Shown: positions 1 through 47,761 of the stretch, in pieces
How positions within the stretch are numbered: position 1 is the first letter of the stretch
Layout of the letters: each line of letters begins with the position of its first letter
Made by a program: the position numbers and the translations under genes
The notes under the pieces: generated by a model
Database searches by the model: none
Told to the model about the DNA's origin: nothing
Seen by the model: only the letters and a program-made list of their open reading frames with translations
NCBI GenBank assembly: GCA_001820725.1
Contig: MHQR01000026.1
Location: forward strand, 7,885-55,645
Direction of reading: 5' to 3'
From: Candidatus Sungbacteria bacterium RIFCSPLOWO2_01_FULL_54_21
GTDB lineage: Bacteria > Patescibacteriota > Minisyncoccia > Sungbacterales > HO2-52-23
DNA length: 47,761 bases

Positions 1-441
1 GCCGTTCGCATCAATCACAAACGGGGTAGTGTCATTTGCCGCATCTTCTATATACAGCGCCTGACCCGTACCCGTGTAGGTCAGCAATACGGCAGGAGAC
101 GTCGTCGCGGTCGTAAGCGAGAAAAAGCCGCCTGGAGAAGTAGTTCCTATGCCAAAGCTGCCGCTATTGGTAAACTGCGCCCTCTGCGTTCCTCCTGTTG
201 CAAATCCGAGTATGTCAGTGCTGACGTCAAACAGACCGGTATCAGTATCCGAAGAAAACGAGAGCGTCGGCGCCGCCGCAGTCCCTGCGGCTACCGTAAG
301 CACACTACTCACGGTGATGCTACTGCCTACCGTGGTGGCGTATACCGATCCTCCGACCGCGAGGATCGCGCCAAACACGATGGCCGCTATAATAAATGCA
401 GGACTATCCTTGCGAAAACGAAACAGTTTTGAGATCTGCAT
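1..441 (-). CDS. fibre-like secreted protein, N-terminal part (3' end runs off the window start)
   Basis: Not in the ORF track because there is no stop inside the window. Reverse-strand ATG at 439-441 opens MQISKLFRFRKDSPAFIIAAIVFGAILAVGGSVYA (signal anchor) ... NSGSFGIGTTSPGGFFSL and stays open to position 1. Shares the GIGTTSP motif with 46152..47761. Confidence 0.6.
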   Translation of the reverse strand, partial: MQISKLFRFRKDSPAFIIAAIVFGAILAVGGSVYATTVGSSITVSSVLTVAAGTAAAPTLSFSSDTDTGLFDVSTDILGFATGGTQRAQFTNSGSFGIGTTSPGGFFSLTTATTSPAVLLTYTGTGQALYIEDAANDTTPFVIDANG

Positions 442-557
442 GGTTATAAAATATGTAAAAAAGAATGGAACACATTGCAGCCCGACAAGATCTGCAATGT
501 AATGATGGTGTCTTCCCCCATTCTAGTACAATCCGCAGGCGTGTACAGCGCGACACC

Positions 558-567
558 TGTGGATAAC
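558..567 (+). promoter_or_regulatory. TGTGGATAAC motif (complement contains consensus DnaA box TTATCCACA)
   Basis: Perfect 10-mer, one of four identical intergenic copies (558, 5500 rev, 8717, 20281). Lies about 115 nt upstream of the minus-strand start at 441. Confidence 0.3.
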
Positions 568-569
568 TC

Positions 570-603
570 AAAACCCTCTCCGGCGTACGCCGGAGAGGGT
601 TTT
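570..603. terminator. bidirectional rho-independent terminator
   Basis: 12-bp stem CCCTCTCCGGCG / CGCCGGAGAGGG with a 2-nt loop, flanked by AAAA and TTTT. Sits 26 nt past the stop of 629..1324 (-). Confidence 0.7.
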
Positions 604-628
604 GTCGCATGCGTTCAGATGATTGTGA

Positions 629-1324
629 TCACTGCAACTCGCTATAGCGCTCGAGCAGATACTTTAGATCGGGCGAGTCGGTTTCCCGTATGCCGCTTTG
701 CAATGTCTCTTTGGCTTTTGCGTCATCCTTTCGGACATACCGATAGAATTCATAGGCATTGCGCCATACGCTCACGTCTTTTGTCCAGATTTTCAGAGCG
801 GCAGTGAAGTTTTGTTCGGCGCGCGCGGGATCTTTCAGATCAAAAGCATAAAGCGAGGCGAGATTGGCATAGGGGCTGGCTTGTTCGGGATTCGTTACCG
901 TCAGGAACTCCCACACTTGCCGCGCGCCCTCATAATCGTCCACGGTCTTGCGCAAAATAGCCAAGTTCATCCACTCGTCGAAAATCCGAGGATCTTTTTC
1001 CAATGCGGCAATACTCGCGTCTATTTTCTTTTGCATCAGCACTCTGGCCTCTTCAGAAAATGCCGCGGAAAAAACAATAGGGCGGCGCAACGCGGGGATC
1101 CTTACATCCCCTCCCGTCACGGGTACTAGTTCAATGGTATATTTTCCGTCTCCGCCTATTTCAATACCGACATGTCCGGGAGACGAGTCCGTATTTTCTG
1201 CGTTCTGCTGTGGCGCGGGCTCCTGCCGGATCGCGCTGTTGTAATAGGCGTGAAAACCCACTGCGGCAAGAGCCAGTGCTGCCACCACGATTACACTGTT
1301 TCGTTTCGTAAAGAGATGCTCCAT
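629..1324 (-). CDS. membrane-anchored TPR-like protein
   Basis: ORF 629..1423. Start moved to MEHLFTKRNSVIVVAALALAAVGF (TM helix). C-terminal half is helical and TPR-like (PYANLASLYAF..ARAEQNFTAALKI..WRNAYEFY). Confidence 0.55.
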   Translation of the reverse strand: MEHLFTKRNSVIVVAALALAAVGFHAYYNSAIRQEPAPQQNAENTDSSPGHVGIEIGGDGKYTIELVPVTGGDVRIPALRRPIVFSAAFSEEARVLMQKKIDASIAALEKDPRIFDEWMNLAILRKTVDDYEGARQVWEFLTVTNPEQASPYANLASLYAFDLKDPARAEQNFTAALKIWTKDVSVWRNAYEFYRYVRKDDAKAKETLQSGIRETDSPDLKYLLERYSELQ

Positions 1325-1437
1325 ACGCCATATTCTAGCAGTAATAAGCCCAAAACGCAATCCCGCCCCGACTTTATGTCGGGGCGGGATGCTTTCGCCT
1401 TCCCGTTCACGCAAACGGGGCACAAGGAGCGAAAGTA

Positions 1438-4400
1438 TTATTGCGTGATAACCTGCGAGTTGGTATTGGTGGTCGGAAGACCAGGTATACCATAGCCCGT
1501 GCTGAAGTCGTTGGCGAGATTAGACTGCGCCGTGGTGGTCGAGAACGGCCGCCAGACGAAGTCATAGCTCACTGCGGGAGTCGTCTTATTAGCCGGCTCT
1601 CGGAGATACGTGGTGGTTGCCATGTATGTCGAGGTCGCGGCAGTATGCGGGAATCCACCGCTGGTGCAACATGCGCCAGTCGTGAGGTCCGCCGCAAACT
1701 TGGCATCGCCCTGCAGTTGCGTGGACACGCTATACGTTGCCCCCGCAAGCGTAGCATCACCGCGAAGCACGAAATATCTCGTGCCGCCTGCCGGAATAAC
1801 CACCGTCGTGGAAGCATTGTCCGCGTCAGCCGCCCAGAACTCAATGTCTGTGGACGCGCTCGCCCAAGCGGTGCTCGGACTGCCCTCCAAACCCGTTATA
1901 TCAATGCTCGTCTGTAGCATCGCGCCGTCCGTCTGCAATCCGGTTACCGGTGTTGCGAAGGTTGAATCCGTAAACACATAGACATTCACATTGTCAATCA
2001 TGCCTAGCTGTGCTGTCGCGGATGTCGTTGCGATGCGCGCGGTAAGCTTCGCAATGCCCACGTCTCCTTCCACTGGTGCGGAGATCTTGAATTTCAGCAA
2101 GTCCCTCCTACCTGAAGTCAGCGCTCCGCCGCTCGTAAAGGATACTAGATCAAGCGTCGGATACGACCTGACTGCGCGGACACCAGCGCTTGCGGTTGCG
2201 GTCGTCAAGCTATCAATACGAATCCTCTGGCCGCTCGCCACTCCGGTAGCAAGTGATCCGCCTTGGGTTCCTGCAGGAATGTCAACTTGCACCAGCGATC
2301 CTGGAACACCGGCTTGTGATGTTCCCTGCGCCGCAACATCCACTTTTGCCGTCAAGAGCTTGCTGCCGTCTTTCGGCACCGTGAAGTCGCCGGACAGCGT
2401 CGTGGATGCATAGTAGCTCGCGCCGACAAACACCGACTCGCCTACCTTGGTCGCGCCATCCCACAGCGTTACTTTCGTCACATCCTGCGGAGAGGATGAT
2501 GCGTTCGGCACGCTGGATGCGCCTCCATTGGTAAGCTGGAGTCCTAGATCAGTCAATTTGACTGCCTCGTTGGTTGCCGTAAATCGGAATACTGATGTCG
2601 TGATAGCTGTCCTTCCGGCCGCCGTAAGGGTGTACGAAGGACTGGACGAATCCAAAGCAACGGCGAGCGAACCGTTTGCGGCAAGCGTCATGCGCTGTCC
2701 AGTTGAGTCGTTCTTCGTTACCGTTGCGGACTGACCCGAGGTCAAGCCGTTGACGGTCGGCGAGGCAGTGGTGTCAAAGCCCCACTGGTATATGCCGGTG
2801 CCGCCCGATGCGATGTTGCACTTCATTTCAAGCGTCTTTACCGTGCCCTTCAGAACCGTGAATCCTGATCCGTCGAACGTGACAAGCGTCGTGGAGCTGA
2901 TGGAACTCGGGTTCAAGATGTTACTGCCGGTGTTGAGGGCTGTGGCGCCGTCATACAGCTGGCAGGACGTCAGATTGGTCGCCGTAGTGCCGCTGAAATC
3001 CAACGGTAGGGAAGGCAGACGAACGTCTTCGCCGGATGCGCCCGCGTCAAGCAGGTACTTGGCAAAGGTGAACTTCTGCGCTCCTGAAACCACGGTCTGG
3101 GCCGGAGGATCGGACGATACGCTGATCGTCAGCGCCGCTGTTTTGAGGGTCATGGTAGACAGCGATACTGCCGATGTCGGGGACGGGGTTACCGTCTCGC
3201 CGGTAGTTACGCCTCGCACTGTCGTCCAGTCGGTTGAAGGAGTGGTGGACGCCTGTATCGCGGCGTTGTTCGGAATATCTGTTCCGTACTTTGCCTTCAA
3301 GGTGTACACATTCTTTCCCTCCGGGAAGGTTACCGTGTCGGTGAATGTCAGCTTGTATGTTGACGAGCCGTCAACCGGTCCCGCCACGATCTTGCCGTTG
3401 GTGTCGTAGATGGACACTTGGGTTACATCTGCGCCGGTCCCTGCGGCCACGCCGCCGCCGACGCTGATGTTGAATATCATCTGCGCTACCGATACCGACT
3501 CGCCGCGCACGTCAGCCAGGAAAGCGCCGAGGGACTGTCCGTTCAGGTTCACCGCGACGTTCTGCGATGTTACGGTCGTGGAATTCTCCACGTTCAGAGA
3601 ACCCTTGCCCACGGTAACTTGCGATGCGAAGTACCACGGGTTGGTAGAGGTGAATCCTGTACCCGAGGTCGGAGGCGTAATGCCAAAGCCGTAGGTTTCT
3701 CCGCGTACCGCGAGATCGGATGTCCTGTAGATGTTGAACTTGATCGTCCGGTCGGTTCCGCCGAGAATATCTCCCTTCACGAAGATTTCCGCCGAGCCGC
3801 CCTTGTCCAGAAGTATCGGGGGATCAAACCGTGAAGTGTAGTATTTTCCGTCTGCAGAAACCATTGCCGCATAGTCCTTTTTGGTTCCGCCGATCGGCTC
3901 TACGGTGGTCATCACGTTCGCGAGATCACTGCTACCGATAGAACCGACCTGGTTCCACCGAATGCTGTCAACGTATACCTTCTCCTGCGATCCTGCGGTA
4001 ACGCGAACCGAGGTGAAGATAAATGCTTTCTTTCCGATATCTTCCGTCGTGGTCGCGACGGACTTGTACGAACCGGTCTGATTGGTAACCGTGCCGATGG
4101 TCAGGGTCGTGTTCATGGTCATCCCATTCCCCACTACGGGAGAACTCAAGGTGACCTTGGACGTTCCCGCATCAACTGCGACGAGGGCGAGTTTTATGAT
4201 TTCACCCGCGACACTCGTGCCGGATCCAGCGCGATTTGCCGCCAGCGTCATAGTCCGAGACGTTCCGGCTTTCACGACGAATGCCTCATTCAGATTGGTT
4301 TGATGAAGGGAATTCAGCGTCTTTGCGAGACCATACTGAACGCCGTTTTCATCGAGAAGCAGTACTTCTGACAGTCCGCTGTCACTGCCCGGGCCCTGGC

Positions 4401-5094
4401 GTTCTGCCGTAAGCGAGCTTACCGTCACGTCTCCATCAGGAGCGGCGGTAAAGATCACTTTCGTAAAGGGCACCCGTGCGGCGCTCGCAGGAGCCAGTGC
4501 CGATGGCGGTTGGTCCACTGCCGCCGTTACCGTGAGGCCGCTACCAACCGGAGTTGGCGCTGTCGGCGTTCCCGGAGCCGTCGGCATAGTCGGAGTTGTC
4601 GGCGTCGTCGCTACTGCTACCAATGAATCATACTTCGCTCGAGACAATGTGCCGAAGTAGCCAGCGGCCGGCGATACGCCGTTGCCCGCTTGCCACTTCA
4701 TGACGGCCGCTTTGGTCAAACTGCCGAATGACATTGTCTCGTTGCCTGGCGATCCGGCGCCGCTTGCGGCGACCTGGTGGCCCGACGAGTTCAAATATTT
4801 CTGCAAACACATCACGTCATCACCGCGCACTCCCTGTGAGAGGTTGCGAGTGAAAGCGCATTTTGAAGCGCTCGATCCTGCGGCCGGGGTTGCCGGCGTG
4901 CCGGAGAGCGATCCAAGTTGCGCCTGGAGTGCTACGATCTGCGCGGTCAGCTGCTCAATCGTGTGCGCGGTCGTGTGATCCGCCACTGCAGCCAACGGCA
5001 CAAATGCCGCTACTCCTGAGATCGTGACTGCGGTTGCCAGAGCGATTACTTTCGCCCTAAGGCCTCCGCCTTCTCTTTTCAATCTCATGTGCAT
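1438..5094 (-). CDS. giant surface protein: signal anchor, peptidoglycan-binding-like domain, Pro/Thr linker, about 1000 aa Thr/Ser/Gly/Val-rich beta region
   Basis: 1218-aa ORF. N-terminus is LRAKVIALATAVTISGVAAFVPLAAVA. PG_binding_1-like segment is CLQKYLNSSGH..LTKAAVMKWQAGNGVSPAAGYFG. Linker is TTPTTPTMPTAPGTPTAPTP. The antisense ORFs across this span are shadow ORFs. Confidence 0.7.
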   Translation of the reverse strand: MHMRLKREGGGLRAKVIALATAVTISGVAAFVPLAAVADHTTAHTIEQLTAQIVALQAQLGSLSGTPATPAAGSSASKCAFTRNLSQGVRGDDVMCLQKYLNSSGHQVAASGAGSPGNETMSFGSLTKAAVMKWQAGNGVSPAAGYFGTLSRAKYDSLVAVATTPTTPTMPTAPGTPTAPTPVGSGLTVTAAVDQPPSALAPASAARVPFTKVIFTAAPDGDVTVSSLTAERQGPGSDSGLSEVLLLDENGVQYGLAKTLNSLHQTNLNEAFVVKAGTSRTMTLAANRAGSGTSVAGEIIKLALVAVDAGTSKVTLSSPVVGNGMTMNTTLTIGTVTNQTGSYKSVATTTEDIGKKAFIFTSVRVTAGSQEKVYVDSIRWNQVGSIGSSDLANVMTTVEPIGGTKKDYAAMVSADGKYYTSRFDPPILLDKGGSAEIFVKGDILGGTDRTIKFNIYRTSDLAVRGETYGFGITPPTSGTGFTSTNPWYFASQVTVGKGSLNVENSTTVTSQNVAVNLNGQSLGAFLADVRGESVSVAQMIFNISVGGGVAAGTGADVTQVSIYDTNGKIVAGPVDGSSTYKLTFTDTVTFPEGKNVYTLKAKYGTDIPNNAAIQASTTPSTDWTTVRGVTTGETVTPSPTSAVSLSTMTLKTAALTISVSSDPPAQTVVSGAQKFTFAKYLLDAGASGEDVRLPSLPLDFSGTTATNLTSCQLYDGATALNTGSNILNPSSISSTTLVTFDGSGFTVLKGTVKTLEMKCNIASGGTGIYQWGFDTTASPTVNGLTSGQSATVTKNDSTGQRMTLAANGSLAVALDSSSPSYTLTAAGRTAITTSVFRFTATNEAVKLTDLGLQLTNGGASSVPNASSSPQDVTKVTLWDGATKVGESVFVGASYYASTTLSGDFTVPKDGSKLLTAKVDVAAQGTSQAGVPGSLVQVDIPAGTQGGSLATGVASGQRIRIDSLTTATASAGVRAVRSYPTLDLVSFTSGGALTSGRRDLLKFKISAPVEGDVGIAKLTARIATTSATAQLGMIDNVNVYVFTDSTFATPVTGLQTDGAMLQTSIDITGLEGSPSTAWASASTDIEFWAADADNASTTVVIPAGGTRYFVLRGDATLAGATYSVSTQLQGDAKFAADLTTGACCTSGGFPHTAATSTYMATTTYLREPANKTTPAVSYDFVWRPFSTTTAQSNLANDFSTGYGIPGLPTTNTNSQVITQ

Positions 5095-5499
5095 AAGGTT
5101 ATGTATTATATGTTAATGACAGAAACCACTTCTTCCCTTCCCGCGTTGCAGAAATGAAAGAGGGCTTCCTGACAGGGGCGCTCATTTTTTATATCCGTCG
5201 ACTCCGAATCGGGTATAAAGATGGGCACATTAATAAATGATCGACTATCTATGGTCTTGTGTCTCGTGGGTTGTCAACGTGCTTTCGTTCTGCGTTCTTC
5301 CCTGGTTCGTTTCTTCTTGCGCTCCGCGTAGGAACCGATGTCTGCTTCCGTACCTCGACTCATACGCGCCGTGCAATTTTTATATTCGCCTCAACACCTC
5401 AAAACAGCCCAAAAGCGGCCTTTTTCGAGAAAAATTTCTTGAGAAAATTCATACGATACTTCTTATTATATGTACGGATGCCTGCCGATGCAATAACGT

Positions 5500-5509
5500 G
5501 TTATCCACA
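5500..5509 (-). promoter_or_regulatory. TGTGGATAAC motif (reverse orientation; plus strand reads GTTATCCACA)
   Basis: Perfect copy in the 590-nt non-coding leader upstream of the giant surface protein gene. Confidence 0.3.
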
Positions 5510-5599
5510 AGCGGGTATCGTGCGGCCTCTCTGCGTCAAAAGATACTCTATTATAGCGCGAGCAGATAGTCAAGCAAGCGGGCGCGCTGTGGAAAACTC

Positions 5600-5626
5600 G
5601 CGTAAACGATTAACAATCGTTTACGC
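5600..5626. repeat. perfect hairpin palindrome GCGTAAACGATT-AAC-AATCGTTTACGC
   Basis: 12-bp arms with a 3-nt loop. A near-identical palindrome is at 37523..37551. On the minus strand it is followed by GAGTTTTCC, so it could also terminate galU. Confidence 0.6.
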
Positions 5627-5683
5627 CGCTGCCTACGTTACGCGGAGTTGCTAGCATGTCCCCGTACCCATCCGCCCATCGCA

Positions 5684-6565
5684 TCATTTTTTATACTTTT
5701 CCGTAAGCCAGGCGCCAAATTGCTCCCCTATCTCCGGATGTTTCAGTCCCATATCCACCACCGCCCGCATATAGCCCAGTTTATCGCCACAATCATAGTA
5801 TGTGCCTTTTACGACATATCCATAAAAATCATGGCCGTCTTGGGCGTAGGCGGCAATGGCCGGGGGAATATACAATTCGCCATGCACCGGCTCCACCCGC
5901 TCAAGATAGGGAATGAAATCGGGCGTGAGGACAAACCTCGTGAGCGTGGCAAGATTGGTTGGCGCGGTCCCCGGAGCCGGTTTCTCCACAGCGCGCTTTA
6001 TTTTCCACACACCCGGCTCAACCTCAACGCCGTCAATAACGCCGTATCGATGGGCATTTTCGGGCGTGACTTCCACAAGACAGGTAACGGGCGCGCGATA
6101 CTTTTTATACACGGCTATCATCTGCGCCAATGCCGAGGGTTGGGCATCTATAATGTCATCCCCGGACAGCACGGCAAACGACTCGCCGTCAAAAAAGGGC
6201 TTGGCGGCAAGCACCGCGTCCGCAACGCCTTTTTGCTCCATCTGCCTCACAGACCCAAAAGACGCAAGCGACGATATTTCGCGGACAATGCGCAACGCTT
6301 CACCTTTTCCTTTGATCTCTAGAAAATGCTCCACTTCTGGTGCGCGATCAAAGTAGTCCTCAATCGCCAGCTTTCCCTTGCCCGTAACCAAAAGTATATC
6401 TTTCAGCCCTGCGCTCACGATCTCCTCTGCGAGAAAATGCACGAGCGGCTTGTCCACCAACGGGAGCATTTCTTTGGGAATTGCTTTGGTAACTGGAAGA
6501 AAACGCGTGCCGTAACCGGCCACGAGAATGATTGCTTTCTTTATATCGGTCATAGTATCAGACAT
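5684..6565 (-). CDS. galU: UTP--glucose-1-phosphate uridylyltransferase
   Basis: KAIILVAGYGTRFLPVTKAIPKEMLPLVDKPL N-terminal nucleotidyltransferase motif. 293 aa, typical length. Confidence 0.9.
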   Translation of the reverse strand: MSDTMTDIKKAIILVAGYGTRFLPVTKAIPKEMLPLVDKPLVHFLAEEIVSAGLKDILLVTGKGKLAIEDYFDRAPEVEHFLEIKGKGEALRIVREISSLASFGSVRQMEQKGVADAVLAAKPFFDGESFAVLSGDDIIDAQPSALAQMIAVYKKYRAPVTCLVEVTPENAHRYGVIDGVEVEPGVWKIKRAVEKPAPGTAPTNLATLTRFVLTPDFIPYLERVEPVHGELYIPPAIAAYAQDGHDFYGYVVKGTYYDCGDKLGYMRAVVDMGLKHPEIGEQFGAWLTEKYKK

Positions 6566-6606
6566 CGCTAAAAACTATCGGACATTCTCATTTTGTCCCT
6601 TAAAAA

Positions 6607-7296
6607 TCATGCGTTTCCCCCGCGCATATAAATGGTCCATCGTTTCTCTCCTTCCTTCTTTATGACGTTCTTTGAAACAAGTTCCTGCAGATCGCGCTGG
6701 ATCGTCTTTGGGCTTATGCCTTGAAAGATTTCGTAAAAGTCGCTCACCTTTACCCGCGGCGTTTGTGCGAGTCGCTCCAGAATCGCCCGATGGCGCTCGT
6801 TGGCCGCTTTGCCTTTGGATGCCGGTTCCCGTGCGGGTTCTTGAGGCGGATTCTCCGCCAACGCCGGCACATGATTCGCGGGCGCTTGATGCGTTGCGTG
6901 TACGGCCTGCTGTTCCCTTCCTGCACGCGTTTTCAGTTCGCGCGCCCATTCTGCCACCGACGCGCGGTACTCGCGCTCAAGCACAAAAAAATTTTCTTGT
7001 TTCACTTCGGGGAGCGTATGCGCAACCGTAATAAATCCGAGTAAAGTTTCTATCTTGGATTCCAGCCCCGCGCTGCCATGCGTAACCCCATGCGATTCGG
7101 CAATGCATCCTGCCAGCACATCATTGGCATGCTTGCGCAACGTGGTTCGCAAGGGTTCTCCTGCGGGAAGCAATCCCGTCACCCGGTAGAGCGCCGCCGT
7201 CACCCGCAGAAAACGCACGGTCCAGTCCCCTATGTTGCTTTCGTACATGCCCTGCACCATACCCGAAAAACTACCCGTGGTCAACGCCGTCGCCAT
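6607..7296 (-). CDS. DeoR-type HTH domain protein with helical N-terminal domain
   Basis: C-terminus ERHRAILERLAQTPRVKVSDFYEIFQGISPKTIQRDLQELVSKNVIKKEG matches the DeoR winged-HTH pattern. The N-terminal half is helical (possibly four-helix-bundle-like). A low-complexity linker joins them. Confidence 0.6.
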   Translation of the reverse strand: MATALTTGSFSGMVQGMYESNIGDWTVRFLRVTAALYRVTGLLPAGEPLRTTLRKHANDVLAGCIAESHGVTHGSAGLESKIETLLGFITVAHTLPEVKQENFFVLEREYRASVAEWARELKTRAGREQQAVHATHQAPANHVPALAENPPQEPAREPASKGKAANERHRAILERLAQTPRVKVSDFYEIFQGISPKTIQRDLQELVSKNVIKKEGEKRWTIYMRGGNA

Positions 7297-7369
7297 GCAC
7301 GGGTTTTATGGCAAAAAATATGCCACACAATAGGTTGCGCGGCACGGGAAAAATCCGTATAGTACCGAT

Positions 7370-7876
7370 ATGGATACCGTCTCGCACGGGCTGTGGGGAT
7401 CATTCGTATTCGGCCGCAAACGGCGCAGGAGTTTTTTGCTCGCATTTTTTTTCGGCGTAGCACCCGATCTTTTTTCGTTTGGGCCATTTTTTGCCGGCTC
7501 GCTCTTCGGCCTGTTTATACGCCCGCCTTTTTCGGCGAATCCGCCGCCGGAGAGCGCAATCCCCTCTTTTGTCCATCTGCTCTACCGCCCGACGCATAGT
7601 CTCATTATTTTTGCCGCGATTTTTCTCATCATCTATCTCGTCAGGGGAAAACCCTTATGGGAGATGTCGGCGTGGGTATTGCATATTGTATACGACATTC
7701 CCCTGCACACCGAACACTTTTTCCCAACGCCGTTTCTCTGGCCGATCTCGTCCTACACCGTGGACGGATGGAACTGGGGCAACCCGTGGATTTTTTTCCC
7801 AAATATCACTCTCCTTGCTCTGCTGTATGCCGGACTCTTAGTACGACGCAGACGCCATGTCACACGAGATATTTGA
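7370..7876 (+). CDS. membrane-bound metal-dependent hydrolase-like protein (YdjM/DUF457-like)
   Basis: MDTVSHGLWGS start, several TM helices, conserved His/Asp positions (APDLFSF, PLHTEH). Family assignment is from memory only. Confidence 0.5.
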   Translation: MDTVSHGLWGSFVFGRKRRRSFLLAFFFGVAPDLFSFGPFFAGSLFGLFIRPPFSANPPPESAIPSFVHLLYRPTHSLIIFAAIFLIIYLVRGKPLWEMSAWVLHIVYDIPLHTEHFFPTPFLWPISSYTVDGWNWGNPWIFFPNITLLALLYAGLLVRRRRHVTRDI

Positions 7877-8561
7877 CGCGAAGAAAAAGCGAGCGCGGAA
7901 AATTTTCTCCGCGCTCAAGAAAACGTATCCGCATGCGCGGATAGCACTGCGCTATGCGAACCCGTGGGAACTTTTGGTTGCCGTCATCCTCTCCGCGCAA
8001 TGCACGGACAAAAAGGTGAACGAGGTAACGCCCGCACTTTTCAAGAAATATCCAGCGCTTGATGACTATGTGACGGCAAACCCGCGCGAATTTGAAATGC
8101 TGATTCGGCAGACCGGTTTTTATCACGCCAAGGCAAAAGCCATTCTCGCGTCGGCAAAAATCGTAAAGGGAACGTTCGGCGGAAGAGTGCCGAAAACCAT
8201 GGAGAAAATTTTAACACTCCGCGGCGTTGCGCGAAAAAGCGCGAATGTTGTTCTCGGCAATGCGTACGGCGTGGTGGACGGCATCGCTGTGGACACGCAT
8301 GTGCGACGGCTGTCCCAGCGCATGGGATGTACCACGCATCATGATCCGGTAAAAATAGAGAGGGATCTTATGGCGCTTCTCCCAAAAAAAGATTGGTTTG
8401 CATCGACATATCTTTTGATTGATCACGGCCGCGCGATATGCACAGCCAAAGATCCGCGATGTGATCTGTGTCCCTTGAAAGACATCTGCCCGTCCGCATT
8501 CGCCTTCCCACGATTCACACGTCACGTATCACGAGACACGAAGAAAAAATATGGAAAGTAA
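7857..8561 (+). CDS. nth: endonuclease III
   Basis: LLVAVILSAQCTDKKVN, an HhH segment, and the C-x6-C-x2-C-x5-C cluster CTAKDPRCDLCPLKDIC. Confidence 0.9.
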   Translation: MSHEIFDAKKKRARKIFSALKKTYPHARIALRYANPWELLVAVILSAQCTDKKVNEVTPALFKKYPALDDYVTANPREFEMLIRQTGFYHAKAKAILASAKIVKGTFGGRVPKTMEKILTLRGVARKSANVVLGNAYGVVDGIAVDTHVRRLSQRMGCTTHHDPVKIERDLMALLPKKDWFASTYLLIDHGRAICTAKDPRCDLCPLKDICPSAFAFPRFTRHVSRDTKKKYGK

Positions 8562-8716
8562 GTGTCTTCTTGGTCTGCTTATCACGAACAGTGGATCTCA
8601 CCTGATGCGCATGCAGGAGCGATGGCATCCGCTGAAGAAGGAGGAATACTATGGAAAACTATCGAGAGTATCAGTCATGAATCGTGATACGTGACTCGTG
8701 TCTCGCATTTCTAGGG

Positions 8717-8726
8717 TGTGGATAAC
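8717..8726 (+). promoter_or_regulatory. TGTGGATAAC motif
   Basis: Perfect copy at the start of the 660-nt non-coding gap between nth and clpB. Confidence 0.3.
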
Positions 8727-9077
8727 AGCACTTGCCTACCTGCTGAAAATGACGGACACTATAGGTATTGGACAGGAATACGGTGGAAAACATCTGATAC
8801 CTCGGGCAAAAAAGCCCACGCCTACGCGATAAAATACAGTTCAGAAAGCCACGGTCTTGCTCTCCATATTCTGTTCTTTTTCACAATTTTTTTCTCTCTT
8901 GCGCGCAGTGCGCGCGATCTATCATCTGGCCGTAGCCAGGAAAGCGGATTCTATCAAAGTCCACTTCCCCGGCTACGGCCAATCTTGTTTGCCTGCTGCC
9001 CGCTTTACATGCACTATGCAGATTAGTAGTATGTCCTCGCGTGCCAAGCGCTTTTTCGGTAAACGCTTGCCGCCGAA

Positions 9078-9107
9078 CGAAGCCCCCACGGGCTTCGTTT
9101 TTATTTT
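9078..9107 (+). terminator. rho-independent terminator on the plus strand
   Basis: CGAAGCCC-CCAC-GGGCTTCG followed by TTTTTATTTT. It lies about 520 nt after the nth stop with no convincing CDS in between. Confidence 0.65.
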
Positions 9108-9114
9108 GCCACTT

Positions 9115-9150
9115 GGTTCATCTAATACGCTCGAGCGTATTAGATGAACC
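9115..9150. repeat. 36-bp perfect palindrome
   Basis: GGTTCATCTAATACGCTC | GAGCGTATTAGATGAACC, 18-bp arms with no loop, between two terminators. Confidence 0.8.
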
Positions 9151-9172
9151 TATTAAAACTTTCTCTGATCTT

Positions 9173-9202
9173 AAAAAGAAACGCCTCACGGCGTTTCTTT
9201 TT
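9173..9202. terminator. terminator downstream of clpB (bidirectional shape)
   Basis: AAAAAGAAACGCC-TCAC-GGCGTTTCTTTTT, 19 nt past the clpB stop. Confidence 0.7.
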
Positions 9203-9220
9203 AAGATTCTTTGTCGAGTA

Positions 9221-11923
9221 TTAGCTCTTTGCGGCGATCGCCGTGGCGCGGTGTCTAGCGGGCATCCTGCGAAGCGTCTTTGCAAACGCCGCTTTTCCGT
9301 CGGCGACATCCGCGAGCACGGCATCCCCATCAACGATATGACCTCCGATAATCTCCTGCGCCAGCGGATCCAGAATCAATGTCTGTATCGCGCGCTTGAG
9401 CGGACGCGCGCCATACTGCGGATCATACCCTTTTTCCGCGACCATTTTTTTCAGGTCGTCGGAAAATGAAATCGCGATACCGCGCCCGGCCATGCGTCTC
9501 TCCACGCGCACCAGCTGCAGTTCCACGATGGCTCCGATGACTATTGGCGAGAGCGGCGAAAAAATTACGATCTCGTCCAGGCGATTGAGAAATTCCGGAC
9601 GGAAATAACGCTCGAGCGACTTCCTGATTTTTTCCTTCATGTCCTGCTCTTTGCGATCACGCGTGTCTTCGTCAGCGCTTGCGAATCCTATCTTGCTCAT
9701 CTCGCGTGAATATTCGCTTCCGATGTTGGATGTCATGATGATGATCGTATTTTTGAAATTCACCACACGGCCCTTGGCATCGGTGAGGCGTCCGTTGTCC
9801 AAAATCTGCAAGAGCACGTTGAATACTTCAGGATGCGCTTTTTCGATTTCGTCGAAGAGCACCACGGCGTACGGCCGGTGGCGGATGATTTCTGTCAGCT
9901 GTCCGCCTTCTTCATAGCCAACATATCCAGGCGGCGAGCCGATGAACTTCGACACGGTGTGCCGTTCCATATATTCGGACATGTCCACGCGCACGAGCGC
10001 TTTCTCGTCGTTGAACAGCATTTCCGCAAGCGCTTTAGCAAGTTCCGTTTTTCCGACGCCCGTGGGCCCGAGGAAAATAAACGACCCGATCGGGCGATTC
10101 TCTTCCCCAATGCCCGCTCTGCTGCGCCGCACGGCATTGGCGATTTTTTCAATCGCCTCTTCCTGGCCGATCACGCGGCGCTTGAGTTCGTCCTCAATCT
10201 TGAGCAGACGCGACGCCTCTGTCTCGAGGATCTTGGTCACCAGAATGCCCGTCCAGCGCGCCACGACCGCCGCGATATCCTCATCCGTTACCTCGCCCCG
10301 CGGAAGTCGCCGCGAGTTCTGCAAATCCTTCAAGGCGCTTTCCGCCTCATGCAGGCGTTTTTCGCTTTCCGGTATTTTGCCGTAGCGCAGTTCCGCCACT
10401 TTCCCGAATTCACCCGCGCGTTCGGCGATATCCGCTTCCTGGCGCGCAGTATCCAGCTCCTGCTTGAGCGCGCGTATTGACGTGATCGCCTCTTTTTCCG
10501 TTTTCCACGCCGTTTCCATCGCGGCCGTGTTCTGCTGGAAGTCCGCGATGTCCTTCTCGATCTTTTTCAAACGGTCTTTTGCTTTCTTGTCCGTAGCGTT
10601 TTTTAGGGCTTCGCGCTCGATTTCCAGAGACATGACCGCGCGGCGCGTCTCGTCGAGCTCCTTGGGCAGTGAATCCATTTCCAAACGCAGGGAAGACGCG
10701 GCCTCATCCATGAGGTCCACGGCCTTGTCCGGAAGAAAACGATCGGTAATATAGCGGCTGGAAAGGTGCGCGGCAGAGACCAGAGCGCCATCAGTAATCT
10801 TGATGCCGTGATGGGCTTCGTATTTCGGCTTGAGTCCGCGCAGAATCGCGATGGTATCATCCACCGTCGGCTCGTCCACGATCACGGGCTGAAAGCGGCG
10901 CGCAAGCGCCGGATCCCGCTCAATGTAGCGCTGGTATTCGCGCAGGGTCGTGGCGCCAATCGCGTGAAGCTCGCCGCGCGCAAGCGCGGGTTTAAGCATA
11001 TTTGACGCATCAATCGCGCCCTCTGCCGCACCCGCGCCCACAAGCGTATGCAATTCATCAATGAAGACGATATATTTTCCTTCACCTCGTTCGATCTCGC
11101 GCAGGATCGCCTTGAGACGATCTTCAAATTCACCGCGGTATTTGGTGCCCGCGACAATCGCCGCCAGATCTACGGAAATCAGTTCCTTGTCCTTGAGCGT
11201 CTCCGGCACGTCGCCCGAGACAATACGCTGGGCAAGGCCCTCCACGATCGCGGTCTTTCCCACGCCCGCCTCTCCGATGAGCACGGGGTTGTTTTTCGTC
11301 CGGCGCGATATCACTTCCATCACGCGGCGTATCTCAATACTTCGCCCCACGACTGGATCGAGCTTTTCTTGCTTGGCCAAGCGCGTCAGATTCTTGGCAT
11401 ATTTCTCAATGACGTTGTATTTGGTCTCCGGCTCCGGATCCGTAATGCGCTGGCCGCCGCGCAATTCCGACAGCGCTTTCTGCACGCTGTCTTTGCTTAA
11501 TCCGTGTCTCCCGAGCAGTTCTTTGGCGCGCGAGGGTATTTCCAAAAGCGCCAGGAACAGGTGTTCGGTTGAAATAAATTCGTCTTTGAGCTGTGCGGCT
11601 TCCCGATGCGCCTGCTCAATCACCTTTGCTAAATCCTGCGTCAGATACACCTGTCCGAGCGGGGTCGCGATCATGGCGCCGCGCGGCATGGCATCCAGCG
11701 TCTCCAGCAGGCGGTCGGCAAACGCGGAAATATCTATCTCTAGTTTTTCGAGAATCGCGTCCACCGTTCCCTCTTCCTGCAGAACAAGAGACGTGGTTAG
11801 ATGCAGAACATCAATCTGTTGATGCGACCGCTCGAGCGCCAAGTCATGCGCTTTCTTGAGCACTTCCTGGGCTTTGATCGTGAATTGATTGTACGGAGGC
11901 ACAGCCCCTGGTCCGATTGGCAT
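9221..11923 (-). CDS. clpB: ATP-dependent chaperone ClpB
   Basis: Two AAA+ modules with Walker A GEAGVGKT and GPTGVGKT, a long middle coiled coil, 900 aa. Confidence 0.95.
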
Positions 11924-12162
11924 AAAGTACCCCTATTATATCAGGTTTTTTGAAAAGTCAATAGATGCGATACCTATAACACGGTCTGCCATCCTTTCCT
12001 ACAATAAAACGATTGCCGACACAAAAATGTTTGTAAAATTTTTCAGGCGCGGATCCCGGAGAACCCGCGCCTGTACTGCTGTCCTAAACTTTTGCGGTTA
12101 GGATGTCCGCTCCTCCTTCCATTACTCCGAAGGCCTCTAGCATGATCCTGCGGAGGGTCGGA

Positions 12163-12303
12163 TCATACTTGCCACTCTTCTGGTTCGCGGTCCGTCTCAT
12201 GCATAAACGTGAGAGCAGACCCGATTACATCAGCGTAATCCGCGGCCTTCCTCGGCCCGTACCCTGCAGCCGCGAACTTTGCCAGTAGATCGTTAATCGG
12301 CAT
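12163..12303 (-). CDS. small hypothetical protein (46 aa)
   Basis: ORF 12163..12486 trimmed to MPINDLLAKFAAAGYG. AAGGAG lies 7 nt upstream of this ATG. The longer N-terminus would run through the htrA terminator. Confidence 0.35.
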   Translation of the reverse strand: MPINDLLAKFAAAGYGPRKAADYADVIGSALTFMHETDREPEEWQV

Positions 12304-12437
12304 AGACCAACTCCTTACCCATTGCCGCATCTTGCGGACTTGGGCAAAAGAGGGTACTGCGGTGGCATGCCAATCCGCGATATGCCCAATAAAAGATCGT
12401 GTCGCCACACGACACCATTCATATATTTTAGTCAAGA

Positions 12438-12473
12438 GATCAAAAAACGCCTTAAGTAAGGCGTTTTTTGATC
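12438..12473. terminator. terminator downstream of htrA
   Basis: GATCAAAAAACGCC-TTAAGTAA-GGCGTTTTTTGATC, 14-bp arms including A/T runs. Confidence 0.7.
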
Positions 12474-12489
12474 CTCTCCCCGCCATCCC

Positions 12490-13764
12490 CTACTTCCTCT
12501 CCTCCAACTTTGCTTTTGCCTCAAACTCCCTGCCATCGCGGAATATTTTGAGCGTGATGTCGTCTCCTGCCTGATATTTCTGTAGAATCGTCGCGAGCGC
12601 GTGTTGGACGTCAATGCGCTCCCCATTGAGTTCCATGATGATATCGCCCTCTTTCAGGCCTGCTTTTTCAGCAGGACTCCCCTTCACGACAGCCAGGTCT
12701 TGCGTCGCACCCACGAGCAGTACGCCGTAATCACGTCCGAGTTTTTTCTCTTCTGCCAACTCCTTGGTTACGAGTTGATAGCGGACCCCCAGAAACGGAT
12801 GGATGATCTTGCCAAACTTTTTCACACTCTCCAAATCGTGTTTCGCCTTGTTGATCGGGATGGCAAATGCGATATTTTCAGCGCCTTGGGCCATCGCGGT
12901 ATTGATACCTATGACCTCTCCGCGCAAATTGAGCAAAGGGCCGCCGGAATTGCCCGGATTGATGGCCGCGTCCGATTGTATCAATTCTTGCAATTCTTCC
13001 GAGCCGACGCCGGGAGCGGACGCGACGACCGAACGCTGAAGTCCGGATACCACGCCCACGGATACGGTATTCCTGAACTCTCCCAGCGCATTGCCGATGG
13101 CAATTACGCTTTGCCCTATTTTTATACCGCCTGAATCGCCAAGCCGCGCTATGGGCAGATCAGAGCCCTCGATTTTCAAAATGGCAATATCCTGCAGAGG
13201 ATCGCGCGCGAGCACGCGCACCGCCTTTTTTCTGCCGTCGTTGAGAAATACGGTAAACTCCGCTTCGGCGTCGGATACCACGTGCTTGTTGGTCACAATC
13301 AATCCGTCTGAAGACGCGATAAATCCCGTGCCCGAAGACACCTCCTGCTTCTCGGTTCCCTTTTGGCGGAACTGCGGTATCTGCACGCCGGAGCCGTTAC
13401 CAAAGAACTGGCGATAAAAGGGATCATCCGCAAAAGGATCCACGTAGTATCGCTCGATCACCGGCACGTCTTTGGTCGCCACAATGCTCACCACCGCAGG
13501 CGACATTTCTTCCACCACTTTGACGACCAGTTCGTCCTGCCGCACTATCCGCTCCGTGGTTTCTTTTTCCGTAACCGTCTCCCTGATGCGCTCTAGAATG
13601 CCGGGCTTGTTGAATTGAATTGGACCGCCTGCGGCGTCTCCCGTGCCCAAAAGCGGACCCAGCAAACCGAGCGACAGCACCGTGCCTATGACGGACACTA
13701 TGAGACTCAACAGCACCGTGAAGAGCACGATTTGTCGGGTTGTCGGCTGTTGTTCGTCTCTCAT
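12490..13764 (-). CDS. htrA: HtrA/DegP-family serine protease with PDZ domain
   Basis: N-terminal TM helix. Catalytic triad context TNKHVV .. DIAILK .. GNSGGPLLN. C-terminal PDZ-like GLKEGDIIMELNG. Confidence 0.9.
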   Translation of the reverse strand: MRDEQQPTTRQIVLFTVLLSLIVSVIGTVLSLGLLGPLLGTGDAAGGPIQFNKPGILERIRETVTEKETTERIVRQDELVVKVVEEMSPAVVSIVATKDVPVIERYYVDPFADDPFYRQFFGNGSGVQIPQFRQKGTEKQEVSSGTGFIASSDGLIVTNKHVVSDAEAEFTVFLNDGRKKAVRVLARDPLQDIAILKIEGSDLPIARLGDSGGIKIGQSVIAIGNALGEFRNTVSVGVVSGLQRSVVASAPGVGSEELQELIQSDAAINPGNSGGPLLNLRGEVIGINTAMAQGAENIAFAIPINKAKHDLESVKKFGKIIHPFLGVRYQLVTKELAEEKKLGRDYGVLLVGATQDLAVVKGSPAEKAGLKEGDIIMELNGERIDVQHALATILQKYQAGDDITLKIFRDGREFEAKAKLEERK

Positions 13765-13774
13765 GGAAAATGAT

Positions 13775-13993
13775 TCATATCGCCTCCACGTTCTCTACGC
13801 CTTCCACGCGCTCTTTGAGCAATGCCTCAACGCCTGCCTTGAGCGTCAATTGCGAAAGCGGACAATGCGTGCACGTGCCGAGCATGCGCACATACACCGT
13901 CCCCCCTTCAAATTTCACAAATTCAATGTCTCCCAAATGCTGGGCAATGTACGGGCGTATTTCCTGCAATGCGCTTTCTATGGCAGAACTCAT
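13775..13993 (-). CDS. NifU C-terminal-domain (Nfu-type) Fe-S protein
   Basis: 72 aa. IRPYIAQHLGDIEFVKFEGGTVYVRMLGTCTHCPLS carries the CxxC motif typical of Nfu. Confidence 0.8.
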   Translation of the reverse strand: MSSAIESALQEIRPYIAQHLGDIEFVKFEGGTVYVRMLGTCTHCPLSQLTLKAGVEALLKERVEGVENVEAI

Positions 13994-14325
13994 ACGAATA
14001 CCTTTCCTATTATATATTGCTTAGGCACCGGGCCAAAATCATCGCTCGATGACGCCCACGACACGGTCCCTTCCATTATATACCCTGTGTCAAGAATTTC
14101 CCGCACGCGTTTTATATATATAGTGCCGGGCTCATGCGGATGACGAAATACCGCCCAATCGCTCGTTCGTGGAACAAAAAGCCCGGACGCGAGGTAACGC
14201 CTGCCGGGAACGAGCATGGGCCATCCGCTCTCCCCTTGCACACGGACGATGAATAGCGCTCTATTGAAGTGAGACTTCAATAATAGATCAGAATAGTTTT
14301 TCAGTGAGTGCCTTATACACTTCAT
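13990..14325 (-). CDS. sodX: S26-type peptidase, probable Ni-SOD maturation protease
   Basis: GESGWPML (Ser box), IYIKRV (Lys box) and SSDDFGPVP (S-x-D-S-R-x-F-G-P-like box). Immediately downstream of sodN. Start is uncertain because the ORF overlaps the sodN 3' end. Confidence 0.55.
   Translation of the reverse strand: MKCIRHSLKNYSDLLLKSHFNRALFIVRVQGESGWPMLVPGRRYLASGLFVPRTSDWAVFRHPHEPGTIYIKRVREILDTGYIMEGTVSWASSSDDFGPVPKQYIIGKVFV
14263..14281. promoter_or_regulatory. palindrome ATTGAAGT-GAG-ACTTCAAT
   Basis: 8-bp arms, 7 nt past the sodN stop. Same TTGAAGT-N3-ACTTCAA core as upstream of sufS (16785..16807). No T-run, so not a classical terminator. Confidence 0.4.
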
Positions 14326-14788
14326 ACCGACCGCCCACCCCTTTTGCCTCATAAAATATTTTTGCGATATCATCCACCGCCACAATCAGCTCACGCGCGT
14401 GTTCCTCGCTCACATCCTGCTTATTTGTCGAGCAGAGTTTCGCGGCTTTCCAAAACATATCGTGGAGCTGGGGAAATTTCTCCAGATGCTCGGGCTTGAA
14501 AAAGTCCGTCCAGAGGATCAAGAGTTCCTTTTTGCACAACTCCGCGTGTTGTTCTTTCACCGCGATCCTGCGCATCATGCTGTTGGCAAATGACTTCATC
14601 ACCGCATAGTCAAACTTCATCGGAAATCCAACAGGCGGATGCAATTCGCCAATCTGCAGTACCATCCGCAATATGGTCATTGCCGCAATTTTTGCCGACG
14701 CCGGCTCATAGATGCCGCAGGGGATATCGCAATGCGCTTGGGCGCCCACAGCCGGAAGTATCTTGGAAAAAGAGTGGATGAAATCCAT
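14288..14788 (-). CDS. sodN: nickel-containing superoxide dismutase precursor
   Basis: Ni-hook HCDIPCGIY after an 18-aa leader. KEQHAELCKKELLILWTDFFKP matches the Streptomyces SodN helix 2-3 region. Confidence 0.9.
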   Translation of the reverse strand: MDFIHSFSKILPAVGAQAHCDIPCGIYEPASAKIAAMTILRMVLQIGELHPPVGFPMKFDYAVMKSFANSMMRRIAVKEQHAELCKKELLILWTDFFKPEHLEKFPQLHDMFWKAAKLCSTNKQDVSEEHARELIVAVDDIAKIFYEAKGVGGRYEVYKALTEKLF

Positions 14789-14797
14789 AAAACAAGG

Positions 14798-15079
14798 TTA
14801 AGGATATATCTGCTTGCCTTCTTCATCATACACGATAATCGCCTGGGTGGGACAGGACTTGGCCGCGAGTAAAAGCATTTCGTCGTCAACGCCCTGGTCT
14901 TCCAGATCCGCGCGCGCGGTCGCATCCGAGGTCGGCGGCATTGCCTTGCGCCGCAAAACCGCTTTATTATCCGGATCCAGCTCAAACGTACTCGGCGCTA
15001 CCGCAATGCACGAGGCCGCGCCGATGCAGAGATTGCGGTCTATCATGAGTTTTCCAATCTTGATTTTTTCCGTGTCCAT
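14798..15079 (-). CDS. small ferredoxin
   Basis: IDRNLCIGAASCIAVAP ... AAKSCPTQAI. Start set to MDTEKIK to avoid overlap with sufU. Confidence 0.7.
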   Translation of the reverse strand: MDTEKIKIGKLMIDRNLCIGAASCIAVAPSTFELDPDNKAVLRRKAMPPTSDATARADLEDQGVDDEMLLLAAKSCPTQAIIVYDEEGKQIYP

Positions 15080-15083
15080 ATAT

Positions 15084-15452
15084 TTATAGAAGCGTCGTAG
15101 CACTTTTCAATGCCTCGTACGGCAGGAGCAGGCATTTCAGGCGGCCGGGAGACGGGGCCTCGCCGTAGATCTGCAAAAGATCCTCTGCCGAAAATTTTCT
15201 TAGGTCATCCGATGTCTTGCCCTGCACAGCTTCGCATAGAATATCCGCAGATGCCGTCATGAGGGCACATCCCTGTCCGTCAAAGCGGGCTTCAGCCACC
15301 TGGCTTTTTTCGTCATTCAGCCGCAAAAACAATGCGATCTCGTCCCCGCAAAATGAGTTTATCTTTTCCGCCTGCGCATGGGGATTTTTTATAACCCCTT
15401 TATATCGCGGAAAACGATATCGCTCAATTATTTCCTGCCGATACAGCGTCAT
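15084..15452 (-). CDS. sufU: SufU/IscU-type Fe-S scaffold
   Basis: NSFCGDEIALFL ... DGQGCALMTASADIL, the conserved Cys set of NifU-N/SufU proteins. Confidence 0.85.
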   Translation of the reverse strand: MTLYRQEIIERYRFPRYKGVIKNPHAQAEKINSFCGDEIALFLRLNDEKSQVAEARFDGQGCALMTASADILCEAVQGKTSDDLRKFSAEDLLQIYGEAPSPGRLKCLLLPYEALKSATTLL

Positions 15453-16707
15453 GAGACAGCGATACGGGTATGGCGCTAAGTTTTTTCTGCACGGTTTTCA
15501 GAACATCGGCAAACAGTTCTATATCGTCCATGTCATTGTACACCGAGAAGCTCGCGCGGCACGATGCGGGAATGCCAAGTTTTTTGTGGAGCGGGCGCGC
15601 GCAGTGATCGCCCACGCGAATCATGACCCCTGCTTCGTTGCACAATGACCCGATGTCATGCGGGTGCACGCCCGCAAGCGTGAACGCCAGCACACCGCTC
15701 CGGTCCTCCGCGTCCATGGGGCCAAGGAAAGAAATACCTGGAATATCGGCCAGGCGATGGCGCGCGGCCGTCAAAAGCATTTTTTCGTGATCGCGCACAT
15801 TGTCCATGCCAAGGTCCATCAGGTATTTCACTGCCGCGCCAAACCCTATCGTGCCGGCGATATTGGGCGTGCCTGCCTCAAACTTCAGCGGCGGAGCACG
15901 ATACGTCGCGCGCGTAGACATCACGTCATCAATCATGTGGCCGCCTACCATAAACACCGGCATTTTTTCCAAGAGTTCATATCTGCCCCACAAAATACCA
16001 ATACCGGTGGGTCCCAACATCTTGTGCGATGAAAACGCGAAAAAGTCGGCGCCAAGATCCTGCACATTGATCGGCAAGTGCGGCGCTGACTGCGCGCCGT
16101 CCACTGCAACGATAACGCCCGCCTCATGCGCAATGGCCGCGATCTTTGCAATCGGATTGATGGTGCCGAGCACGTTGGACACATGCGTCAGCGAGATCAG
16201 TTTTATGTTTCGCTCTTTGAGAAATGTCCCAAACGTTGCCGCATCCCACACCAATGCGCCGGTTGCACTATCAATCGGAATAAAATGAAGCGTAATGCCT
16301 TTTCTACGCGCGAGCTCCTGCCACGGAATCAGATTGCCGTGGTGCTCCATTTCTGTCAGCAAAATCCCCTCTCCTGTTTTGATAAAATGCTCGGCGTATG
16401 TGCGCGCGAGCATATTGAACGATTCCGTGGTGTTGCGGGTAAAAATAATCTCGTCCGCGCGGGGCGCATGAATCAACTGCGCCACCATCGCACGCACGCC
16501 CTCGTATTCTTCGGTCGCGCGTTCGGCAAGCGAATATGCCGCTCGATGAACATTGGTGGAATACGCTTCGTAGTATTCCTTTACCGCGTCAATCACCACG
16601 CGGGGCTTGAGCGAGGTGGCCGCAGAATCCAAATAGCAAAAAAGCCCGGTGCCCGCATACCGCCCGTATATCGGAAAATCTTTCCGTATCGCTTTGCCAA
16701 AATCCAT
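15424..16707 (-). CDS. sufS: cysteine desulfurase
   Basis: PLP-lysine context FSSHKMLGPTGIG and active-site RVGDHCARP. 427 aa. Confidence 0.9.
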   Translation of the reverse strand: MDFGKAIRKDFPIYGRYAGTGLFCYLDSAATSLKPRVVIDAVKEYYEAYSTNVHRAAYSLAERATEEYEGVRAMVAQLIHAPRADEIIFTRNTTESFNMLARTYAEHFIKTGEGILLTEMEHHGNLIPWQELARRKGITLHFIPIDSATGALVWDAATFGTFLKERNIKLISLTHVSNVLGTINPIAKIAAIAHEAGVIVAVDGAQSAPHLPINVQDLGADFFAFSSHKMLGPTGIGILWGRYELLEKMPVFMVGGHMIDDVMSTRATYRAPPLKFEAGTPNIAGTIGFGAAVKYLMDLGMDNVRDHEKMLLTAARHRLADIPGISFLGPMDAEDRSGVLAFTLAGVHPHDIGSLCNEAGVMIRVGDHCARPLHKKLGIPASCRASFSVYNDMDDIELFADVLKTVQKKLSAIPVSLSHDAVSAGNN

Positions 16708-16784
16708 ATTTCTATCTTAACCCCGCGCCCCCTCCTGTCAAACTTTATCGAAGTCGAACTTCAATATGGAACCTCTGTTTGAAC

Positions 16785-16825
16785 TGTTTGAAGTTCCACT
16801 TCAAACAGAAGTTCCACTTCAAACA
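16785..16825. promoter_or_regulatory. operator-like palindrome plus tandem half copy upstream of sufS
   Basis: TGTTTGAAGT-TCC-ACTTCAAACA (16785-16807, 10-bp arms) followed directly by GAAGTTCCACTTCAAACA (16808-16825). A weaker GAAGT-CGA-ACTTC is at 16750-16762. Lies 80-120 nt upstream of the sufS ATG. Confidence 0.45.
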
Positions 16826-16913
16826 AAAAATGCCTCACCTGAAAGCGCTCCGCATCACATCGGAACGCACTCGGGTAAGGCGGGAGCGGCACACATACAC
16901 GCTCACTAGTTAG

Positions 16914-17213
16914 TCAGCCGACGGAGCACACACCCTCTGCCTCTGCCTCGATGAGCGCGCTCATCGAGGCCTCGGCCATGCGACGCATACTCCCGACGGT
17001 ATCAATACTGCGGACGTCGAGCGTAGCATACGCCGTGTAGACCGGGAACTCAGGGGAACGTTGCTCATCACTCCATATGATGAGTACAGCGTTCTTCCGG
17101 CCCACAAACGCCTCACTGAGCCGAAGCTCATACTTGAGGCCATATTGTGGGTGCGTCCCCGTCAAACCCATGCCCGCTCCGGTCAACTCCTGTAAAAATT
17201 CTACTAAATCCAT
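16914..17213 (-). CDS. hypothetical protein (99 aa) splitting the suf cluster
   Basis: AAAGGAG 6 nt before the ATG. No motif recognised. Flanked by about 200-nt non-coding spacers on both sides. Confidence 0.5.
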   Translation of the reverse strand: MDLVEFLQELTGAGMGLTGTHPQYGLKYELRLSEAFVGRKNAVLIIWSDEQRSPEFPVYTAYATLDVRSIDTVGSMRRMAEASMSALIEAEAEGVCSVG

Positions 17214-17416
17214 AATCGCTCCTTTCTGTGGCGATTAGGGTTTACCTATCAACGAACCGTACAGGCGACAACTATCAATCAAAATAGTAAAAAATGCGTG
17301 AAGATTTATTTGCAACCTGAACGGTTCGCTGATGAGTTTTTGAAAGGAACTATGTACTAATTATACATCCCAGCAATGGTTTTGTCAATAGTTTGTTTAC
17401 ATTGAAAACGCTTTAT

Positions 17417-17980
17417 CTAAGCCGTTTTTGGTATAGCGAGGAAGCCCTCTGTGGTGAGACGCTCCGCTTGCTCCCGTGGGAGGCCCCGAGATTGGAGGTA
17501 GAAGAGCTGATCCTGGTCTATTTTGCCCACCGATGCCGCGTGGCCGAGGGACGCCACATCTTTGGTGAGCACTTCCAGGCGCGGAATGGGCTTTGCCCTG
17601 GCTGATGGAGAAAGGAGCAACGCTTTGTACGCCAAAAATCCCCGCGCTTCTGCTGCGCTCTCCTCCACGCGAATCAAACCGTCAAATAAAGAAAAAGACG
17701 CGTCGGAAAGTGCGGAGCGAAAATCAATCATGGCGCTCGTGCGCGGGGCTTGCTGGATGATGCGTAATATTATTTCCTGCCGCTCCTTGCCCGTTCCCCG
17801 AAATCGTCCGATTACTTCCAACGACGCATCGGGTCCCATGAGCAGGATATCCAGCGTCAATTTCCGCGGCCCTTCAATAAAAACTATCGCGCTCCCCTGC
17901 TCTTGTATCTTGATCCTCTCTTCTTCGGCCCTTTTATCGAGCCGAATTGTTTTTTCTTCTCCTTGTGCAACAACCAGCAT
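17417..17980 (-). CDS. sufD: short SufD-like protein
   Basis: C-terminal FYLQSRGLPREQAERLTTEGFL is the SufB/D signature. Only 187 aa. Directly follows sufB. Confidence 0.7.
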   Translation of the reverse strand: MLVVAQGEEKTIRLDKRAEEERIKIQEQGSAIVFIEGPRKLTLDILLMGPDASLEVIGRFRGTGKERQEIILRIIQQAPRTSAMIDFRSALSDASFSLFDGLIRVEESAAEARGFLAYKALLLSPSARAKPIPRLEVLTKDVASLGHAASVGKIDQDQLFYLQSRGLPREQAERLTTEGFLAIPKTA

Positions 17981-17981
17981 A

Positions 17982-19391
17982 CTATCCCACGCTTCCGGTC
18001 ATCTCCAGGCGAATCATGCGATTGAGTTCCAACGCGTAGTCAAGCGGCAATTCGCGCGAAATGGGGTCGAGAAAGCCGGACAGAATCAGATCAAATGCCT
18101 GCTCTTCGGTAAGGCCGCGAGAACGAAGATAAAAAAGCTGGGCATCGGTCACGCGGTTGACCGTTGCCTCGTGCATGATCGCCACGTCGTCTTCATATAT
18201 CTCCATATACGGATAGGTGTCTGACTGGGAGCGCGGATCCAAAAGAAGCGCGTCGCACTGCACATGCGCTTTAGAGCCGTGCGCGCCTTTGGCTATTTTC
18301 AAAAGCCCGCGATAGCTGGAGCGCCCGCCGCCGAGAGAAACGGACTTGGAGATCACGCGCGAATTGGTATACGGCGCGCCGTGCACGACTTTTGCTCCCG
18401 TATCTTTCCATTGTCCTTCTGCCGCGACCGCGATATTGAGGTGCCGCGCCGATGCGCCGCGGCCATGCAGAATGGACATGGGATACAGCATGGTGCGCTT
18501 GGACCCGAGCGAGCCGCCAACCCATTCCACCTTGCCGTCTTCGGCAACCAGGGCGCGCTTGGTGTTGAGGTTGTAGACGTTTTTTGACCAGTTCTGAATC
18601 GTGGTGTAGCGCACTGACGCATTTTTTTTGACGAAAATTTCCACCACGGCCGAATGAAGAGAATCGGTCGAATACTTGGGCGCGGTGCACGACTCTATAT
18701 AATGGACGCTCGCCCCCTCTTCCGCAATAATGAGCGTGTGCTCAAACTGGCCGGACTGCTGGGCATTCATGCGGAAGTACGCTTGGAGCGGCAAGGCGAC
18801 TTTCACGCCCGCAGGCACATACACGAAACTTCCCCCTGACCACACTGCGCCGTGGAGTGCGGCAAACGCGTGATCCGCCGCAGGCACGCATCGGGTCATA
18901 AAATATTCTTGCACGAGGTCGGGATATTTTTTCAATGCCGTGTCCGTATCCGTGAAAATCACACCCAGATCTTCCCACTGTTTTTTCAGCTTGGCGTAAA
19001 ATCCTTCGGATTCGTACTGACCTACAAGGCCTGCCAGAAACTTCTGCTCTGCCTGCGGAATACCGAGCTGGTTGTATACGTTCTTGATGTCTCCGGGCAC
19101 CTCGTCCCAATTCTGATACTGGCGTTCCCCAGGGCGGATAAAAAAGGTGATATCATCAAAATTGAGTTCGGACAAATCCACGCCCCATGTCGGTATCCGC
19201 TTTTCCCGAAAAAATTTGTACGCGAGCAGGCGCTTTTGGCGCATCCAGTCCGGCTCGCTTTTTAGGTATGAGATCTCCTCAACGATTTTTTCAGAAATGC
19301 CTTTTTGGGTGCGATTGACCCACCGTTCCGGACTGGGCCGCTCCCAGATCGGATCCTGCGATATGTCGGTTGAGCCGAGAATTTTTACCAT
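17982..19391 (-). CDS. sufB: Fe-S cluster assembly protein SufB
   Basis: 469 aa. FYLRSRGLTEEQAFDLILSGFL and the conserved beta-helix core. Confidence 0.95.
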   Translation of the reverse strand: MVKILGSTDISQDPIWERPSPERWVNRTQKGISEKIVEEISYLKSEPDWMRQKRLLAYKFFREKRIPTWGVDLSELNFDDITFFIRPGERQYQNWDEVPGDIKNVYNQLGIPQAEQKFLAGLVGQYESEGFYAKLKKQWEDLGVIFTDTDTALKKYPDLVQEYFMTRCVPAADHAFAALHGAVWSGGSFVYVPAGVKVALPLQAYFRMNAQQSGQFEHTLIIAEEGASVHYIESCTAPKYSTDSLHSAVVEIFVKKNASVRYTTIQNWSKNVYNLNTKRALVAEDGKVEWVGGSLGSKRTMLYPMSILHGRGASARHLNIAVAAEGQWKDTGAKVVHGAPYTNSRVISKSVSLGGGRSSYRGLLKIAKGAHGSKAHVQCDALLLDPRSQSDTYPYMEIYEDDVAIMHEATVNRVTDAQLFYLRSRGLTEEQAFDLILSGFLDPISRELPLDYALELNRMIRLEMTGSVG

Positions 19392-19393
19392 AG

Positions 19394-20131
19394 TTATGAA
19401 AGCAGATTCTCAAATCCCTCGCGCTCGACGTGCTCGACGATCTCTTTGCCGCCGCTATGTACGATGGTGCCCGCATGCATGATGTGCACGCGGTCGGGGC
19501 GCAGATACTCTGCCATGCGGCCATAATGCGTGATGAGGAGGAGCGCGGTCGCGGGCGTGACGAAACTTTTCAGGGCGCTTGCCGCGGCGCGCAACCCGTC
19601 CACATCGAGCCCGGAATCGAATTCGTCCAGAACCGCGAGCCGCGGCTTCATGATCGAAAGTTGTAACAATTCGCTTCGCTTTTTTTCCCCGCCGGAGAAT
19701 CCTTCGTTGAGATTGCGATCAAGCAGGGCCGGCGCAAGACCCAATCCCCCGCCTGCGGCAATGAGTTCTGTACGGAAATCCGCTTCAGACGGCAGTGCCA
19801 CGCCCCGCGCAGCAAGGACTGCGCGCAAAAATCCCTGGAATCCGACACCCGGGACTTCCACCGGATATTGAAAGCCAAGATAGAGGCCTTTTTTCGCGCG
19901 CTCCTCGGGGAGTGCTACCGTGATGTCCTCTCCGTGGAACATGATCCTGCCCCCCGCATGCGTCACGCTGGGATTGCCCATGAGAGCTGTGGCAAGCGTG
20001 GTCTTGCCCGAACCGTTGGGTCCCATTAAAAAATGAACCTCGCCCGGGGCAACCGCGAGCGAGACGTCCCACAGGATCTTTTTTCCTCCGATGTGCGCGG
20101 AAAAATTTTGTATCTCAAGCACATGCGGCAT
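19394..20131 (-). CDS. sufC: Fe-S cluster assembly ATPase SufC
   Basis: Start moved to MPHVLEIQNFSA. Walker A GPNGSGKTTLA, signature FSGGEKKR, Walker B AVLDEFDSGLD. Confidence 0.95.
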   Translation of the reverse strand: MPHVLEIQNFSAHIGGKKILWDVSLAVAPGEVHFLMGPNGSGKTTLATALMGNPSVTHAGGRIMFHGEDITVALPEERAKKGLYLGFQYPVEVPGVGFQGFLRAVLAARGVALPSEADFRTELIAAGGGLGLAPALLDRNLNEGFSGGEKKRSELLQLSIMKPRLAVLDEFDSGLDVDGLRAAASALKSFVTPATALLLITHYGRMAEYLRPDRVHIMHAGTIVHSGGKEIVEHVEREGFENLLS

Positions 20132-20173
20132 AGCGCGTATTGTATGCCTGCGCCGTGCCCAGGTCAAACCGTT

Positions 20174-20278
20174 CCGCTCCCGATGTTGCGAGAGGTTCAA
20201 CCGCACGGCACCTGCGGGACACTGCCCCAAGTCCCCGATGTGCCGTGCCAAGCAACTTCACACAATATCGGTAGCGGG
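20174..20278 (+). repeat. R-type palindromic element, copy R1 (intergenic)
   Basis: 5' arm CCGCTCCCGATGTTG pairs with 3' arm CAATATCGGTAGCGG. Inner 9-bp stem GCACGGCAC/GTGCCGTGC. Arms are shared with 36963, 37510 and 44860(rev). Confidence 0.8.
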
Positions 20279-20280
20279 AC

Positions 20281-20290
20281 TGTGGATAAC
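20281..20290 (+). promoter_or_regulatory. TGTGGATAAC motif
   Basis: Perfect copy 2 nt after R1, 77 nt upstream of the 20367 ATG and 27 nt upstream of a TGATATACT extended -10-like sequence. Confidence 0.35.
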
Positions 20291-20366
20291 GAACGGGCAT
20301 AGAGGCGGGCGTGATGATATACTGCTAAGACCTACGAAAGGTCGGCATATTTCTTTGATATTCCAA

Positions 20367-20753
20367 ATGGCCATGAACTCAAAAAATTTCTTAATGCTCG
20401 GCGGTATCGTCCTCCTCGTGGTGGGTCTCGCCGGCATGGTGGGCATCATCGGCCCGACGCCAGAGCAAAGCATCTTCGGGTCCCTGTGGTGGTTTGACGA
20501 CGCGGAGAACTGGGCGCACCTCGTGCTCGGCATCGCCGGCCTCGCGGTGGCGCTCGCCGTACCAGCGCTCCAGGCGCCAGTAACGCTCTTGGTGGGCGTC
20601 TTGGCTCTGGTAGTCGGCGTGTGGGGATTCGGCATGCCGGAACTGCTCGGCGCGAATCTTGAGAATCCCTCGGACAACATCCTGCATCTGGCGGTCGGCG
20701 CATGGGCGCTGGCTTCGTGGAAGATGGGGCGAAAAAGCACGGGCGTGATGTAG
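20367..20753 (+). CDS. small multi-pass membrane protein (DUF4383-like)
   Basis: Start moved to MAMNSKNFLMLGGIVLLVVGLAG. Four hydrophobic helices. NILHLAVGAWAL near the C-terminus. Confidence 0.6.
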   Translation: MAMNSKNFLMLGGIVLLVVGLAGMVGIIGPTPEQSIFGSLWWFDDAENWAHLVLGIAGLAVALAVPALQAPVTLLVGVLALVVGVWGFGMPELLGANLENPSDNILHLAVGAWALASWKMGRKSTGVM

Positions 20754-20773
20754 TAGATGCTTCTGAAACGCGG

Positions 20774-20808
20774 ATCCGCTCCGGCATACGCCGGAGCGGA
20801 TTTATTTT
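20774..20808. terminator. bidirectional terminator between convergent genes
   Basis: ATCCGCTCCGGC-ATAC-GCCGGAGCGGAT followed by TTATTTT. Confidence 0.7.
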
Positions 20809-20822
20809 CATGTGGATTGTGC

Positions 20823-21428
20823 TCACTGTTTCTTCCGCGCCATCTTCATCTGCTCACGGACGACATAAAAAAGGGGTGGAAGCGAGGAAACGATGACGAT
20901 GCCGAGCACGACGGGAATGAGATAGCGGTCAATGCCCGGGATGATACTGCCCAGTACATACCCGAGGACGGTGAGGCCTACGGCCCACAAGAAAGCACCG
21001 ATGACATTATAGAAAAGAAACGTGCGATACGGCATGTCCCCCACACCCGCAAAGATCGGCGCGAATGTGCGCACTACCGGCAGGAAGCGCGCGAGCACGA
21101 GCGTCTTGCCGCCGTGGCGATCGTAAAACGCTTGCGTGCGCGCAACATACTCTTTGCGGAAAAAAAGCGAATCTTTTTTGGTGAAGATGCGAGGGCCAAC
21201 TTTGCGGCCGAATGCGTAGCCGAAGGAATCGCCAAGAACCGCCGCCGCAAAGCACCCACCTGCCAGCAAGACGATATTGCCGTATCCCTGGGACGCGAGA
21301 AAGCCAGCGGTAAACAATAGAGAATCGCCGGGGAGAAAGAACCCGACAAAGAGACCCGACTCCGCAAAGACAATTACGAAAAGCCCCGTATAACCGACAG
21401 CGTGGATGAGCGTCGCCGCTTCAAACAT
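20823..21428 (-). CDS. dedA: DedA-family membrane protein
   Basis: Start moved to MFEAATLIHAVGYTGLFVIVFAESGLFVGFFLPGDSLLFTAG (DedA signature). Confidence 0.85.
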   Translation of the reverse strand: MFEAATLIHAVGYTGLFVIVFAESGLFVGFFLPGDSLLFTAGFLASQGYGNIVLLAGGCFAAAVLGDSFGYAFGRKVGPRIFTKKDSLFFRKEYVARTQAFYDRHGGKTLVLARFLPVVRTFAPIFAGVGDMPYRTFLFYNVIGAFLWAVGLTVLGYVLGSIIPGIDRYLIPVVLGIVIVSSLPPLFYVVREQMKMARKKQ

Positions 21429-21504
21429 GGGTGTACATAAGCGCCATTCTTTTTTCCTTGAGCACGGATATGCTCTTAGAGTATACGCCGCACATCCGTA
21501 CATA

Positions 21505-21660
21505 TCAATTGCGGCGATTGTCTTTCACGGAGACGATCCTGCCGTCGTCAAGGATGAGCGTGCGCTCTGCCTCTGCCGCATATTGCTCCTCGTGCGTTAC
21601 CATAATGATGGTCTGCCCCTCCCGATGCAGGTCCTTGCTTGTGTAGTTCAAGCAGTTTAT
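21505..21660 (-). pseudogene. C-terminal remnant of an ABC-transporter ATPase
   Basis: LHREGQTIIMVTHEEQYAAEAERTLILDDGRIVS is the H-loop and C-terminal end of a MacB/LolD-type ATPase. Walker A/B and the signature motif are absent, and the upstream space is occupied by 21695..22249. Confidence 0.6.
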
Positions 21661-21694
21661 TGTTTTCCTTTTTTCCCGTTTTGTCAATGAGCGG

Positions 21695-22249
21695 CTACTG
21701 GAGAAGCCAAAAGAGGCAGATCGCGGCGAGAAATACAGCAAACTCGGCTACCGCATACGGATGCCATGTGGAATAAATATTGCGTATCCAATCGGGGTCG
21801 CCATAACGCGCATCAAGCGCGTCAATCTCGTCATGCTTCCATATATAGAGCCATTGGCGCGGCAGGTATTCCGCGCGCCAGCGCGGCTTGTAGATATAGA
21901 AAAAGGAATAGTGATCTTTGGTGAAAGGAAACAGCCACTGCACGCCCCAACCAATACCGACACTGTCATGTATAAAGTGCCCCAGCGACGCGAGCGCAAA
22001 GAGCAATGCCCAAGCCCCACCGAACCATGAAAATATAAACGCGCCGATCGGCACAAAAAGCAAGGGATAATGCAGACCCTCCCGATGGTGCAGGGCGTTC
22101 CTGCGCCGAATCGCCAGAAACACGAAATCAAGATCGGGAAGCAGGGCGAAACACGCGCCCACAGCCGCAAACGCGAGGGTGAGCGGCACATCCCACAGCG
22201 CACTCACCGCCATTGCCGCAAAAATACCAAGACCGATGTCGAGAAACAT
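21695..22249 (-). CDS. membrane-bound metal-dependent hydrolase-like protein (DUF457-like)
   Basis: LPDLDFVFLAI..HHREGLHYPLL..GHFIHDSVG, multi-TM. Same broad family as 7370..7876. Confidence 0.5.
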   Translation of the reverse strand: MFLDIGLGIFAAMAVSALWDVPLTLAFAAVGACFALLPDLDFVFLAIRRRNALHHREGLHYPLLFVPIGAFIFSWFGGAWALLFALASLGHFIHDSVGIGWGVQWLFPFTKDHYSFFYIYKPRWRAEYLPRQWLYIWKHDEIDALDARYGDPDWIRNIYSTWHPYAVAEFAVFLAAICLFWLLQ

Positions 22250-22252
22250 GAT

Positions 22253-22912
22253 TTATTTCTTTTTTCTTTTTCGCCATTCCTCTATCTTCCGGTGATCACC
22301 GGAGAGGAGGACTGGCGGCACGCGGTATTTCTTCTTCTTCCATACCAGCACTTCGGGACGCGTGTACACGGGCACGCCAACGCCAAGACGCCGCTCTTCC
22401 AACGATTCGTGTTTCCCGAGTACCCCGGGCACATGGCGACTGACCGCGTCAATCACGACCAGTGCGGGCAATTCCCCGCCCGTCAGCACATACGGCCCCA
22501 CAGAAATTTCTTTCATCTTGTATATTTTCTTGATGCGCTCGTCCACGCCTTCGTATCTTCCAGCGATCATGATCATACGATCACATTTCTTCGCCCACGC
22601 CGCCGCCATTTTGGCGTTGAATTGCTTTCCTCCGGCAGAGAACAGAATAATTTTCGTTTCCTTTAAACTTTTAAACTTTTTACTTTTTAACGCCGATGCG
22701 ATTATTGCGACAATCGCATCGGCCCGTATGACCATACCAGGACCTCCGCCGTACGCGCGCCCGTCCACGCGCCGATGCGCATCTTTGGTGTAATCGCGCG
22801 GATTGTGCATGAAAAAAGAAAGGAGCTGTTTCTCTTGCGCGCGCTTCAAAATTGACTCGCCGAGATAGGCGGCGCAGATTTCGGGAAATAAGGTTATCAC
22901 GTCAAAACGCAT
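22253..22912 (-). CDS. trmD: tRNA (guanine37-N1)-methyltransferase
   Basis: MRFDVITLFPE start and YEGVDERI, LTGGELPALVVIDAV motifs. Confidence 0.9.
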   Translation of the reverse strand: MRFDVITLFPEICAAYLGESILKRAQEKQLLSFFMHNPRDYTKDAHRRVDGRAYGGGPGMVIRADAIVAIIASALKSKKFKSLKETKIILFSAGGKQFNAKMAAAWAKKCDRMIMIAGRYEGVDERIKKIYKMKEISVGPYVLTGGELPALVVIDAVSRHVPGVLGKHESLEERRLGVGVPVYTRPEVLVWKKKKYRVPPVLLSGDHRKIEEWRKRKKK

Positions 22913-22984
22913 AGAGGGCGTATGCTAAATCAAAAACCGCCGCGATTGCAATCAAGGCGGTTTTTGAGAAGTTTCTATTTCAGC

Positions 22985-23332
22985 TTAGATCTTGAGATCG
23001 TCCACGACATCGTCTACATCGCGCATCCGTGGCTCTCCCCCTATTCCTATGGGGCGATCCTCGCGCGGGGCGCGGGGACCCCGACCGCCTTCCGGCTCTT
23101 CAATCTTGAGATTCACGCGGGCATTATTTTTGATACCCACAACTCTCAAGAGCGAGCGGATGGCTTTAGCCGTCTGTCCGTTACGGCCGATGATCTTTCC
23201 CATGTCATTGGGGTCGACCGTCAGCGTGAGCAGAACGCCCATTTCGTCAACCTTGCGATCGGTTTTTACCGCATCGGGGTTGTCTACAAGCGCGCGCACC
23301 ATGAAGTCGAGGAACTCCTGATCATGTGGCAT
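22985..23332 (-). CDS. KH-domain RNA-binding protein (YlqC-like)
   Basis: VDPNDMGKIIGRNGQTAKAIRSLL (GxxG KH motif). Sits between rpsP and trmD as in many bacteria. Charged C-terminal tail. Confidence 0.8.
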   Translation of the reverse strand: MPHDQEFLDFMVRALVDNPDAVKTDRKVDEMGVLLTLTVDPNDMGKIIGRNGQTAKAIRSLLRVVGIKNNARVNLKIEEPEGGRGPRAPREDRPIGIGGEPRMRDVDDVVDDLKI

Positions 23333-23498
23333 CTTTTCCATCATACGGCAAATCACTCATCGCATATCATCCCCTTCGTTTCTTCATTGTAAACGATGCG
23401 GTAATAGCAATGGCGTTTTGCGATTTCGGCTTTTCGACCTTTCTGTCTCGCGGTTTATCAATATCTGCTTCTAGAGATACTCCTTTTTCGGATAAAAG

Positions 23499-23786
23499 TC
23501 AAGTGACGGCGGACGCGGCGGGCTTTGCCTTGACCACATGCACTTTCTTGCCATGGATGACACCCTTGGCGATGAGCAAATTATGCACCGTCGCGGATGC
23601 CTTGGCGCCCTTGGACAGCCAGTACACAATGCGCTCCTGTTTGAGCGTGGTGGATTTCGTCTTGGGATGATGGGAGCCCAAAATCTCGAGCTCTCCGGAC
23701 TTTGGCTTGCTCCTCTGTTCGGCCAGAACAATCCGAAAAGCCGGATCATTGCGCCGCCCCGTCCTCTGAAACCTGATAGTCAACAT
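23499..23786 (-). CDS. rpsP: 30S ribosomal protein S16
   Basis: MLTIRFQRTGRRNDPAFRIVLAE canonical N-terminus. Confidence 0.95.
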   Translation of the reverse strand: MLTIRFQRTGRRNDPAFRIVLAEQRSKPKSGELEILGSHHPKTKSTTLKQERIVYWLSKGAKASATVHNLLIAKGVIHGKKVHVVKAKPAASAVT

Positions 23787-23828
23787 GATAAAAACATAGT
23801 ACAGCCAGGCAAAAAAGTCAACGCCCGC

Positions 23829-26063
23829 CTAGTGGTTGGTGTACTCCTCGGCTTCTTCCAATTTCAGGGACAGTAGGCGCGAGACGCCGTCATCGCCCAT
23901 GGTGACACCGTAGAGCACGCCCGCGGATTTCATGGTCTCTCGATTGTGGGTGACCACGATGAGCTGAGTTTTTTTAGCGAGTTCTTTCATGATCGCGCCG
24001 TACCGCTGGGAATTGGCTTCGTCGAGCGCCGCGTCCGTCTCGTCCAAAATGAGGAACGGCGGGGGATTCACGGCGGTGATCGCAAAAAGGAGCGCGATTG
24101 CCGACAGCGCCCTCTCGCCGCCGGAGAGCATGGCAAGCGCGTGGATTCTTTTCCGCGGCAAATCCACTTCTATCTCAATCCCCTCTTCTCTTTCCGCTTC
24201 TTCCTCCTGCCCATCTTCCTCCGCGATGCGCGGCGCAATATGCGAGAGGCGCAACGTTCCCGAGCCGCCGCCAAACACGATGCGAAAATACTCGCGAAAA
24301 GCGTCCTTGATGTTCGCAAATCCGTCTTTGAAGTCCTGGGCAATACGCGTATCCAATTCTTTGATCACGTCGCCAAGCGACACGGCGGCAGACGCTACGT
24401 CTTCGCGCTCGCGCAGAAGAAACGCATGGCGCGCTTCGGTCTCTTCGCATTCTTTTAAGACACCTGCGTCAATACCGCCCGCCTCTTCCAGCTTCACGCG
24501 GTTGCGCTCTATTTTGCGATACAGTTCCTCCTGCCCCACGCCATGCAGTTGCTCAAAGAGCGCGGTATCTTCGGGCCGATCCTCGCGTATCCCTCCGTCA
24601 ACCATATATTTCAACCTTCGTGTGCGTTCTTGTATCTTTTCTTCATCAAATTTCAGCCGCTCGAGCGCAAGTGCCGCCTCGCGCTCCTCGTCCCGCCGGT
24701 CGCGCAGATTCTTTTCCAATGCGCGCAGACATTCGTGCCCTTTGCGCATGCTTTCGGCGATGCGGCGGCGCACTTCTTCATCGGTAGAAATCGTCTGTAT
24801 CACCTGCTCCAGTTCTACACCGAGTACACGAAGTGTCTGTTCCAGTTCCTCTGCCTGCGCATGTTTTCCCTGTGCAGAGGATGCGGCAGGAACATGCGTC
24901 CGCCGCGAGCCGAGCAGGATGTCCAGCGCCTCCTCCACCTTTTCCATGAGCGGAAAAAAGCGCGAGCGAATAATCTCTATATCTTCCTGCTCGCGTACCA
25001 AAGCGCGCATCCGTGCAAGCAATCCGCGCAGTGTCTCATCGCCGCCCGATAGCGCAGGGGCTGGTGCGGGTAGTGCGCGCGGCATAACATCAGGCATCTG
25101 CCGCACGGCTTCTATCTTTCCCTCCAGCCGCCCGATCTCGCGTTCCAGTTCCTGACGGCGCTGGACTTTCGTTGCCATGCGCTGATCGCGTTCGCGCGCC
25201 GCGTCAGGCACGGCCATCGTGCTTTCCGCCTGCTTCATGTCCCTTACCATGCGCTCAATCTCTTTTCTTGCGATTGCTTGTTTTTCAACAAGAGGATCGC
25301 GGCGTCCTGCGAGCGCCGCGCTCTCGGCTGTGATCTCCCGCTCTTCGCGCGTGACGTATACGCACTCCATGTCTCCAAGCTCGCGGCGCGTGTGCTCCCG
25401 TACGTGCGCGCGCTTGGCCTGCATGCGCAGAAACTTTAGATGCGGCGTAAGCTCTCGCACTAAGGCGTCCGCCTGTTCCAGATTACGCTGGGTCGCTTCA
25501 AGTTTGCGCTCTGCCTCGTTCTTTTTCAATTGCCATACGCGCAGGCCGAGCGCTTCTTCCAGCATTTCTCGCCGCTGACGGGGCGTGGCGAGGAGCAGGC
25601 GATCCACTTCGCCCTGGCCGATGATATTGTGTTTCTGCTCGCCCAAGCCCATGCGCGCGATGAGTTCTACCACGTCCTTGAGACGCACCACGGAATCATT
25701 GATAAAATATTCGTTGGTGCCGTCACGGAAGATCTTGCGCGTCAGCGTGACCTCCGGAAAATCAATCGCTATTTTCCCGTCGGCGTTATCGAACGTGAGC
25801 GACACCGCGGCCTTGCCCATGCGCGGGACTCCACCTTCGGCAACGGAGGTAGAGGCAGAACCGTTCCAGACCAGATCTTCGCCTTTTTTGCCGCGCAGTA
25901 TTTTCATGGACTGCTCCCCCAGCACCCACCGGATCGCCTCGGTGATATTGGACTTGCCCGACCCATTGGGGCCGACAATGGCGGTCACGCGCGAAGGAAA
26001 AGACAAAACCGTCGTTTTGGCAAACGACTTAAATCCCGCGATTTCAAGCTTCGTGAGAGACAT
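23829..26063 (-). CDS. smc: short SMC-like chromosome segregation ATPase (no recognisable hinge)
   Basis: LEIAGFKSFA..GPNGSGKSN head N, coiled-coil-like Arg/Glu-rich middle, LSGGERAL and FLILDETDAALD head C. Only 744 aa. Confidence 0.8.
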   Translation of the reverse strand: MSLTKLEIAGFKSFAKTTVLSFPSRVTAIVGPNGSGKSNITEAIRWVLGEQSMKILRGKKGEDLVWNGSASTSVAEGGVPRMGKAAVSLTFDNADGKIAIDFPEVTLTRKIFRDGTNEYFINDSVVRLKDVVELIARMGLGEQKHNIIGQGEVDRLLLATPRQRREMLEEALGLRVWQLKKNEAERKLEATQRNLEQADALVRELTPHLKFLRMQAKRAHVREHTRRELGDMECVYVTREEREITAESAALAGRRDPLVEKQAIARKEIERMVRDMKQAESTMAVPDAARERDQRMATKVQRRQELEREIGRLEGKIEAVRQMPDVMPRALPAPAPALSGGDETLRGLLARMRALVREQEDIEIIRSRFFPLMEKVEEALDILLGSRRTHVPAASSAQGKHAQAEELEQTLRVLGVELEQVIQTISTDEEVRRRIAESMRKGHECLRALEKNLRDRRDEEREAALALERLKFDEEKIQERTRRLKYMVDGGIREDRPEDTALFEQLHGVGQEELYRKIERNRVKLEEAGGIDAGVLKECEETEARHAFLLREREDVASAAVSLGDVIKELDTRIAQDFKDGFANIKDAFREYFRIVFGGGSGTLRLSHIAPRIAEEDGQEEEAEREEGIEIEVDLPRKRIHALAMLSGGERALSAIALLFAITAVNPPPFLILDETDAALDEANSQRYGAIMKELAKKTQLIVVTHNRETMKSAGVLYGVTMGDDGVSRLLSLKLEEAEEYTNH

Positions 26064-26359
26064 TAGTTATGCGTTCTCGTAGAGATGCATCCTTTGCAAT
26101 ACTTCCACAGGATAAACCCGAGAATAATAAGACCGATAAGAAGACTTATGATTGTTCCGATCCGATGGATATAAAAAGAGATATGAGCGGAACGTACATT
26201 TGCCGCGTGTTGCAATTCCCAAAGCTGTATTGACTGTTGGCACATTTCACTTTGAGCGCCGTACTGTTCGCAGATCGATTGTAGTGCGTCAAGACGATAT
26301 GCGAGATCGCGTTGTATTTGATTCACAAAATTTTCAGTAGGAGGATCCGTCACCCCCAT
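26063..26359 (-). CDS. small membrane protein (98 aa)
   Basis: One TM helix (IGTIISLLIGLIILGFILW). Its stop overlaps the smc ATG (TAATG) and its start overlaps the rnc end, so it is likely co-translated. Confidence 0.5.
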   Translation of the reverse strand: MGVTDPPTENFVNQIQRDLAYRLDALQSICEQYGAQSEMCQQSIQLWELQHAANVRSAHISFYIHRIGTIISLLIGLIILGFILWKYCKGCISTRTHN

Positions 26360-27042
26360 CCTTTTGCCGCGAGTGCGGCTTTGGCCGCTTCTTCCTGCGC
26401 CGTTTGCTTGCTCGGGCCCTCGCCTTCGGCCACGAGTTCATCACCGAGGAAAACGCCGATAACAAAATGCCGGTCATGATCCGGACCCCATTCGCGTTGT
26501 ACCTCATAGGTAGGCGTTACGCCTTCCCGTTCCTGTGCTTCTTCCTGGAATAATGATTTGGGGTCTTTGTAGAGGCGGTGTTCCACGATGCCATCAAGAT
26601 GCGGCAGGAGCACGGCGAGGATAAAATCGCGCACCGGCGTATATCCTTGATCCAGATACATGGCGCCGACCAGCGCTTCAAACGCGTTGGCGAGAATAAA
26701 CTGGCGCGCTCGGCCCGTGTCTTTTGCCTCTCCTCGCGACAAGAGCATGAAGTCGTTGATGCCTATGGCGAGCCCCACATCCGCGAGCATCTTGGCGTTG
26801 ACGAGCGCCGCGCGGAAGCTGGTCAATTCTCCTTCGGGCTTGTTCGGAAAGCGCGCATACAGCGCTTCAGTGATGACCAATTCCAACACCGCGTCTCCCA
26901 GAAATTCCAGACGCTCGTTGTGACCCGTACGGAACGCTGGGTTCTCGTTGAGATACGAGCGATGAGTGAGCGCTTGCGTGAGCAGATCTTTGTTTTGAAA
27001 CGCGAACGAAAGCCGTTTTTCGAGCTGAGAAGTGTCCTGCAT
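26350..27042 (-). CDS. rnc: ribonuclease III
   Basis: Start moved to MQDTSQLEKRL. NERLEFLGDAVL signature plus a C-terminal dsRBD. Confidence 0.9.
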   Translation of the reverse strand: MQDTSQLEKRLSFAFQNKDLLTQALTHRSYLNENPAFRTGHNERLEFLGDAVLELVITEALYARFPNKPEGELTSFRAALVNAKMLADVGLAIGINDFMLLSRGEAKDTGRARQFILANAFEALVGAMYLDQGYTPVRDFILAVLLPHLDGIVEHRLYKDPKSLFQEEAQEREGVTPTYEVQREWGPDHDRHFVIGVFLGDELVAEGEGPSKQTAQEEAAKAALAAKGWG

Positions 27043-27052
27043 TGCCGCGGGT

Positions 27053-27559
27053 TTATTCAGATTCTTTCTCTCCTTCTTCCTTTTTCTCCTCTTCTTTCTT
27101 GACAAGTTCCTCGCGCCGCGGATATTCCTTGCCCGGCTCGCCGATCTCGCGGTACACCGTGCCCAAGACGCCGTTGACAAACCTCCCCGATGACTCCCCG
27201 CCGAAGGATTTTGCCAATTCTATTGCCTCGTTGATCGCGACTTTCGGCGGCGCTTCCTCGTGGTTGCCAAACAGCAATTCATAGAGGCCGAGGCGCAGGA
27301 CGCTCCGGTCGATGGCGGTGATCTGCTCAATCGGCCATTCGGGCGCGGCTTTGCCGATGATCTCATCAATCACGGACACATGCTCCATGGTTCCCTGCAC
27401 CAGCCGATCAATAAAAGAGTATTCCTCTTCAAGACCAGGCCCGAATTCCTCGCGATTGCGCGCGACCGCGCGCGTCAGCACTTCGGGCTTTTTTCCGTAG
27501 AAATCCCACTCAAAGAGCGACTGCATAGCGATGGAACGAGCGAGATGGCGAGATGCCAC
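27053..27559 (-). CDS. nusB: transcription antitermination factor NusB with Glu/Lys-rich tail
   Basis: ARSIAMQSLFEWDF ... INEAIELAKSFGGESSGRFVNGVLG. Confidence 0.85.
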   Translation of the reverse strand: MASRHLARSIAMQSLFEWDFYGKKPEVLTRAVARNREEFGPGLEEEYSFIDRLVQGTMEHVSVIDEIIGKAAPEWPIEQITAIDRSVLRLGLYELLFGNHEEAPPKVAINEAIELAKSFGGESSGRFVNGVLGTVYREIGEPGKEYPRREELVKKEEEKKEEGEKESE

Positions 27560-27638
27560 ATGTGAAAGTTCGTAGAATATAGCGTGTAGTTTGTAGAGGA
27601 ATGATTACGTTCTCTACTCACTACCCGCCATTCACTAC

Positions 27639-27872
27639 TTACTGTTTATGGTTAGCGAGTTCTTTCTCTTTTTGTTTTCGCTCTTTTCTATCTAATTTTG
27701 CCAGCACGTCAATCACTTTCCGTCCGGCATAATAGCCGCAGTTTTTACACATGATGTGGGGAATTGCCGCGGCCCCGCACTGGGAGCAGAGGGTAAATGC
27801 CAAGGGCTTGAGCGCGTGGTGCGAACGCACCCGATTGCGTTTCCCCTTGGTATGCTTCATTCGGACTACCAT
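27639..27872 (-). CDS. rpmF: 50S ribosomal protein L32
   Basis: RMKHTKGKRNRVRSHHAL and Zn-ribbon CSQCG..CKNCG. Confidence 0.9.
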   Translation of the reverse strand: MVVRMKHTKGKRNRVRSHHALKPLAFTLCSQCGAAAIPHIMCKNCGYYAGRKVIDVLAKLDRKERKQKEKELANHKQ

Positions 27873-27916
27873 ATATGGACCATAGCAAAAAGGCCTGATG
27901 TTGGCAACCTAGGAAG

Positions 27917-28510
27917 TCATCTCACGGAGAAGGATGCGCGATGGATGGGCGAGAAGCCATGTTGTTTCAGCAGGCGCCTATGCAAAACCGTGCCATATCC
28001 TTTGTGCAGATCAAAGCGGTACAGGGGAAATTTCTTGTGCGTACGTACCATGAGCCGGTCGCGCGTAACTTTGGCGATGATGGACGCCGCAGAAACGGCA
28101 GGGATTTTTTCATCCCCTTTTATGATCGCCTTGTAGCGTACAGAAGAGGGCAGTGTTAGTCCGGCATCCACGAGCACAGATTCCAGACTAAGTCTGGAAT
28201 CTCGTTCCAGACTTAGTCTGGAATAAACACGGCGGGCGCCAAGATTTCCTGCCGCAGATATATTTATCCGATCAATCACCATGGGCGACACCCGCGCGAC
28301 CGCCCATTCAATTGCGGGATGATGCGTCAGCACGCGATACCATGCTTCGCGCTGTGCAGGACTCAATTTTTTAGAATCGCGAATGCCGAAAAGCACGCGG
28401 CGCGCATGTCCTGGCTTTATTTTCACGCCTGCGACCACGACGGGTCCTGCCAGCGGCCCGCGCCCCGCCTCATCAATACCGATGATAAAGGTTTCTCTGT
28501 TGCCCTGCAT
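27917..28510 (-). CDS. rnhB: ribonuclease HII (carries an in-frame palindromic insert)
   Basis: Start moved to MQGNRETFIIGIDEAGRGPLAGPVV. IIKGDEKIPAVSAASIIAK. Insert SRLSLERDSRLSLE is encoded by 28181..28223. Confidence 0.9.
   Translation of the reverse strand: MQGNRETFIIGIDEAGRGPLAGPVVVAGVKIKPGHARRVLFGIRDSKKLSPAQREAWYRVLTHHPAIEWAVARVSPMVIDRINISAAGNLGARRVYSRLSLERDSRLSLESVLVDAGLTLPSSVRYKAIIKGDEKIPAVSAASIIAKVTRDRLMVRTHKKFPLYRFDLHKGYGTVLHRRLLKQHGFSPIHRASFSVR
28181..28223. repeat. P19 palindrome doublet inside rnhB
   Basis: TTCCAGACTAAGTCTGGAA + TCTCG + TTCCAGACTTAGTCTGGAA. Each unit is a perfect 19-bp palindrome. Confidence 0.9.
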
Positions 28511-28535
28511 GGTTTGTATAGTACAATGGGCTACG

Positions 28536-31500
28536 ATGAAATTCACGCATTTGCATGTCCATTCGCATTACAGCTTGCTCGACGGGCTGGCAAAAATCGA
28601 CGGGCTGGTAGCGCGCGCGGCAGAGCTTGGTATGCGGGCGCTGGCGCTCACCGATCATGGCAATCTCTACGGCGCCATAGAGTTTTACCAAAAAGCAAAA
28701 AAAGCCGGCATCAAACCCATCATCGGGGTGGAGGCGTACATCGCGTACGAAAAAATGACTGATCGGCGCCCACAGATCGACGACAAGCGGTATCACCTCA
28801 CTATTCTCGCGGAAAATACCGAAGGATATCACAACCTCATTAAAGCGGTCACCGCATCCCACCTCCACGGCTTCTATTATAAGCCGCGCATGGACAAAGA
28901 TCTTTTGCGCCGGCACGCCAAAGGACTCATCGCGCTCTCCGGATGCTTTAACGGCGAAATCCCCCGCGCGATTCAAAACAAAAAGATGGACGTGGCAGAG
29001 CGGCTCGTCCGCGAGTACCAGGATATTTTCGGCCGCGACAATTTCTATCTGGAAATCATGCCGCACACGGCATTTGCGGACCAGAAGCCGACCAACGAGG
29101 CGCTCGCCGTACTGGCGGGGAAAACCGGCGCCAAACTCGTCGCCACCAACGACATACATTATATACACGCCGAAGACGCCGAAGCGCAAGACATTCTCGT
29201 GTCCATCCAAACCGGATCGCGCATGGATGATGAAAATCGCCTCACGATGAAAAAAGCGAATCTTTCCCTGCGATCGGCCGATGATATGGCGGCGCTTTTT
29301 GCCGATCATCCGTTAGCGATTGCCGCCACGGAGGAAATCGCATCGCGCGTGGATATCCGCCCGGAACTTGGCACATGGATCCTTCCCACGCCGCGTCTCG
29401 AAAAAGAAACGGATCACGGGAAAGAGTTGCGACGTCTTACCTACGAGGGCATCGCACAGCGCGGGCTGGAGGAGACCCCCGAGGTTACCCGACGTATTGA
29501 ATACGAGCTCGACATCATCGCCAAGCGCGGATTTCTTGCTTACTACCTAGTGGTCGCGGATTTTCTGCGTTTTGCGCATGAACAGAAAATCTTTACTACG
29601 GTACGGGGGTCCGGCGGAGGATCGCTGGTTGCATACCTCACCGGCATCACGCCGGTAAATCCCCTCGAATACAAGCTTCCGTTTGAGCGGTTTCTCAATC
29701 TTGAGCGGCCGGCGCCGCCGGATTTCGACATGGATTTCGCGGACAACCGACGAGACGAAATGCTCGAATATGCAAAACACACATACGGAGAAGATCGTGT
29801 CGCCCAGATCGGTACGTTCGGCACCATGGCGGCGCGCGCGGCGGTGCGCGATGTCGCGCGCGCGCTGGGATATCCCTACGGCATGGGCGACCGGATTGCC
29901 AAGCTCATTCCCATCGGCGCGCAGGGATTTCCCATGACCCTTGACCGGGCGCTCAAGGAAACGCCGGAGCTGAAACACATCTATGACACAGATCCTGATG
30001 TCAAGCGTATTATTGATCGCTCGAAAAAACTTGAAGGGTGCGTGCGGCACGCATCGGTCCATGCCGCAGGAGTCGTAATTTCTCCGTCCCCGCTTGTGGA
30101 ATACATACCGCTTCAGTTGGACCCCAAAGGAGGAAAAATTATCACACAATACGAAATGACATCCATCGATCCCTCGTATTCGCCGGATCCTGCATTTGCT
30201 GTGGGATTGCCGAAAATAGATTTCTTGGGCATACGCAACCTTTCTATTCTGGAAGATGCCATCCGTTTGGTAAAACTCCATCAGAACATCGACGTAGACA
30301 TAGAAAAAATTCCCCTTGACGACACAAAGACATTCACTCTTCTTGCCAACGGCGAAACCATGGGGCTGTTCCAGCTGGGAGGATCAGGCATGACAAAATA
30401 TCTCAAAGACCTTAAGCCGACGACGATTCACGATATCAACGCAATGGTGGCGCTCTACCGCCCCGGCCCCCTCGAATCCATTCCTACCTATATTCAGCGC
30501 AAGCACAGCCCGCACCTCGTTTCTTATCTTGACCCGCGCATGAAAGATATTCTCGGCCAATCGTACGGCGTCATCGTCTATCAGGACGACGTCATGCTCA
30601 TCGCAATCAATCTTGCGGGCTATTCATGGCTTGAAGCGGATAAGTTGCGCAAGGCCATGGGGAAAAAGATACCGGCGGAAATGGCCGCGCAAAAAGAAAA
30701 ACTCGCGGAGGGACTGCGTAAAAACGGGATGCCCCAGCACAAAATAGAGACCCTATGGAAATTGATCGAGCCGTTTGCGGCATATGGATTCAACAAGTCG
30801 CACGCCGCCTGCTATGGCCGCGTCGCGTACCAAACCGCCTACATGAAGGCCAACTTTCCTGGAGAATATATGACCGCGGTGCTCACCGCGGAATCCGGCG
30901 ATATGGAGACAATCGCCGAGATCATCACCGAATGCATGCGCATGGGCATCCCGGTGCTTGCGCCCGATGTAAACGAGAGTCATGCAAGATTCACCCTTAT
31001 TAAAAAATCGGGTACTGCCGAAAGCGACACTATACGCTTCGGTCTTGAAACTATAAAAAACGTAGGCACGAACATCGTCGAAGCGCTCATAGCCGAACGG
31101 GAAGCACAAGGGAAATTTATCTCGCTCGCCGATTTTTGCGAGCGCGTGCGGCACAAGGACTTCAATAAAAAGTCGTTGGAGTCCTTGATGAAATGCGGAG
31201 CCCTCGACGGCCTCGGCGAGCGCGGCGCATTGCTCGCCAATCTTGATCTTCTGCTCGACTACAACCGCGAATCGCAGAAAACCGCCCAGCAAGGACAGAC
31301 GTCTCTTTTTTCTGCTTCCCCCGCCACGCACGCATCATCGCTCTATCTCAAGCCCGCCGAGCCGGCGGCCAAACGCGACCGCCTGCAATGGGAGAAAGAG
31401 CTCCTCGGCCTGTACCTCACCGAGCACCCGATGCTGGAATACCTCAAGCGTCTGGGACGGCGAAAGCTGGTGCCCTTCAAAGAGATCACCCCTGCCTTGC

Positions 31501-31751
31501 GCAATCAGGAGGTACTGGTTGCGGGACTCATCTCCGGCATCCAAAAGATCACGACCAAAACCGGCGAGCCCATGCTGTTTGTAAAGATGGAGGACGCGAC
31601 GAGCAGGACCGAAGTGCTGGTATTTCCCAAACTTCTCGCGGCCAACCCTGCGCTCTGGCAGGAGGAAAAAGTGCTCGTCGTGCGCGGCCGCGTGTCCGAC
31701 AAAGACGGCATCGCCAAAATCATCTGCGAAGAAGCAACTGAAGTCGTGTAA
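28536..31751 (+). CDS. dnaE: DNA polymerase III alpha subunit
   Basis: Start moved to MKFTHLHVHSHYSLLDG (PHP domain). 1071 aa. Palm/fingers motifs and a C-terminal OB fold region. Confidence 0.95.
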   Translation: MKFTHLHVHSHYSLLDGLAKIDGLVARAAELGMRALALTDHGNLYGAIEFYQKAKKAGIKPIIGVEAYIAYEKMTDRRPQIDDKRYHLTILAENTEGYHNLIKAVTASHLHGFYYKPRMDKDLLRRHAKGLIALSGCFNGEIPRAIQNKKMDVAERLVREYQDIFGRDNFYLEIMPHTAFADQKPTNEALAVLAGKTGAKLVATNDIHYIHAEDAEAQDILVSIQTGSRMDDENRLTMKKANLSLRSADDMAALFADHPLAIAATEEIASRVDIRPELGTWILPTPRLEKETDHGKELRRLTYEGIAQRGLEETPEVTRRIEYELDIIAKRGFLAYYLVVADFLRFAHEQKIFTTVRGSGGGSLVAYLTGITPVNPLEYKLPFERFLNLERPAPPDFDMDFADNRRDEMLEYAKHTYGEDRVAQIGTFGTMAARAAVRDVARALGYPYGMGDRIAKLIPIGAQGFPMTLDRALKETPELKHIYDTDPDVKRIIDRSKKLEGCVRHASVHAAGVVISPSPLVEYIPLQLDPKGGKIITQYEMTSIDPSYSPDPAFAVGLPKIDFLGIRNLSILEDAIRLVKLHQNIDVDIEKIPLDDTKTFTLLANGETMGLFQLGGSGMTKYLKDLKPTTIHDINAMVALYRPGPLESIPTYIQRKHSPHLVSYLDPRMKDILGQSYGVIVYQDDVMLIAINLAGYSWLEADKLRKAMGKKIPAEMAAQKEKLAEGLRKNGMPQHKIETLWKLIEPFAAYGFNKSHAACYGRVAYQTAYMKANFPGEYMTAVLTAESGDMETIAEIITECMRMGIPVLAPDVNESHARFTLIKKSGTAESDTIRFGLETIKNVGTNIVEALIAEREAQGKFISLADFCERVRHKDFNKKSLESLMKCGALDGLGERGALLANLDLLLDYNRESQKTAQQGQTSLFSASPATHASSLYLKPAEPAAKRDRLQWEKELLGLYLTEHPMLEYLKRLGRRKLVPFKEITPALRNQEVLVAGLISGIQKITTKTGEPMLFVKMEDATSRTEVLVFPKLLAANPALWQEEKVLVVRGRVSDKDGIAKIICEEATEVV

Positions 31752-31893
31752 AAAGAAATGCAGGCACGGATGTGCCTGCTTGGTTGAACCGCGACGAAGA
31801 CAGTGGTAGATTTACCATATCCGTGCGCAGCACGCGAATATCATGTTCTCGGCTCTGCGCGAATCGAGTCATCCGGTGACAAAATACGCTAAT

Positions 31894-33654
31894 ATGCAGA
31901 AAGGTCAAACCCTTCCGATTGATGCCATACGCCATTCGCTGGCGCATCTTTTGGCAATGGCGGTATTAAAAAAATTTCCGAAAGCGCAACTCGGCATCGG
32001 CCCCGTGATTGAGCACGGATTTTATTATGATTTCAAACTGCCTGCGCCGCTTTCACCCGATGACCTGCCGGAACTGGAGAAAATCATGCGCGATCTGATT
32101 GCGCAAAAATTGTCGTTCGCGGGCGAGATGACCAGCGATGACGAAGCGCGCGCGCTTTTCAAAGACCAGCCGTTTAAGCTTGACCTTACAAAAGAGTTCA
32201 CCGAGGAAGGAAAAGATCTCACGGTCTATCGCACGGGTGACGCGTTCGTTGACTTGTGCAAAGGCGGACATGTGGATAATACCGAGGAGATTCCACCAGA
32301 CGCGTTTGCGCTGACGCATGTGGCGGGTGCCTATTGGCGCGGGGATGAGAAGAACGAACAGCTTACGCGCGTCTATGGGCTGGCGTTCGGAACAAAGGAA
32401 GAACTTGAGGAGCATCTCGCGCGCCAGGAAGAGGCAAAAAAGCGCGACCACCGCATGCTGGGCAAAGAACTTGGTTTATTTGTTTTTTCCGAAGCCGTTG
32501 GCAAGGGACTTCCCTTGTGGACGGAAAAGGGCGCTGCTATCCGCCGCGTGCTGGAGCGTTTTATCGTGGACGAGGAAATTCGGCGCGGCTACACGCACGT
32601 GATCACGCCGGACATTGCGAATCTGGGCCTCTATAAAAAATCCGGGCATTACCCCTACTTCAAGGACAGCATGTATGGCGCAATCACCATAGACGATGAG
32701 CAGTACATGTTGCGGCCCATGACATGCCCGCACCATTTTGAATTGTATTTGAGCAAGCCAAGAAGCTATCGCGATCTTCCTATGCGCATTGCGGAAGTTG
32801 CCAAATCATACCGATATGAGCAGTCAGGAGAATTGACCGGCCTCATTCGCTTGCGCGCATTTTCCCTTGCCGACGCGCACATTGTCTGTACGGACAAAAA
32901 TCAGGCCGCACAGGAAGTGACCGGCGCTTTGGACCTCATTGAGTACATGGCGGGTAGGTTCGGCCTGCACATGGGAGAGCACTACTGGTACCGCTTGTCC
33001 CTTGGTAACCGCCAGAACAGCGAAAAATATTTCAAAAATGACGCGGCATGGGACGAGGGCGAAGCAATGCTGAGACACGTGCTGACCGAACGCAAATCGC
33101 ACTTTGTTGAAGCCCCGGGAGAAGCCGCGTTTTACGGACCGAAAATCGACGTGCAGATGCGTAACTTCATCGGCAAGGAAGATACGGCATTCACCGTGCA
33201 GTACGACTTCGTGATGCCGTCGCGCTTCAATCTGACGTATACCTCCTCTGATGGCACTGAAAAAACACCAGTCGTGGTACATCGTTCGTCTATCGGCGCG
33301 ATCGAGCGCATCATTGCGTTCCTTATAGAACACTATGCAGGCGCATTTCCCGTGTGGCTCGCGCCTGTGCAAGCCACCGTCATTCCGGTGAGCGAGAAGT
33401 TCCAGCAGTATGGCCAATCAGTTTTTGAGAACCTGCGTGCGCAGGGCATCCGCGCCGAGCTTCTCGACGCCGATGACACGCTGGGCAAGCGCATACGGGA
33501 AGCGGAAAAACAGAAGATCCCCTATATTCTCGTCGTGGGCGAGCGCGAGCAAGCGGCAGGCACGATCGCCGTGCGCGAGCGCGGGGTTGGGGATAAAGGC
33601 GCCATGACATGCGAGCAGTTTATTGATATACTCCTAAAGGAAATGCCTCATTAA
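31894..33654 (+). CDS. thrS: threonine--tRNA ligase (starts at the editing domain, no TGS domain seen)
   Basis: Start moved to MQKGQTLPIDAIRHSLAHLLA. Class II motif 2 YRYEQSGELTGLIRLRAFSLADAHI. Anticodon-binding C-terminus. Confidence 0.95.
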   Translation: MQKGQTLPIDAIRHSLAHLLAMAVLKKFPKAQLGIGPVIEHGFYYDFKLPAPLSPDDLPELEKIMRDLIAQKLSFAGEMTSDDEARALFKDQPFKLDLTKEFTEEGKDLTVYRTGDAFVDLCKGGHVDNTEEIPPDAFALTHVAGAYWRGDEKNEQLTRVYGLAFGTKEELEEHLARQEEAKKRDHRMLGKELGLFVFSEAVGKGLPLWTEKGAAIRRVLERFIVDEEIRRGYTHVITPDIANLGLYKKSGHYPYFKDSMYGAITIDDEQYMLRPMTCPHHFELYLSKPRSYRDLPMRIAEVAKSYRYEQSGELTGLIRLRAFSLADAHIVCTDKNQAAQEVTGALDLIEYMAGRFGLHMGEHYWYRLSLGNRQNSEKYFKNDAAWDEGEAMLRHVLTERKSHFVEAPGEAAFYGPKIDVQMRNFIGKEDTAFTVQYDFVMPSRFNLTYTSSDGTEKTPVVVHRSSIGAIERIIAFLIEHYAGAFPVWLAPVQATVIPVSEKFQQYGQSVFENLRAQGIRAELLDADDTLGKRIREAEKQKIPYILVVGEREQAAGTIAVRERGVGDKGAMTCEQFIDILLKEMPH

Positions 33655-33661
33655 ACAAAGT

Positions 33662-33967
33662 ATGGACTTGCTCGAACAATACAAACAACAGCGCCCCGAA
33701 GCGTTCCAAGAGCAGAAGCCAGCGCCTGCGGATGCGTATGGCCGAGAATACGGCGCGATGATACGCATGGCCATGCGGCTATCGGGGGGGAGAATACGCA
33801 CGGCAAAGCAAGCAGATATGGCGTTGATAGCGTTCGCCAGCATCGCTCTGGTTATCTCGCTTTTCTTCTTTTTCCGCGATAGCGGCCCGGCATTGCCTTC
33901 GGAGCGTGAACTTCTGCGTGACACGCCGACGAGCGGATCACGACCGGGCGCCCAATTGCCCCGATAA
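33662..33967 (+). CDS. small membrane protein, paralog A
   Basis: MDLLEQYKQQRPEAFQEQKPAPADAYGREYGAMIRMAMRLSGGRIR then one TM helix. The first 46 aa differ at 3 positions from 35314..35574. Confidence 0.6.
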   Translation: MDLLEQYKQQRPEAFQEQKPAPADAYGREYGAMIRMAMRLSGGRIRTAKQADMALIAFASIALVISLFFFFRDSGPALPSERELLRDTPTSGSRPGAQLPR

Positions 33968-33983
33968 TCCCGACCGCACCAAT

Positions 33984-34499
33984 ATGCAAAAACGACAGCA
34001 GGGTTTTACACTCATAGAACTCTTAGTGGTGATCTCTATCATCAGCTTGTTGAGTTCCGTTGTGCTTACCTCGGTCAACAGCGCGCGGGCAAAAGCCCGC
34101 GACGCGCGGCGCATTGCCGATTTCAAGGAAATCCAGAAAGCGCTGGAGCTGTACTACGACACCAACGGCCAATACCCTGTCGGGTCGCAGGGATATGGCG
34201 CGTGGAGCAGTCACGCGCCATCCTACGGCAACAATGACAATTATATTACAGGGTTGGTACCGACTTATATTCCCTCGCTCCCGCGTGATCCGCGATTCGA
34301 CGAAGGGGGTAGTGGATATTTGTATTTGACATACGCGGGCGGTCAGGATTACGCGCTCCTTGCGCACTTGGTCATGGAAACTATCGTTGGCGGCGATCCG
34401 TCCGCCGCGGGCAATCCCGCGCATATCCAGGCGCTGGATCGCATATGCTGTGTCCAACCCACGATTGCCGTCTATTCCCCGGGCGGGAGAGCATGGTAG
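33984..34499 (+). CDS. type IV pilin-like protein 1
   Basis: Start moved to MQKRQQGFTLIELLVVISIISLLSSVVL (prepilin cleavage/methylation motif G|FTLIE). Confidence 0.8.
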   Translation: MQKRQQGFTLIELLVVISIISLLSSVVLTSVNSARAKARDARRIADFKEIQKALELYYDTNGQYPVGSQGYGAWSSHAPSYGNNDNYITGLVPTYIPSLPRDPRFDEGGSGYLYLTYAGGQDYALLAHLVMETIVGGDPSAAGNPAHIQALDRICCVQPTIAVYSPGGRAW

Positions 34500-34533
34500 C
34501 GTCATACCATTTCGTGGTATCATCAAACGCACT

Positions 34534-34899
34534 ATGGCGTTCACCGAGGATATAAAACTCGTCATCCTGTTTGGCTCCCGGGCGACCGAAAAGGCCGGCA
34601 GGCAATCCGATACCGATATCGCGGTGCTGGCGGATCATCCGCTCACCATTGCGGAAAAGGCGCGGATAGCCGAGGAGGCCGGCAGGGCGCTGGGTACTTC
34701 CGAAGATACCATTGATGTTGCGGACATTTGGCGCGCCCCGCCTCTGCTTCAGCAGGAAATCGCGCACAACGGAAAACTGCTCCACGGAGACGCTTTTGAT
34801 TTTGTCCGTTTCCGGGTGCTCGCGTGGAAGCGATACCTTGACACCGCCAAATTCCGGCGCGCTCGGGAGCGGGCGCTCGCCAAACGATATGGGCAGTGA
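34534..34899 (+). CDS. nucleotidyltransferase (MNT-type antitoxin)
   Basis: Start moved to MAFTEDIKLVILFGSRATEKAGRQSDTDIAVL (GS..DxD motif). Its stop overlaps the next gene by 11 nt. Confidence 0.8.
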   Translation: MAFTEDIKLVILFGSRATEKAGRQSDTDIAVLADHPLTIAEKARIAEEAGRALGTSEDTIDVADIWRAPPLLQQEIAHNGKLLHGDAFDFVRFRVLAWKRYLDTAKFRRARERALAKRYGQ

Positions 34900-35308
34900 A
34901 CTCATTTTCAAAAAACTTGAGCAGATCGCAGAAGTAGTGAGCGAGATGGAGCGCCTGCTTGCCGTTCCGCTTGGGACATTTGTGCGCGACTTGACGGCGG
35001 TGCGCGCCGCAGAGCGCAATTTCCAGCTCGCCGTGGATCTTGCATCCGACTGCAACGCGCAGATTTTGATTGAACGCGGAGGAAAGACCCCCGACACCTA
35101 CCGCGAGTCGTTTGCCGCATTGGAAAGAGAAGGCATTCTTTCAGGCGATCTTGCGCGCCGACTTATGGAAAGCGCAAAAGTGAGGAACATCCTTGTCCAT
35201 GAATACGATTTTGAGGAGGACTATGAGAAATTTTATCATGCGGCGCAGGCCAGCATCCCCGCATATCGCGAATATACAAAATCAATCTACGATTATATAC
35301 GCAAGTAA
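34889..35308 (+). CDS. HepT/DUF86 HEPN-domain toxin
   Basis: R-x4-H motif RNILVHEY near the C-terminus. 139 aa. Paired with the upstream MNT. Confidence 0.85.
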   Translation: MGSELIFKKLEQIAEVVSEMERLLAVPLGTFVRDLTAVRAAERNFQLAVDLASDCNAQILIERGGKTPDTYRESFAALEREGILSGDLARRLMESAKVRNILVHEYDFEEDYEKFYHAAQASIPAYREYTKSIYDYIRK

Positions 35309-35313
35309 TCCCT

Positions 35314-35574
35314 GTGGATCTCCTTGAGCAATACAAACAACAGCGCCCCGACGCATTTCAAGAGCGGAAGCCAGCGCCTGCGGATGCGCATGGCCGAGAA
35401 TACGGCGCGATGATACGCATGGCCATGCGACTATCGGGAGGCAGGATACGAGACGCGCGGCAGGCAAATTATACTCTGCTTGTCACCGCAGTTGTCGTCG
35501 GCTTTGTGGCGCTTCTCTTCTTCTTCGGCATCCCCGGATCAGCACCGACCCATGTGAATACTATTAATCCGTAA
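35314..35574 (+). CDS. small membrane protein, paralog B (GTG start)
   Basis: MDLLEQYKQQRPDAFQERKPAPADAHGREYGAMIRMAMRLSGGRIR plus a TM helix. Confidence 0.6.
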   Translation: MDLLEQYKQQRPDAFQERKPAPADAHGREYGAMIRMAMRLSGGRIRDARQANYTLLVTAVVVGFVALLFFFGIPGSAPTHVNTINP

Positions 35575-35576
35575 TC

Positions 35577-36118
35577 ATGTCCAAAAGAATTTCCGGTTTC
35601 ACTCTCATTGAGCTTCTGGTCGTCATCTCTATTATTGGCCTCCTTTCCTCAATCGTCCTAACCAGCGTCAACAGCGCGCGCTCCAAAGCGCGGAATGTGC
35701 GGGAAAAAGCCGACGTGAAGCAGATTATTACGGCGCTCGAATTCGCGCGAAGCAACAGCTCCACCGATACCTATCCCTCATCAGGAGGCACATGGGTGTG
35801 CCTGAAGCAAAGCGGTACCTGCTGGAGAGGCGGTTATTCCGCACTTCCCGCGCAAGCCATTACCGATCTTGCGCCGTATTTGCCGGCGCTTCCCGCGACA
35901 TCAGTCAACACAAGCGGGGGCACTTCTTGTTACGCATATGACAGCCATCTCTATCACTCGAACCATCCGGCACCCATAGGATCGTCTCCTGCAGGGCCTA
36001 TATCATCTGGGCGAAAGAGACGACAGGCGCATTCGATCCCGGCGAGTGTCCCGGCTATGACGCCGGCATCTACGACTGCGGCCTGCGCTACTGTTACCAA
36101 TTTATCGGAGCGAATTGA
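35577..36118 (+). CDS. type IV pilin-like protein 2, apparent frameshift near 35990-36000
   Basis: MSKRISGFTLIELLVVISIIGLLSS. After ..SSPAGP the tracked frame turns Arg/Ser-rich and overlaps miaA. The -1 frame reads AYIIWAKETTGAFDPGECPGYDAGIYDCGLRYCYQFIGAN and stops at 36116-36118, 15 nt before the miaA ATG. Confidence 0.6.
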
Positions 36119-36133
36119 TCTTCCCGCCGCGCG

Positions 36134-37153
36134 ATGCAGAAAATCATTGTCATCGTAGGCCCTACGGCATCGGGCAAATCGGCGCTCGCGGTCTTGCTCG
36201 CAAAAAAATTCAACGGCGAAGTCGTCTCCGCCGATTCGCGTCAGGTGTATCGCGGACTTGAAATCGGATCCGCCGCAATCACTGATAGAGAAATGCGAGG
36301 CGTGCCGCATCACCTTGTCGGCATTGTCTCGCCGCGAGAGGTATGTACCACTGGACACTTTGTCGCGGCGGCTCGGGACGCGATCGCCGATATCGCGCGG
36401 CGAGGCCGCGTCCCCATTGTCGCGGGCGGCACCGCATTCTGGGTCAATGCCCTAGCGCAAGGCATCGTCTTGCCCGAAATAAAGCCAGATACGGCGCTCC
36501 GCCGGCGGCTTGAGAAAAAATCAGCCGCCCAACTCTTTGCCATACTCAAAAAAGCAGACCCCCGCCGCGCAGGGGATATTGAACAACAAAATCCTCGCCG
36601 CCTGATCCGCGCCATCGAAATCGCGCGCTCGCTGGGCCGCGTCCCCCCTTTTGTTAAACACCGAGTGTTTAACACGCTGTGGCTCGGCCTCAATCCGGCT
36701 CCGGTGCTGCTCGCCCGCCGCGTCACGGCGCGCGCAGAGCGCATGATTCGCGACGGCCTTGCCGCAGAGACCCGGGCGCTCGCGCGAAGCATCCCTATAA
36801 AACGCGTCCGCGAATTTGGATTTGAGTATCGCGCGGCGCTTTTGTATAACCGCGGCGAGCTGACGCGCAAACAGTTTGCCGCGCGCCTCGTGGCCGACAC
36901 CCTGCACTATGCAAAACAGCAAAACCGATGGTGGAAACGCAATCCGGCCATTTATTGGATTACCGCTCCCGATGTTGCGCGACGTTTCGGAGCACGGCAC
37001 AAATGGGACAATGTCCACGCCGCGGCAATCTCACTCGTCAAAAAATTCTTGCAAAAAAGTCCCTCACGGACTGCCAAAAACCGGCTGACGTTTCGGGCGG
37101 CGCCGGCCGTTCGTCCGGCACGACCACGACGACTTCCTCGCCCGGGTTCTTGA
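36134..37153 (+). CDS. miaA: tRNA dimethylallyltransferase
   Basis: P-loop GPTASGKSALAV, SADSRQVYRGLEIGSA. The C-terminal region contains repeat R2 in frame and a 33-aa Arg/Pro-rich tail overlapping the convergent gene. Confidence 0.9.
   Translation: MQKIIVIVGPTASGKSALAVLLAKKFNGEVVSADSRQVYRGLEIGSAAITDREMRGVPHHLVGIVSPREVCTTGHFVAAARDAIADIARRGRVPIVAGGTAFWVNALAQGIVLPEIKPDTALRRRLEKKSAAQLFAILKKADPRRAGDIEQQNPRRLIRAIEIARSLGRVPPFVKHRVFNTLWLGLNPAPVLLARRVTARAERMIRDGLAAETRALARSIPIKRVREFGFEYRAALLYNRGELTRKQFAARLVADTLHYAKQQNRWWKRNPAIYWITAPDVARRFGARHKWDNVHAAAISLVKKFLQKSPSRTAKNRLTFRAAPAVRPARPRRLPRPGS
36963..37030 (+). repeat. R-type element, copy R2 (inside the miaA coding region)
   Basis: CCGCTCCCGATGTTGCGCGACGTTTCGGAGCACGGCACAAATGGGACAATGTCC. 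Aligns with R3 over the 5' arm, the TTCGGAGCA segment and GGGACAATGTCC. Translated as APDVARRFGARHKWDNVHAA. The 3' boundary is approximate. Confidence 0.7.
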
Positions 37154-37391
37154 GGTTCATCCTCGCTTTTGCTTGATACTCAACTGCTTCGGGCGTGTCC
37201 TGCTCTTCCAGGCGCCGTGAAAGTTCCTGCTTTTTCCTGACCATGTCTCCCAGCTGACTTTCAGCAGACCGCAGTTCCGCCCGCAGGGCCAGCGTCGTAG
37301 CCGTTATGCGCGCGGCGCCCACGGCAACCGCGCTTGCTGTGCAGAGCAGGAATATATTCATCGGTATTGAACGCTTGATAGAGAGACGCAT
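37038..37391 (-). CDS. FtsB/DivIC-like septum formation initiator
   Basis: One TM helix, a coiled coil (LRAELRSAESQLGDMVRKKQELSRRLEE), then EAVEYQAKARMNLKNPGEEVVVV typical of FtsB/DivIC. Start is uncertain (37391 or 37361). Confidence 0.6.
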   Translation of the reverse strand: MRLSIKRSIPMNIFLLCTASAVAVGAARITATTLALRAELRSAESQLGDMVRKKQELSRRLEEQDTPEAVEYQAKARMNLKNPGEEVVVVVPDERPAPPETSAGFWQSVRDFFARIF

Positions 37392-37509
37392 ACCCTTTAT
37401 ACTACGCGGTATGTTTAACCACCGCAAAAAACTCAACGCTGTCTGGGTCGGCATCTCGGTTCTCGCCGTCGTCTCCATGGTGTCGTATCTGCTTCTGCCT
37501 CTCGTCTAA

Positions 37510-37640
37510 CCGCTCCCGATGTTGTGTAAACGATTATTAATCGTTTACACATTTCGGAGCAAGGCGCCTTTGGGACAATGTCCCCGCGAGACAGTGTCTC
37601 GCGTGCCATGCTATGCAACATCGGACAATTTCGGCAGCGG
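37510..37640 (+). repeat. R-type element, copy R3 (intergenic, with nested palindromes)
   Basis: 5' arm CCGCTCCCGATGTTG and 3' arm CAACATCGGACAATTTCGGCAGCGG. Contains the 29-nt palindrome TGTGTAAACGATTA-T-TAATCGTTTACACA (37523-37551), GGGACAATGTCCC and CGCGAGACA-G-TGTCTCGCG. Abuts the lepA stop. Confidence 0.8.
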
Positions 37641-39536
37641 TTACCGTAATTTGAAAAATACGTCCGGAGGGATGGTCACCCTGCCGGTCTCTTTCAGCCG
37701 CTTTTTGCCGCGCTGTTGTTTTTTCCACAGCTTCATTTTTCTGGTGCGGTCGCCGCCGTACATATGGCTGGTCACATCTTTTTTTGCCGCAGGGATGGTC
37801 TCGCGCGCAATGATGCGCCCGGCGATGGACGCCTGCAAGGCAACGGCGAACAATTCCTTGGGAAGCAGTTCTTTCAATGCCGCCAGGCGCTGTCGTCCGA
37901 TGTCATACGCCCTGGCACGGGGCACCACTTCCCCCAGCACCGGCTGTTCCTCTCCCGCAATCAGAATATCAAGCCGAACCAAATCACCGGTCCGATATCC
38001 GATGAGGGTGTAGGAAAACGACGCAAATCCTTGCGAAATGCTTTTGAGGCGGTCATAAAAATCAACAATCACTTCCCGGAGGGGCGCTTCGCCCTCTAGG
38101 TGCAGACGATCGCCCGCTCGCCCCGTTAGAGACAAGTCCCAACGTGATGCCGGGACTGCCATATCAGTGACGCGGGTCTCTAACGGGGCGAGCGTTTCGG
38201 CTTTTGTGATGATACCCTCGGCTCCCGTAAGCAACGACGTGATCGCCCCCAGGAAACGCGCGGGCGCTACCATTTCGACACGCGCCCAGGGTTCGGTGAT
38301 GTCTCCGATCTCCTGGGCTGGCGGCAGGCGTACCGCGCTGTATACCGTAATCGGCTCTTTGTGTTTGTCTTGAAATGTCACGCGAAACGCCACCGACGGG
38401 CGCGAGAGCGCCAGCGCTACCCCATATTCGCGCCGGAGGCGTTCGGCCACGATTTCCATGTGCAGGAGCCCTAAAAATCCGGCTCTGAATCCGCGACCCG
38501 CAAACGCATGCGTTTGCGCGCCTGCATCCTCCGGTGTAAAAGTAAACGCCGCGTCTTCCAGGTGCAGTTTGCCGAGGGCGTCTCGCATACTTTCGTATGC
38601 GTCCTGATTCTCCGGGAAGAGCGAGGCAAAGACCACGGGCGCTATTTCACGGTATCCGGGCAGGGGCTCAATATCTCGATATTTAGATATGTCAATATAT
38701 CGCGTTATGGTATCACCCACACGGACTCTCGCTGGCTCTTTGATGCCGGTGGCCACATAGCCGATTTCGCCGTATTGCAGGCCCGTTCCTGGACTGCGTT
38801 CCGGCGTGAACACGCCGATCTCCAGGACTTCAGCGCCGGTTTCCCCTGCCATGAAATGAATTTTGTCGCCTTTTTTCAATACCCCGTCCACGACTCTCAC
38901 ATGCGCGATGACGCCTAGATACCGATCGTACTTGGAGTCAAATACGAGCGCGCGCAGGGGCGCGTCCGCCATTTCGCCATTTCGATATTTCGATATTTTC
39001 TCACTGGGCGGCGGCACTTTCTCCATGACTGCGGACAAGAGGGCCTCCACGCCCGTCCCTTCTTTTGCCGAAATCGCATACACATCCTCGGGGCGGCATC
39101 CCACCAGCGCCGACAATTCTTCCATGGTTTTTTCTTTTTCCGCCGACGGCAGGTCCACTTTATTCACCACAGGAATGACCACCAAACCCTCCTGCTGTGC
39201 CAGATATAGATTGGCGAGCGTCTGGGCCTGCACGCCCTGGGTCGCGTCCACGAGCAGGATGGCCCCCTCTACGGCGGCGAGCGCGCGCGACACTTCGTAT
39301 GAAAAATCAGCATGCCCAGGCGTATCGATAAGATTCAGGATCCGCCCTTGCCACGCCATGCGCACGGGCTGCATTTTTATCGTAATCCCCTTTTCACGCT
39401 CCAGAGGATGTATGTCTAAAAACTGGGCGCGCATTTCCCGCCGTTCCACCGTGCCGGTCAATTCCAAAAAACGATCCGCCAGCGTGGATTTTCCATGATC
39501 AATATGCGCGATGATGACGAAATTGCGGATATCCAT
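37641..39536 (-). CDS. lepA: elongation factor 4
   Basis: Start moved to MDIRNFVIIAHIDHGKSTLADR. DTPGHADF. LepA-specific C-terminal domain with ...KKQQRGKKRLKE. Confidence 0.95.
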   Translation of the reverse strand: MDIRNFVIIAHIDHGKSTLADRFLELTGTVERREMRAQFLDIHPLEREKGITIKMQPVRMAWQGRILNLIDTPGHADFSYEVSRALAAVEGAILLVDATQGVQAQTLANLYLAQQEGLVVIPVVNKVDLPSAEKEKTMEELSALVGCRPEDVYAISAKEGTGVEALLSAVMEKVPPPSEKISKYRNGEMADAPLRALVFDSKYDRYLGVIAHVRVVDGVLKKGDKIHFMAGETGAEVLEIGVFTPERSPGTGLQYGEIGYVATGIKEPARVRVGDTITRYIDISKYRDIEPLPGYREIAPVVFASLFPENQDAYESMRDALGKLHLEDAAFTFTPEDAGAQTHAFAGRGFRAGFLGLLHMEIVAERLRREYGVALALSRPSVAFRVTFQDKHKEPITVYSAVRLPPAQEIGDITEPWARVEMVAPARFLGAITSLLTGAEGIITKAETLAPLETRVTDMAVPASRWDLSLTGRAGDRLHLEGEAPLREVIVDFYDRLKSISQGFASFSYTLIGYRTGDLVRLDILIAGEEQPVLGEVVPRARAYDIGRQRLAALKELLPKELFAVALQASIAGRIIARETIPAAKKDVTSHMYGGDRTRKMKLWKKQQRGKKRLKETGRVTIPPDVFFKLR

Positions 39537-39561
39537 ACCGTGTCGCTGTCCGGCTCGCGGG

Positions 39562-41280
39562 TTATTTCTCCGCCTCTCCCCCCCATTCTGCGGGAAGGCG
39601 GCGTAGAGAGAACAGGCGCCGGGTGATGCTTTTTCGCAACGCTCCAACCTCCTCGTTCCCTAGCATAGAGAGCACCGCCCAATATACCCCGAAGCCGGCT
39701 CCTGCCGCCACTGCCCCCTGCAGGAGCACGCGCGCAAAGGTGATGAGCGGCAGGGTCTGGGAAAAACTGGCGCGGACCGCATACGCGGCAATACCTGCGC
39801 CGAGCGCGGCGCAGGCGATTTGCCCGATTGTCTTTGCTCCCGTCGGCGCGGCCCTGATACCAAACCGCCGCCGGGCCGCCCGGATGAGCAGGATCCACAG
39901 CGCCAGGGCGTTGATCACCACGCCCGCGGCAAACGCGAGACCCATCCCCAGCACCGCAGGATGCGCCATGTCCTGGATGCGGAAAAGCGCGGCAATGGCG
40001 ACGCTTTCCGGCGAAGCCCGCCCAAGCGCCCGCGTCAAAGCCCAGGCGATACCGACCGTGCCCACAGACGTTACCGCATTTACGGCAAGCGGTATACGCG
40101 TATTTCCCAAAGCATAAAATCCGCGGATGAGCAGGATATGGAGGGCTCCGGCCGCCATGGCGATGCATAATGAGGCCAGCACCGCCGCCGTAAGCCGCGT
40201 GTCTTCCCAGGAAAATGCGCCAGCGCCGAGACCAACGCGCACGATGTGCGCGCGCAGAACGAGGACGAGAACCGCCGCAGGCATTACCCAGAAAAGAATG
40301 CTGTGTATGCCGGCTGATAATTCTTCCAGAAAGTCCCTCCCCGAATCCAGCGCCGCCGCCCGCGCCATGCGCGGAAACACCGCAACCGCGTAACTTGCGG
40401 CAAAGATGCCGATGGGCACGAAATACAAATCATACGCTGCGGAAAAGACGGCCACGCTTCCTTCAGCGAGCGTCGAGCCGATTGCAATAAGAACCAGCAC
40501 CGTCAGCTGGGAAAGAGAGATGGCGAGCACGCGGGGAAAAGAAAGTACGAGCACCTTCCGTATGCCAACAGCAATTCCAGACTTAGTCTGGAATTTCCAG
40601 ACTAAGTCTGGAATTCTCGTGAGACCAAACCCGAGGCGCGCGGCGAAGATATATTGCACCGACATATGGAGCAGTGCGCCGAGCGCCACGCCCATACCAA
40701 GCCCCCTCACGCCGAAGATAGGCACAAACAGCAGGATGCCGACCACGATGCCCATGTTGTAGAGGATGGGCGCCAGGGCATAGACAAAGAAGAGCCGGAA
40801 TGATTGCAGAACCACGGAGAAGATACCGGACAGACCGAAAAGAATCGGGGATATGAGCATGAGCCGGACCAGAGCGGTCATGAGTGAGCGCTCGCCGGAG
40901 GAAAAGCCGGGCGCTATCAAGGGGACGATGGCCGGTACGGCAAAAAATACCACCGCGGAAAGCGCGAGCGCGGCGAGAAAAAAGAGTGTGGAAAGGGCGG
41001 CAATGAATGCTTTGGCTTTTTTTCTGTCTTCAATCAAGTACTCCTGAAATATCGGCAGGATGGCGGCCGATGCCGCGCCCAGCAAAAACACTGCGGCCAT
41101 GAAGTCGGGTATCTGGAACGCCGCGTAATAGATATCCAACTCCCGCCCCGCGCCGAATTCGGCGAAAAGCAAACGGTTGCGCACGACACCCACCAGCCGG
41201 CTCGCCAGTCCTGCGGTGCCCAAAAGAAGCGCCGCGGCATGGACGTTCGCCACTTCCTGTTTCAGAAACGCAAGTCGCAC
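39562..41280 (-). CDS. murJ: lipid II flippase MurJ (carries an in-frame palindromic insert)
   Basis: LLGTAGLASRLVGVVRNRLLFAEFGAG.ELDIYYAAFQIPDF N-terminus, about 14 TM helices. Insert IPDLVWKFQTKSGI is encoded by 40575..40613. Confidence 0.9.
   Translation of the reverse strand: MRLAFLKQEVANVHAAALLLGTAGLASRLVGVVRNRLLFAEFGAGRELDIYYAAFQIPDFMAAVFLLGAASAAILPIFQEYLIEDRKKAKAFIAALSTLFFLAALALSAVVFFAVPAIVPLIAPGFSSGERSLMTALVRLMLISPILFGLSGIFSVVLQSFRLFFVYALAPILYNMGIVVGILLFVPIFGVRGLGMGVALGALLHMSVQYIFAARLGFGLTRIPDLVWKFQTKSGIAVGIRKVLVLSFPRVLAISLSQLTVLVLIAIGSTLAEGSVAVFSAAYDLYFVPIGIFAASYAVAVFPRMARAAALDSGRDFLEELSAGIHSILFWVMPAAVLVLVLRAHIVRVGLGAGAFSWEDTRLTAAVLASLCIAMAAGALHILLIRGFYALGNTRIPLAVNAVTSVGTVGIAWALTRALGRASPESVAIAALFRIQDMAHPAVLGMGLAFAAGVVINALALWILLIRAARRRFGIRAAPTGAKTIGQIACAALGAGIAAYAVRASFSQTLPLITFARVLLQGAVAAGAGFGVYWAVLSMLGNEEVGALRKSITRRLFSLRRLPAEWGGEAEK
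40575..40613. repeat. P19 palindrome doublet inside murJ
   Basis: TTCCAGACTTAGTCTGGAA + T + TTCCAGACTAAGTCTGGAA. Same two units as in rnhB, in swapped order. Confidence 0.9.
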
Positions 41281-41289
41281 GGCAAGGTA

Positions 41290-43842
41290 TTATCGCCTTT
41301 GCTCCTGTTCTTTCACCGGCACGTCGGTTCTCTGTTGGGGGGGCACGGCAGGAGGCACGATGCCTTCGAGCGCCGGTTTACCGGCTTTCACGTTGGCGAT
41401 AATGCGCTGGATTTCCTGATTATCAGGGTTGGTGGCCGCGATGCGCCCGAATTCTTCCAACGCCCGCGTCCGGTCTTTTTTGCGATCATAAATGAGGCCG
41501 AGGAAATATCGGGCGTTGGCGTACTGCTCATTCATGCTGATCGCGCGTTCAAATTCCGCCTGCGCGCGCGCAAGATCATTTTTCTGATAGTAGAGGAGTC
41601 CTAGCTGAAAAGCGACACCTATGTCAAAAGGCGCGATGAGTTTGGTGTTTTCCACGCTTTGAATAGCGGCATCAAGATTGCCGAGACGTATGGCGGTTTG
41701 CGCCAGCAGAAAATGCGCGGGCGCGTAATCCTGCTTGGCCTGGATGGCGCGCTGGAAAATGGCCACTATTTGCTCAAGATTTTGCACTCTGGCTTTTTCC
41801 AGATCTTCCCGCTCCTTTCCCTGCGCCTGCTGTGCGGCGCTGGCAAGACGATCGGCAAACACCAGCCCTGCGCGGCCCCACTCCACATATGCTGCGGGGT
41901 TGAGCGGCTCACGTTCTATCGCGCGCTGATACGCTCCCGCCGCAATCCGTTCGGATCCGGGGATGAACGGAATGATGGATTCGTACAGCGAGCCCTGAAT
42001 CCGCCAGAGGGTCGGGTCTTGAGGATGCATAGCCGTGAGGTGTTGCGCATCCTGAATCGCAAGCGATACGGCTGACTGGAAATCCTGCTGGACGTTTTCG
42101 CCTGCGGCGGCGCGCTGAATCACGGAACGCACTTTTCCTATACGCGCCTGGGTGAGCATCTGCACATTGCGCCAGTTGCGCGGCTCATATTGCACGGCCC
42201 GCTCCAAGAGACCGATGGCGTCGTCGATCTTTCCGGCGTTGAACGCCGTGGCGCCACGGTCGGCGGCAAGCGCGGCGCGCACGCGTCCGACTTGGCCATA
42301 GAGCGCCGCGATGCCGAGCGCAATACAAAAGATGATCACAAGGGATGACGCGAATATCATGCCCGGCGTTTCAAACCGAACCATACGCTCCCGTATACTC
42401 CATATGCTCGGTCGTCCGGCCAATGCCAACCGGTCGCCAGATACCTCACTCTCGCGCGCATCCTCCGTCATTTCCGGCACTGCGTGCGCGGGAACGGCAA
42501 GGAGCGCTGCTAGCAGACCCGCCAAGAAGAATAATAGCAGGAGCAACGACGTGTTTGCGGGATAGAGAAACGCCGCAATGAGGAGCGTCACCCATCCGAG
42601 AAAAGAGCTCATGACGAGCGGATCCCCCGTCCTGTTTTGCATAGTGCCGTCTCCGGCAGACGAAGACGAGAGTAGTATGCGCAAAAATACGAAGAGTGAA
42701 ACGGCGAAAAATCCGATGAGCGAAATCAAGCCCAAGATGCCGCCAGTCGGCAATGCGGTCGCGACCCATGACTGGCCCTGATTAAACCGGACGCCCCAAA
42801 AGGCGGTTTGATTGATTGCAGGATCTTTGTATTTCGCCCAATCAAGCCCGAACATGGCCGGACCGGAACCCAGGAATACCCGCAGAGGCCCCTCGCGAAA
42901 TACGTTCCCCGCGATGGAAAAGGTGGCGCTCGCCGAAGGCGATATTTCGGCCGGCGCTTCAAGTTTGCCGATAATAGCGCCCGGCGCCATAATCATGGCG
43001 ATCGAAAATATCACCAGTCCGAGCGCCGTCCATTGCCGCCAGCCAAACCGGCGGACATTGTCGCCGGACACATCGCCAGGTCGATGTTTTGATACGTCGA
43101 TGAGCAGGAGACCGAACAGGCACACCGAGGCGACCAGCACCAGAATCCATGCGGTCCAAAAATGCACGAACGCAATGTCCGCCAGAAAAATAAGCGCGGC
43201 CGCGGCACATGCCGCGCGCACCCATGTCTTCCATCCCTCGACAGCCCGCGAAAGCAGGAGTCCTACGGTCATCATGAGCAGTACCGCGTATAAAAGCGTC
43301 ATGCCGTTGACCGTGCCGATCACATTGAAGAAGGGCTGGGTCGGCAGAAATCCTATCGGCCCAACGACAAATGTATACAGCGTAAGTAATCCCGCCGCCG
43401 CCCCCGAGAAAATCAGCACAAAGAGCAGTGTTCCTGCGGATGCGTGTGCGGCAGTGGCATCGGCTTCCGCTCCGCGATTTTTCAGAATGCCGCCGGTTGC
43501 CGCCATCAGCGCAAGCCCTGCAACAAGCGTGATCAGCCGTTCAGCTCCGGCCTCCGCGAAAAAGGCCGAAACAAAAGGGGCATGGCTGAATGCGGCACTC
43601 GCGCTCCATACGGCGATGAGCACGGCGCCTGCCCAAAGGAGCGGAGAGACCGGATACCGCATCTCTCCGCGAGCCAACACGCCAATCAGCCACAGGACGC
43701 CTGCGATGGCCGTAAGCGCGACAAACGCCACATCGCGTCCAATATCCGTACCCAAAGGCGCGGGTACTGCCAGAAGCGGCATGACGGCCGCGATGATGTA
43801 CAATACGATTTTAGAACTGTATGCGAATCTATCGGTCATCAT
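41290..43842 (-). CDS. polytopic membrane protein (O-antigen ligase/polymerase-like) with C-terminal TPR domain
   Basis: About 480 aa of TM helices, then TPR repeats (AFNAGKIDDAIGLLERAVQYEP.., ARAQAEFERAISMNEQYANARYFLGLIY..). Confidence 0.6.
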   Translation of the reverse strand: MMTDRFAYSSKIVLYIIAAVMPLLAVPAPLGTDIGRDVAFVALTAIAGVLWLIGVLARGEMRYPVSPLLWAGAVLIAVWSASAAFSHAPFVSAFFAEAGAERLITLVAGLALMAATGGILKNRGAEADATAAHASAGTLLFVLIFSGAAAGLLTLYTFVVGPIGFLPTQPFFNVIGTVNGMTLLYAVLLMMTVGLLLSRAVEGWKTWVRAACAAAALIFLADIAFVHFWTAWILVLVASVCLFGLLLIDVSKHRPGDVSGDNVRRFGWRQWTALGLVIFSIAMIMAPGAIIGKLEAPAEISPSASATFSIAGNVFREGPLRVFLGSGPAMFGLDWAKYKDPAINQTAFWGVRFNQGQSWVATALPTGGILGLISLIGFFAVSLFVFLRILLSSSSAGDGTMQNRTGDPLVMSSFLGWVTLLIAAFLYPANTSLLLLLFFLAGLLAALLAVPAHAVPEMTEDARESEVSGDRLALAGRPSIWSIRERMVRFETPGMIFASSLVIIFCIALGIAALYGQVGRVRAALAADRGATAFNAGKIDDAIGLLERAVQYEPRNWRNVQMLTQARIGKVRSVIQRAAAGENVQQDFQSAVSLAIQDAQHLTAMHPQDPTLWRIQGSLYESIIPFIPGSERIAAGAYQRAIEREPLNPAAYVEWGRAGLVFADRLASAAQQAQGKEREDLEKARVQNLEQIVAIFQRAIQAKQDYAPAHFLLAQTAIRLGNLDAAIQSVENTKLIAPFDIGVAFQLGLLYYQKNDLARAQAEFERAISMNEQYANARYFLGLIYDRKKDRTRALEEFGRIAATNPDNQEIQRIIANVKAGKPALEGIVPPAVPPQQRTDVPVKEQEQRR

Positions 43843-43996
43843 ACAAAAAGTTTAAAGATTTAAATAATTTTTAAGCCCACTGCGTCGTGCCTCTTCCCTG
43901 CTCATCACGCCGCGCCCCGTAAACACCCTCCCCTCCTGATTTTGTATCGTAGCCATAGCGTTTTCAATATGTGGATATGTCGATATTTACTATCCG

Positions 43997-44494
43997 TTAT
44001 CCGCTTTCGCCGTCTTTCTTATACCCGGGCATAAACTTCTTCCACGCTTGTTCCAATCGCAACATCTTCCTCCGTACATATATATACTTTTTAATCGCGC
44101 CGTCAAAGAATTCCCACGGGATGCCGCTCTCGCAGATATCGCGGAACTGCTCCAAATACACGATCATCTTGTTACAGTTGAGCATGGCTTTTTCAATCGC
44201 CGCGATACCGGCGATATGATCGCCGAAGCGGAGCGAATGGGCTTCCGCCACCTGATGCGGGATACCCAATGCGCACGGGAGCATATTCTTTATCAGCAAT
44301 TCATCAATAAGATTCGTGTGCTCCGCCTGTTTTTTCTTGATTTTTGCGCGTGCGGCCAAAAAATTATTTACTTCTCGCGCCACGAGCACCGAGCACTCCA
44401 ATGCCTTCTGATACACCTCCAGATCCTGAAAGCTGTGGAGCGGTCGGCGCGGATAATAGGGACGTTGCTCTTGTTTTTGATAATACATAGTCAT
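43997..44494 (-). CDS. four-helix-bundle protein (23S rRNA IVS protein / Avd-like family)
   Basis: SFQDLEVYQKALECSVLVAREV is the family hallmark (F-x-D-L-x-V-[WY]-Q-K-A). 165 aa. Its ATG overlaps the upstream gene's TGA (ATGA). Confidence 0.75.
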   Translation of the reverse strand: MTMYYQKQEQRPYYPRRPLHSFQDLEVYQKALECSVLVAREVNNFLAARAKIKKKQAEHTNLIDELLIKNMLPCALGIPHQVAEAHSLRFGDHIAGIAAIEKAMLNCNKMIVYLEQFRDICESGIPWEFFDGAIKKYIYVRRKMLRLEQAWKKFMPGYKKDGESG

Positions 44495-45708
44495 GTGAGC
44501 GTCGGCCGCAGGGCAATATCGGTAAGCGACTCATTACGCGTGTACACCCCCTCTTTGGTCATAATATTTTTCCGATCCGATCGCGGCTTCCGCTGTTTCC
44601 CCCGACCCTTATGGACGACGTGGAGCGGGAAGAATTCAAAATAGTCCTTTTCATCAAACCACGCGCATTTGAAAGCATACATGCGCAGGCCCGTGAGCCG
44701 CGAGAGCGCCATGGCGTAAAGCGTCAATTGCTCGATCGGCTTTTCTTTTGCCGCATTGGGCTTGTAGTCGAGAATATGTATCTGGCCGTTACGCACCTGC
44801 ACGAGATCAATGTGGCCGGTAATCAATCGGGGAAGTTCCTCTGCCGACAATTGACGTAACCCGCTACCGATATTGTCCGCTTTTACAGCAAGTCCCAATT
44901 GGGACTTGCCTCGACGCCGGGCAACATCGGGAGCGTATAACTCAAACCCCAACTGTCTCTGCATATGCAACAAATCGTCCTTTCTAATGTACACCGGCAC
45001 TTCGACCGCCACGGTTACCGTATCGTTAGCAAGCATGAATTTCTGCACTGCCTCGTGCCGGTCTTTGTTCCTCTCCACTCCCTGCAGGGCGAATGCGGCG
45101 AGCGCATTGGCAAAATTATGTTTTGACCGCACGATCATCTGCTCCTTTGAAAACCGCAGAGGCGATTCGGACATCCGCAGCCCTTCTTGAAAATACTGGT
45201 GCGGCGTCTCACTGGATACGAGCGACAAAAACTCGGCGAGCGGCCCGAAGCTGGCGTGCCTGATGTCTTCGCGGATGATCATCCTGGTTTTCGCCCGATG
45301 CCACATGAAGCGGTAGAGCTGGCGGTGCGCGAGTGTGGCTGTCTCTACCACATGCTCCGGCCGGAACATCTTGAGCGCGAACGGGCGATAGCGGTGATAC
45401 CGGCAGAGTTCCTTGAATTCTTCCACCCAGTTGGCTACCGTCGAAGCCGATATATCAAAATCCGTTTTCTGCTTTATGATCTTGCACGCCTGCTCCAGCG
45501 AAAATCCGAGGTTATAGTAGCTCATGGCATCAATGATCACGCGGTGCGGATAGTGCTTGCCTTTTACTTCCTTGGGCGTGAACGCGCGCAGGCACGAGCG
45601 GCACAGCCACAGCTGTACGCGCTCGCGCTTTTTTTCGCGCCATCCCCGCTTCACCGTATCCGGCGAGGCGCAATAGGCGCATGGTGTTGTGGACAACTTA
45701 CTTGACAT
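44491..45708 (-). CDS. InsA-like Zn-ribbon + HTH fused to a PD-(D/E)xK (RecB/Cas4-like) nuclease domain
   Basis: Start moved to MSSKLSTTPCAYCASPDTVKRGW..LCRSCLRAF (CxxC..CxxC). HTH-like FSLEQACKIIKQKTDFDISASTVANWV. C-terminus has VAVEVPVY .. GHIDLVQV .. IHILDYKP .. QLTLYAMAL (E, D, D-x-K and Q-x-x-x-Y motifs). Repeat R4 lies in frame between the E and D strands. Confidence 0.5.
   Translation of the reverse strand: MSSKLSTTPCAYCASPDTVKRGWREKKRERVQLWLCRSCLRAFTPKEVKGKHYPHRVIIDAMSYYNLGFSLEQACKIIKQKTDFDISASTVANWVEEFKELCRYHRYRPFALKMFRPEHVVETATLAHRQLYRFMWHRAKTRMIIREDIRHASFGPLAEFLSLVSSETPHQYFQEGLRMSESPLRFSKEQMIVRSKHNFANALAAFALQGVERNKDRHEAVQKFMLANDTVTVAVEVPVYIRKDDLLHMQRQLGFELYAPDVARRRGKSQLGLAVKADNIGSGLRQLSAEELPRLITGHIDLVQVRNGQIHILDYKPNAAKEKPIEQLTLYAMALSRLTGLRMYAFKCAWFDEKDYFEFFPLHVVHKGRGKQRKPRSDRKNIMTKEGVYTRNESLTDIALRPTLT
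44860..44935 (-). repeat. R-type element, copy R4 (inside the nuclease gene)
   Basis: On the minus strand: CGCTCCCGATGTTG ... GCAAGTCCCAATTGGGACTTGC (22-nt perfect palindrome) ... CAATATCGGTAGCGGG. Translated as APDVARRRGKSQLGLAVKADNIGSG. Confidence 0.8.
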
Positions 45709-45722
45709 TGTTTTCGGTTCTG

Positions 45723-46073
45723 CTAATGTAACAGTACATTCGGCATTCGCCGCGGCCCCGCCAAAAGCGGGGAATTTTTTATGCTTTGATGCAAACACAC
45801 ATACATGCTTTTGCCTTCTTGCGTAATCTCGACATACCAGGAACCTTCTTTTCTCTGTGATGTGGTGGGCGCAACAAGATAAAATTCGCGGGATAATTTT
45901 TTGAGAATAATTCCCGGCCTTGAAGACAGGTTGCTCTTTCCATTCATCTCAAAACCAACATTTTCCCCGAAACTTATCCACCACAAATCACGCTCCTTAA
46001 CCAAGGGCGGCACATGTTGCGTATCATGCAGTTTCTCTTTTAATTTTATCCACTCCAAAAATCTTTTGATCAT
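45723..46073 (-). CDS. PemK/MazF-family toxin-like protein, C-terminus apparently replaced
   Basis: FLEWIKLKEKLH..ERDLWWISFGENVGFEMNGK..SRPGIILKK..LVAPTTSQRK..WYVEI fits the solitary MazF-like family as I remember it. After ..VCLHQ the expected IR-x-x-D-x-K-R-L segment is missing. Confidence 0.6.
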   Translation of the reverse strand: MIKRFLEWIKLKEKLHDTQHVPPLVKERDLWWISFGENVGFEMNGKSNLSSRPGIILKKLSREFYLVAPTTSQRKEGSWYVEITQEGKSMYVCLHQSIKNSPLLAGPRRMPNVLLH

Positions 46074-46151
46074 ATCTCACGATTTGACTTCTAACGGGTC
46101 TCACGGCTTTTGGGGAATCTGGCACTCCTTTCGAAATCCGTGATATGAAAA

Positions 46152-47761
46152 TCACGGCGTTTCTGCGGTCGTCGTGGAAGTTTCTCCTCCCGCGGGAGGC
46201 GGGGCATCCAGCGTTTCCGCGATGGTCGTCGCGACTTCCTCGACCGGCAGCACTGATGTCGCACCTTCAGCAGGAGACGAAACCTCGGCGATCGTCTCTT
46301 CTGAAGTTTCCAAGGAAGTCGGACTTCCTGCGGGAAGTCCGACTTCCTGCGCCGTCCCGCACGCTCCACTCTGCGGCACCACGGCCCCGCTCACGATCTT
46401 CACGCAATACGGCTCTTTCGTCACTTCGTCATACAGCGTGATGCCCGACGGCGCCGCGGCTGATCCCACTGTCACTTTCTGCGCAATGAGTTCATCCGTA
46501 ATCACCCGCACCGCCATGAGCGTCCCATCTTCATCCATACTCCACTTGCCCAGATAGCCCGTGATTTTTTTTACATCCAAGATTGAATTGCCCTGCATAT
46601 TGATGTCGCCCATAAACGACACATTCACGCGGCCGGACTGCTGATCCACGCTCCATCCATTGATCCCAAAGCCCAAGGTCTCTCTTCCATCGGAAGTGAG
46701 CCCTTGCGCGTTTATAGCCGCATCCAGCTTCGCGGCTCCCCTCTGCACAAAAGCAAGTATTTTAGCCGTTCCCGCGCCCTGATACGGCTCCAGCGCGATG
46801 GCCACGGTCGCGTCTCCGTCTTTTGCTTTCATGCCTACGCCCGCTACTGACGAGATGGTGATCCGATCTCCCGGCAGGATGGGCCCGTTTTCATTATTTA
46901 CTTTGAGCGGAACTCTCCCTGCCAGCGCCACGGGCTTGAATTGAGAGCCGAGAGTGAAGCCCGTGGTGTCTCCGAGGACAATGCCCGGCTTGGTGGAGAT
47001 AATGCCGATGGCGCGATCTCTGCCCTCCTGCGTTGCCTTTTCCACGGAACCGGTAAGGGATTCAATCACTTCAACCACCGAATCCGGCTTGTATTTTTCA
47101 TTCAACTTCTGCTCGTCCGTGTCGCGCTTGCCCTGCTCGTGGGCGGAAAGAGAGAGCGCGACCATTACAATGTCTCCCTCCTCAATAGAAAGATCTGCTA
47201 ACGGATAATTCTCCGCAAGATCGGATGCCCCAATGTTTTCACTATCCGCGTAGGTAGCACCCGCAGTGAGCGTTGCCTGACATTTGGCGGTGCCGTTGTT
47301 GTCCACGCACAGTGCTCCATTGCGGCCGATGATGTCGCGCTGGGTAGATCCGTTCCAAACAGTGAGGGCGCCTTCGGACAAAATCCCTGATGCTCCGGCG
47401 ACAGATAAAATTGTGCCCGGACTCGTCGTCCCGATGCCGACGTTGCCGCTACTGTCTATAATAATCCCATCCGAACCACCGAGTGTTTTGGTAAGACTGA
47501 GTTTTCCCGCTATATCTCCTACCGCGATTTGATAATCAGCGGTTCCATAATGATTCAATGTTATCCTGGCTTTATCGCCCGTCGCTCCCCCTCTCAAATA
47601 GAGAGATGCATCTCCAGCCGAGCCGTTCACCCCAACTAAAATTTGGCCTGTATTTAATGTGAGTTTCTGTGTTGGCCCCGTCGTCCCGATGCCGACGTTG
47701 CCGCTTGATTGACTATTCAACACAAGGGAACTTGCATCAAGACGCAACTGCTTATACGTCG
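46152..47761 (-). CDS. fibre-like surface protein, C-terminal part (5' end runs off the window end)
   Basis: The frame stays open upstream of the tracked TTG at 47747. Repeated GNVGIGTT[GS]P motifs, GASDLAENYPLAD..GDIVMV.., and a Thr/Glu/Pro-rich C-terminal tail. Confidence 0.7.
   Translation of the reverse strand, partial: TYKQLRLDASSLVLNSQSSGNVGIGTTGPTQKLTLNTGQILVGVNGSAGDASLYLRGGATGDKARITLNHYGTADYQIAVGDIAGKLSLTKTLGGSDGIIIDSSGNVGIGTTSPGTILSVAGASGILSEGALTVWNGSTQRDIIGRNGALCVDNNGTAKCQATLTAGATYADSENIGASDLAENYPLADLSIEEGDIVMVALSLSAHEQGKRDTDEQKLNEKYKPDSVVEVIESLTGSVEKATQEGRDRAIGIISTKPGIVLGDTTGFTLGSQFKPVALAGRVPLKVNNENGPILPGDRITISSVAGVGMKAKDGDATVAIALEPYQGAGTAKILAFVQRGAAKLDAAINAQGLTSDGRETLGFGINGWSVDQQSGRVNVSFMGDINMQGNSILDVKKITGYLGKWSMDEDGTLMAVRVITDELIAQKVTVGSAAAPSGITLYDEVTKEPYCVKIVSGAVVPQSGACGTAQEVGLPAGSPTSLETSEETIAEVSSPAEGATSVLPVEEVATTIAETLDAPPPAGGETSTTTAETP

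What the first reader, a model, noticed from the sequence alone, without database searches (positions are those of the whole stretch)
28181..28223. Tandem pair of a 19-bp perfect palindrome sits in frame inside RNase HII
TTCCAGACTAAGTCTGGAA (28181-28199), a 5-nt spacer, then TTCCAGACTTAGTCTGGAA (28205-28223). On the coding strand the pair is read as SRLSLE-RD-SRLSLE, an extra loop of about 14 aa just before the conserved VLVDAG strand of RnhB. The only other copies in the window are inside murJ (40575-40613). A structured repeat that colonises essential ORFs without breaking them resembles Rickettsia palindromic elements (RPEs). I know of no description of this for this kind of genome.
Basis: partly seen in the sequence, partly recalled or inferred. 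Interest (0 to 1): 0.75.

Follow-up and report, generated by a model that had tools for sequence, protein, structure and literature searches.

The report
Hairpin repeats written into essential genes
A 19-base palindrome that recurs in pairs inside the RNase HII and MurJ genes of a groundwater Sungbacteria (CPR) genome belongs to a dispersed REP-type hairpin repeat family tied to a RAYT-like tyrosine transposase; about half of the copies examined sit in frame inside housekeeping genes without breaking them.

Summary
Two exact 19-bp palindromes lie in rnhB and two in murJ, against 0 expected by chance, and the rnhB pair is identical in 10 independently assembled contigs.

It is not a local oddity. 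A scan of reference genomes found 40 loci, 39 of them in seven related CPR MAGs. About half lie deep inside verified genes (LigA, PolX, CCA enzyme, KsgA, PepA, a Mur ligase, an IscS-like enzyme). All three stop-free reading frames are used.

The same genome as the window encodes a Y1/HUH transposase. Its closest structural match is the E. coli REP-associated transposase bound to a REP hairpin. Its gene carries the same palindrome upstream, inside the coding sequence, and at the stop codon. In diverged homologues these copies change together.

RnhB and MurJ orthologues keep perfect palindromes, or compensated variants, at the same site. Flanking DNA is only about 73% identical. Other MurJ orthologues have a short, empty loop.

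Best reading: a REP/REPIN–RAYT system, new for CPR bacteria and unusually intragenic. Rickettsia palindromic elements and intragenic REPs are published precedents, so this is a new variant of a known kind. Mobilisation by the transposase is inferred, not shown.

The parts
28181..28199 (.). REP-type unit with central A (TTCCAGACTAAGTCTGGAA). On the coding (minus) strand it is the second SRLSLE.
   Evidence: It folds as an 8-bp stem with a 3-nt loop, -6.2 kcal/mol, z -4.7.
28205..28223 (.). REP-type unit with central T. It is the reverse complement of the first unit. On the coding strand it is the first SRLSLE.
28180..28224 (.). REPIN-like doublet: two inverted units with a 5-nt spacer, able to form one long hairpin on either strand.
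   Evidence: 20-bp stem, -21.8 and -21.9 kcal/mol, z -9.6 and -8.9. The same doublet sits at the orthologous site in L041 and L042, and compensated variants in L043 and L044.
27917..28546 (-). rnhB (RNase HII), the host gene. The probable start is at 28510, giving the 197-aa form P0001. Element-coded residues are 109-122 of the 209-aa ORF.
   Evidence: Pfam RNase_HII 3e-34. PDB RNase HII hits 1.7e-33. In the AF2 model the segment is the end of a helix plus a low-confidence loop before the strand carrying invariant D127.
40575..40593 (.). REP-type unit with central T. On the coding (minus) strand it reads FQTKSG.
40595..40613 (.). REP-type unit with central A. On the coding (minus) strand it reads PDLVW.
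40573..40615 (.). REPIN-like doublet with a 1-nt spacer, in the rarer T-then-A order.
   Evidence: Inverted repeat I23, 21-nt arms, 100% complementary. Hairpin -21.2 and -21.3 kcal/mol, z -9.5 and -10.4. Same site and same order in the 70%-identical orthologue L147.
39562..41280 (-). murJ (lipid II flippase), the host gene. The element codes 13 residues within the segment between RLGFG and GIRKVL.
   Evidence: Pfam MurJ 1e-61. Alignment to 7waw shows extra residues there. Many orthologues have an 8-residue stretch where the window has 19, i.e. an empty site.

Best explanation
**What it is.** The 19-bp palindromes are REP-type hairpin repeats of a REP/REPIN–RAYT system native to a clade of Candidatus Sungbacteria (CPR/Patescibacteria).
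- A unit is an 8-9-bp stem around T-A/T-A.
- The tandem pair is a REPIN-like doublet. Its two units are in inverted orientation, distinguishable only by the central A or T. As single-stranded DNA, and presumably as RNA, it folds into one stem of about 20 bp.

**How it most likely works (inferred).**
- The genome's RAYT-like Y1/HUH tyrosine transposase is A3J10_00990, in the same genome as the window. I infer that it recognises the hairpin on single-stranded DNA and copies or re-installs units, as IS200/IS605 and REP-associated transposases do.
- This keeps all copies in a genome identical and makes them change together with the enzyme across lineages.

**Why the host genes survive.** These genomes are tightly packed. 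Many copies have landed in loop-coding parts of housekeeping genes such as rnhB and murJ. Only insertions that keep the frame and avoid the palindrome's TAA/TAG frame survive. Those copies are translated as short loop peptides (SRLSLE, FQTKSG, PDLVW) that the proteins tolerate.

**Shown:**
- the repeat family, its in-frame intragenic placement, and occupancy of orthologous sites;
- covariation of the repeat with the transposase;
- the transposase's RAYT-like fold and its flanking by the repeat.

**Inferred:**
- catalysis by this enzyme, the single-strand hairpin mechanism, and homogenisation of old copies;
- that the segment stays in the mRNA and the protein.
For: **1. A dispersed family.**
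- The reference-genome scan found 40 loci with exact 19-mers; about 4 would be expected by chance in 596 Gb.
- 39 of them lie in seven related MAGs, with 8-15 loci in each of the three richest.
- The units occur singly or as doublets with 0-21-nt spacers. The order is A-then-T in 17 doublets, T-then-A in 3 and A-then-A in 1.

**2. Intragenic and in frame.**
- About 18 of 39 loci lie at least 50 codons inside long ORFs.
- Pfam confirms the hosts checked: Aminotran_5, PolX/PHP, Peptidase_M17, Mur ligase, CCA enzyme and RrnaAD. LigA is confirmed by its PDB alignment.
- All three stop-free frames occur.
- At several ORF ends the palindrome supplies the stop codon, for example in LeuRS and ATP synthase delta.

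**3. Transposase link.**
- L008 and L039 encode Y1_Tnp proteins (Pfam 2e-7, above the cut-off). The best NCBIfam hit is REP_Tyr_transpos.
- In the window organism's copy (L045) the layout is: tRNA-Pro, REP, ORF with an internal REP, stop codon inside a REP, tRNA-Gly.
- That protein, P0123 (A3J10_00990), is in the same MAG as the window contig (GCA_001822455.1). It shares the locus-tag prefix of the window's MurJ.
- The AF2 model has pLDDT 93. The top PDB match is 4er8, E. coli RAYT bound to a REP hairpin (E 2.5e-6, TM 0.70), ahead of the ISDra2 and IS608 transposases.

**4. Covariation with the transposase.**
- In diverged homologues the flanking palindromes differ: GCCAAGCTTAGCTTGGC in L046 and GCAAGCTTAGCTTGC in L047.
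- The internal and C-terminal REP-coded peptides change together: FQT/FQT, FRT/FRT, YRT/YRT, YQA/YQA, YQT/YQT, CRA/CRA, FQA/FQA.

**5. Maintenance at orthologous sites.**
- RnhB orthologues at 61-71% identity carry the same units (L041, L042) or compensated palindromic variants: CCAAGC/GCTTGG in L043 and CTAGAC/GTCTAG in L044.
- MurJ of L147 (70% identity) has both perfect units at the same site.
- Flanking DNA is 73% identical over 2678 aligned positions.

**6. Insertion polarity.**
- MurJ orthologues P0244, P0245, P0247 and many others have an 8-residue loop where the window has 19. L146 (74% identity) has unrelated DNA there.
- Among 80 distant RnhB genes only one (L067) has a palindrome with arms of 9 or more in that loop, and it is an unrelated sequence.
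Against: - No activity was tested. The RAYT link rests on flanking position, covariation and fold.
- The transposase scores below the NCBIfam RAYT cut-off (33 against 80 bits). A sequence profile does not reach 4er8.
- Canonical REP features are missing. There is no GTAG or CGTC tag and no conserved tetranucleotide 5' of the hairpin; only positions -1 and +1 are biased.
- Published REPINs are described as 'almost exclusively' extragenic and about 100 bp long. Here about half the loci are intragenic and doublets are 38-60 nt.
- Copy number is tens per genome, not hundreds.
- Two repeat-rich MAGs (CAYJOT, CAYIAH) showed no RAYT in the fetched 8-kb loci. Their whole genomes could not be searched.
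- Single units add almost no length to the RnhB loop (15 against 12-13 residues). The internal REP of the transposase is not a length insertion relative to distant homologues. Simple insertion does not explain every copy.
- Perfect conservation at fixed sites could also reflect a host function.
Confidence: 0.75

Rival explanations
1. The palindrome is mainly a host-function site. It would be a binding site for a dimeric DNA-binding protein (centromere/parS-like, nucleoid, operator) or a DNA-uptake signal. Selection would keep it at fixed positions, and the transposase association would be secondary.
For: - The 19-mers stay perfect at orthologous sites while flanks are about 73% identical.
- Copy number is modest, at tens per genome.
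- The centre is only ever A or T in 81 copies.
- From general knowledge, E. coli REPs bind host proteins, so a secondary host role is not exotic.
Against: - The sequence changes between lineages, and it does so together with the copies bracketing the Y1 transposase gene. A conserved host site would not be expected to do this.
- Spacers within doublets vary from 0 to 21 nt, and orthologues differ in carrying one unit or two.
- Sites are empty in some orthologues.
- One locus per 20-40 kb is far sparser than known uptake sequences, which I recall at about 1 per kb.
Confidence: 0.12
2. It is an orphan miniature palindromic element, like RPEs or CGTC-type REPs, that spreads or is homogenised without a dedicated transposase. 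Hairpin template switching or gene conversion would do the work. The Y1 gene would be just one more locus that the repeats have invaded.
For: - The repeats invade many genes, so three copies at one 650-bp gene could be invasion.
- CGTC REPs and RPEs are reported to lack a dedicated transposase (PMC3733652).
- Loop inversion by template switching would explain why the centre flips only between A and T.
Against: - Flanking by the lineage's own palindrome variant recurs in all five transposase loci examined, across 49-100% protein identity.
- The internal and terminal copies covary across homologues.
- The protein's fold best matches the REP-bound RAYT.
- Template switching acts within one locus. 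It cannot keep dozens of loci identical.
Confidence: 0.1
3. It is a local event or an artefact: a tandem duplication within rnhB, a protein-level repeat under selection, or an assembly or adapter artefact.
For: - The 24-nt period in rnhB looks like a tandem duplication.
- Many RnhB orthologues share an xLSL...xLSLE loop at the protein level.
Against: - The same 19-mer is read in three different frames in unrelated genes and also lies between genes.
- It occurs at 40 loci in several MAGs built by different pipelines.
- It is identical in 10 independently assembled loci.
- Compensated variants exist in orthologues.
Confidence: 0.01

Closest known systems
REP / REPIN – RAYT systems of Proteobacteria (E. 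coli TnpA-REP, PDB 4er8; Pseudomonas REPINs)
   Same: - Short hairpin-forming palindromes are dispersed in the genome, often as inverted doublets.
- An HUH/Tyr transposase gene is flanked by the same repeat.
- Repeat and enzyme co-vary between lineages.
- The gene keeps the same neighbours in close relatives (PMC3337134 and bioRxiv 10.1101/2021.07.10.451892).
   Different: - About half of the loci are inside genes and are translated.
- The unit is a perfect 19-bp palindrome with one asymmetric base.
- There is no GTAG or CGTC tag.
- Doublets are 38-60 nt, not about 100 bp.
- There are tens of copies per genome, not hundreds.
- The transposase has a C-terminal extension of about 70 residues, an internal repeat copy and a stop codon inside a repeat.
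- The host is a CPR bacterium.
Intragenic REPs of Opitutus terrae and other species (Di Nocera et al. 2013, PMC3733652)
   Same: - REP singles and dimers lie in frame inside known genes, many of them replication or repair genes. Here the hosts include RnhB, LigA and PolX.
- REP ends supply TAG stop codons to neighbouring ORFs.
   Different: - The sequence family is different and untagged.
- The intragenic share is much higher.
- Occupancy of the same intragenic site persists across orthologues only 60-70% identical, with concerted sequence change.
Rickettsia palindromic elements (RPE)
   Same: Palindromic repeats are inserted in frame in genes for functional proteins of a small, reduced genome. 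The inserted peptides fall in loops (for the published description; here).
   Different: - From memory, RPE-1 is about 100-150 bp.
- RPE-4 and RPE-6 are CGTC-tagged REPs for which no dedicated transposase is known.
- They are restricted to Rickettsia.
- Here the units are 19 bp, untagged, in Sungbacteria, and have a cognate Y1 transposase.
IS200/IS605 insertion sequences (IS608, ISDra2)
   Same: The Y1/HUH catalytic core is shared (HxH and Tyr motifs). Hairpin recognition on single-stranded DNA is the presumed chemistry.
   Different: - The transposase gene sits at one conserved chromosomal locus between tRNA genes, not in multiple mobile copies.
- The multiplied entity is the bare hairpin, not a gene-carrying element.

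Membership tests
REP/REPIN–RAYT system | A short palindromic repeat that forms a hairpin, with many dispersed copies in one genome | tested here: met
   There are 4 copies in the window against 0 expected. Related MAGs carry 8-15 loci each. The unit hairpin is -6.2 kcal/mol, z -4.7.
REP/REPIN–RAYT system | Doublets of two units in inverted orientation that can fold into one longer hairpin (REPIN) | tested here: met
   Of 21 doublets, 20 are inverted. They fold as one stem of 20-23 bp, -21 to -23 kcal/mol. They are shorter (38-60 nt) than typical REPINs.
REP/REPIN–RAYT system | The transposase gene is flanked by the genome's own repeat | tested here: met
   Seen in L008, L039, L045, L046 and L047. 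The flanked gene is in the same MAG as the window.
REP/REPIN–RAYT system | The enzyme is a Y1/HUH transposase of the RAYT type | tested here: inconclusive
   HxH and YxHxN motifs are invariant. Pfam Y1_Tnp is above its cut-off. The best NCBIfam hit is REP_Tyr_transpos, but at 33 bits against a cut-off of 80. The best structural match is 4er8 RAYT, TM 0.70. Placement in a RAYT phylogeny was not done.
REP/REPIN–RAYT system | The transposase is single-copy, vertically inherited and in the same genomic context | tested here: inconclusive
   The tRNA-Pro / tRNA-Gly and UPF0102 / HU context is shared by L045 and L008 at 77% identity. The context differs in L039, L046 and L047. Copy number per complete genome could not be counted.
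REP/REPIN–RAYT system | Extragenic location | tested here: not met
   About 18 of 39 loci, plus both window loci, lie deep inside ORFs.
REP/REPIN–RAYT system | A conserved tetranucleotide (GTAG or CGTC tag, or guide) at the foot of the hairpin | tested here: not met
   In the flank profile of 66 units, only position -1 (A/T) and position +1 (T/C) are biased. There is no GTAG or CGTC. The rule comes from PMC6006769 and PMC3733652.
REP/REPIN–RAYT system | Repeat multiplication depends on the transposase | not testable with these tools
   This needs biochemistry, or comparison of complete genomes with and without the gene.
Rickettsia palindromic elements (RPE) | Palindromic repeat inserted in frame in genes that stay functional | tested here: met
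   Host ORFs are intact and conserved.
Rickettsia palindromic elements (RPE) | Sequence and size of the RPE families (CGTC-tagged RPE-4/6, long RPE-1), restricted to Rickettsia | tested here: not met
   The unit is 19 bp with no CGTC tag. The host is Candidatus Sungbacteria. Direct comparison with RPE sequences was not run.
MITE | A 70-300-bp element with terminal inverted repeats and target-site duplications | tested here: not met
   Units are 19 bp and doublets 38-60 nt. No direct duplication is apparent in the aligned flanks.

The most novel reading that the evidence does not exclude
The system may be more than a passive passenger. The transposase would actively re-install its current hairpin at fixed sites, including loops of essential genes. 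Copies would therefore stay perfect and co-evolve with the enzyme across genus-level divergence.

The single asymmetric base would also act as a flip switch. In the FQT frame, a central A gives AAG (Lys) and a central T gives TAG (stop). Inversion of the loop could then truncate or extend the transposase itself. The homologue P0168 ends exactly at the internal repeat. In principle the same flip could switch host genes off.
Probability: 0.15. Interest if true: 0.75.

Novelty: new variant of a known kind. Interest (0 to 1): 0.55.

Why it matters
- **Reach of REP/RAYT systems.** They have been studied mainly in Proteobacteria and are defined as extragenic. Here one appears in the Candidate Phyla Radiation, in a very small and gene-dense genome. 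Roughly half of its copies are translated parts of essential enzymes.
- **Link between two literatures.** It gives a transposase-linked counterpart to the Rickettsia palindromic elements. It suggests that dense genomes push such repeats into loop-coding DNA.
- **A tractable question.** Perfect or compensated palindromes persist at the same codons in orthologues only 60-70% identical. This gives a clean natural system for asking how hairpin repeats are kept uniform: re-insertion, gene conversion or selection.
- **Practical consequences.** These repeats add lineage-specific loops to CPR proteins. They create 20-bp hairpins inside mRNAs. They can mislead alignment, gene calling and assembly.

Tried and rejected
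- **Metagenome scan with the RnhB alignment.** It was useful only as a negative control.
- **Sequence searches of the transposase against PDB.** The single sequence gave nothing. The profile gave only weak ISDra2 hits. A structure comparison was needed.
- **Rfam on the whole window.** No family matched.
- **tblastn for the transposase in the window and in 44 loci.** It was found only in L008 and L039, not in the window itself.
- **Search for decayed copies in the window.** A 13-mer core with 2 mismatches found none beyond the four known units.
- **Ideas considered and rejected.**
  - Adapter or assembly artefact: ruled out by independent assemblies and evolutionary variants.
  - Tandem duplication or protein-level repeat: ruled out because three reading frames are used and intergenic copies exist.
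  - MITE with target-site duplication: none is apparent.
  - The Hyphomicrobiales glyS copy (L034) as evidence of cross-phylum spread: a single exact match is within chance expectation.
- **Not achieved.**
  - A whole-genome census in the window's own genome.
  - An unbiased decay rate for orthologous copies, because most loci were fetched through an exact match.
Full report
**1. The observation**

- Window 28181-28199 reads TTCCAGACTAAGTCTGGAA. Window 28205-28223 reads TTCCAGACTTAGTCTGGAA. A 5-nt spacer separates them.
- The two 19-mers are reverse complements of each other. Each is a perfect palindrome around one central base, so A or T at the centre is the only mark of orientation.
- They lie in the minus-strand ORF 27917..28546, which is RNase HII (Pfam 3e-34; PDB RNase HII 1.7e-33). 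They are read as SRLSLE-RD-SRLSLE just before VLVDAG.
- The only other copies in the window are at 40575-40593 and 40595-40613, with a 1-nt spacer. They lie in MurJ (Pfam 1e-61) and are read in two other frames, as PDLVW-K-FQTKSG.
- Shuffled sequence gives no match even with three mismatches allowed.
- The unit has a stop codon in one frame per orientation: TAA in frame 3 of the A form and TAG in frame 1 of the T form. Both genes use open frames.

**2. Not an artefact; source organism**

- The identical RnhB protein is encoded on 23 contigs. The 10 loci fetched come from ENA, JGI and NCBI assemblies, are 99.4-99.99% identical to window 17917-38510, and all carry the identical doublet.
- The window's MurJ is named A3J10_02335 of Candidatus Sungbacteria bacterium RIFCSPLOWO2_02_FULL_54. 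The nearest named RnhB relatives are also Sungbacteria (Parcubacteria, CPR).

**3. A dispersed family**

- A scan of one genome per species (596 Gb) for the exact 19-mer found 40 loci. About 4 would be expected by chance.
- 39 of them fall in seven related MAGs. Six are labelled Saccharibacteria, but their RnhB groups with Sungbacteria. The seventh is a Sungiibacteriota MAG.
- The three richest MAGs hold 8, 10 and 15 loci.
- The remaining hit is a single copy in a Hyphomicrobiales glyS. It is compatible with chance.
- Units occur alone or as doublets with 0-21-nt spacers. The order is A-then-T in 17 doublets, T-then-A in 3 and A-then-A in 1.
- Allowing three mismatches gives 81 copies. The centre is never C or G.
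- Only the bases directly outside the unit are biased: A/T before it and T/C after it. There is no GTAG or CGTC tag and no apparent target-site duplication.
- As single strands, a unit folds at -6.2 kcal/mol. Doublets fold as one 20-23-bp stem at -21 to -23 kcal/mol on both strands (z -9 to -11).

**4. Where the copies sit**

- About 18 of the 39 loci lie at least 50 codons inside long ORFs.
- The hosts are a class-V aminotransferase (IscS/NifS-like), PolX-PHP, leucyl aminopeptidase, a Mur ligase, the CCA-adding enzyme, KsgA, a TPR membrane protein, LigA, RnhB and a conserved hypothetical protein. Seven of these were confirmed by Pfam and LigA by its PDB alignment.
- All three open frames are used, giving FQTKSG, SRLSLE and PDLVW. 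Protein-level selection therefore cannot explain the repeat.
- Other copies lie at ORF ends, where the palindrome's TAG or TAA supplies the stop (LeuRS ...SRLSLEFQT*, ATP synthase delta). Others lie between genes.
- Alignment to solved structures places the coded peptides in extra loop residues:
  - about 7 extra residues in MurJ;
  - about 26 in LigA;
  - about 8 in KsgA.
- In an AF2 model of the window's RnhB, residues 109-122 form the end of a helix plus the least confident internal loop. The loop lies directly before the strand that carries invariant D127.

**5. Comparison with orthologues**

*RnhB*
- Orthologues at 61-71% identity have the homologous loop, and their DNA is palindromic too:
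  - L041 has the same two units, with both centres flipped;
  - L042 has two overlapping units inside a perfect 47-nt palindrome;
  - L043 has TTCCAAGCTAAGCTTGGAA;
  - L044 has CTAGACTWAGTCTAG units inside a perfect 48-nt palindrome.
- The last two differ from the window by paired changes that keep the stem.
- Two related MAGs carry a single unit at the same place (L012, L014).
- In 80 distant RnhB genes the loop is usually 12-13 residues and has no palindrome with arms of 9 or more. The one exception is an unrelated 34-bp palindrome in L067.
- The Sungbacteria loops are 15 residues with one unit and 18-21 with two. The net gain is therefore smaller than the element.

*MurJ*
- L147 (70% identity) has both perfect units at the same site, in the same rare order, with a 22-nt spacer.
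- L146 (74% identity) has unrelated DNA there.
- Many orthologues have an 8-residue loop where the window has 19.

*Flanks*
- Across 16 orthologous comparisons, 90-nt flanks are 73% identical (1958 of 2678 positions) while the units stay perfect.
- Most loci were fetched through an exact match, which biases that comparison. The unbiased cases are L041, L042 and L147, which were fetched by protein similarity.

**6. The transposase**

- In L008, three units lie within 700 bp. They bracket and enter a 220-aa ORF, and L039 has the same arrangement.
- The protein is a Y1/HUH transposase:
  - Pfam Y1_Tnp scores 2e-7, above the cut-off;
  - the best NCBIfam hit is REP-associated tyrosine transposase, but below its cut-off;
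  - PNHxH and YIHxN are invariant.
- Homologue P0123 (A3J10_00990) belongs to the window's own genome. It is in MAG GCA_001822455.1 together with a contig 99.4-99.96% identical to the window. It occurs in the same samples and shares the locus-tag prefix.
- Its locus (L045) reads as follows:
  - tRNA-Pro;
  - CATTCCAGACTAAGTCTGGAATG, ending 27 nt before the start codon;
  - the ORF, with an internal unit read as FQTKSG just after the catalytic-Tyr motif;
  - the stop codon inside TCATTCCAGACTTAGTCCGGAATGA;
  - tRNA-Gly.
- L008 has the same tRNA neighbours. More distant loci do not.
- Diverged homologues are flanked by their own palindrome variants (L046, L047).
- Across the homologue list, the internal peptide and the C-terminal peptide change together: FQT/FQT, FRT/FRT, YRT/YRT, YQA/YQA, YQT/YQT, CRA/CRA, FQA/FQA.
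- An AF2 model (pLDDT 93) matches best the E. coli REP-associated transposase bound to a REP hairpin (4er8; E 2.5e-6; TM 0.70 over the whole target). The ISDra2 and IS608 transposases rank behind it.

**7. Interpretation**

- The anatomy is that of a REP/REPIN–RAYT system: a hairpin repeat, inverted doublets, a cognate HUH/Tyr enzyme flanked by the repeat, covariation of repeat and enzyme, and stable gene context in close relatives.
- I infer that the enzyme acts on the hairpin in single-stranded DNA. I also infer that it copies units, or re-installs them at existing copies.
- Re-installation would explain three things together: doublets and single/double differences between orthologues, identity of all copies within a genome, and concerted change at fixed sites.
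- Centre flips restricted to A and T are what loop inversion of a perfect hairpin would give.
- In a gene-dense genome, many surviving insertions are those that fell into loop-coding DNA in an open frame. Rickettsia palindromic elements and intragenic REPs show the same pattern (PMC3733652).

*Rivals*
- A primary host function for the site is not excluded as an added role. It does not explain the covariation with the transposase.
- An orphan element without a dedicated enzyme is weakened by five out of five flanked transposase loci and by the fold match.

**8. Comparison with known systems, and novelty**

- Features met for REP/RAYT: repeat, doublets, flanked transposase.
- Inconclusive: RAYT clade membership by sequence, and single-copy vertical inheritance.
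- Not met: extragenic location and the tagged or guide tetranucleotide.
- Published descriptions say REPINs are 'almost exclusively' extragenic and about 100 bp long.
- Intragenic REPs, including dimers in replication and repair genes and REP-supplied TAG stops, were reported in 2013. In-frame palindromic repeats are therefore not new.
- No paper in the library combines RAYT or REPIN with Patescibacteria, and a broader Candidate Phyla Radiation search listed nothing relevant.
- What appears new:
  - the host phylum;
  - the untagged perfect palindrome;
  - the high intragenic share;
  - the repeat inside, and terminating, the transposase gene;
  - the deep conservation of intragenic sites with compensated sequence change.
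- I rate this a new variant of a known kind, with moderate interest.

**9. Limits**

- No activity, expression or protein data were available.
- There is no whole-genome census for the window's genome.
- The genic/intergenic classification rests on ORF continuity, with Pfam or PDB checks for eight of the host gene families.
- Comparisons between loci fetched through an exact 19-mer match are biased toward conserved copies.

Noticed in passing
L067:4367-4400: A different, unrelated 34-bp perfect palindrome (TCCACAAATTCTGACGGCCGTCAGAATTTGTGGA) sits in the same RnhB loop of a 41%-GC organism from another lineage. It reads in frame and is not repeated elsewhere in its 8.7-kb locus. The loop may be a recurrent landing site for palindromes.
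   Followed up: partly
window:5602-5624 and window:37526-37548: A 23-nt palindrome, GTAAACGATTNNNAATCGTTTAC, occurs twice with 96% arm complementarity. It looks like an operator or a second small palindromic repeat. The second copy lies inside a copy of the repeat family described in the next item.
   Followed up: no
window:20174-20277, 36963-37020, 37549-37587, 44862-44935: A second dispersed repeat of about 55 nt (CCGCTCCCGATGTTGYG...GCACGGCAC...GGGACAnTGTCC) is present in four to six copies in both orientations. Its nature is unknown.
   Followed up: partly
window:33663-33817 and window:35315-35469: A 155-nt direct repeat at 85% identity, 1652 nt apart, lies in the stretch that holds two N_methyl (pilin-like) genes. 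It is probably paralogous gene segments.
   Followed up: no
P0168 (transposase homologue, 151 aa, on a 123,680-bp contig): This homologue ends with ...LFQA, exactly at the position of the internal repeat. A central T there would turn the Lys codon AAG into the stop TAG. That would suggest a centre flip can truncate the enzyme after its catalytic core. The DNA was not inspected.
   Followed up: no
L045:9810-9880 and 10603-10673; L008:1537-1607 and 2377-2450: The transposase gene lies between tRNA-Pro(TGG) and tRNA-Gly(TCC) in two genomes whose enzymes are 77% identical. UPF0102 lies upstream and HU downstream. More distant homologues sit elsewhere.
   Followed up: yes
L034:6695-6713: One exact 19-mer lies in frame in glyS of a GC-rich Hyphomicrobiales MAG. 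A single hit is within the roughly 4 exact matches expected by chance in 596 Gb, so it is not evidence of spread outside CPR.
   Followed up: partly
L042:423-469 and L044:351-398: In two RnhB orthologues the whole doublet plus a few flanking bases is one perfect 47- or 48-nt palindrome that is still read in frame. This suggests the mobile or homogenised unit can be the full doublet.
   Followed up: partly

What the first reader, a model, noticed from the sequence alone, without database searches (positions are those of the whole stretch)
40575..40613. The same palindrome pair is in frame inside MurJ, read in other frames
TTCCAGACTTAGTCTGGAA, T, TTCCAGACTAAGTCTGGAA. In murJ the two units are translated as PDLVWK and FQTKSG, which are different frames from rnhB (SRLSLE). 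The unit read in the TTC CAG ACT frame is the A-centre variant (ACT AAG); the T-centre variant would give a TAG stop there. This is consistent with selection keeping the host ORF open. The insert falls in a predicted loop (..GFGLTR-IPDLVWKFQTKSGI-AVGIRKV..).
Basis: partly seen in the sequence, partly recalled or inferred. Interest (0 to 1): 0.75.

Follow-up and report, generated by a model that had tools for sequence, protein, structure and literature searches.

The report
REP-like palindrome pair inside murJ
The two 19-base palindromes inside the cell-wall flippase gene murJ are copies of a small repeated DNA element, linked to a REP-type (RAYT-like) transposase gene in the same genome, that sits in frame in loops of many housekeeping genes of a group of ultra-small groundwater bacteria.

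Summary
Window 40575-40593 and 40595-40613 are two 19-nt palindromes, TTCCAGACTWAGTCTGGAA. They are reverse complements of each other, 1 nt apart, and in frame in murJ, where they encode PDLVWKFQTKSG in the TM6-TM7 linker. A second pair lies in rnhB.

The unit is a dispersed repeat of a clade of Candidatus Sungbacteria (CPR). I found 70 non-redundant sites in public MAGs and metagenomes. About half are in frame inside housekeeping genes (PolX, LigA, CCA enzyme, M17 peptidase, Mur ligase, KsgA and others), often at orthologous positions.

Units stay identical where flanks are only 53-79% identical. Doublets are mostly A-centre then T-centre.

The same genome encodes a single HUH-Y1 transposase-like gene. 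It passes Pfam Y1_Tnp, and its best fold match is E. coli TnpA-REP (4ER8). The gene is bracketed by an A-unit upstream and a T-unit that supplies its TAG stop. Sister lineages carry different CTWAG-centred palindromes at the same places.

This is a REP/REPIN-RAYT-like system living largely inside coding sequence. Mobilisation by the RAYT-like protein is inferred, not shown. Intragenic REPs and Rickettsia RPEs are known, so I rate it a new variant of a known kind.

The parts
40575..40593 (.). Palindromic unit 1: T-centre on the + strand and, being the first unit read on the murJ (-) coding strand, translated as (I)PDLVW(K).
40595..40613 (.). Palindromic unit 2: A-centre, the reverse complement of unit 1, translated in murJ as FQTKSG(I).
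40573..40615 (.). The full 43-nt perfect palindrome made of both units plus AA/TT flanks. As single-stranded DNA it folds into one long hairpin (-21.3 kcal/mol, z = -10.4).
   Evidence: (I23)
39562..41280 (-). Host gene murJ (lipid II flippase, 572 aa). The insert covers residues 223-236 in the TM6-TM7 linker.
28181..28199 (.). Unit of the same family in rnhB (A-centre on the + strand), read as SRLSLE.
28205..28223 (.). Unit of the same family in rnhB (T-centre on the + strand), 5 nt from the previous unit, read as SRLSLE.
27917..28546 (-). Host gene rnhB (RNase HII). The protein as called in public records is 197 aa and starts at the internal ATG. Orthologues in two other genomes carry a single unit at the same site.

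Best explanation
The murJ palindrome pair is a doublet of REP-like hairpin units. Each unit is 19 nt, often 21 nt with W flanks, with core TTCCAGACT-W-AGTCTGGAA. The units belong to a dispersed repeat family of a Sungbacteria clade that is coupled to a RAYT-like HUH-Y1 tyrosine transposase gene.

**Shown**
- The family is multi-copy, with 70 non-redundant sites recovered, in at least 7 species-level MAGs plus the Rifle Sungbacteria.
- The source genome encodes the RAYT-like gene outside the window, and that gene is bracketed by the same units.
- Doublets are strongly biased to A-centre then T-centre, which is the order of the units around the RAYT gene.
- About half of the sites are in frame inside housekeeping genes, in loops or linkers.
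- Units stay identical at orthologous sites while flanks diverge.

**Inferred**
- The Y1 enzyme recognises the unit as a single-strand DNA hairpin (8-bp stem, TWA loop). It then cuts and rejoins next to it, copying or maintaining units and doublets as proposed for REP/REPIN-RAYT systems.
- In these gene-dense genomes, insertions persist only when their length is a multiple of 3, they fall in one of the four stop-free readings (FQTKSG, SRLSLE on either orientation, PDLVW), and they land in a tolerant loop.
- In murJ the insert adds a short neutral peptide to the inter-lobe linker, which should be cytoplasmic given the known 14-TM MurJ topology. It is old: a 70%-identical orthologue shares it at the same codon, with a 22-nt spacer instead of 1 nt.
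For: **Repeat family**
- The window holds 4 units against 0 expected.
- The genome-contig scan gave 40 loci, and all but one came from CPR MAGs. The metagenome scan gave 48 more.
- The census found 70 non-redundant sites, 36 of them intragenic. Doublet orientations were AT 23, TA 7, AA 3, and the commonest spacer was 4 nt, giving 42 nt = 14 codons. On the earlier exact set, AT was 22 of 25, p = 6e-11.

**Host genes**
- Pfam identifies PolX, M17 peptidase, CCA/polyA polymerase, LigA, Mur ligase, KsgA, class V aminotransferase, GT4, Asn synthase, Glu dehydrogenase, prepilin peptidase and RNase HII.
- Orthologous sites show 53-79% flank identity with identical unit arms.

**RAYT link**
- L015 1686-2348 and L046 6769-7404 hit Pfam Y1_Tnp at 31.6 and 31.8 bits against a gathering score of 23. 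The best NCBIfam match is REP-associated tyrosine transposase.
- HUH (NHxH) and YIHxNP are invariant across 26 homologues.
- The AlphaFold model has pLDDT 93. Its best PDB fold match is 4ER8, TnpA-REP bound to a REP hairpin (E = 7.5e-6, TM 0.68), ahead of the IS200/IS605 transposases.
- Homologue P0123 carries locus tag A3J10_00990 from the same MAG as the window's MurJ, A3J10_02335.
- Its locus reads tRNA-Pro, A-unit, gene with an internal A-unit, T-unit overlapping the stop (..SFQT-TAG), tRNA-Gly.
- The UPF0102-RAYT-HU context is the same in L015, which fits a single-copy, vertically inherited gene.
- Three other RAYT lineages carry different CTWAG-centred palindromes at or near their RAYT genes. 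Each was found at only one or two of the three positions: stop codon in L056, internal in L057, upstream and stop in L058.

**Hairpin potential**.
Against: - No transposition event was caught. I found no empty site with near-identical flanks, and no insert-free allele in the 90% MurJ cluster.
- The units lack the GTAG or CGTC tag of classical REPs.
- The protein scores below NCBIfam's RAYT cut-off (33-34 against 80 bits).
- Copy number appears to be tens per genome, against the hundreds usual for REPINs.
- The murJ pair has the minority T-then-A order.
- Identical units across flanks of about 68% identity could also reflect host-level selection on the motif rather than mobility.
- Single-copy status of the RAYT gene cannot be proven from fragmented MAGs.
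Confidence: 0.78

Rival explanations
1. The 19-mer is a host-selected DNA or RNA signal rather than a mobile element. Candidates are a protein-binding site, a DNA-uptake sequence or a structural motif. It would accumulate and be preserved by selection or biased uptake, and the Y1 gene would be just one more place where it occurs.
For: - Unit arms are identical at orthologous sites whose flanks are only 53-79% identical.
- Few degenerate copies were seen relative to exact ones.
- No empty site or polymorphism was found.
- CPR bacteria carry type IV pilus and competence genes. Prepilin-type (N_methyl) genes are called in L001, which covers the same contig region as the window.
Against: - Density is about 1 per 10-30 kb, far below known uptake sequences, which run at about 1 per kb (my own knowledge).
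- In murJ the units add length to the loop, which is 45 residues against the minimal 35-36, rather than arising by point mutation in existing codons.
- The three-unit architecture around the Y1 gene recurs in lineages with different palindromes. This ties palindrome identity to the Y1 lineage.
- The AT order bias matches the order around that gene.
Confidence: 0.12
2. It is a miniature transposon (MITE) moved by some other transposase, such as a DDE enzyme, or spread by a homing endonuclease. The palindrome arms would act as terminal inverted repeats.
For: The elements are short, palindromic and dispersed, and their doublets resemble paired ends.
Against: - No target-site duplication or conserved flank was seen beyond a W at positions -1 and +1.
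- No DDE transposase gene was called in the loci whose gene tables I saw.
- The only gene repeatedly bracketed by units is the HUH-Y1 gene.
Confidence: 0.05
3. It is an ordinary, protein-level conserved loop of MurJ, or a palindrome created locally by template switching at that site.
For: - The TM6-TM7 loop varies in length across the family.
- Palindromy often extends into locus-specific flanks, for example GCCATTA..TAATGGC in L048. This suggests that some local hairpin-templated copying does occur.
Against: - The same 19-mer occurs in more than 15 unrelated genes, read in different frames, and in intergenic DNA.
- Only 2 of 120 MurJ homologues have the peptide.
- Chance expectation in the window is 0.
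Confidence: 0.02

Closest known systems
REP / REPIN - RAYT systems (E. coli, Pseudomonas, Stenotrophomonas; Nunvar 2010, Bertels & Rainey 2011 PMC3116915, Ton-Hoang 2012, Messing 2012 PMC3479197)
   Same: - Short hairpin-forming repeats, often as inverted doublets.
- An HUH-Y1 gene flanked by the same repeats in inverted orientation.
- The Y1 gene sits in a conserved chromosomal context and is not IS-like.
- One master sequence is shared across related genomes.
- Best fold match of the protein is TnpA-REP, 4ER8.
   Different: - No GTAG or CGTC tag; the conserved feature here is a CTWAG centre.
- Units are perfect 19-21-nt palindromes, and doublets span 38-60 nt, against about 100 nt for REPINs.
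- About half the sites are intragenic and in frame, whereas REPINs are 'almost exclusively extragenic' (bioRxiv 10.1101/2021.07.10.451892).
- Copies number tens rather than hundreds.
- The protein scores below NCBIfam's RAYT cut-off.
- The host is a CPR bacterium.
Intragenic REPs (Opitutus terrae GTAG REPs, R. conorii RPE-4/-6; Di Nocera et al. 2013, PMC3733652)
   Same: REP units and dimers lie inside ORFs for known proteins, many of them in replication and repair (uvrA, dnaE2, DNA ligase). The hosts here include rnhB, PolX and LigA.
   Different: The sequence superfamily is different, since these units are neither GTAG nor CGTC tagged. The intragenic fraction is much higher. The units stay identical at orthologous intragenic sites across deep divergence. 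One unit supplies the stop codon of the Y1 gene itself.
Rickettsia palindromic elements (RPE; Ogata et al. 2000, cited in PMC3733652)
   Same: Palindromic repeats inserted in frame into essential protein-coding genes, adding peptide segments at tolerant surface positions.
   Different: RPE-1 elements are longer palindromic insertions than these units. That they measure roughly 100-150 bp is my own knowledge. No associated transposase is known for them, and they occur in Rickettsia. The units here are 19-21 nt and are linked to a Y1 gene.
Mitochondrial double-hairpin elements of Allomyces and other palindromic mtDNA repeats
   Same: Two adjacent short hairpins form one small element that occurs in intergenic DNA and in frame within coding genes.
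   Different: These are organellar elements with an unrelated sequence and no associated HUH enzyme.

Membership tests
REP/REPIN-RAYT system | An HUH-Y1 (IS200-like) tyrosine transposase of the RAYT type is encoded in the same genome. | tested here: met
   Pfam Y1_Tnp scores 31.6 and 31.8 bits against a gathering score of 23. HUH and YIHxNP are invariant. The best fold match is 4ER8 TnpA-REP at E = 7.5e-6. P0123 carries the same MAG locus-tag prefix as the window's MurJ. Caveat: NCBIfam REP_Tyr_transpos scores only 33-34 bits against an 80-bit cut-off.
REP/REPIN-RAYT system | The RAYT gene is flanked by the repeats in inverted orientation. | tested here: met
   An A-unit lies 31-48 nt upstream and a T-unit overlaps the stop codon in L015, L046 and L052-55. 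L074, L092, L100 and L104 show the same unit spacing.
REP/REPIN-RAYT system | The same repeats are dispersed in many copies in that genome. | tested here: met
   In the source species: murJ, rnhB, the RAYT locus, and further loci from bin Ga0155895 (same species by the identical RAYT locus, L074), namely L070, L072 and L097. In CAYVMH01, about 20 exact units lie on 15 contigs. Copy number is in the tens, which is low for the family.
REP/REPIN-RAYT system | A conserved GTAG (or CGTC) tetranucleotide at the foot of an imperfect hairpin. | tested here: not met
   The unit TTCCAGACTWAGTCTGGAA contains neither tag. The flanks show only a W preference at -1 and +1. The conserved feature across lineages is the centre CTWAG.
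REP/REPIN-RAYT system | Extragenic location. | tested here: not met
   36 of 70 non-redundant sites lie inside long ORFs with at least 50 codons on each side.
REP/REPIN-RAYT system | The RAYT is single-copy, chromosomal and vertically inherited. | tested here: inconclusive
   The same UPF0102 / tRNA / RAYT / tRNA / HU context occurs in genomes whose RAYTs are 75% identical. The MAGs are fragmented, so copy number cannot be fixed.
REP/REPIN-RAYT system | The RAYT binds and cleaves the REP hairpin in single-stranded DNA. | not testable with these tools
   This needs biochemistry. Only hairpin potential was computed.
Rickettsia palindromic elements (RPE) | A palindromic repeat inserted in frame in protein-coding genes. 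| tested here: met
Rickettsia palindromic elements (RPE) | Sequence families RPE-1 to -8 of Rickettsia, roughly 100-150 bp long. | tested here: not met
   The units are 19-21 nt and the host is Sungbacteria. I made no sequence comparison against RPEs; the size and host alone rule out membership.
IS200/IS605-derived MITEs (PATE-like) | Distinct left and right subterminal hairpins, insertion 3' of a fixed tetra- or pentanucleotide, and derivation from a multi-copy IS carrying tnpA and/or tnpB. | tested here: not met
   The two ends are one palindrome that differs only at its centre base. No conserved target motif was seen. No tnpB is called beside the Y1 gene in the gene tables.
DNA uptake sequences (DUS/USS) | Very high density (about 1 per kb), arising by point substitution in existing sequence. 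| tested here: not met
   The window holds 4 units in 47.8 kb. In murJ the units add length to the loop.

The most novel reading that the evidence does not exclude
The units are not merely tolerated insertions. They would be a vertically inherited, actively maintained REPIN-like population that has moved into coding sequence, because these tiny CPR genomes have almost no intergenic space.

RAYT-dependent replacement, or host-level selection, would keep the units identical at orthologous intragenic sites for as long as it takes flanking coding DNA to diverge by 20-47%. The units would meanwhile donate 7-residue modules (FQTKSG, SRLSLE, PDLVW) to loops of more than 15 housekeeping proteins. They would also donate ready-made stop codons to gene ends, including the transposase's own stop.
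Probability: 0.35. Interest if true: 0.72.

Novelty: new variant of a known kind. Interest (0 to 1): 0.6.

Why it matters
- **Phylogenetic reach.** It extends REP/RAYT biology to the Candidate Phyla Radiation. My searches of the paper library found no paper that links REP, REPIN or RAYT terms with CPR taxa.
- **A coding-sequence lifestyle.** It shows a hairpin repeat family living largely inside essential genes. That gives a concrete source of loop insertions in CPR proteins.
- **Annotation.** Recurrent FQTKSG, SRLSLE and PDLVW peptides are DNA-level repeats, not protein motifs.
- **A natural experiment.** It shows which positions of MurJ, RNase HII, LigA, PolX and other proteins tolerate 7-20 extra residues.
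- **A testable question.** Units stay perfectly conserved while their flanks diverge. This makes it possible to test whether RAYTs actively maintain their repeats.

Tried and rejected
- **Empty sites.** I ran blastn with 120-nt flanks of every site against all 107 fetched loci. Near-identical pairs always had the same fill state. Only divergent orthologues differed, and then only as single versus double units. Ascertainment limits this test, because only loci containing a unit were fetched.
- **Insert-free alleles.** All three members of the 90%-identity MurJ cluster are 572 aa.
- **Sequence search of the Y1 protein against PDB.** The single sequence gave nothing at E <= 1. The profile gave only weak hits to ISDra2 TnpA and 4ER8. 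The fold search was needed to settle it.
- **Rfam.** No family reaches its gathering score anywhere in the window.
- **Doublets as internal-deletion derivatives of the RAYT element.** By eye, the spacer sequences (cgct, cgta, tgct and others) do not match the sequence just inside the units that flank the RAYT gene. This is not supported.
- **Internal unit of the Y1 gene as an insertion.** The alignment shows it replaces a PxWK segment of distant homologues without adding length. I do not claim it is an insertion.
- **The one non-CPR hit.** L041 comes from a Hyphomicrobiales MAG. About 4 chance matches are expected in 596 Gb under uniform base composition (my own arithmetic), so I treat it as chance.
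- **MAG labels.** The 'Saccharibacteria' labels on the TPA MAGs may be loose. P0002, from a MAG with a neighbouring accession prefix (CAYIBQ01), is 74% identical to the Sungbacteria MurJ.
- **Searches not spent.** I did not use the third large protein search on RnhB.
Full report
**1. The observation**

Window 40575-40613 reads TTCCAGACTTAGTCTGGAA-T-TTCCAGACTAAGTCTGGAA. With AA/TT flanks it is a perfect 43-nt palindrome, 40573-40615.

The degenerate 19-mer TTCCAGACTWAGTCTGGAA occurs four times in the window: 28181, 28205, 40575 and 40595. Dinucleotide-preserving shuffles give 0.00 expected. The T-centre and A-centre forms are reverse complements of each other.

The second pair lies in the RNase HII gene (27917-28546, minus strand; PF01351). 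The first lies in murJ (39562-41280, minus strand; PF03023).

On the murJ coding strand the units are read as ATT CCA GAC TTA GTC TGG AAA TTC CAG ACT AAG TCT GGA ATT. That gives I-PDLVWK-FQTKSG-I, residues 223-236. In rnhB both units are read as SRLSLE.

Of the six possible readings of a unit, two contain a stop: TAG for the T-centre form in phase 0, and TAA for the A-centre form in the CCA GAC TAA phase. The identical 39 nt occur in seven independent assemblies.

**2. Source organism**

The MurJ protein is 100% identical to a protein of Candidatus Sungbacteria bacterium RIFCSPLOWO2_02_FULL_54 (locus tag A3J10_02335, contig MHQN01000021). This is a CPR/Patescibacteria MAG.

**3. Insert or conserved loop**

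In an alignment of 26 MurJ homologues, the segment between TM6 and the conserved SFPR motif is hypervariable.

Among the 120 closest homologues (at least 49% identity), only the window protein and P0003 (70% identity) contain PDLVW and FQTKSG. Loop length is bimodal: 35-36 residues in 34 proteins, 44-47 in 30, and up to 63. The window protein has 45. P0002 (74% identity) and P0004/5/7 lack the peptides.

The DNA of P0003 (L048) has the same T-unit at the same codon after ..RLGF.., followed by a 22-nt spacer and then the A-unit. That makes 60 nt, or 20 codons, against 39 nt, or 13 codons, in the window.

The segment aligns with the TM6-TM7 loop of solved MurJ 7WAW. In an AlphaFold model (mean pLDDT 83.6) it lies between helices 192-215 and 234-269. 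Confidence there falls to 57-71. With the established 14-TM topology and both termini inside the cell, this loop should be the cytoplasmic inter-lobe linker. That last step is inference.

**4. A dispersed family**

A scan of one genome per GTDB species found the exact 19-mer in 40 loci. All but one came from seven CPR MAGs: CAYVMH01, CAYJOT01, CAYIAH01, CAZPDF01, CAYIEG01, CAYIQI01 and Sungiibacteriota JBASTK01. The exception, from a Hyphomicrobiales MAG, is within chance expectation. A metagenome scan added 48 loci from groundwater and related samples.

After removing duplicates there are 70 sites. Key features:
- Units occur singly or as doublets with spacers of 0-22 nt. The commonest spacer is 4 nt, which gives 42 nt or 14 codons.
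- Doublet order is strongly biased to A-centre then T-centre. It is 22 of 25 among exact doublets (p = 6e-11), and 23 AT, 7 TA and 3 AA when degenerate partners are included.
- The base before a unit is A, T or G (39/18/11). The base after is T, A, C or G (41/14/12/1). The consensus is therefore a 21-mer, which equals seven codons.
- Palindromy extends further into locus-specific flanks more often than chance allows. Extension of at least 2 given at least 1 occurred in 22 of 33 cases, p = 2e-6. Examples are GCCATTA..TAATGGC in L048 and AGA..TCT in the window's rnhB.

**5. Coding-sequence lifestyle**

Thirty-six of the 70 sites lie inside long ORFs with at least 50 codons on each side. Pfam identifies these hosts:
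- PolX, in the thumb-PHP linker
- M17 leucyl aminopeptidase
- CCA-adding / polyA polymerase
- NAD-dependent DNA ligase, where the insert splits the adenylation domain
- a Mur ligase
- KsgA
- a class V aminotransferase
- a GT4 glycosyltransferase
- asparagine synthase
- glutamate dehydrogenase
- prepilin peptidase
- a TPR membrane protein
- RNase HII and MurJ

Many sites are orthologous between genomes:
- murJ: window and L048
- rnhB: a doublet in the window, single units in L019 and L021
- PolX: L009, L028, L044
- M17 peptidase: L011 single; L017 and L023 double
- CCA enzyme: L022, L039, L070, L096
- LigA: L029, L033

Over 150 nt on each side, flanks are 53-79% identical, mean 68%. The unit arms are identical, and only the centre base sometimes flips. 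For murJ, 38 of 38 unit positions are identical beside 68% identity in the flanks. If sites diverged independently at the flank rate, the probability would be about 4e-7 (my arithmetic).

Several ORFs also end in a unit's TAG or TAA. One example is an 864-codon ORF in L027.

**6. Link to a transposase**

Two loci had three units within about 700 bp. The ORF between them (L015 1686-2348; L046 6769-7404) passes Pfam Y1_Tnp, at 31.6 and 31.8 bits against a gathering score of 23. Its best NCBIfam match is REP-associated tyrosine transposase, but below that model's cut-off.

Twenty-six homologues keep NHxH (the HUH motif) and YIHxNP (the catalytic tyrosine region) invariant. An AlphaFold model of the source genome's copy (pLDDT 93) has E. 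coli TnpA-REP bound to a REP hairpin (4ER8) as its best PDB match. That match has E = 7.5e-6 and TM 0.68, ahead of the ISDra2, IS608 and IS200 transposases at E of about 1e-3.

The homologue P0123 (75% identical to the L015 protein) is A3J10_00990 of the same MAG as the window. Its locus, in order:
- tRNA-Pro
- an A-unit 48 nt before the ATG
- the gene, with an internal A-unit read as FQTKSG just after YIHFNP
- a T-unit with one mismatch that supplies the stop (..SFQT-TAG)
- tRNA-Gly

The neighbours UPF0102 and HU are the same in L015. That fits a single-copy, vertically inherited gene. The window itself contains no homologue.

Three more distant lineages of the protein carry different palindromes at or near their RAYT genes, all centred on CTWAG. 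Each was found at only one or two of the three positions:
- GCTGTGCCAAGCTTAGCTTGGCACAGC at the stop codon (L056)
- TTCCTTGCTCCAGGCTAAGCCTGGAGCAAGGAA internally (L057)
- GTAAGCTAAGCTTAC upstream and TGATGCAAGCTTAGCTTGCATCA at the stop codon (L058)

Palindrome arms that change with the enzyme lineage, around a fixed centre, tie the repeat to the enzyme.

**7. Mechanism**

*Shown:* the anatomy, distribution, frame usage, conservation and gene association described above. As single-stranded DNA, one unit folds into an 8-bp stem with a TWA loop (-6.2 kcal/mol). A doublet folds into one long hairpin (-21 to -27 kcal/mol, z = -9 to -12).

*Inferred:* by analogy with REP/REPIN-RAYT and IS200/IS605 chemistry, the Y1 enzyme recognises the hairpin on single-stranded DNA and cuts and joins next to it. 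The A-then-T order of the units around the gene matches the preferred order of doublets. Doublets therefore look like the two ends of the element without the gene.

Insertions survive in genes only if three conditions hold:
- their length is a multiple of three (21-nt units; 39-, 42- and 60-nt doublets)
- their phase is stop-free
- they fall in a tolerant loop

The murJ pair has the minority T-then-A order. In its reading frame this is the only stop-free combination. It may be two adjacent single-unit insertions, and the longer spacer in L048 would then be closer to the ancestral state. Part of that spacer, TAATGGC, is an inverted copy of the upstream flank GCCATTA, which points to hairpin-templated extension.

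**8. What remains open**

I found no empty site or polymorphism, so the rate of mobility and any current activity are unknown.

Perfect unit conservation beside diverged flanks is not explained by protein-level selection, because the peptides differ by frame. RecA-type gene conversion is also unlikely on 19-nt repeats. That point rests on my own knowledge of minimal homology lengths.

The remaining explanations are RAYT-dependent maintenance, as argued for REPINs (bioRxiv 10.1101/2021.07.10.451892), and host-level selection on the motif.

**9. Comparison with known systems**

REP/REPIN-RAYT is the closest mechanism. Intragenic REPs, many of them in repair genes, and Rickettsia RPEs are the closest precedents for the coding-sequence location (PMC3733652).

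Differences from those systems:
- no GTAG or CGTC tag, and a conserved CTWAG centre instead
- very short, perfect palindromes
- about half of the sites in frame in genes
- identical units across deep divergence
- the enzyme's own stop codon sits inside the right-hand unit
- a CPR host

My searches of the paper library found no paper that links REP, REPIN or RAYT terms with CPR taxa.

**10. Verdict**

It is a new variant of a known kind. Interest 0.6.

Noticed in passing
window 20174-20277, 36963-37020, 37549-37587, 44862-44935: A second, unrelated palindromic repeat family. Its outer arms are CCGCT(A/C)CCGAT(A/G)TTG ... CAA(C/T)ATCGG(G/T)AGCGG. They enclose an inner palindrome: GCACGGCAC..GTGCCGTGC in one copy and GCAAGTCCCAATTGGGACTTGC in another. 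Two further sites are half copies.
   Followed up: partly
window 5602-5624 and 37526-37548: Two near-identical 23-nt palindromes, GTAAACGATTAACAATCGTTTAC and GTAAACGATTATTAATCGTTTAC, lie 32 kb apart (I17). They could be operator-like sites or another small repeat.
   Followed up: no
L051 about 5640-5760 (murJ of CAYIGN01, protein P0008): The same MurJ loop in a 60%-identical orthologue holds a different quasi-palindrome, CCCTAAACTTAGTTTGGG, with the same ACTTAGT centre and a distal partner AAGTTTAGGG. It also holds a tandem duplication of CGATCTCGTGAACAA. This loop seems to collect hairpin elements repeatedly.
   Followed up: partly
L052 10577-10595; L015 2337-2355; L046 7393-7411; L027 4767-4785; L024 7491; L030 2834: A unit's central TAG or TAA serves as the stop codon of real-looking genes. 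These include the RAYT-like gene itself (..FQT-stop) and an 864-codon ORF in L027. In these cases the element supplies both a C-terminal tail and the stop.
   Followed up: partly
L052 9810-9880 and 10603-10673: In the source species the RAYT-like gene sits between tRNA-Pro(TGG) and tRNA-Gly(TCC). UPF0102 lies upstream and HU downstream, and L015 has the same UPF0102 and HU neighbours.
   Followed up: partly
L041 6695-6713 (Hyphomicrobiales MAG CAZVZP01): A single exact unit lies inside a 565-codon ORF of an unrelated alphaproteobacterial MAG. About 4 chance matches are expected in 596 Gb, so I treat it as chance. Contamination or transfer was not excluded.
   Followed up: no
window 40406-40762 (+): Because the insert is a perfect palindrome, the antisense strand of murJ also reads IPDLVWNFQTKSGI, inside a 118-codon open frame. 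I take this to be a mirror effect of the palindrome and not a gene.
   Followed up: no
L001 14165-14939 (same contig region as the window): A HepT-like / nucleotidyltransferase (MNT) toxin-antitoxin pair lies among prepilin-type (N_methyl) genes, near miaA and thrS.
   Followed up: no

Follow-up and report, generated by a model that had tools for sequence, protein, structure and literature searches.

What kind of element is formed by three genes that lie on the same strand between an envelope gene and a fibre-like surface-protein gene in Candidatus Sungbacteria bacterium RIFCSPLOWO2_01_FULL_54_21 (Patescibacteriota)? The window analysed here, a stretch of 47,761 nucleotides of contig MHQR01000026.1, had been read from its letters alone as holding an islet of a truncated MazF-like toxin gene, a nuclease gene and a gene for a four-helix-bundle (4HB) protein, the last two being proposed to form a homing, transposition or defence module. 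The coordinates, motifs and flanks of the three minus-strand genes were all confirmed (Table 1). On one side the islet is bordered by a TPR-containing multi-pass membrane protein adjoining MurJ and on the other by the fibre-like protein, which has PHROG tail-fibre matches, and the G+C content of the islet (0.44-0.52) lies below that of the flanks (0.55-0.62). Contig breaks in assemblies of the same organism fall inside the fibre-like gene, and an Rfam search of the window gave zero matches to RNA elements.

Table 1. Features of the islet and its borders, in window positions
Feature	Position	Strand	Remarks
Fibre-like surface-protein gene, 3' part	46152..47747	-	GNVGIGTT repeats; extends beyond window end
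MazF/PemK-like gene, 3' end lost	45723..46073	-	116-aa ORF; homology in 46073..45786 (residues 1-96)
G+C-rich hairpin CCCCGC-loop-GCGGGG	45756..45772		Terminator-like site, plus-strand sense only
Nuclease gene	44491..45708	-	ATG start, 405 aa; PF12705 match, AlphaFold/Foldseek
Nuclease gene, alternative GTG start	44491..45798	-	435 aa
Cys4 zinc-ribbon codons (CAYC...CRSC)	45592..45681	-	C10, C13, C36, C39 invariant in 18 homologs
74-nt imperfect palindrome inside nuclease gene	44862..44935		Inverted repeat I1; in-frame insertion, surface loop
ATGA overlap, nuclease TGA / 4HB ATG	44491..44494	-	Read in sequence
4HB partner gene	43997..44494	-	165-aa ORF; alignment of 42 homologs
Spacer of 154 nt, 4HB gene to TPR membrane-protein gene	43843..43996		Contains 34-codon ORF

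The nuclease and 4HB genes, referred to below as the cassette, can be separated from the MazF-like gene. The window copy of the latter aligns with only the first 96 of the 129 positions in a profile built from nine intact neighbours, with matches to PF02452 (15.3 vs 23.1 bits, profile positions 2-66 of 109) and to phrog_9567 (positions 7-93 of 144), and its last 20 codons are an out-of-family read-through into the nuclease leader. Its counterpart at the related locus L097 is an intact PemK/MazF of 129 aa, 81% identical, that reaches 42 bits over PF02452 positions 2-108, and about 100 nt of the L097 mazF region are missing from the window. On this comparison the window copy is evidently a truncated remnant of a true PF02452 member, as had been supposed, and has lost its last ~33 codons through a deletion of ~100 nt. 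The hairpin in Table 1 marks the junction left by the deletion, where the nuclease leader common to relatives begins, and DNA homology to L045 and L097 picks up again at 45773-45778. The possibility that the cassette had split mazF, with the 34-codon ORF (43956..43852) as its C-terminus, was rejected, since this ORF matches the MazF profile at E = 21 and the comparison with L097 shows the deletion instead. A MazF-like gene lies next to the cassette in 11 of 86 loci and is one of several small genes gained or lost there; it is an incidental neighbour outside the unit.

For the nuclease gene the ATG start (45708) is better supported than the GTG, because gene callers give 405 aa in other assemblies of the same organism and the closest homologs begin there. 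Residues 10-39 of the protein form a Cys4 zinc ribbon; its further parts are HTH-like and middle domains made of helices and a core of RecB type, which matches PF12705 (PDDEXK_1) with 28.2 bits against a cut-off of 22. The core residues D301, D314-x-K316 and Q327...Y331 are invariant among homologs, the motifs CAYC...CRSC, GHID, LDYK and EQLTLY are invariant or nearly so, and mean column identity across CPR lineages is 54%. In the AlphaFold model (pLDDT 79.7) the best Foldseek matches in the PDB are the RecB and AddA nuclease domains, Cas4 and MGME1, which bears out the proposed fusion of a zinc ribbon/HTH to a PD-(D/E)xK nuclease. The enzyme is presumably active, since D...DxK...QxxxY is retained in 85 of 86 loci and the predicted fold is that of RecB, AddA and Cas4. 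It differs from these proteins in its genomic context and in having neither a helicase nor a Cas4-type four-cysteine Fe-S cluster around the core, its sole Cys4 set being the N-terminal zinc ribbon; Cas4 proper (TIGR00372) is matched with 12.6 vs 65 bits, no cysteine set occurs in the C-terminal part, and no cas genes were found among the neighbours of the cassette. The N-terminus had been described as IS1 InsA-type. A resemblance exists, in that a Cys4 zinc ribbon is followed by helices as in IS1 InsA, IS1595 and IS6, and JGI names some homologs 'transposase-like'. As the matches to the IS1/IS1595 zinc domain (19.9 vs 28 bits, NF050000) and to the IS6 N-terminal region (24 vs 125 bits) fall below cut-offs, beside one to NF033558 (18.8 vs 100 bits), 'InsA-like' would denote resemblance, not membership. 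Compared with PDB sequences, the nuclease profile matched only zinc ribbons of the Rpb9/TFIIS type. The 74-nt palindrome encodes ...RRRGKSQLGLAVKADNIGSG... in a loop that is missing from the closest homologs (P0003, P0008, P0011 and L007), and its terminal motif is ~70-fold enriched in related loci.

The 4HB protein is modelled with confidence (pLDDT 87.4) as four helices (23-52, 60-88, 93-120 and 127-152), and the predicted up-down bundle resembles solved members of the S23/23S-IVS family, one of which, 2rld_A, is its top Foldseek match in the PDB (probability 1.0, TM 0.75 on target, although E is no better than 8e-3). The distant relationship to the 23S-IVS/Avd fold that had been suggested is consistent with this model. 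Like the S23 proteins (PF05635 and TIGR02436, including the Avd of diversity-generating retroelements, DGRs), the 4HB is similar in size, carries an N-terminal F-x-D-L-x-V-Y/W-Q and a helix-2 A-E-x-H/G motif in the same register, and is encoded inside intervening or mobile sequences; it differs in its partner, a nuclease and not a reverse transcriptase, and in its scores. The window copy has zero matches in Pfam or NCBIfam, and six of 20 family members reach 16-25 bits against the 33.8 of PF05635, in the same register. Profile-profile comparison with canonical 4HB neighbours, which occur as separate extra genes in 18 loci, gave probabilities of 1-3%, but had little power, since the two canonical subfamilies match each other with only 24%, and the 4HB profile found nothing meaningful among the sequences of solved structures. 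Twenty residues are invariant in the alignment of 42 homologs (F22, D24, L25, E26, Y28, Q29, P79, H86, S87, R89, F90, M104, C107, N108, E115, R141, K143, L147, W151 and K153).

The two genes are inseparable wherever this could be read. Among loci with enough downstream DNA (~150 in total), a 4HB gene comes next after the nuclease gene without exception, at 82 of 82 loci of the genome and first look-up sets and at 72 of 72 of the metagenome set, so that the gene-neighbourhood check proposed for the pair came out in its favour at every locus. The gap between the genes has a median of ~10 nt, 17 of 66 pairs overlap and ATGA-type overlaps are frequent; the overlap in the window, from which translational coupling had been suggested, is present in the sequence. 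All ~150 paired loci belong to Patescibacteria/CPR, and the 300 stretches found among 185,579 species-representative genomes are patchily distributed across CPR species. A word-indexed search returned 2,757 nuclease homologs, and a representative library, non-CPR relatives included, holds 1,728 clusters at 50% identity; the non-CPR relatives are located in mobile islands without any 4HB partner, and one relative lies near an RHS toxin gene. A phage origin was rejected on finding zero cassette relatives among the 2.9 million viral contigs of IMG/VR.

The main clue to function, invisible from the window alone, is the link of the cassette to inteins and fibre genes. A fibre-like ORF is found upstream in 33 of the 41 loci with enough flank, and in 46 of 165 loci (~28%) an intein N-half lies just upstream, in frame with the nuclease in 10. 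There the cassette separates the N-half from the C-half of an intein, which in turn interrupts a giant fibre gene: the 4HB gene is followed by an ORF that opens with ...VYDIEVEGTHNFVxNGIxAHN^T (the caret marks the junction) and continues with Y-I-x-GNVGIGTT fibre repeats. At L030, Intein_splicing (PF14890) is matched over positions 10-84 in the upstream ORF, together with PDDEXK_1, and over positions 73-152 where the downstream ORF begins. The insertion junction, GIGTTxPxxKLHVxG^C...AHN^TY(I/L)xGNVGIGTT, is conserved, and the splicing residues C1, TxxH, HN and T+1 are intact, as would be needed for trans-splicing. At L001, contiguous inteins of the same type without a cassette occupy the same kind of site; a regular-expression search of the fetched loci for an uninterrupted extein junction gave zero matches. 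About 70% of the cassette copies, the window's included, lie outside any intein, and these stand-alone copies usually come directly after the 3' end of a fibre gene. Neither intein half was found in the window as a whole, where the TPR membrane-protein gene stands in the place that the intein C-half ORF takes in split-intein loci; an N-half upstream with a C-half and nucleophile downstream is thus a feature of the family and not of the window copy.

The nuclease and 4HB genes form one conserved two-gene cassette specific to Patescibacteria/CPR, and on balance it is somewhat probable that this cassette is a selfish homing-type element living in giant fibre-like surface-protein genes. At roughly one locus in four it occupies the usual place of an intein's homing endonuclease, and the fibre gene is broken into two ORFs: the first ends in the intein N-half, sometimes in one frame with the nuclease, the 4HB gene is next, and the following ORF supplies the intein C-half with Thr+1 and then the continuing fibre repeats. 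Trans-splicing of the two proteins would then restore the fibre. The zinc ribbon and HTH of the nuclease are predicted to contact DNA, and the enzyme to cut cassette-free alleles of the fibre gene, into which the cassette would be copied by repair. The 4HB is an obligate partner, most likely a cofactor binding the nuclease and/or nucleic acid by analogy with Avd and the DGR reverse transcriptases, and it could be a restraint on the nuclease instead. The intein position, the conserved catalytic motif and the variable insertion points argue indirectly for homing. Also in its favour are the universal pairing, the conserved insertion site, the precedent of 'fractured genes', a cassette better conserved than its flanks, several diverged copies within one MAG, the mobile islands that house non-CPR relatives, and the nesting of further homing-type genes at such places, as in L097, whose nuclease gene is invaded near its 5' end by a GIY-YIG gene and has its N-terminus duplicated. 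Of the three modules suggested by the sequence-only reading the homing module is the one that fits. A more specific proposal, in which a two-component homing machine makes and maintains split inteins in CPR fibre genes and the 4HB is its obligate nucleic-acid- or enzyme-binding cofactor, is put forward tentatively, as a possible but not a likely one.

Some observations run against homing. Neither an empty counterpart to a filled allele nor an uninterrupted junction in the fetched loci was found; most nucleases of the RecB/Cas4 type act as exonucleases or on single strands and are not site-specific cutters; most copies lie outside inteins; and no recent movement is visible at the syntenic window locus. 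Homing endonucleases are normally single genes that are quick to decay, and the unusual conservation of the nuclease together with its obligate partner hints at selection at the host level or of the addiction type.

The window copy is a stand-alone one, beside the decayed mazF-like gene, and judging from gene order it was inherited in place and is not a fresh insertion, because the closest relatives share the sequence of fibre gene, cassette and TPR gene. The nucleases of close relatives are 72-80% identical to that of the window, and within this group the cassette is better conserved (nuclease 75-77%, 4HB 68-87%) than the TPR (45-48%) and fibre (41-72%) proteins. The cassette is present in every one of the eight assemblies of this organism that extend over the site, as seen among assemblies with an identical TPR protein, one further contig that begins 40 nt before the TPR gene being uninformative, and no near-identical pair of empty and filled alleles was found. 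Among the close relatives the position of the cassette varies: in L006, L045, L097, L098 and L100 orphan C-terminal fibre fragments (start residues 329-410) follow it, and in L007 and L095, as in the window, its immediate next gene is the TPR gene.

These fragments bear on a different view, in which the cassette has been recruited by the host, the nuclease and 4HB triggering recombination or gene conversion of fibre modules, or regulating fibre genes, as an analogue of DGR/Avd that diversifies surface fibres without a reverse transcriptase. The frequent fibre-like gene upstream, the spare modules just after the cassette in five close relatives, the strong conservation and the Avd-like fold of the 4HB all favour it. 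However, the spare modules are diverged paralogs and not template/variable repeat pairs, no such module exists in the window, L007 or L095, the intein-embedded copies look classically selfish in layout, and the distribution among CPR species is patchy, so that this view is regarded as unlikely. A DGR in the strict sense was ruled out, since the spare modules are not such repeat pairs and no RVT families occur among the recurrent neighbours or the genes called on the TPR side, to ~10 kb past the TPR gene; the lack of a reverse transcriptase had been correctly noted.

A comparably low probability is given to a toxin-antitoxin or addiction pair, in which the nuclease would be a DNA-damaging toxin and the co-translated 4HB its inhibitor, the pair being kept in fibre-gene loci and inteins through the death of cells that lose it and not through homing. 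Strict co-inheritance with translational coupling in the order nuclease to small partner, conserved catalytic residues, a high overall conservation that addiction would fit, and the presence of other toxin-antitoxin genes (MazF-like, HicA and HepT/MNT) in the same neighbourhoods are in line with this explanation. Yet it does not account for why the cassette lies precisely between blocks B and F of the intein, why the nuclease can be fused in frame to an intein N-half, or why one class of gene is involved; the non-CPR relatives of the nuclease live without a 4HB, and in toxin-antitoxin operons the antitoxin gene is more often the first.

The in-frame fusions could also recall a polymorphic-toxin module, with the nuclease as a C-terminal toxin freed from a secreted fibre by HINT and the 4HB as its immunity protein. 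In the 10 fused loci the nuclease does follow a Hint-type domain of the fibre with a small gene directly next, weak PT-HINT matches occur, and one relative lies near the RHS toxin gene. The arrangement is nevertheless very improbable, as only the Hint N-half precedes the nuclease and the C-half, with terminal Asn and Thr+1, opens the next ORF before further fibre repeats; a split Hint followed by an extein indicates an intein rather than a pre-toxin HINT. Moreover, toxin tips are hypervariable, unlike this highly conserved nuclease, an exported toxin would hardly be expected to carry a Cys4 zinc ribbon of cytoplasmic type with an HTH, and most copies are free-standing genes. An insertion sequence in which a PD-(D/E)xK nuclease replaces the DDE domain, or an anti-phage defence pair, is just as hard to sustain: against the transposase-like N-terminus and the Cas4-like motif matches in PADLOC stand the lack of a DDE domain, of convincing terminal inverted or direct repeats and of target duplications around 43843-46151, the divergence of copies within single MAGs (84-87% identical in JBAQNU01 and ~73% in MGKI01, which rejects recent transposition), the tie to fibre genes, the absence of copies in viral contigs, and a PADLOC result that, apart from one weak DpdD match, holds no system beyond weak nuclease-motif matches, so that neither the transposition nor the defence module is retained and the earlier interpretation as a whole is partly supported.

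If the homing-type cassette is compared with described elements, the restriction-enzyme-fold homing endonucleases come to mind, as enzymes such as I-Ssp6803I have a PD-(D/E)xK fold and are encoded in intervening sequences or free-standing beside their targets. I-Bth0305I represents a Vsr-like homing endonuclease family (PMC3239194). The cassette nuclease shares with both the type of fold and the occurrence in intervening sequences or beside targets; it has no sequence or profile match to them, is much larger, has a transposase-like N-terminal DNA-binding region and carries the RecB/AddA/Cas4 signature with QxxxY in its core. The closest parallel is provided by 'fractured genes', in which split inteins have a free-standing homing-endonuclease gene between their halves and stand-alone copies of the endonuclease also occur, the hosts being DNA-metabolism enzymes, mainly of phage, and the nucleases Vsr-like or other single endonuclease genes (Dassa et al., 2009; PMC2677866). 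Both have a host gene in two ORFs with intein N and C blocks and a +1 nucleophile, a nuclease gene between them, and the same nuclease as stand-alone inserts, the form seen in the window. The cassette differs in its hosts, which are giant CPR fibre genes, in its zinc-ribbon/HTH and RecB-like nuclease that always comes with a 4HB, and in the lack of viral copies. No paper was found in the literature on CPR inteins with this nuclease or on the nuclease/4HB pair, which looks like an undescribed homing-type element.

For the window itself the finding is a modest one: it carries the cassette once, inherited and in stand-alone form, next to the remains of a toxin gene. For the family, if the homing reading is true, it would mean a new and very abundant putative homing-endonuclease family with an architecture unreported for homing enzymes, and the 'fracturing' of genes by split inteins, known mainly from DNA-metabolism genes of phage, would be common in chromosomal surface-fibre genes of CPR, which would also account for the tendency of CPR assemblies to break at fibre loci. 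It would likewise make available a set of naturally occurring split inteins with a Thr+1 junction, of possible use as protein-ligation tools, and it would link, within a mobile intervening element, a nuclease with a 23S-IVS/Avd-like bundle, making the function of that family experimentally testable. Should the more tentative two-component machine prove true, it would make it conceivable that split fibres are recombined at the protein level by trans-splicing between different halves, and it would offer the first functional handle on the large 23S-IVS four-helix-bundle family, which might then be seen as a general helper of mobile intervening elements, of reverse transcriptases in DGRs and of nucleases here.

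Three minus-strand ORFs in the window, bounded by a giant fibre-like surface-protein gene with GNVGIGTT repeats and by a membrane/TPR protein gene, encode a MazF-like protein, a nuclease joining a zinc ribbon and HTH to a PD-(D/E)xK domain, and a 165-aa four-helix-bundle (4HB) protein. The last two form a cassette whose simplest account is a two-gene element of homing type, with the fibre genes of CPR (Patescibacteria) as its niche. The nuclease stop overlaps the start of the 165-aa ORF in an ATGA at 44491-44494; a GTG at 45798 is an alternative nuclease start, the ATG being preferred by homologs and other gene calls. G+C is 0.44-0.52 over the three islet genes, versus 0.55-0.62 in the flanks, and neither a tRNA nor an Rfam match was found within the window. 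The MazF-like ORF is a remnant, aligning only with the first 96 positions of a 129-position profile; the related locus L097 encodes its full-length PemK/MazF ortholog (81% identical) and has about 100 nt that the window lacks.

Other assemblies of the organism are GCA_001822455.1 (MHQX01000039) and several from metagenomes, and all those covering the site have the same gene arrangement. These assemblies tend to break within the fibre gene: of its eight listed loci (L086-L093), seven stop inside it, 1.3-2 kb upstream of the cassette, and the eighth, L091, begins 40 nt before the TPR gene. They are broken by the fibre repeats and possibly also by the cassette. In its low-complexity tail the fibre gene contains a perfect inverted repeat of 16 nt (AGGAAGTCGGACTTCC / GGAAGTCCGACTTCCT) that doubles as a 19-nt direct repeat in tandem. 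A HepT-like/MNT toxin-antitoxin pair (HEPN nuclease and nucleotidyltransferase), flanked by pilin-like (N_methyl) genes, lies some 9 kb away from the cassette.

Features of the window locus and of the related loci (L-numbers) fetched for comparison
Feature	Location	Strand	Remark
Fibre-like gene	window 46152..47747	minus	runs beyond window edge
MazF-like ORF	window 45723..46073	minus	116 aa
Nuclease ORF	window 44491..45708	minus	405 aa from ATG
4HB ORF	window 43997..44494	minus	165 aa
Membrane/TPR protein gene	window 41290..43842		850 aa
Inverted repeat	window 46313-46348		in fibre gene
HepT-like/MNT pair	window about 34534-35308	plus	mapped from L086 12925-13699
Palindromic elements	window 44862-44935; L008 1756-1846; L017 4119-4197; L056 5849-5954; L080 7175-7279
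Palindrome-motif matches elsewhere	window 20264 and 41048
Orphan fibre C-terminal modules	L006 2903-2957; L045 3470-3802; L097 4180-4344; L098 3965-4264; L100 1765-2151		directly after 4HB gene
Fibre gene with three inteins	L001 3-4901		>1,632 aa within locus, 2,481 aa in full
GIY-YIG gene	L097 1928-2450		PF01541, 48.7 bits

The window nuclease matches PF12705 (PD-(D/E)XK) at 28.2 bits against a cut-off of 22, with weak equivalog matches to RecB, AddA and Cas4, while the IS1/IS1595 zinc-binding and IS6 N-terminal models are matched below threshold. In an alignment of 18 sequences, cysteines 10, 13, 36 and 39 are invariant, as are GHID (D301), LDYK (D314, K316) and EQLTxY (Q327, Y331), and 85 of the 86 loci checked retain the complete nuclease motif. 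The best PDB matches of its AlphaFold model (pLDDT 79.7) are the RecB and AddA nuclease domains, Cas4 and MGME1, at modest E-values of about 3e-3 and probabilities of up to 0.98. Its downstream partner has no Pfam or NCBIfam match of its own, and its homologs are all annotated as hypothetical. The predicted fold is confident (pLDDT 87.4), with four long helices, and among PDB entries it matches best 2rld, which comes from structural genomics and belongs to the 'S23'/23S-IVS family; sub-threshold matches to PF05635 occur in 6 of 20 family members, all starting at a common F-x-D-L-E-V-Y-Q motif. On these grounds the 165-aa protein is termed distantly related to the 23S-IVS/Avd four-helix-bundle fold, which falls short of certified membership.

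A word-indexed search yielded 2,757 nuclease homologs, and among the best 120 (all E < 1e-140) the named records belong to Patescibacteria/CPR groups or unclassified bacteria. Species-representative genomes contain 300 stretches encoding the nuclease, and the lineage-labelled ones are nearly all Patescibacteria/CPR, apart from a few third-party 'uncultured' labels. Directly 3' of the nuclease, 82 of the 85 loci first fetched encode a homolog of the 165-aa protein, the contig ending before the 4HB position in the other three, and among 80 further metagenome loci the homolog was found in all 72 having at least 500 nt of room; since the two sets share a few contigs, these amount to about 150 distinct loci. 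The gap between the two genes has a median of about 10 nt, and ATGA-type overlaps are common. The pairing is universal in one clade. More distant nuclease relatives of the same architecture (35-45% identity) occur in Elusimicrobiota, Methylomirabilales, Omnitrophota and Desulfosarcina, and the 4HB partner is absent at all three non-CPR loci examined (L174-L177, from Desulfosarcina, Methylomirabilales and Elusimicrobiota). These relatives occupy mobile or variable regions, one beside an RHS toxin gene, a serine resolvase and a Prim-Pol, another beside ParB-like and SNF2 helicase genes, and the third beside an IS3-type element.

The deciding context is that of split inteins in fibre genes. In several loci the nuclease ORF is overlong by hundreds of codons, the extra part encoding the final stretch of a fibre-like protein, with GNVGIGTT repeats, and then an intein's N-terminal splicing blocks (...G(Q/H)/C(V/M)TGDTL...GDEVLSLN...SGRVIRTTxxHPYLV). 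An ORF opening at or just past the 4HB stop carries the C-terminal splicing blocks, Thr+1 and further fibre repeats (...WxKVSELxxGMxIAVP...VYDIEVEGTHNFVxNGIxAHN/T-Y-I-x-GNVGIGTT). In locus L030, whose fractured gene comprises ORFs at 23-2539 and 3031-5730, Pfam places Intein_splicing positions 10-84 and PDDEXK_1 in the upstream ORF, and the downstream ORF opens with Intein_splicing positions 73-152. An intein N-half stands immediately upstream of the nuclease in 46 of 165 loci, 10 of them lacking a stop codon between the two, and the extein junction is conserved; without an intein, the fibre junction would read ...KLHVEG-TYISGNVGIGTT... (as coding DNA). Contiguous inteins of the same type, devoid of the cassette, occur three times in one L001 fibre gene at the same kind of site. 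That gene also encodes a Peptidase_S74 chaperone domain, and its intein linkers between the splicing halves measure 150-200 aa, with no recognisable domain. The same layout has been published as fractured genes, in which split inteins enclose a free-standing homing-endonuclease gene, also found as stand-alone inserts (PMC2677866).

Flanking intein halves are absent in about 70% of loci. These, too, are tied to fibre genes: a fibre-like ORF lies at most 2.5 kb upstream in 33 of the 41 loci with enough flank. The window's arrangement, with a TPR membrane-protein gene downstream, recurs in 21 of the first 86 loci, and, among its closest relatives (nuclease 72-80% identical), L007, L095 and L097 share the order fibre-cassette-TPR. 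Five of the close relatives have an orphan fibre C-terminal module (MAVRVxTDE...GITLYDExTxxPYC...) after the 4HB gene, the upstream fibre gene retaining its own diverged version; the modules start at differing residues (329-410), so the cassette has been joined at several positions to the 3' ends of fibre genes. The window cassette is the trimmed form.

Small selfish genes have their hot spots in these fibre loci: MazF-like, canonical 4HB, RAYT-like, GIY-YIG, BRO and HicA genes stand variably beside or inside the cassette. Canonical 23S-IVS-type 4HB genes of two subtypes (13 and 5 loci) adjoin it or separate the nuclease from its own partner, and its flanks hold RAYT-like genes in 12 loci, GIY-YIG in 8, BRO in 5, and also HicA (canonical-4HB and other small-gene loci include L010, L014, L017, L020, L021, L022, L031, L038, L041, L050, L061, L066, L077, L082 and others). 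The nuclease gene of L097 has the GIY-YIG gene within its 5' end, bordered by a dead 27-codon remnant of the nuclease N-terminus upstream and a working copy downstream; here one homing-type gene has been inserted within another. Short palindromic elements of 70-105 nt have conserved inverted termini, (C/G)TNCCGAT(A/G)TT ... AA(C/T)ATCGGNA(C/G), and interrupt coding regions without shifting the frame; peptides that they encode, such as 'DNIGSG' and 'NIGTGT', appear in loops of the nuclease and the 4HB protein and in those of intein linkers. In 1.285 Mb of related loci there are 91 matches to the terminal motif, about 70 times as many as expected by chance. These elements resemble the in-frame palindromic elements of Rickettsia.

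Gene layouts, folds, conserved motifs and pairing are observed; we infer cleavage, specificity, homing and splicing. In the homing-type account, the nuclease would use its zinc ribbon and HTH to bind DNA and would cut cassette-free alleles, repair would copy the cassette into the cut allele and, for intein-embedded copies, trans-splicing would restore the fibre protein. Among the closest relatives the cassette proteins are better conserved between genomes (nuclease 75-77%, 4HB 68-87%) than the flanking host proteins (TPR 45-48%, fibre 41-72%). Unusually strong conservation and an obligate 4HB partner are atypical for homing endonucleases, and they keep alive two other explanations, an addiction pair of toxin and inhibitor and a host-recruited role in fibre-gene recombination. 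Support is poor for three further readings. For a defence function there is no profile support, and IMG/VR yielded no phage copies; an insertion sequence fails for want of element ends and of identical copies, and a polymorphic toxin fails because the two parts of the Hint fold lie on either side of the cassette, with extein following.

As a homing-type cassette, the arrangement is of a known kind, a fractured gene with a homing-type nuclease. What is new is the Zn-ribbon/HTH and RecB-like nuclease family, its obligate 23S-IVS/Avd-like partner and the chromosomal CPR surface-fibre genes that serve as hosts; no paper on CPR inteins with this nuclease, or on the nuclease/4HB pair, was found in the open-access literature. 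The window cassette is an ordinary, inherited, stand-alone member adjoining a decayed toxin gene, and the real interest resides in the cassette at the level of the family.

Follow-up and report, generated by a model that had tools for sequence, protein, structure and literature searches.

The element R4, which lies within the gene of a PD-(D/E)xK nuclease in an ultra-small bacterium from groundwater, is best explained as a copy of a hairpin-repeat family that was inserted into this gene. The probability of this overall reading, of which mobilization of the repeats in trans is the inferred and much less certain part, was estimated at about 75%. Members of this family occur across the Patescibacteria (CPR bacteria). 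Its copies and the neighbouring genes in the window, i.e. in the whole 47,761-nt stretch of DNA that was analysed, are listed in Table 1.

Table 1. Positions of the repeat copies, nuclease motifs and neighbouring genes in the window
Feature	Position	Strand	Remarks
R1, intergenic	20173..20278	(+)	Between divergent sufC-like and membrane-protein genes; arms as in R4, interior unrelated
R2, left arm and interior	36962..37020	(+)	In frame, 3' end of miaA (36134-37153)
R3, intergenic	37509..37641	(+)	Occupies the gap between convergent genes; nested palindrome GTAAACGATTATTAATCGTTTAC
165-aa gene	43997..44494	(-)	ATGA overlap with the nuclease stop codon; position downstream of the nuclease conserved among related loci
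Nuclease gene, 405 aa	44491..45708	(-)	Zn ribbon, HTH and RecB/Cas4-like PD-(D/E)xK nuclease
Solo arm-like half site	44514..44528	(-)	Encodes the nuclease C-terminal ...SLTDIALRP tail
Nuclease motif QxxxY	44716-44730	(-)	
Nuclease motif DYK	44761-44775	(-)	
Nuclease motif GHID	44800-44817	(-)	
R4, in-frame hairpin repeat	44860..44936	(-)	Imperfect 77-nt palindrome; absent from the closest homologs
R4 right arm	44860-44875	(-)	
R4 inner perfect 22-nt palindrome	44888-44909	(-)	
R4 left arm	44922-44936	(-)	
Nuclease motif I, E236	in 44989-45012	(-)	
IS6/IS1-like HTH	aa 48-103 of nuclease	(-)	
IS1/IS1595-like Zn ribbon	CAYC 45670-45681, CRSC 45592-45603	(-)	
MazF/PemK-like gene	45723..46073	(-)	Between fibre gene and nuclease gene
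Tail-fibre-like gene	46152..47747	(-)	Upstream of the nuclease; two exact 21-nt motif copies
21-nt motif GGCAACGTCGGCATCGGGACG copies	47427-47447, 47682-47702		Encode GNVGIGT

R4 and the nuclease gene that carries it

On the coding (minus) strand R4 reads ACGCTCCCGATGTTG-CCCGGCGTCGAG-GCAAGTCCCAATTGGGACTTGC-TGTAAAAGCGGA-CAATATCGGTAGCGGG. Its inner 22-nt palindrome occurs once in the window, where no occurrence is expected by chance, and as single-stranded DNA the element is predicted to fold into one long hairpin (z = -4.65 for the coding and -6.31 for the opposite strand). The reading frame is maintained without a stop codon through ORF 44491-45708(-); the arms, the palindrome and the in-frame location in a PD-(D/E)xK nuclease gene were all confirmed as originally predicted. 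The residues encoded by the element, aa 259-283 (APDVARRRGKSQLGLAVKADNIGSG, 44860-44934), are flanked by VAVEVPVY, which contains E236, and by GHIDLV, which contains D301.

The protein matched the RecB/Cas4-like PD-(D/E)xK family PF12705 of Pfam with 28.3 bits (cut-off 22). Residues E236, D301, D314, K316, Q327 and Y331 were invariant in 27 sequences, and all catalytic residues are intact in the host nuclease. The best Foldseek matches were the nuclease domains of RecB and AddA, Cas4 and MGME1, with weak E-values (from 3e-3); a sequence search of the PDB with the nuclease returned Zn-ribbon noise only and no solved structure. The N-terminal Zn ribbon and HTH matched those of IS1, IS1595 and IS6 weakly (20-24 bits, NCBIfam cut-offs 28-125), and neither a DDE region in the nuclease nor a full-length match to an IS1, IS1595 or IS6 transposase was detected. 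The number of nuclease homologs found was 2757, and all those with a source name were from Patescibacteria. In the AlphaFold2 model (mean pLDDT 72) residues 266-281, located between the strands 257-260 and 284-286, had pLDDT values below 50, and the R4-encoded segment is probably a disordered loop between nuclease motifs I (E236) and II (D301). The predicted location between the strands carrying the catalytic E and D was correct, but its description as part of the catalytic core was an overstatement, since the site corresponds to a loop that is modelled poorly and is probably disordered.

Homologs lacking the 25-aa segment do exist, and they include the nearest ones. The closest homologs (75-84% identical) have the sequence Y-KKxGKG-I where the host nuclease has Y-[25 aa]-L. 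The element encodes 25 stop-free residues, as had been proposed, but it stands in place of the native 6-aa KKxGKG loop, so that the net gain relative to the empty homologs is only ~18-19 aa. At the same junction, R-type inserts with different interiors were found in scattered branches of the neighbour-joining tree, and across 120 homologs the segment was replaced by other inserts or by short loops. Absence from the nearest homologs, together with the unrelated interiors elsewhere, indicates that the segment is an inserted repeat and not conserved protein sequence.

R4 was inserted at the DNA level directly after the codon of Y258, in place of a short Lys/Gly-rich loop. Comparison of filled and empty sites showed that 15-18 nt encoding the native loop had been replaced, and no target-site duplication was visible in this comparison. 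Because the native loop was replaced rather than simply split, the insertion fits poorly to a classic cut-and-paste event. By read mapping, the exact sequence of the window was detected in several DNA metagenomes from groundwater and soil, with no RNA run among them. None of the metagenomes containing the exact R4 locus had an empty-site variant of it; the insertion of R4 can therefore be neither dated nor caught in the act. In other homologs, palindromic and tRNA-like inserts unrelated to the R family occupy the same loops of the nuclease.

The repeat family in the window and in other genomes

The left arm, CGCTCCCGATGTTG, occurs in the window four times without mismatch: in R1 (20175), R2 (36964), R3 (37511) and R4 (44922(-)). 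When up to three mismatches were allowed, 25 sites were found (6.7 expected). R1 and R4 have an exact copy of the right arm, CAATATCGGTAGCGG, for which 12 sites were found in the window where 1.6 are expected; the terminal inverted repeats are formed by CCGCTCCCGATGTTG and CAATATCGGTAGCGG. The four copies range from 77 to 133 nt, have the exact left arm in common and gave fold z values between -3.9 and -9.2 (R3, -8.3 and -9.2). R1 and R4 have identical arms and unrelated interiors. R2 contributes the tail ...APDVARRFGARHKWDNV... to MiaA, whose IPPT domain stops at aa 269; no clear right arm was found for this copy. The flanks of R1 to R4 have no direct repeat in common, and no match to an Rfam family was detected in the window.

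The general layout of the family is a pair of inverted arms of ~15-21 nt enclosing a variable interior, which often contains a GTCCC-N4-GGGAC mini-hairpin. Both arms are free of stop codons, and near-symmetry of the element makes the ends of the encoded peptide, (R)P-A-D/E-V...G-N-I/V-G-S/T-G, about the same in the two orientations. R4 is therefore read through as a 25-aa segment. The lone half site predicted at the 3' end of the nuclease gene proved to be real: it is in the frame of the arm, encodes SLTDIA where the arm encodes APDVA, and is common to the homologs P0003, P0004 and P0009. Positions 44455-44467, which span the stop/start overlap with the next gene, are possibly the decayed partner arm of this half site.

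Copies of the family were found in frame in the genes of SecA (two sites), GyrB, RecG, RelA/SpoT, TopA, FtsK and MiaA, as well as in intergenic regions. A Pfam check placed the genic copies between domains or, as extra length, inside domains. A regular expression requiring both peptide ends was too strict (3 of 82 nuclease ORFs), and scans for the DNA arms were used instead; a pattern requiring the internal GTCCC was likewise too narrow. With the arm scans 59 distinct paired elements were found in 82 nuclease loci, versus none in reversed-sequence controls. About 100 of the 120 loci returned by a pattern scan of metagenomes were chance matches on unrelated contigs, many of them rich in GC, and the true elements were picked by their extended arms. 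A padded profile of the insert peptides found no host proteins in a database of 5.8 billion proteins.

Association of the repeats with the nuclease gene

By analogy to RAYTs and REPs, the original prediction expected copies in or next to the gene of the nuclease if this enzyme mobilizes the elements. Such copies were found both in the 82 nuclease loci and in a scan that started from the elements; mobilization itself is still an inference. The density of paired elements was 0.31/kb in the 300-nt flanks of the nuclease gene and 0.096/kb within it, versus 0.018/kb farther downstream, which amounts to a 5-17 times higher density in and immediately next to the gene. An element was present in the gene or not more than 300 nt from it in 19 of the 82 loci. 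Three loci (L013, L066 and L077) had complete paired elements on both sides of the gene, and further loci had an intact paired element located 140-250 nt beyond the end of the gene. In the element-first scan of metagenomes the nuclease was encoded on 6 of ~21 contig pieces, in four of the six within 350 nt; about 70% of the elements recovered in this way had no nuclease gene nearby. Viral contigs with the solo motif and without the nuclease, 0.99 Mb in total, yielded no paired element.

The solo motif, GGCAACGTCGGCATCGGGACG, is a 21-nt sequence with fixed codons in the tail-fibre-like gene that usually lies upstream of the nuclease. Of the 28 loci whose upstream sequence extends over 3 kb or more, 21 had a co-oriented fibre gene with at least three motifs. 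One MAG has three nuclease copies (86-88% identical), each behind a different fibre gene, with homology limited to the nuclease gene. The arms of the repeats resemble the motif: those in the window differ from it at 4-5 of 21 positions, and in some lineages the match is exact. Fixation of the motif at synonymous sites, in tail-fibre-like genes from CPR bacteria and many viral contigs, points to selection at the DNA level. The possibility that the motif serves as a DNA-uptake sequence was set aside, as it is concentrated in fibre genes and sparse elsewhere. Of the other neighbours, the MazF/PemK-like gene keeps its position in the closest related locus (L001, L002) and is absent from L003. The 165-aa gene, which contains an in-frame R element in one locus (L092), may encode a four-helix-bundle protein; this assignment is unverified.

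The clustering of the repeats around the nuclease gene and the resemblance of their arms to the fibre-gene motif make the nuclease a candidate for the enzyme that moves them. In the proposed mechanism a protein recognizing the arm would move or copy the repeats in trans. The best candidate for this role would be the nuclease, whose Zn-ribbon/HTH region would bind the arm and whose RecB-like domain would cut. This assignment is tentative, and its support is circumstantial. Equally tentative is the broader suggestion that the nuclease is a new sequence-specific DNA enzyme acting at the arm (~GGCAAYRTCGGNAYYGGGACG). It would act on the solo sites that recur along the giant fibre gene, for homing or to reshuffle this gene, and would also copy or move the paired-arm hairpins within the genome. 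The enrichment could alternatively arise from the fibre gene serving as source of the arms, or from the nuclease gene merely tolerating inserts.

Tolerance is part of an explanation in which another enzyme, such as a RAYT-like HUH (IS200-type) transposase, moves the repeats and the nuclease gene is a host with several permissive loops. HUH transposases classically act on hairpin repeats (PMC3733652), 8 of 84 loci contain an ORF with the RAYT-like MPNHFH motif at a distance of 2-8 kb from the nuclease, and the unrelated palindromic and tRNA-like inserts in the same loops argue for tolerance. The transposase-like matches of the nuclease N-terminus, being under the curated cut-offs, were also counted against a role of the nuclease. 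However, the 47.7-kb window contains no RAYT-like ORF, the RAYT-like genes that were found have no flanking arms, and in the element-first scan a RAYT-like ORF was present on 1 of 21 contig pieces as opposed to 6 of 21 for the nuclease. Insert tolerance, moreover, leaves the excess of elements in the non-coding 300-nt flanks unexplained. This explanation was considered unlikely.

The repeats might also have arisen without transposition, by local recombination, fold-back repair or template switching with the 21-nt motif of the fibre gene, and have spread by gene conversion. Such a local origin would agree with the resemblance, exact in some lineages, between arms and motif, with the clustering of elements near the fibre-nuclease locus, with the replacement of the native loop without target duplication and with the interleaving of filled and empty alleles on the tree. 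It is at odds with the identical-arm copies R1-R3 at distances of 7-25 kb in the window, with copies in unlinked genes such as secA, gyrB and recG, and with the viral contigs that are rich in solo motifs and lack any paired element. The 4-5 differences between the window arms and the motif also speak against it, and on balance a local origin seems rather improbable.

Even less credit was given to the idea that the hairpin is retained for a function, either as regulatory RNA or DNA (autoregulation of the nuclease via a binding site of its own, transcription pause or terminator, mRNA stabilization) or as a functional peptide. The elements do recur at certain sites (110-240 nt before the Zn ribbon, past the stop codon, and in two or three loops), and R3 occupies a convergent-gene gap, where a terminator is expected. 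The closest homologs, however, lack the element, the interiors are unrelated between copies, disorder is predicted for the encoded peptide and there is no Rfam match. Finally, that the segment is ordinary conserved protein of the nuclease family or an intein is practically ruled out: it is in frame and stop-free, and one distant homolog (P0056) has an intein domain elsewhere in the protein, but the homolog comparison refutes a conserved native segment, and 25 aa are far too short for a Hint domain (~130 aa or more) and gave no intein match in Pfam.

Relation to known repeats and implications

Palindromic repeats that lie in frame within genes have long been a curiosity of Rickettsia and a small number of other bacteria. 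To our knowledge, the way in which they move has never been settled. Like the Rickettsia palindromic elements (RPEs) and intragenic REPs, the R family consists of short hairpin repeats found in intergenic regions and in frame in known genes (Ogata et al. 2002 Genome Res; Di Nocera et al. 2013, PMC3733652), often in genes of replication, repair or secretion, to which they add 20-30 residues without breaking the frame. R elements behave like RPEs in being multi-copy hairpins of ~50-150 nt with in-frame, stop-free copies that are absent from orthologs. They differ from RPEs in the phylum of their hosts, in having two conserved arms around a variable interior of 30-100 nt instead of a fixed consensus or an 8-9-bp stem-loop, in the resemblance of the arms to a coding motif of tail fibres, and in the strong physical linkage to one nuclease gene. 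The resemblance is functional, and no shared descent is claimed. For RPEs and CGTC-type repeats no dedicated transposase is known (PMC3733652). REPs end with a conserved GTAG or CGTC tetranucleotide (PMC3733652); many R arms of other lineages start with CGTCCC, and those of the window with CCGCTCCC. Membership in the CGTC-REP family is nevertheless unsupported, since the arms are not small (8-9-bp) stem-loops.

The REPIN-RAYT system is similar in its hairpin unit made of an inverted pair and in its vertically inherited, mostly single-copy gene flanked by repeats. In the present case, however, the flanked gene codes for a Zn-ribbon/HTH/RecB-like PD-(D/E)xK nuclease and not for an HUH Y1 transposase, copy numbers appear low in most lineages, and in-frame genic copies are common. 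No HUH Y1 (RAYT) gene flanked by R repeats was found in the window and 84 loci. MITEs with a cognate IS (e.g. IS1/IS1595) have conserved inverted ends and variable interiors as well, and the candidate enzyme has, by weak matches, an IS1/IS1595-type Zn ribbon and an IS6/IS1-type HTH. Unlike in such systems, no target-site duplication is seen for the R family and the nuclease lacks a DDE domain; its gene stands in conserved synteny behind the fibre gene and, unlike an IS, is not apparently scattered through genomes. Free-standing homing endonucleases such as seg and mob of T4 are comparable in that the nuclease gene lies beside a gene holding a long conserved DNA motif. They belong to a different enzyme family, cleavage of the motif by the present nuclease is only inferred, and homing does not predict dispersed hairpin repeats.

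The density of repeats at the nuclease gene, the co-occurrence of the nuclease in the element-first scan and the resemblance between arms and fibre motif are new. The window shows RPE-like behaviour in Patescibacteria, a very large and little-studied group whose genomes are tiny and in which the repeats reshape essential proteins (SecA, GyrB, RecG, TopA and RelA). The in-frame inserts inflate or distort CPR gene calls and protein alignments, and the selection of a motif at the DNA level inside surface-protein genes needs explaining. The physical tie to one nuclease gene, which has no counterpart in Rickettsia, provides a concrete and testable enzyme candidate. If its role is confirmed, the nuclease would be the first candidate mobilizing enzyme for in-frame palindromic repeats of the RPE type, and a non-HUH, non-DDE counterpart of the RAYTs.

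An in-frame hairpin repeat in the nuclease gene

The nuclease matched Pfam PDDEXK_1 over residues 262-341 (28.3 bits against a cut-off of 22), and all 27 aligned homologs have E236, D301, D314-x-K316 and Q327-x3-Y331 unchanged. In NCBIfam the matches to the IS1/IS1595 Zn ribbon (residues 10-44) and to the N terminus of IS6/IS1 transposases (residues 48-103) were weak and below cut-off. RecB, AddA and Cas4 matches to the nuclease domain were likewise weak, and PADLOC and PHROGs returned just weak Cas4-like or exonuclease matches. No solved structure was related in sequence; the folds nearest to the AlphaFold2 model (mean pLDDT 72, pTM 0.66) were the RecB and AddA nuclease domains, Cas4 and MGME1, with weak E-values from 3e-3. 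The family numbers at least 2757 members; all those with a source name were from Patescibacteria; lengths ranged from 293 to 673 residues among the 120 matches listed.

R4 reads, in minus-strand order, ACGCTCCCGATGTTG / CCCGGCGTCGAG / GCAAGTCCCAATTGGGACTTGC / TGTAAAAGCGGA / CAATATCGGTAGCGGG. Its inner 22-nt palindrome occurs once in the window (0 expected by chance). R4 folded into one long hairpin on both strands (z = -4.65 and -6.31), and R1 and R3 folded in the same manner. The element encodes residues 259-283 (APDVARRRGKSQLGLAVKADNIGSG, 44860-44934) between motifs I and II of the nuclease, and residues 266-281 have pLDDT below 50 in the model.

Coordinates of the features (window positions unless a locus, L, is named)
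Feature	Position	Strand	Remark
R1			intergenic copy; left arm exact at 20175
R2-encoded end of MiaA ORF	36962-37153		left arm of R2 exact at 36964
R3			left arm exact at 37511
R4	44860-44936	-	imperfect 77-nt palindrome; left arm exact at 44922
Arm-like half site	44514-44528		3' end of nuclease gene
Nuclease ORF	44491-45708	-	405 aa
165-aa gene	43997-44494	-	overlaps nuclease stop codon (ATGA)
Fibre gene	46152-47747	-	upstream of nuclease; PHROG tail-fibre match
Exact GGCAACGTCGGCATCGGGACG (GNVGIGT)	47427-47447, 47682-47702	-	within fibre gene
23-nt palindrome GTAAACGATTA(TT/AC)AATCGTTTAC	37526-37548, 5602-5624		nested in R3; alone
Palindrome ATTCCAGACT(A/T)AGTCTGGAAT	28180-28227, 40574-40617		tandem pairs
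Antisense tRNA-like, L015	800-875	-	ARAGORN
Antisense tRNA-like, L038	9624-9696	-	ARAGORN
Antisense tRNA-like, L055	1701-1773	-	ARAGORN
LepA (EF4), L003	8389-10815		PDDEXK_3 insert
RAYT/IS200-like ORF, L066	11735-12412	-	MPNHFH
R element, L092	8544-8613		in frame in homolog of 165-aa gene

The original prediction, that R4 is a hairpin repeat inserted in frame into this gene, was borne out by the closest homologs without the exact sequence (P0003, P0005, P0006, P0008, P0009, P0011-16 and P0018), which lack the 25-residue segment: relatives 75-84% identical have 'Y-KKxGKG-I...' in place of the window's 'Y-[25 aa]-L...'. In nucleotides, the empty site is ...TAT AAA AAG AAT GGA AAA GGC ATA... and the window junction is ...TAC/GCTCCCGATG...GGTAGCGGG/TTA..., indicating that the native loop was replaced by the element. 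All 25 residues are element-encoded, and the net gain is about 18-19. With R4, a family repeat was inserted in frame, as DNA, into a poorly modelled loop, and the catalytic residues were left intact; we infer that the enzyme tolerates the repeat and makes no use of it. Since the comparison of filled and empty DNA revealed no target duplication and the native loop was replaced, the insertion fits a repair- or recombination-based process better than classic cut-and-paste. No empty allele was found in metagenomes holding the locus, nor were there any RNA data for it.

In five homologs (P0002, P0004, P0007, P0010, P0017) the same junction is occupied by inserts which start with APDVARRRGKS, end with N(I/V)G(S/T)G and have middles longer than, and different from, that of R4. 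At least eight extra residues were present there in 53 of 120 homologs, many fitting Y followed by RPAA(D/E)V...GN(V/I)G(S/T)G. In a neighbour-joining tree built without the insert columns, filled and empty forms were interleaved in several clades. This reflects either recurrent insertion or repeated losses or gene conversion; whichever the cause, the segment is not conserved protein sequence, and its identification as a native segment or an intein is refuted. The peptide signature also occurs, among the 120 homologs, before the Zn ribbon and after residues 84-86 (HTH region) and 174-181. The half site noted at the 3' end of the gene is likewise there, encoding in the arm's frame the C-terminal 'SLTDIALRP' common to P0003, P0004 and P0009.

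Other inserts were noted in these proteins. The loop at residues 258-270 contains unrelated repeat-like inserts in P0036, P0090 and others (e.g. '...SVIARRNEVTTKQSREEIAALSTVTRND...'), which makes it a sink for in-frame repeats in general. A second in-frame type of 70-95 residues with '(G)GIEPP' or 'GVEP' was seen in P0064, P0072, P0089, P0109, P0110, P0111, P0113 and P0119; from the peptide only, not the insert DNA, we infer the translation expected of an antisense tRNA T-arm. In three loci ARAGORN also predicted antisense tRNA-like genes, 40-450 nt ahead of the nuclease gene. P0056 has an intein domain (PF14890) and begins 'GNVGIGTTSPAQSLHVVGQC...', as though an upstream fibre motif were translated through. 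The 165-aa gene is conserved downstream of the nuclease; its product gave no significant Pfam match, and its F(Q/E)DLxVYQKA start resembles four-helix-bundle (23S rRNA IVP/Avd-type) proteins.

The repeat family in the window and in other lineages

The left arm matched without mismatch at four sites in the window (R1-R4) and with up to three mismatches at 25 (6.7 expected); R1 and R4 have the right arm without change, and it had 12 sites against 1.6 expected. R3 occupies exactly the gap separating convergent genes, and R2, read in the same frame, codes for the C-terminal end of MiaA ('APDVARRFG...'). The MiaA IPPT domain stops at residue 269 of 339, R2 being the source of the last 60-odd residues of the ORF, and the right arm of R2 is absent or decayed. 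Repeat interiors can hold other palindromic modules, as in R3. The separate tandem-pair palindromes are probably the 'P19' elements of the original prediction.

Eighty loci around nuclease homologs were collected from GTDB species genomes of Microgenomates and Parcubacteria lineages. Other lineages have longer arms, cgtccc(nn)tgCCGATRTTG ... CAAYATCGGca(nn)gggacg, and GTCCC-N4-GGGAC is frequent in the interiors. An arm-pair scan of 82 loci (0.94 Mb) found 59 distinct elements and none in reversed sequences. When metagenome contigs were scanned for the element first, 120 loci came back with about 21 true elements, judged by the extended arms, several of them in frame within large ORFs. Hosts identified by Pfam were SecA (two different sites), GyrB, RecG, RelA/SpoT, TopA and FtsK, where the elements lie between domains or as extra length inside one. 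Because the arms are approximately mutual reverse complements, either orientation gives near-identical end peptides, as the sequence itself shows. LepA of a close relative is a further housekeeping protein with a large in-frame insert on record, PDDEXK_3 (PF13366) between two GTP_EFTU matches.

Linkage of the elements to the nuclease gene

Nine distinct paired elements were inside the nuclease gene (93.5 kb scanned, 0.096/kb), 15 in flanks of up to 300 nt (48 kb, 0.31/kb), 25 further upstream (238 kb, 0.105/kb) and 10 further downstream (561 kb, 0.018/kb). More than 2.5 kb downstream there were just three in 411 kb, two being R1 and R3. In 19 of 82 loci an element lay inside the gene or no more than 300 nt from it; recurrent positions were 110-240 nt before the Zn ribbon, the HTH loop, the R4 loop and ending 140-250 nt past the gene, and three loci (L013, L066, L077) had a complete element on each side. 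In the element-first sample, a nuclease homolog was present on the same contig piece for 6 of the ~21 elements; one element was inside the gene in the same loop, and the others were at distances of 17, 33 and 324 nt and 1.9 and 2.8 kb.

The family would be propagated by an arm-reading protein, for which the nuclease is the best candidate; that it mobilises the repeats is inferred, with a probability of about 0.3, and this part of the original prediction is not settled. Propagation by a RAYT-like or other transposase is rather doubtful: RAYT-like HUH ORFs were found in 8 of 84 gene-first loci, none flanked by arms, on 1 of 21 element-first contigs and nowhere in the window. These RAYT/IS200-like HUH ORFs (MPNHFH) were located 2-8 kb from the nuclease in L066, L008, L025, L048, L051, L061, L063 and L077, and from a repeat element in L106. 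Three nuclease copies in a Moraniibacteriota MAG (L022, L030, L031), 86-88% identical in DNA, with homology limited to the stretch from ~65 nt before the gene to its end, and each preceded by a different fibre gene, are either mobile-unit-like paralogs or mixed strains within one bin.

The fibre-gene motif and the standing of the family

In other lineages the right arm agrees with, and in some copies is identical to, the DNA encoding GNVGIGT in tail-fibre-like proteins. A co-oriented gene with at least three motifs preceded the nuclease in 21 of the 28 loci having at least 3 kb of upstream sequence, and contig ends were frequent within it. In L004-L083 the nuclease usually follows immediately after a giant fibre-like gene of the same orientation (up to ~3200 aa, at least 20 motifs); because assemblies often break in the fibre gene, the distance from the nuclease to a contig end is commonly 0.3-3 kb, and the window also ends in this region (46152-47761). 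The codons GGC AAC GTC GGC ATC GGG ACG were used at 85-92% each (232 motifs, 32 ORFs, 29 loci) against 17-40% of their synonymous sets in those ORFs, and conservation spans ~23 nt and none beyond. These fixed synonymous sites reflect selection on DNA or RNA, not on protein alone.

The exact 21-mer was present in more than 120 IMG/VR contigs of GC 0.29-0.64 (~0.03 expected by chance, a rough estimate from approximate collection size). These contigs contained no nuclease homolog and no paired element in 0.99 Mb, so motif fixation is independent of the nuclease. Paired hairpins occurred only where the nuclease occurs in this sample, a contrast confounded by taxonomy. That the repeats arise by local recombination or fold-back repair starting from the fibre motif is unlikely; in its favour are the resemblance of the arm to the motif and the replacement of the native loop by R4, and against it the lack of pairs in motif-bearing viral contigs. 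Less probable still is a selected regulatory hairpin; the copies fold, and an Rfam search of the entire window gave no family match.

The insertion of R4 is real and its original reading holds. Rickettsia RPEs and intragenic REPs behave in the same way, many intragenic inserts of this type being located in replication and repair genes, and CGTC-type repeats have no known transposase (Di Nocera et al., PMC3733652). Full-text literature searches gave no account of such repeats from CPR bacteria. The R family represents RPE/REPIN-like repeats in a new phylum, differing in that its arms resemble a fibre-gene motif and that it is tightly linked to a non-HUH, non-DDE nuclease gene.
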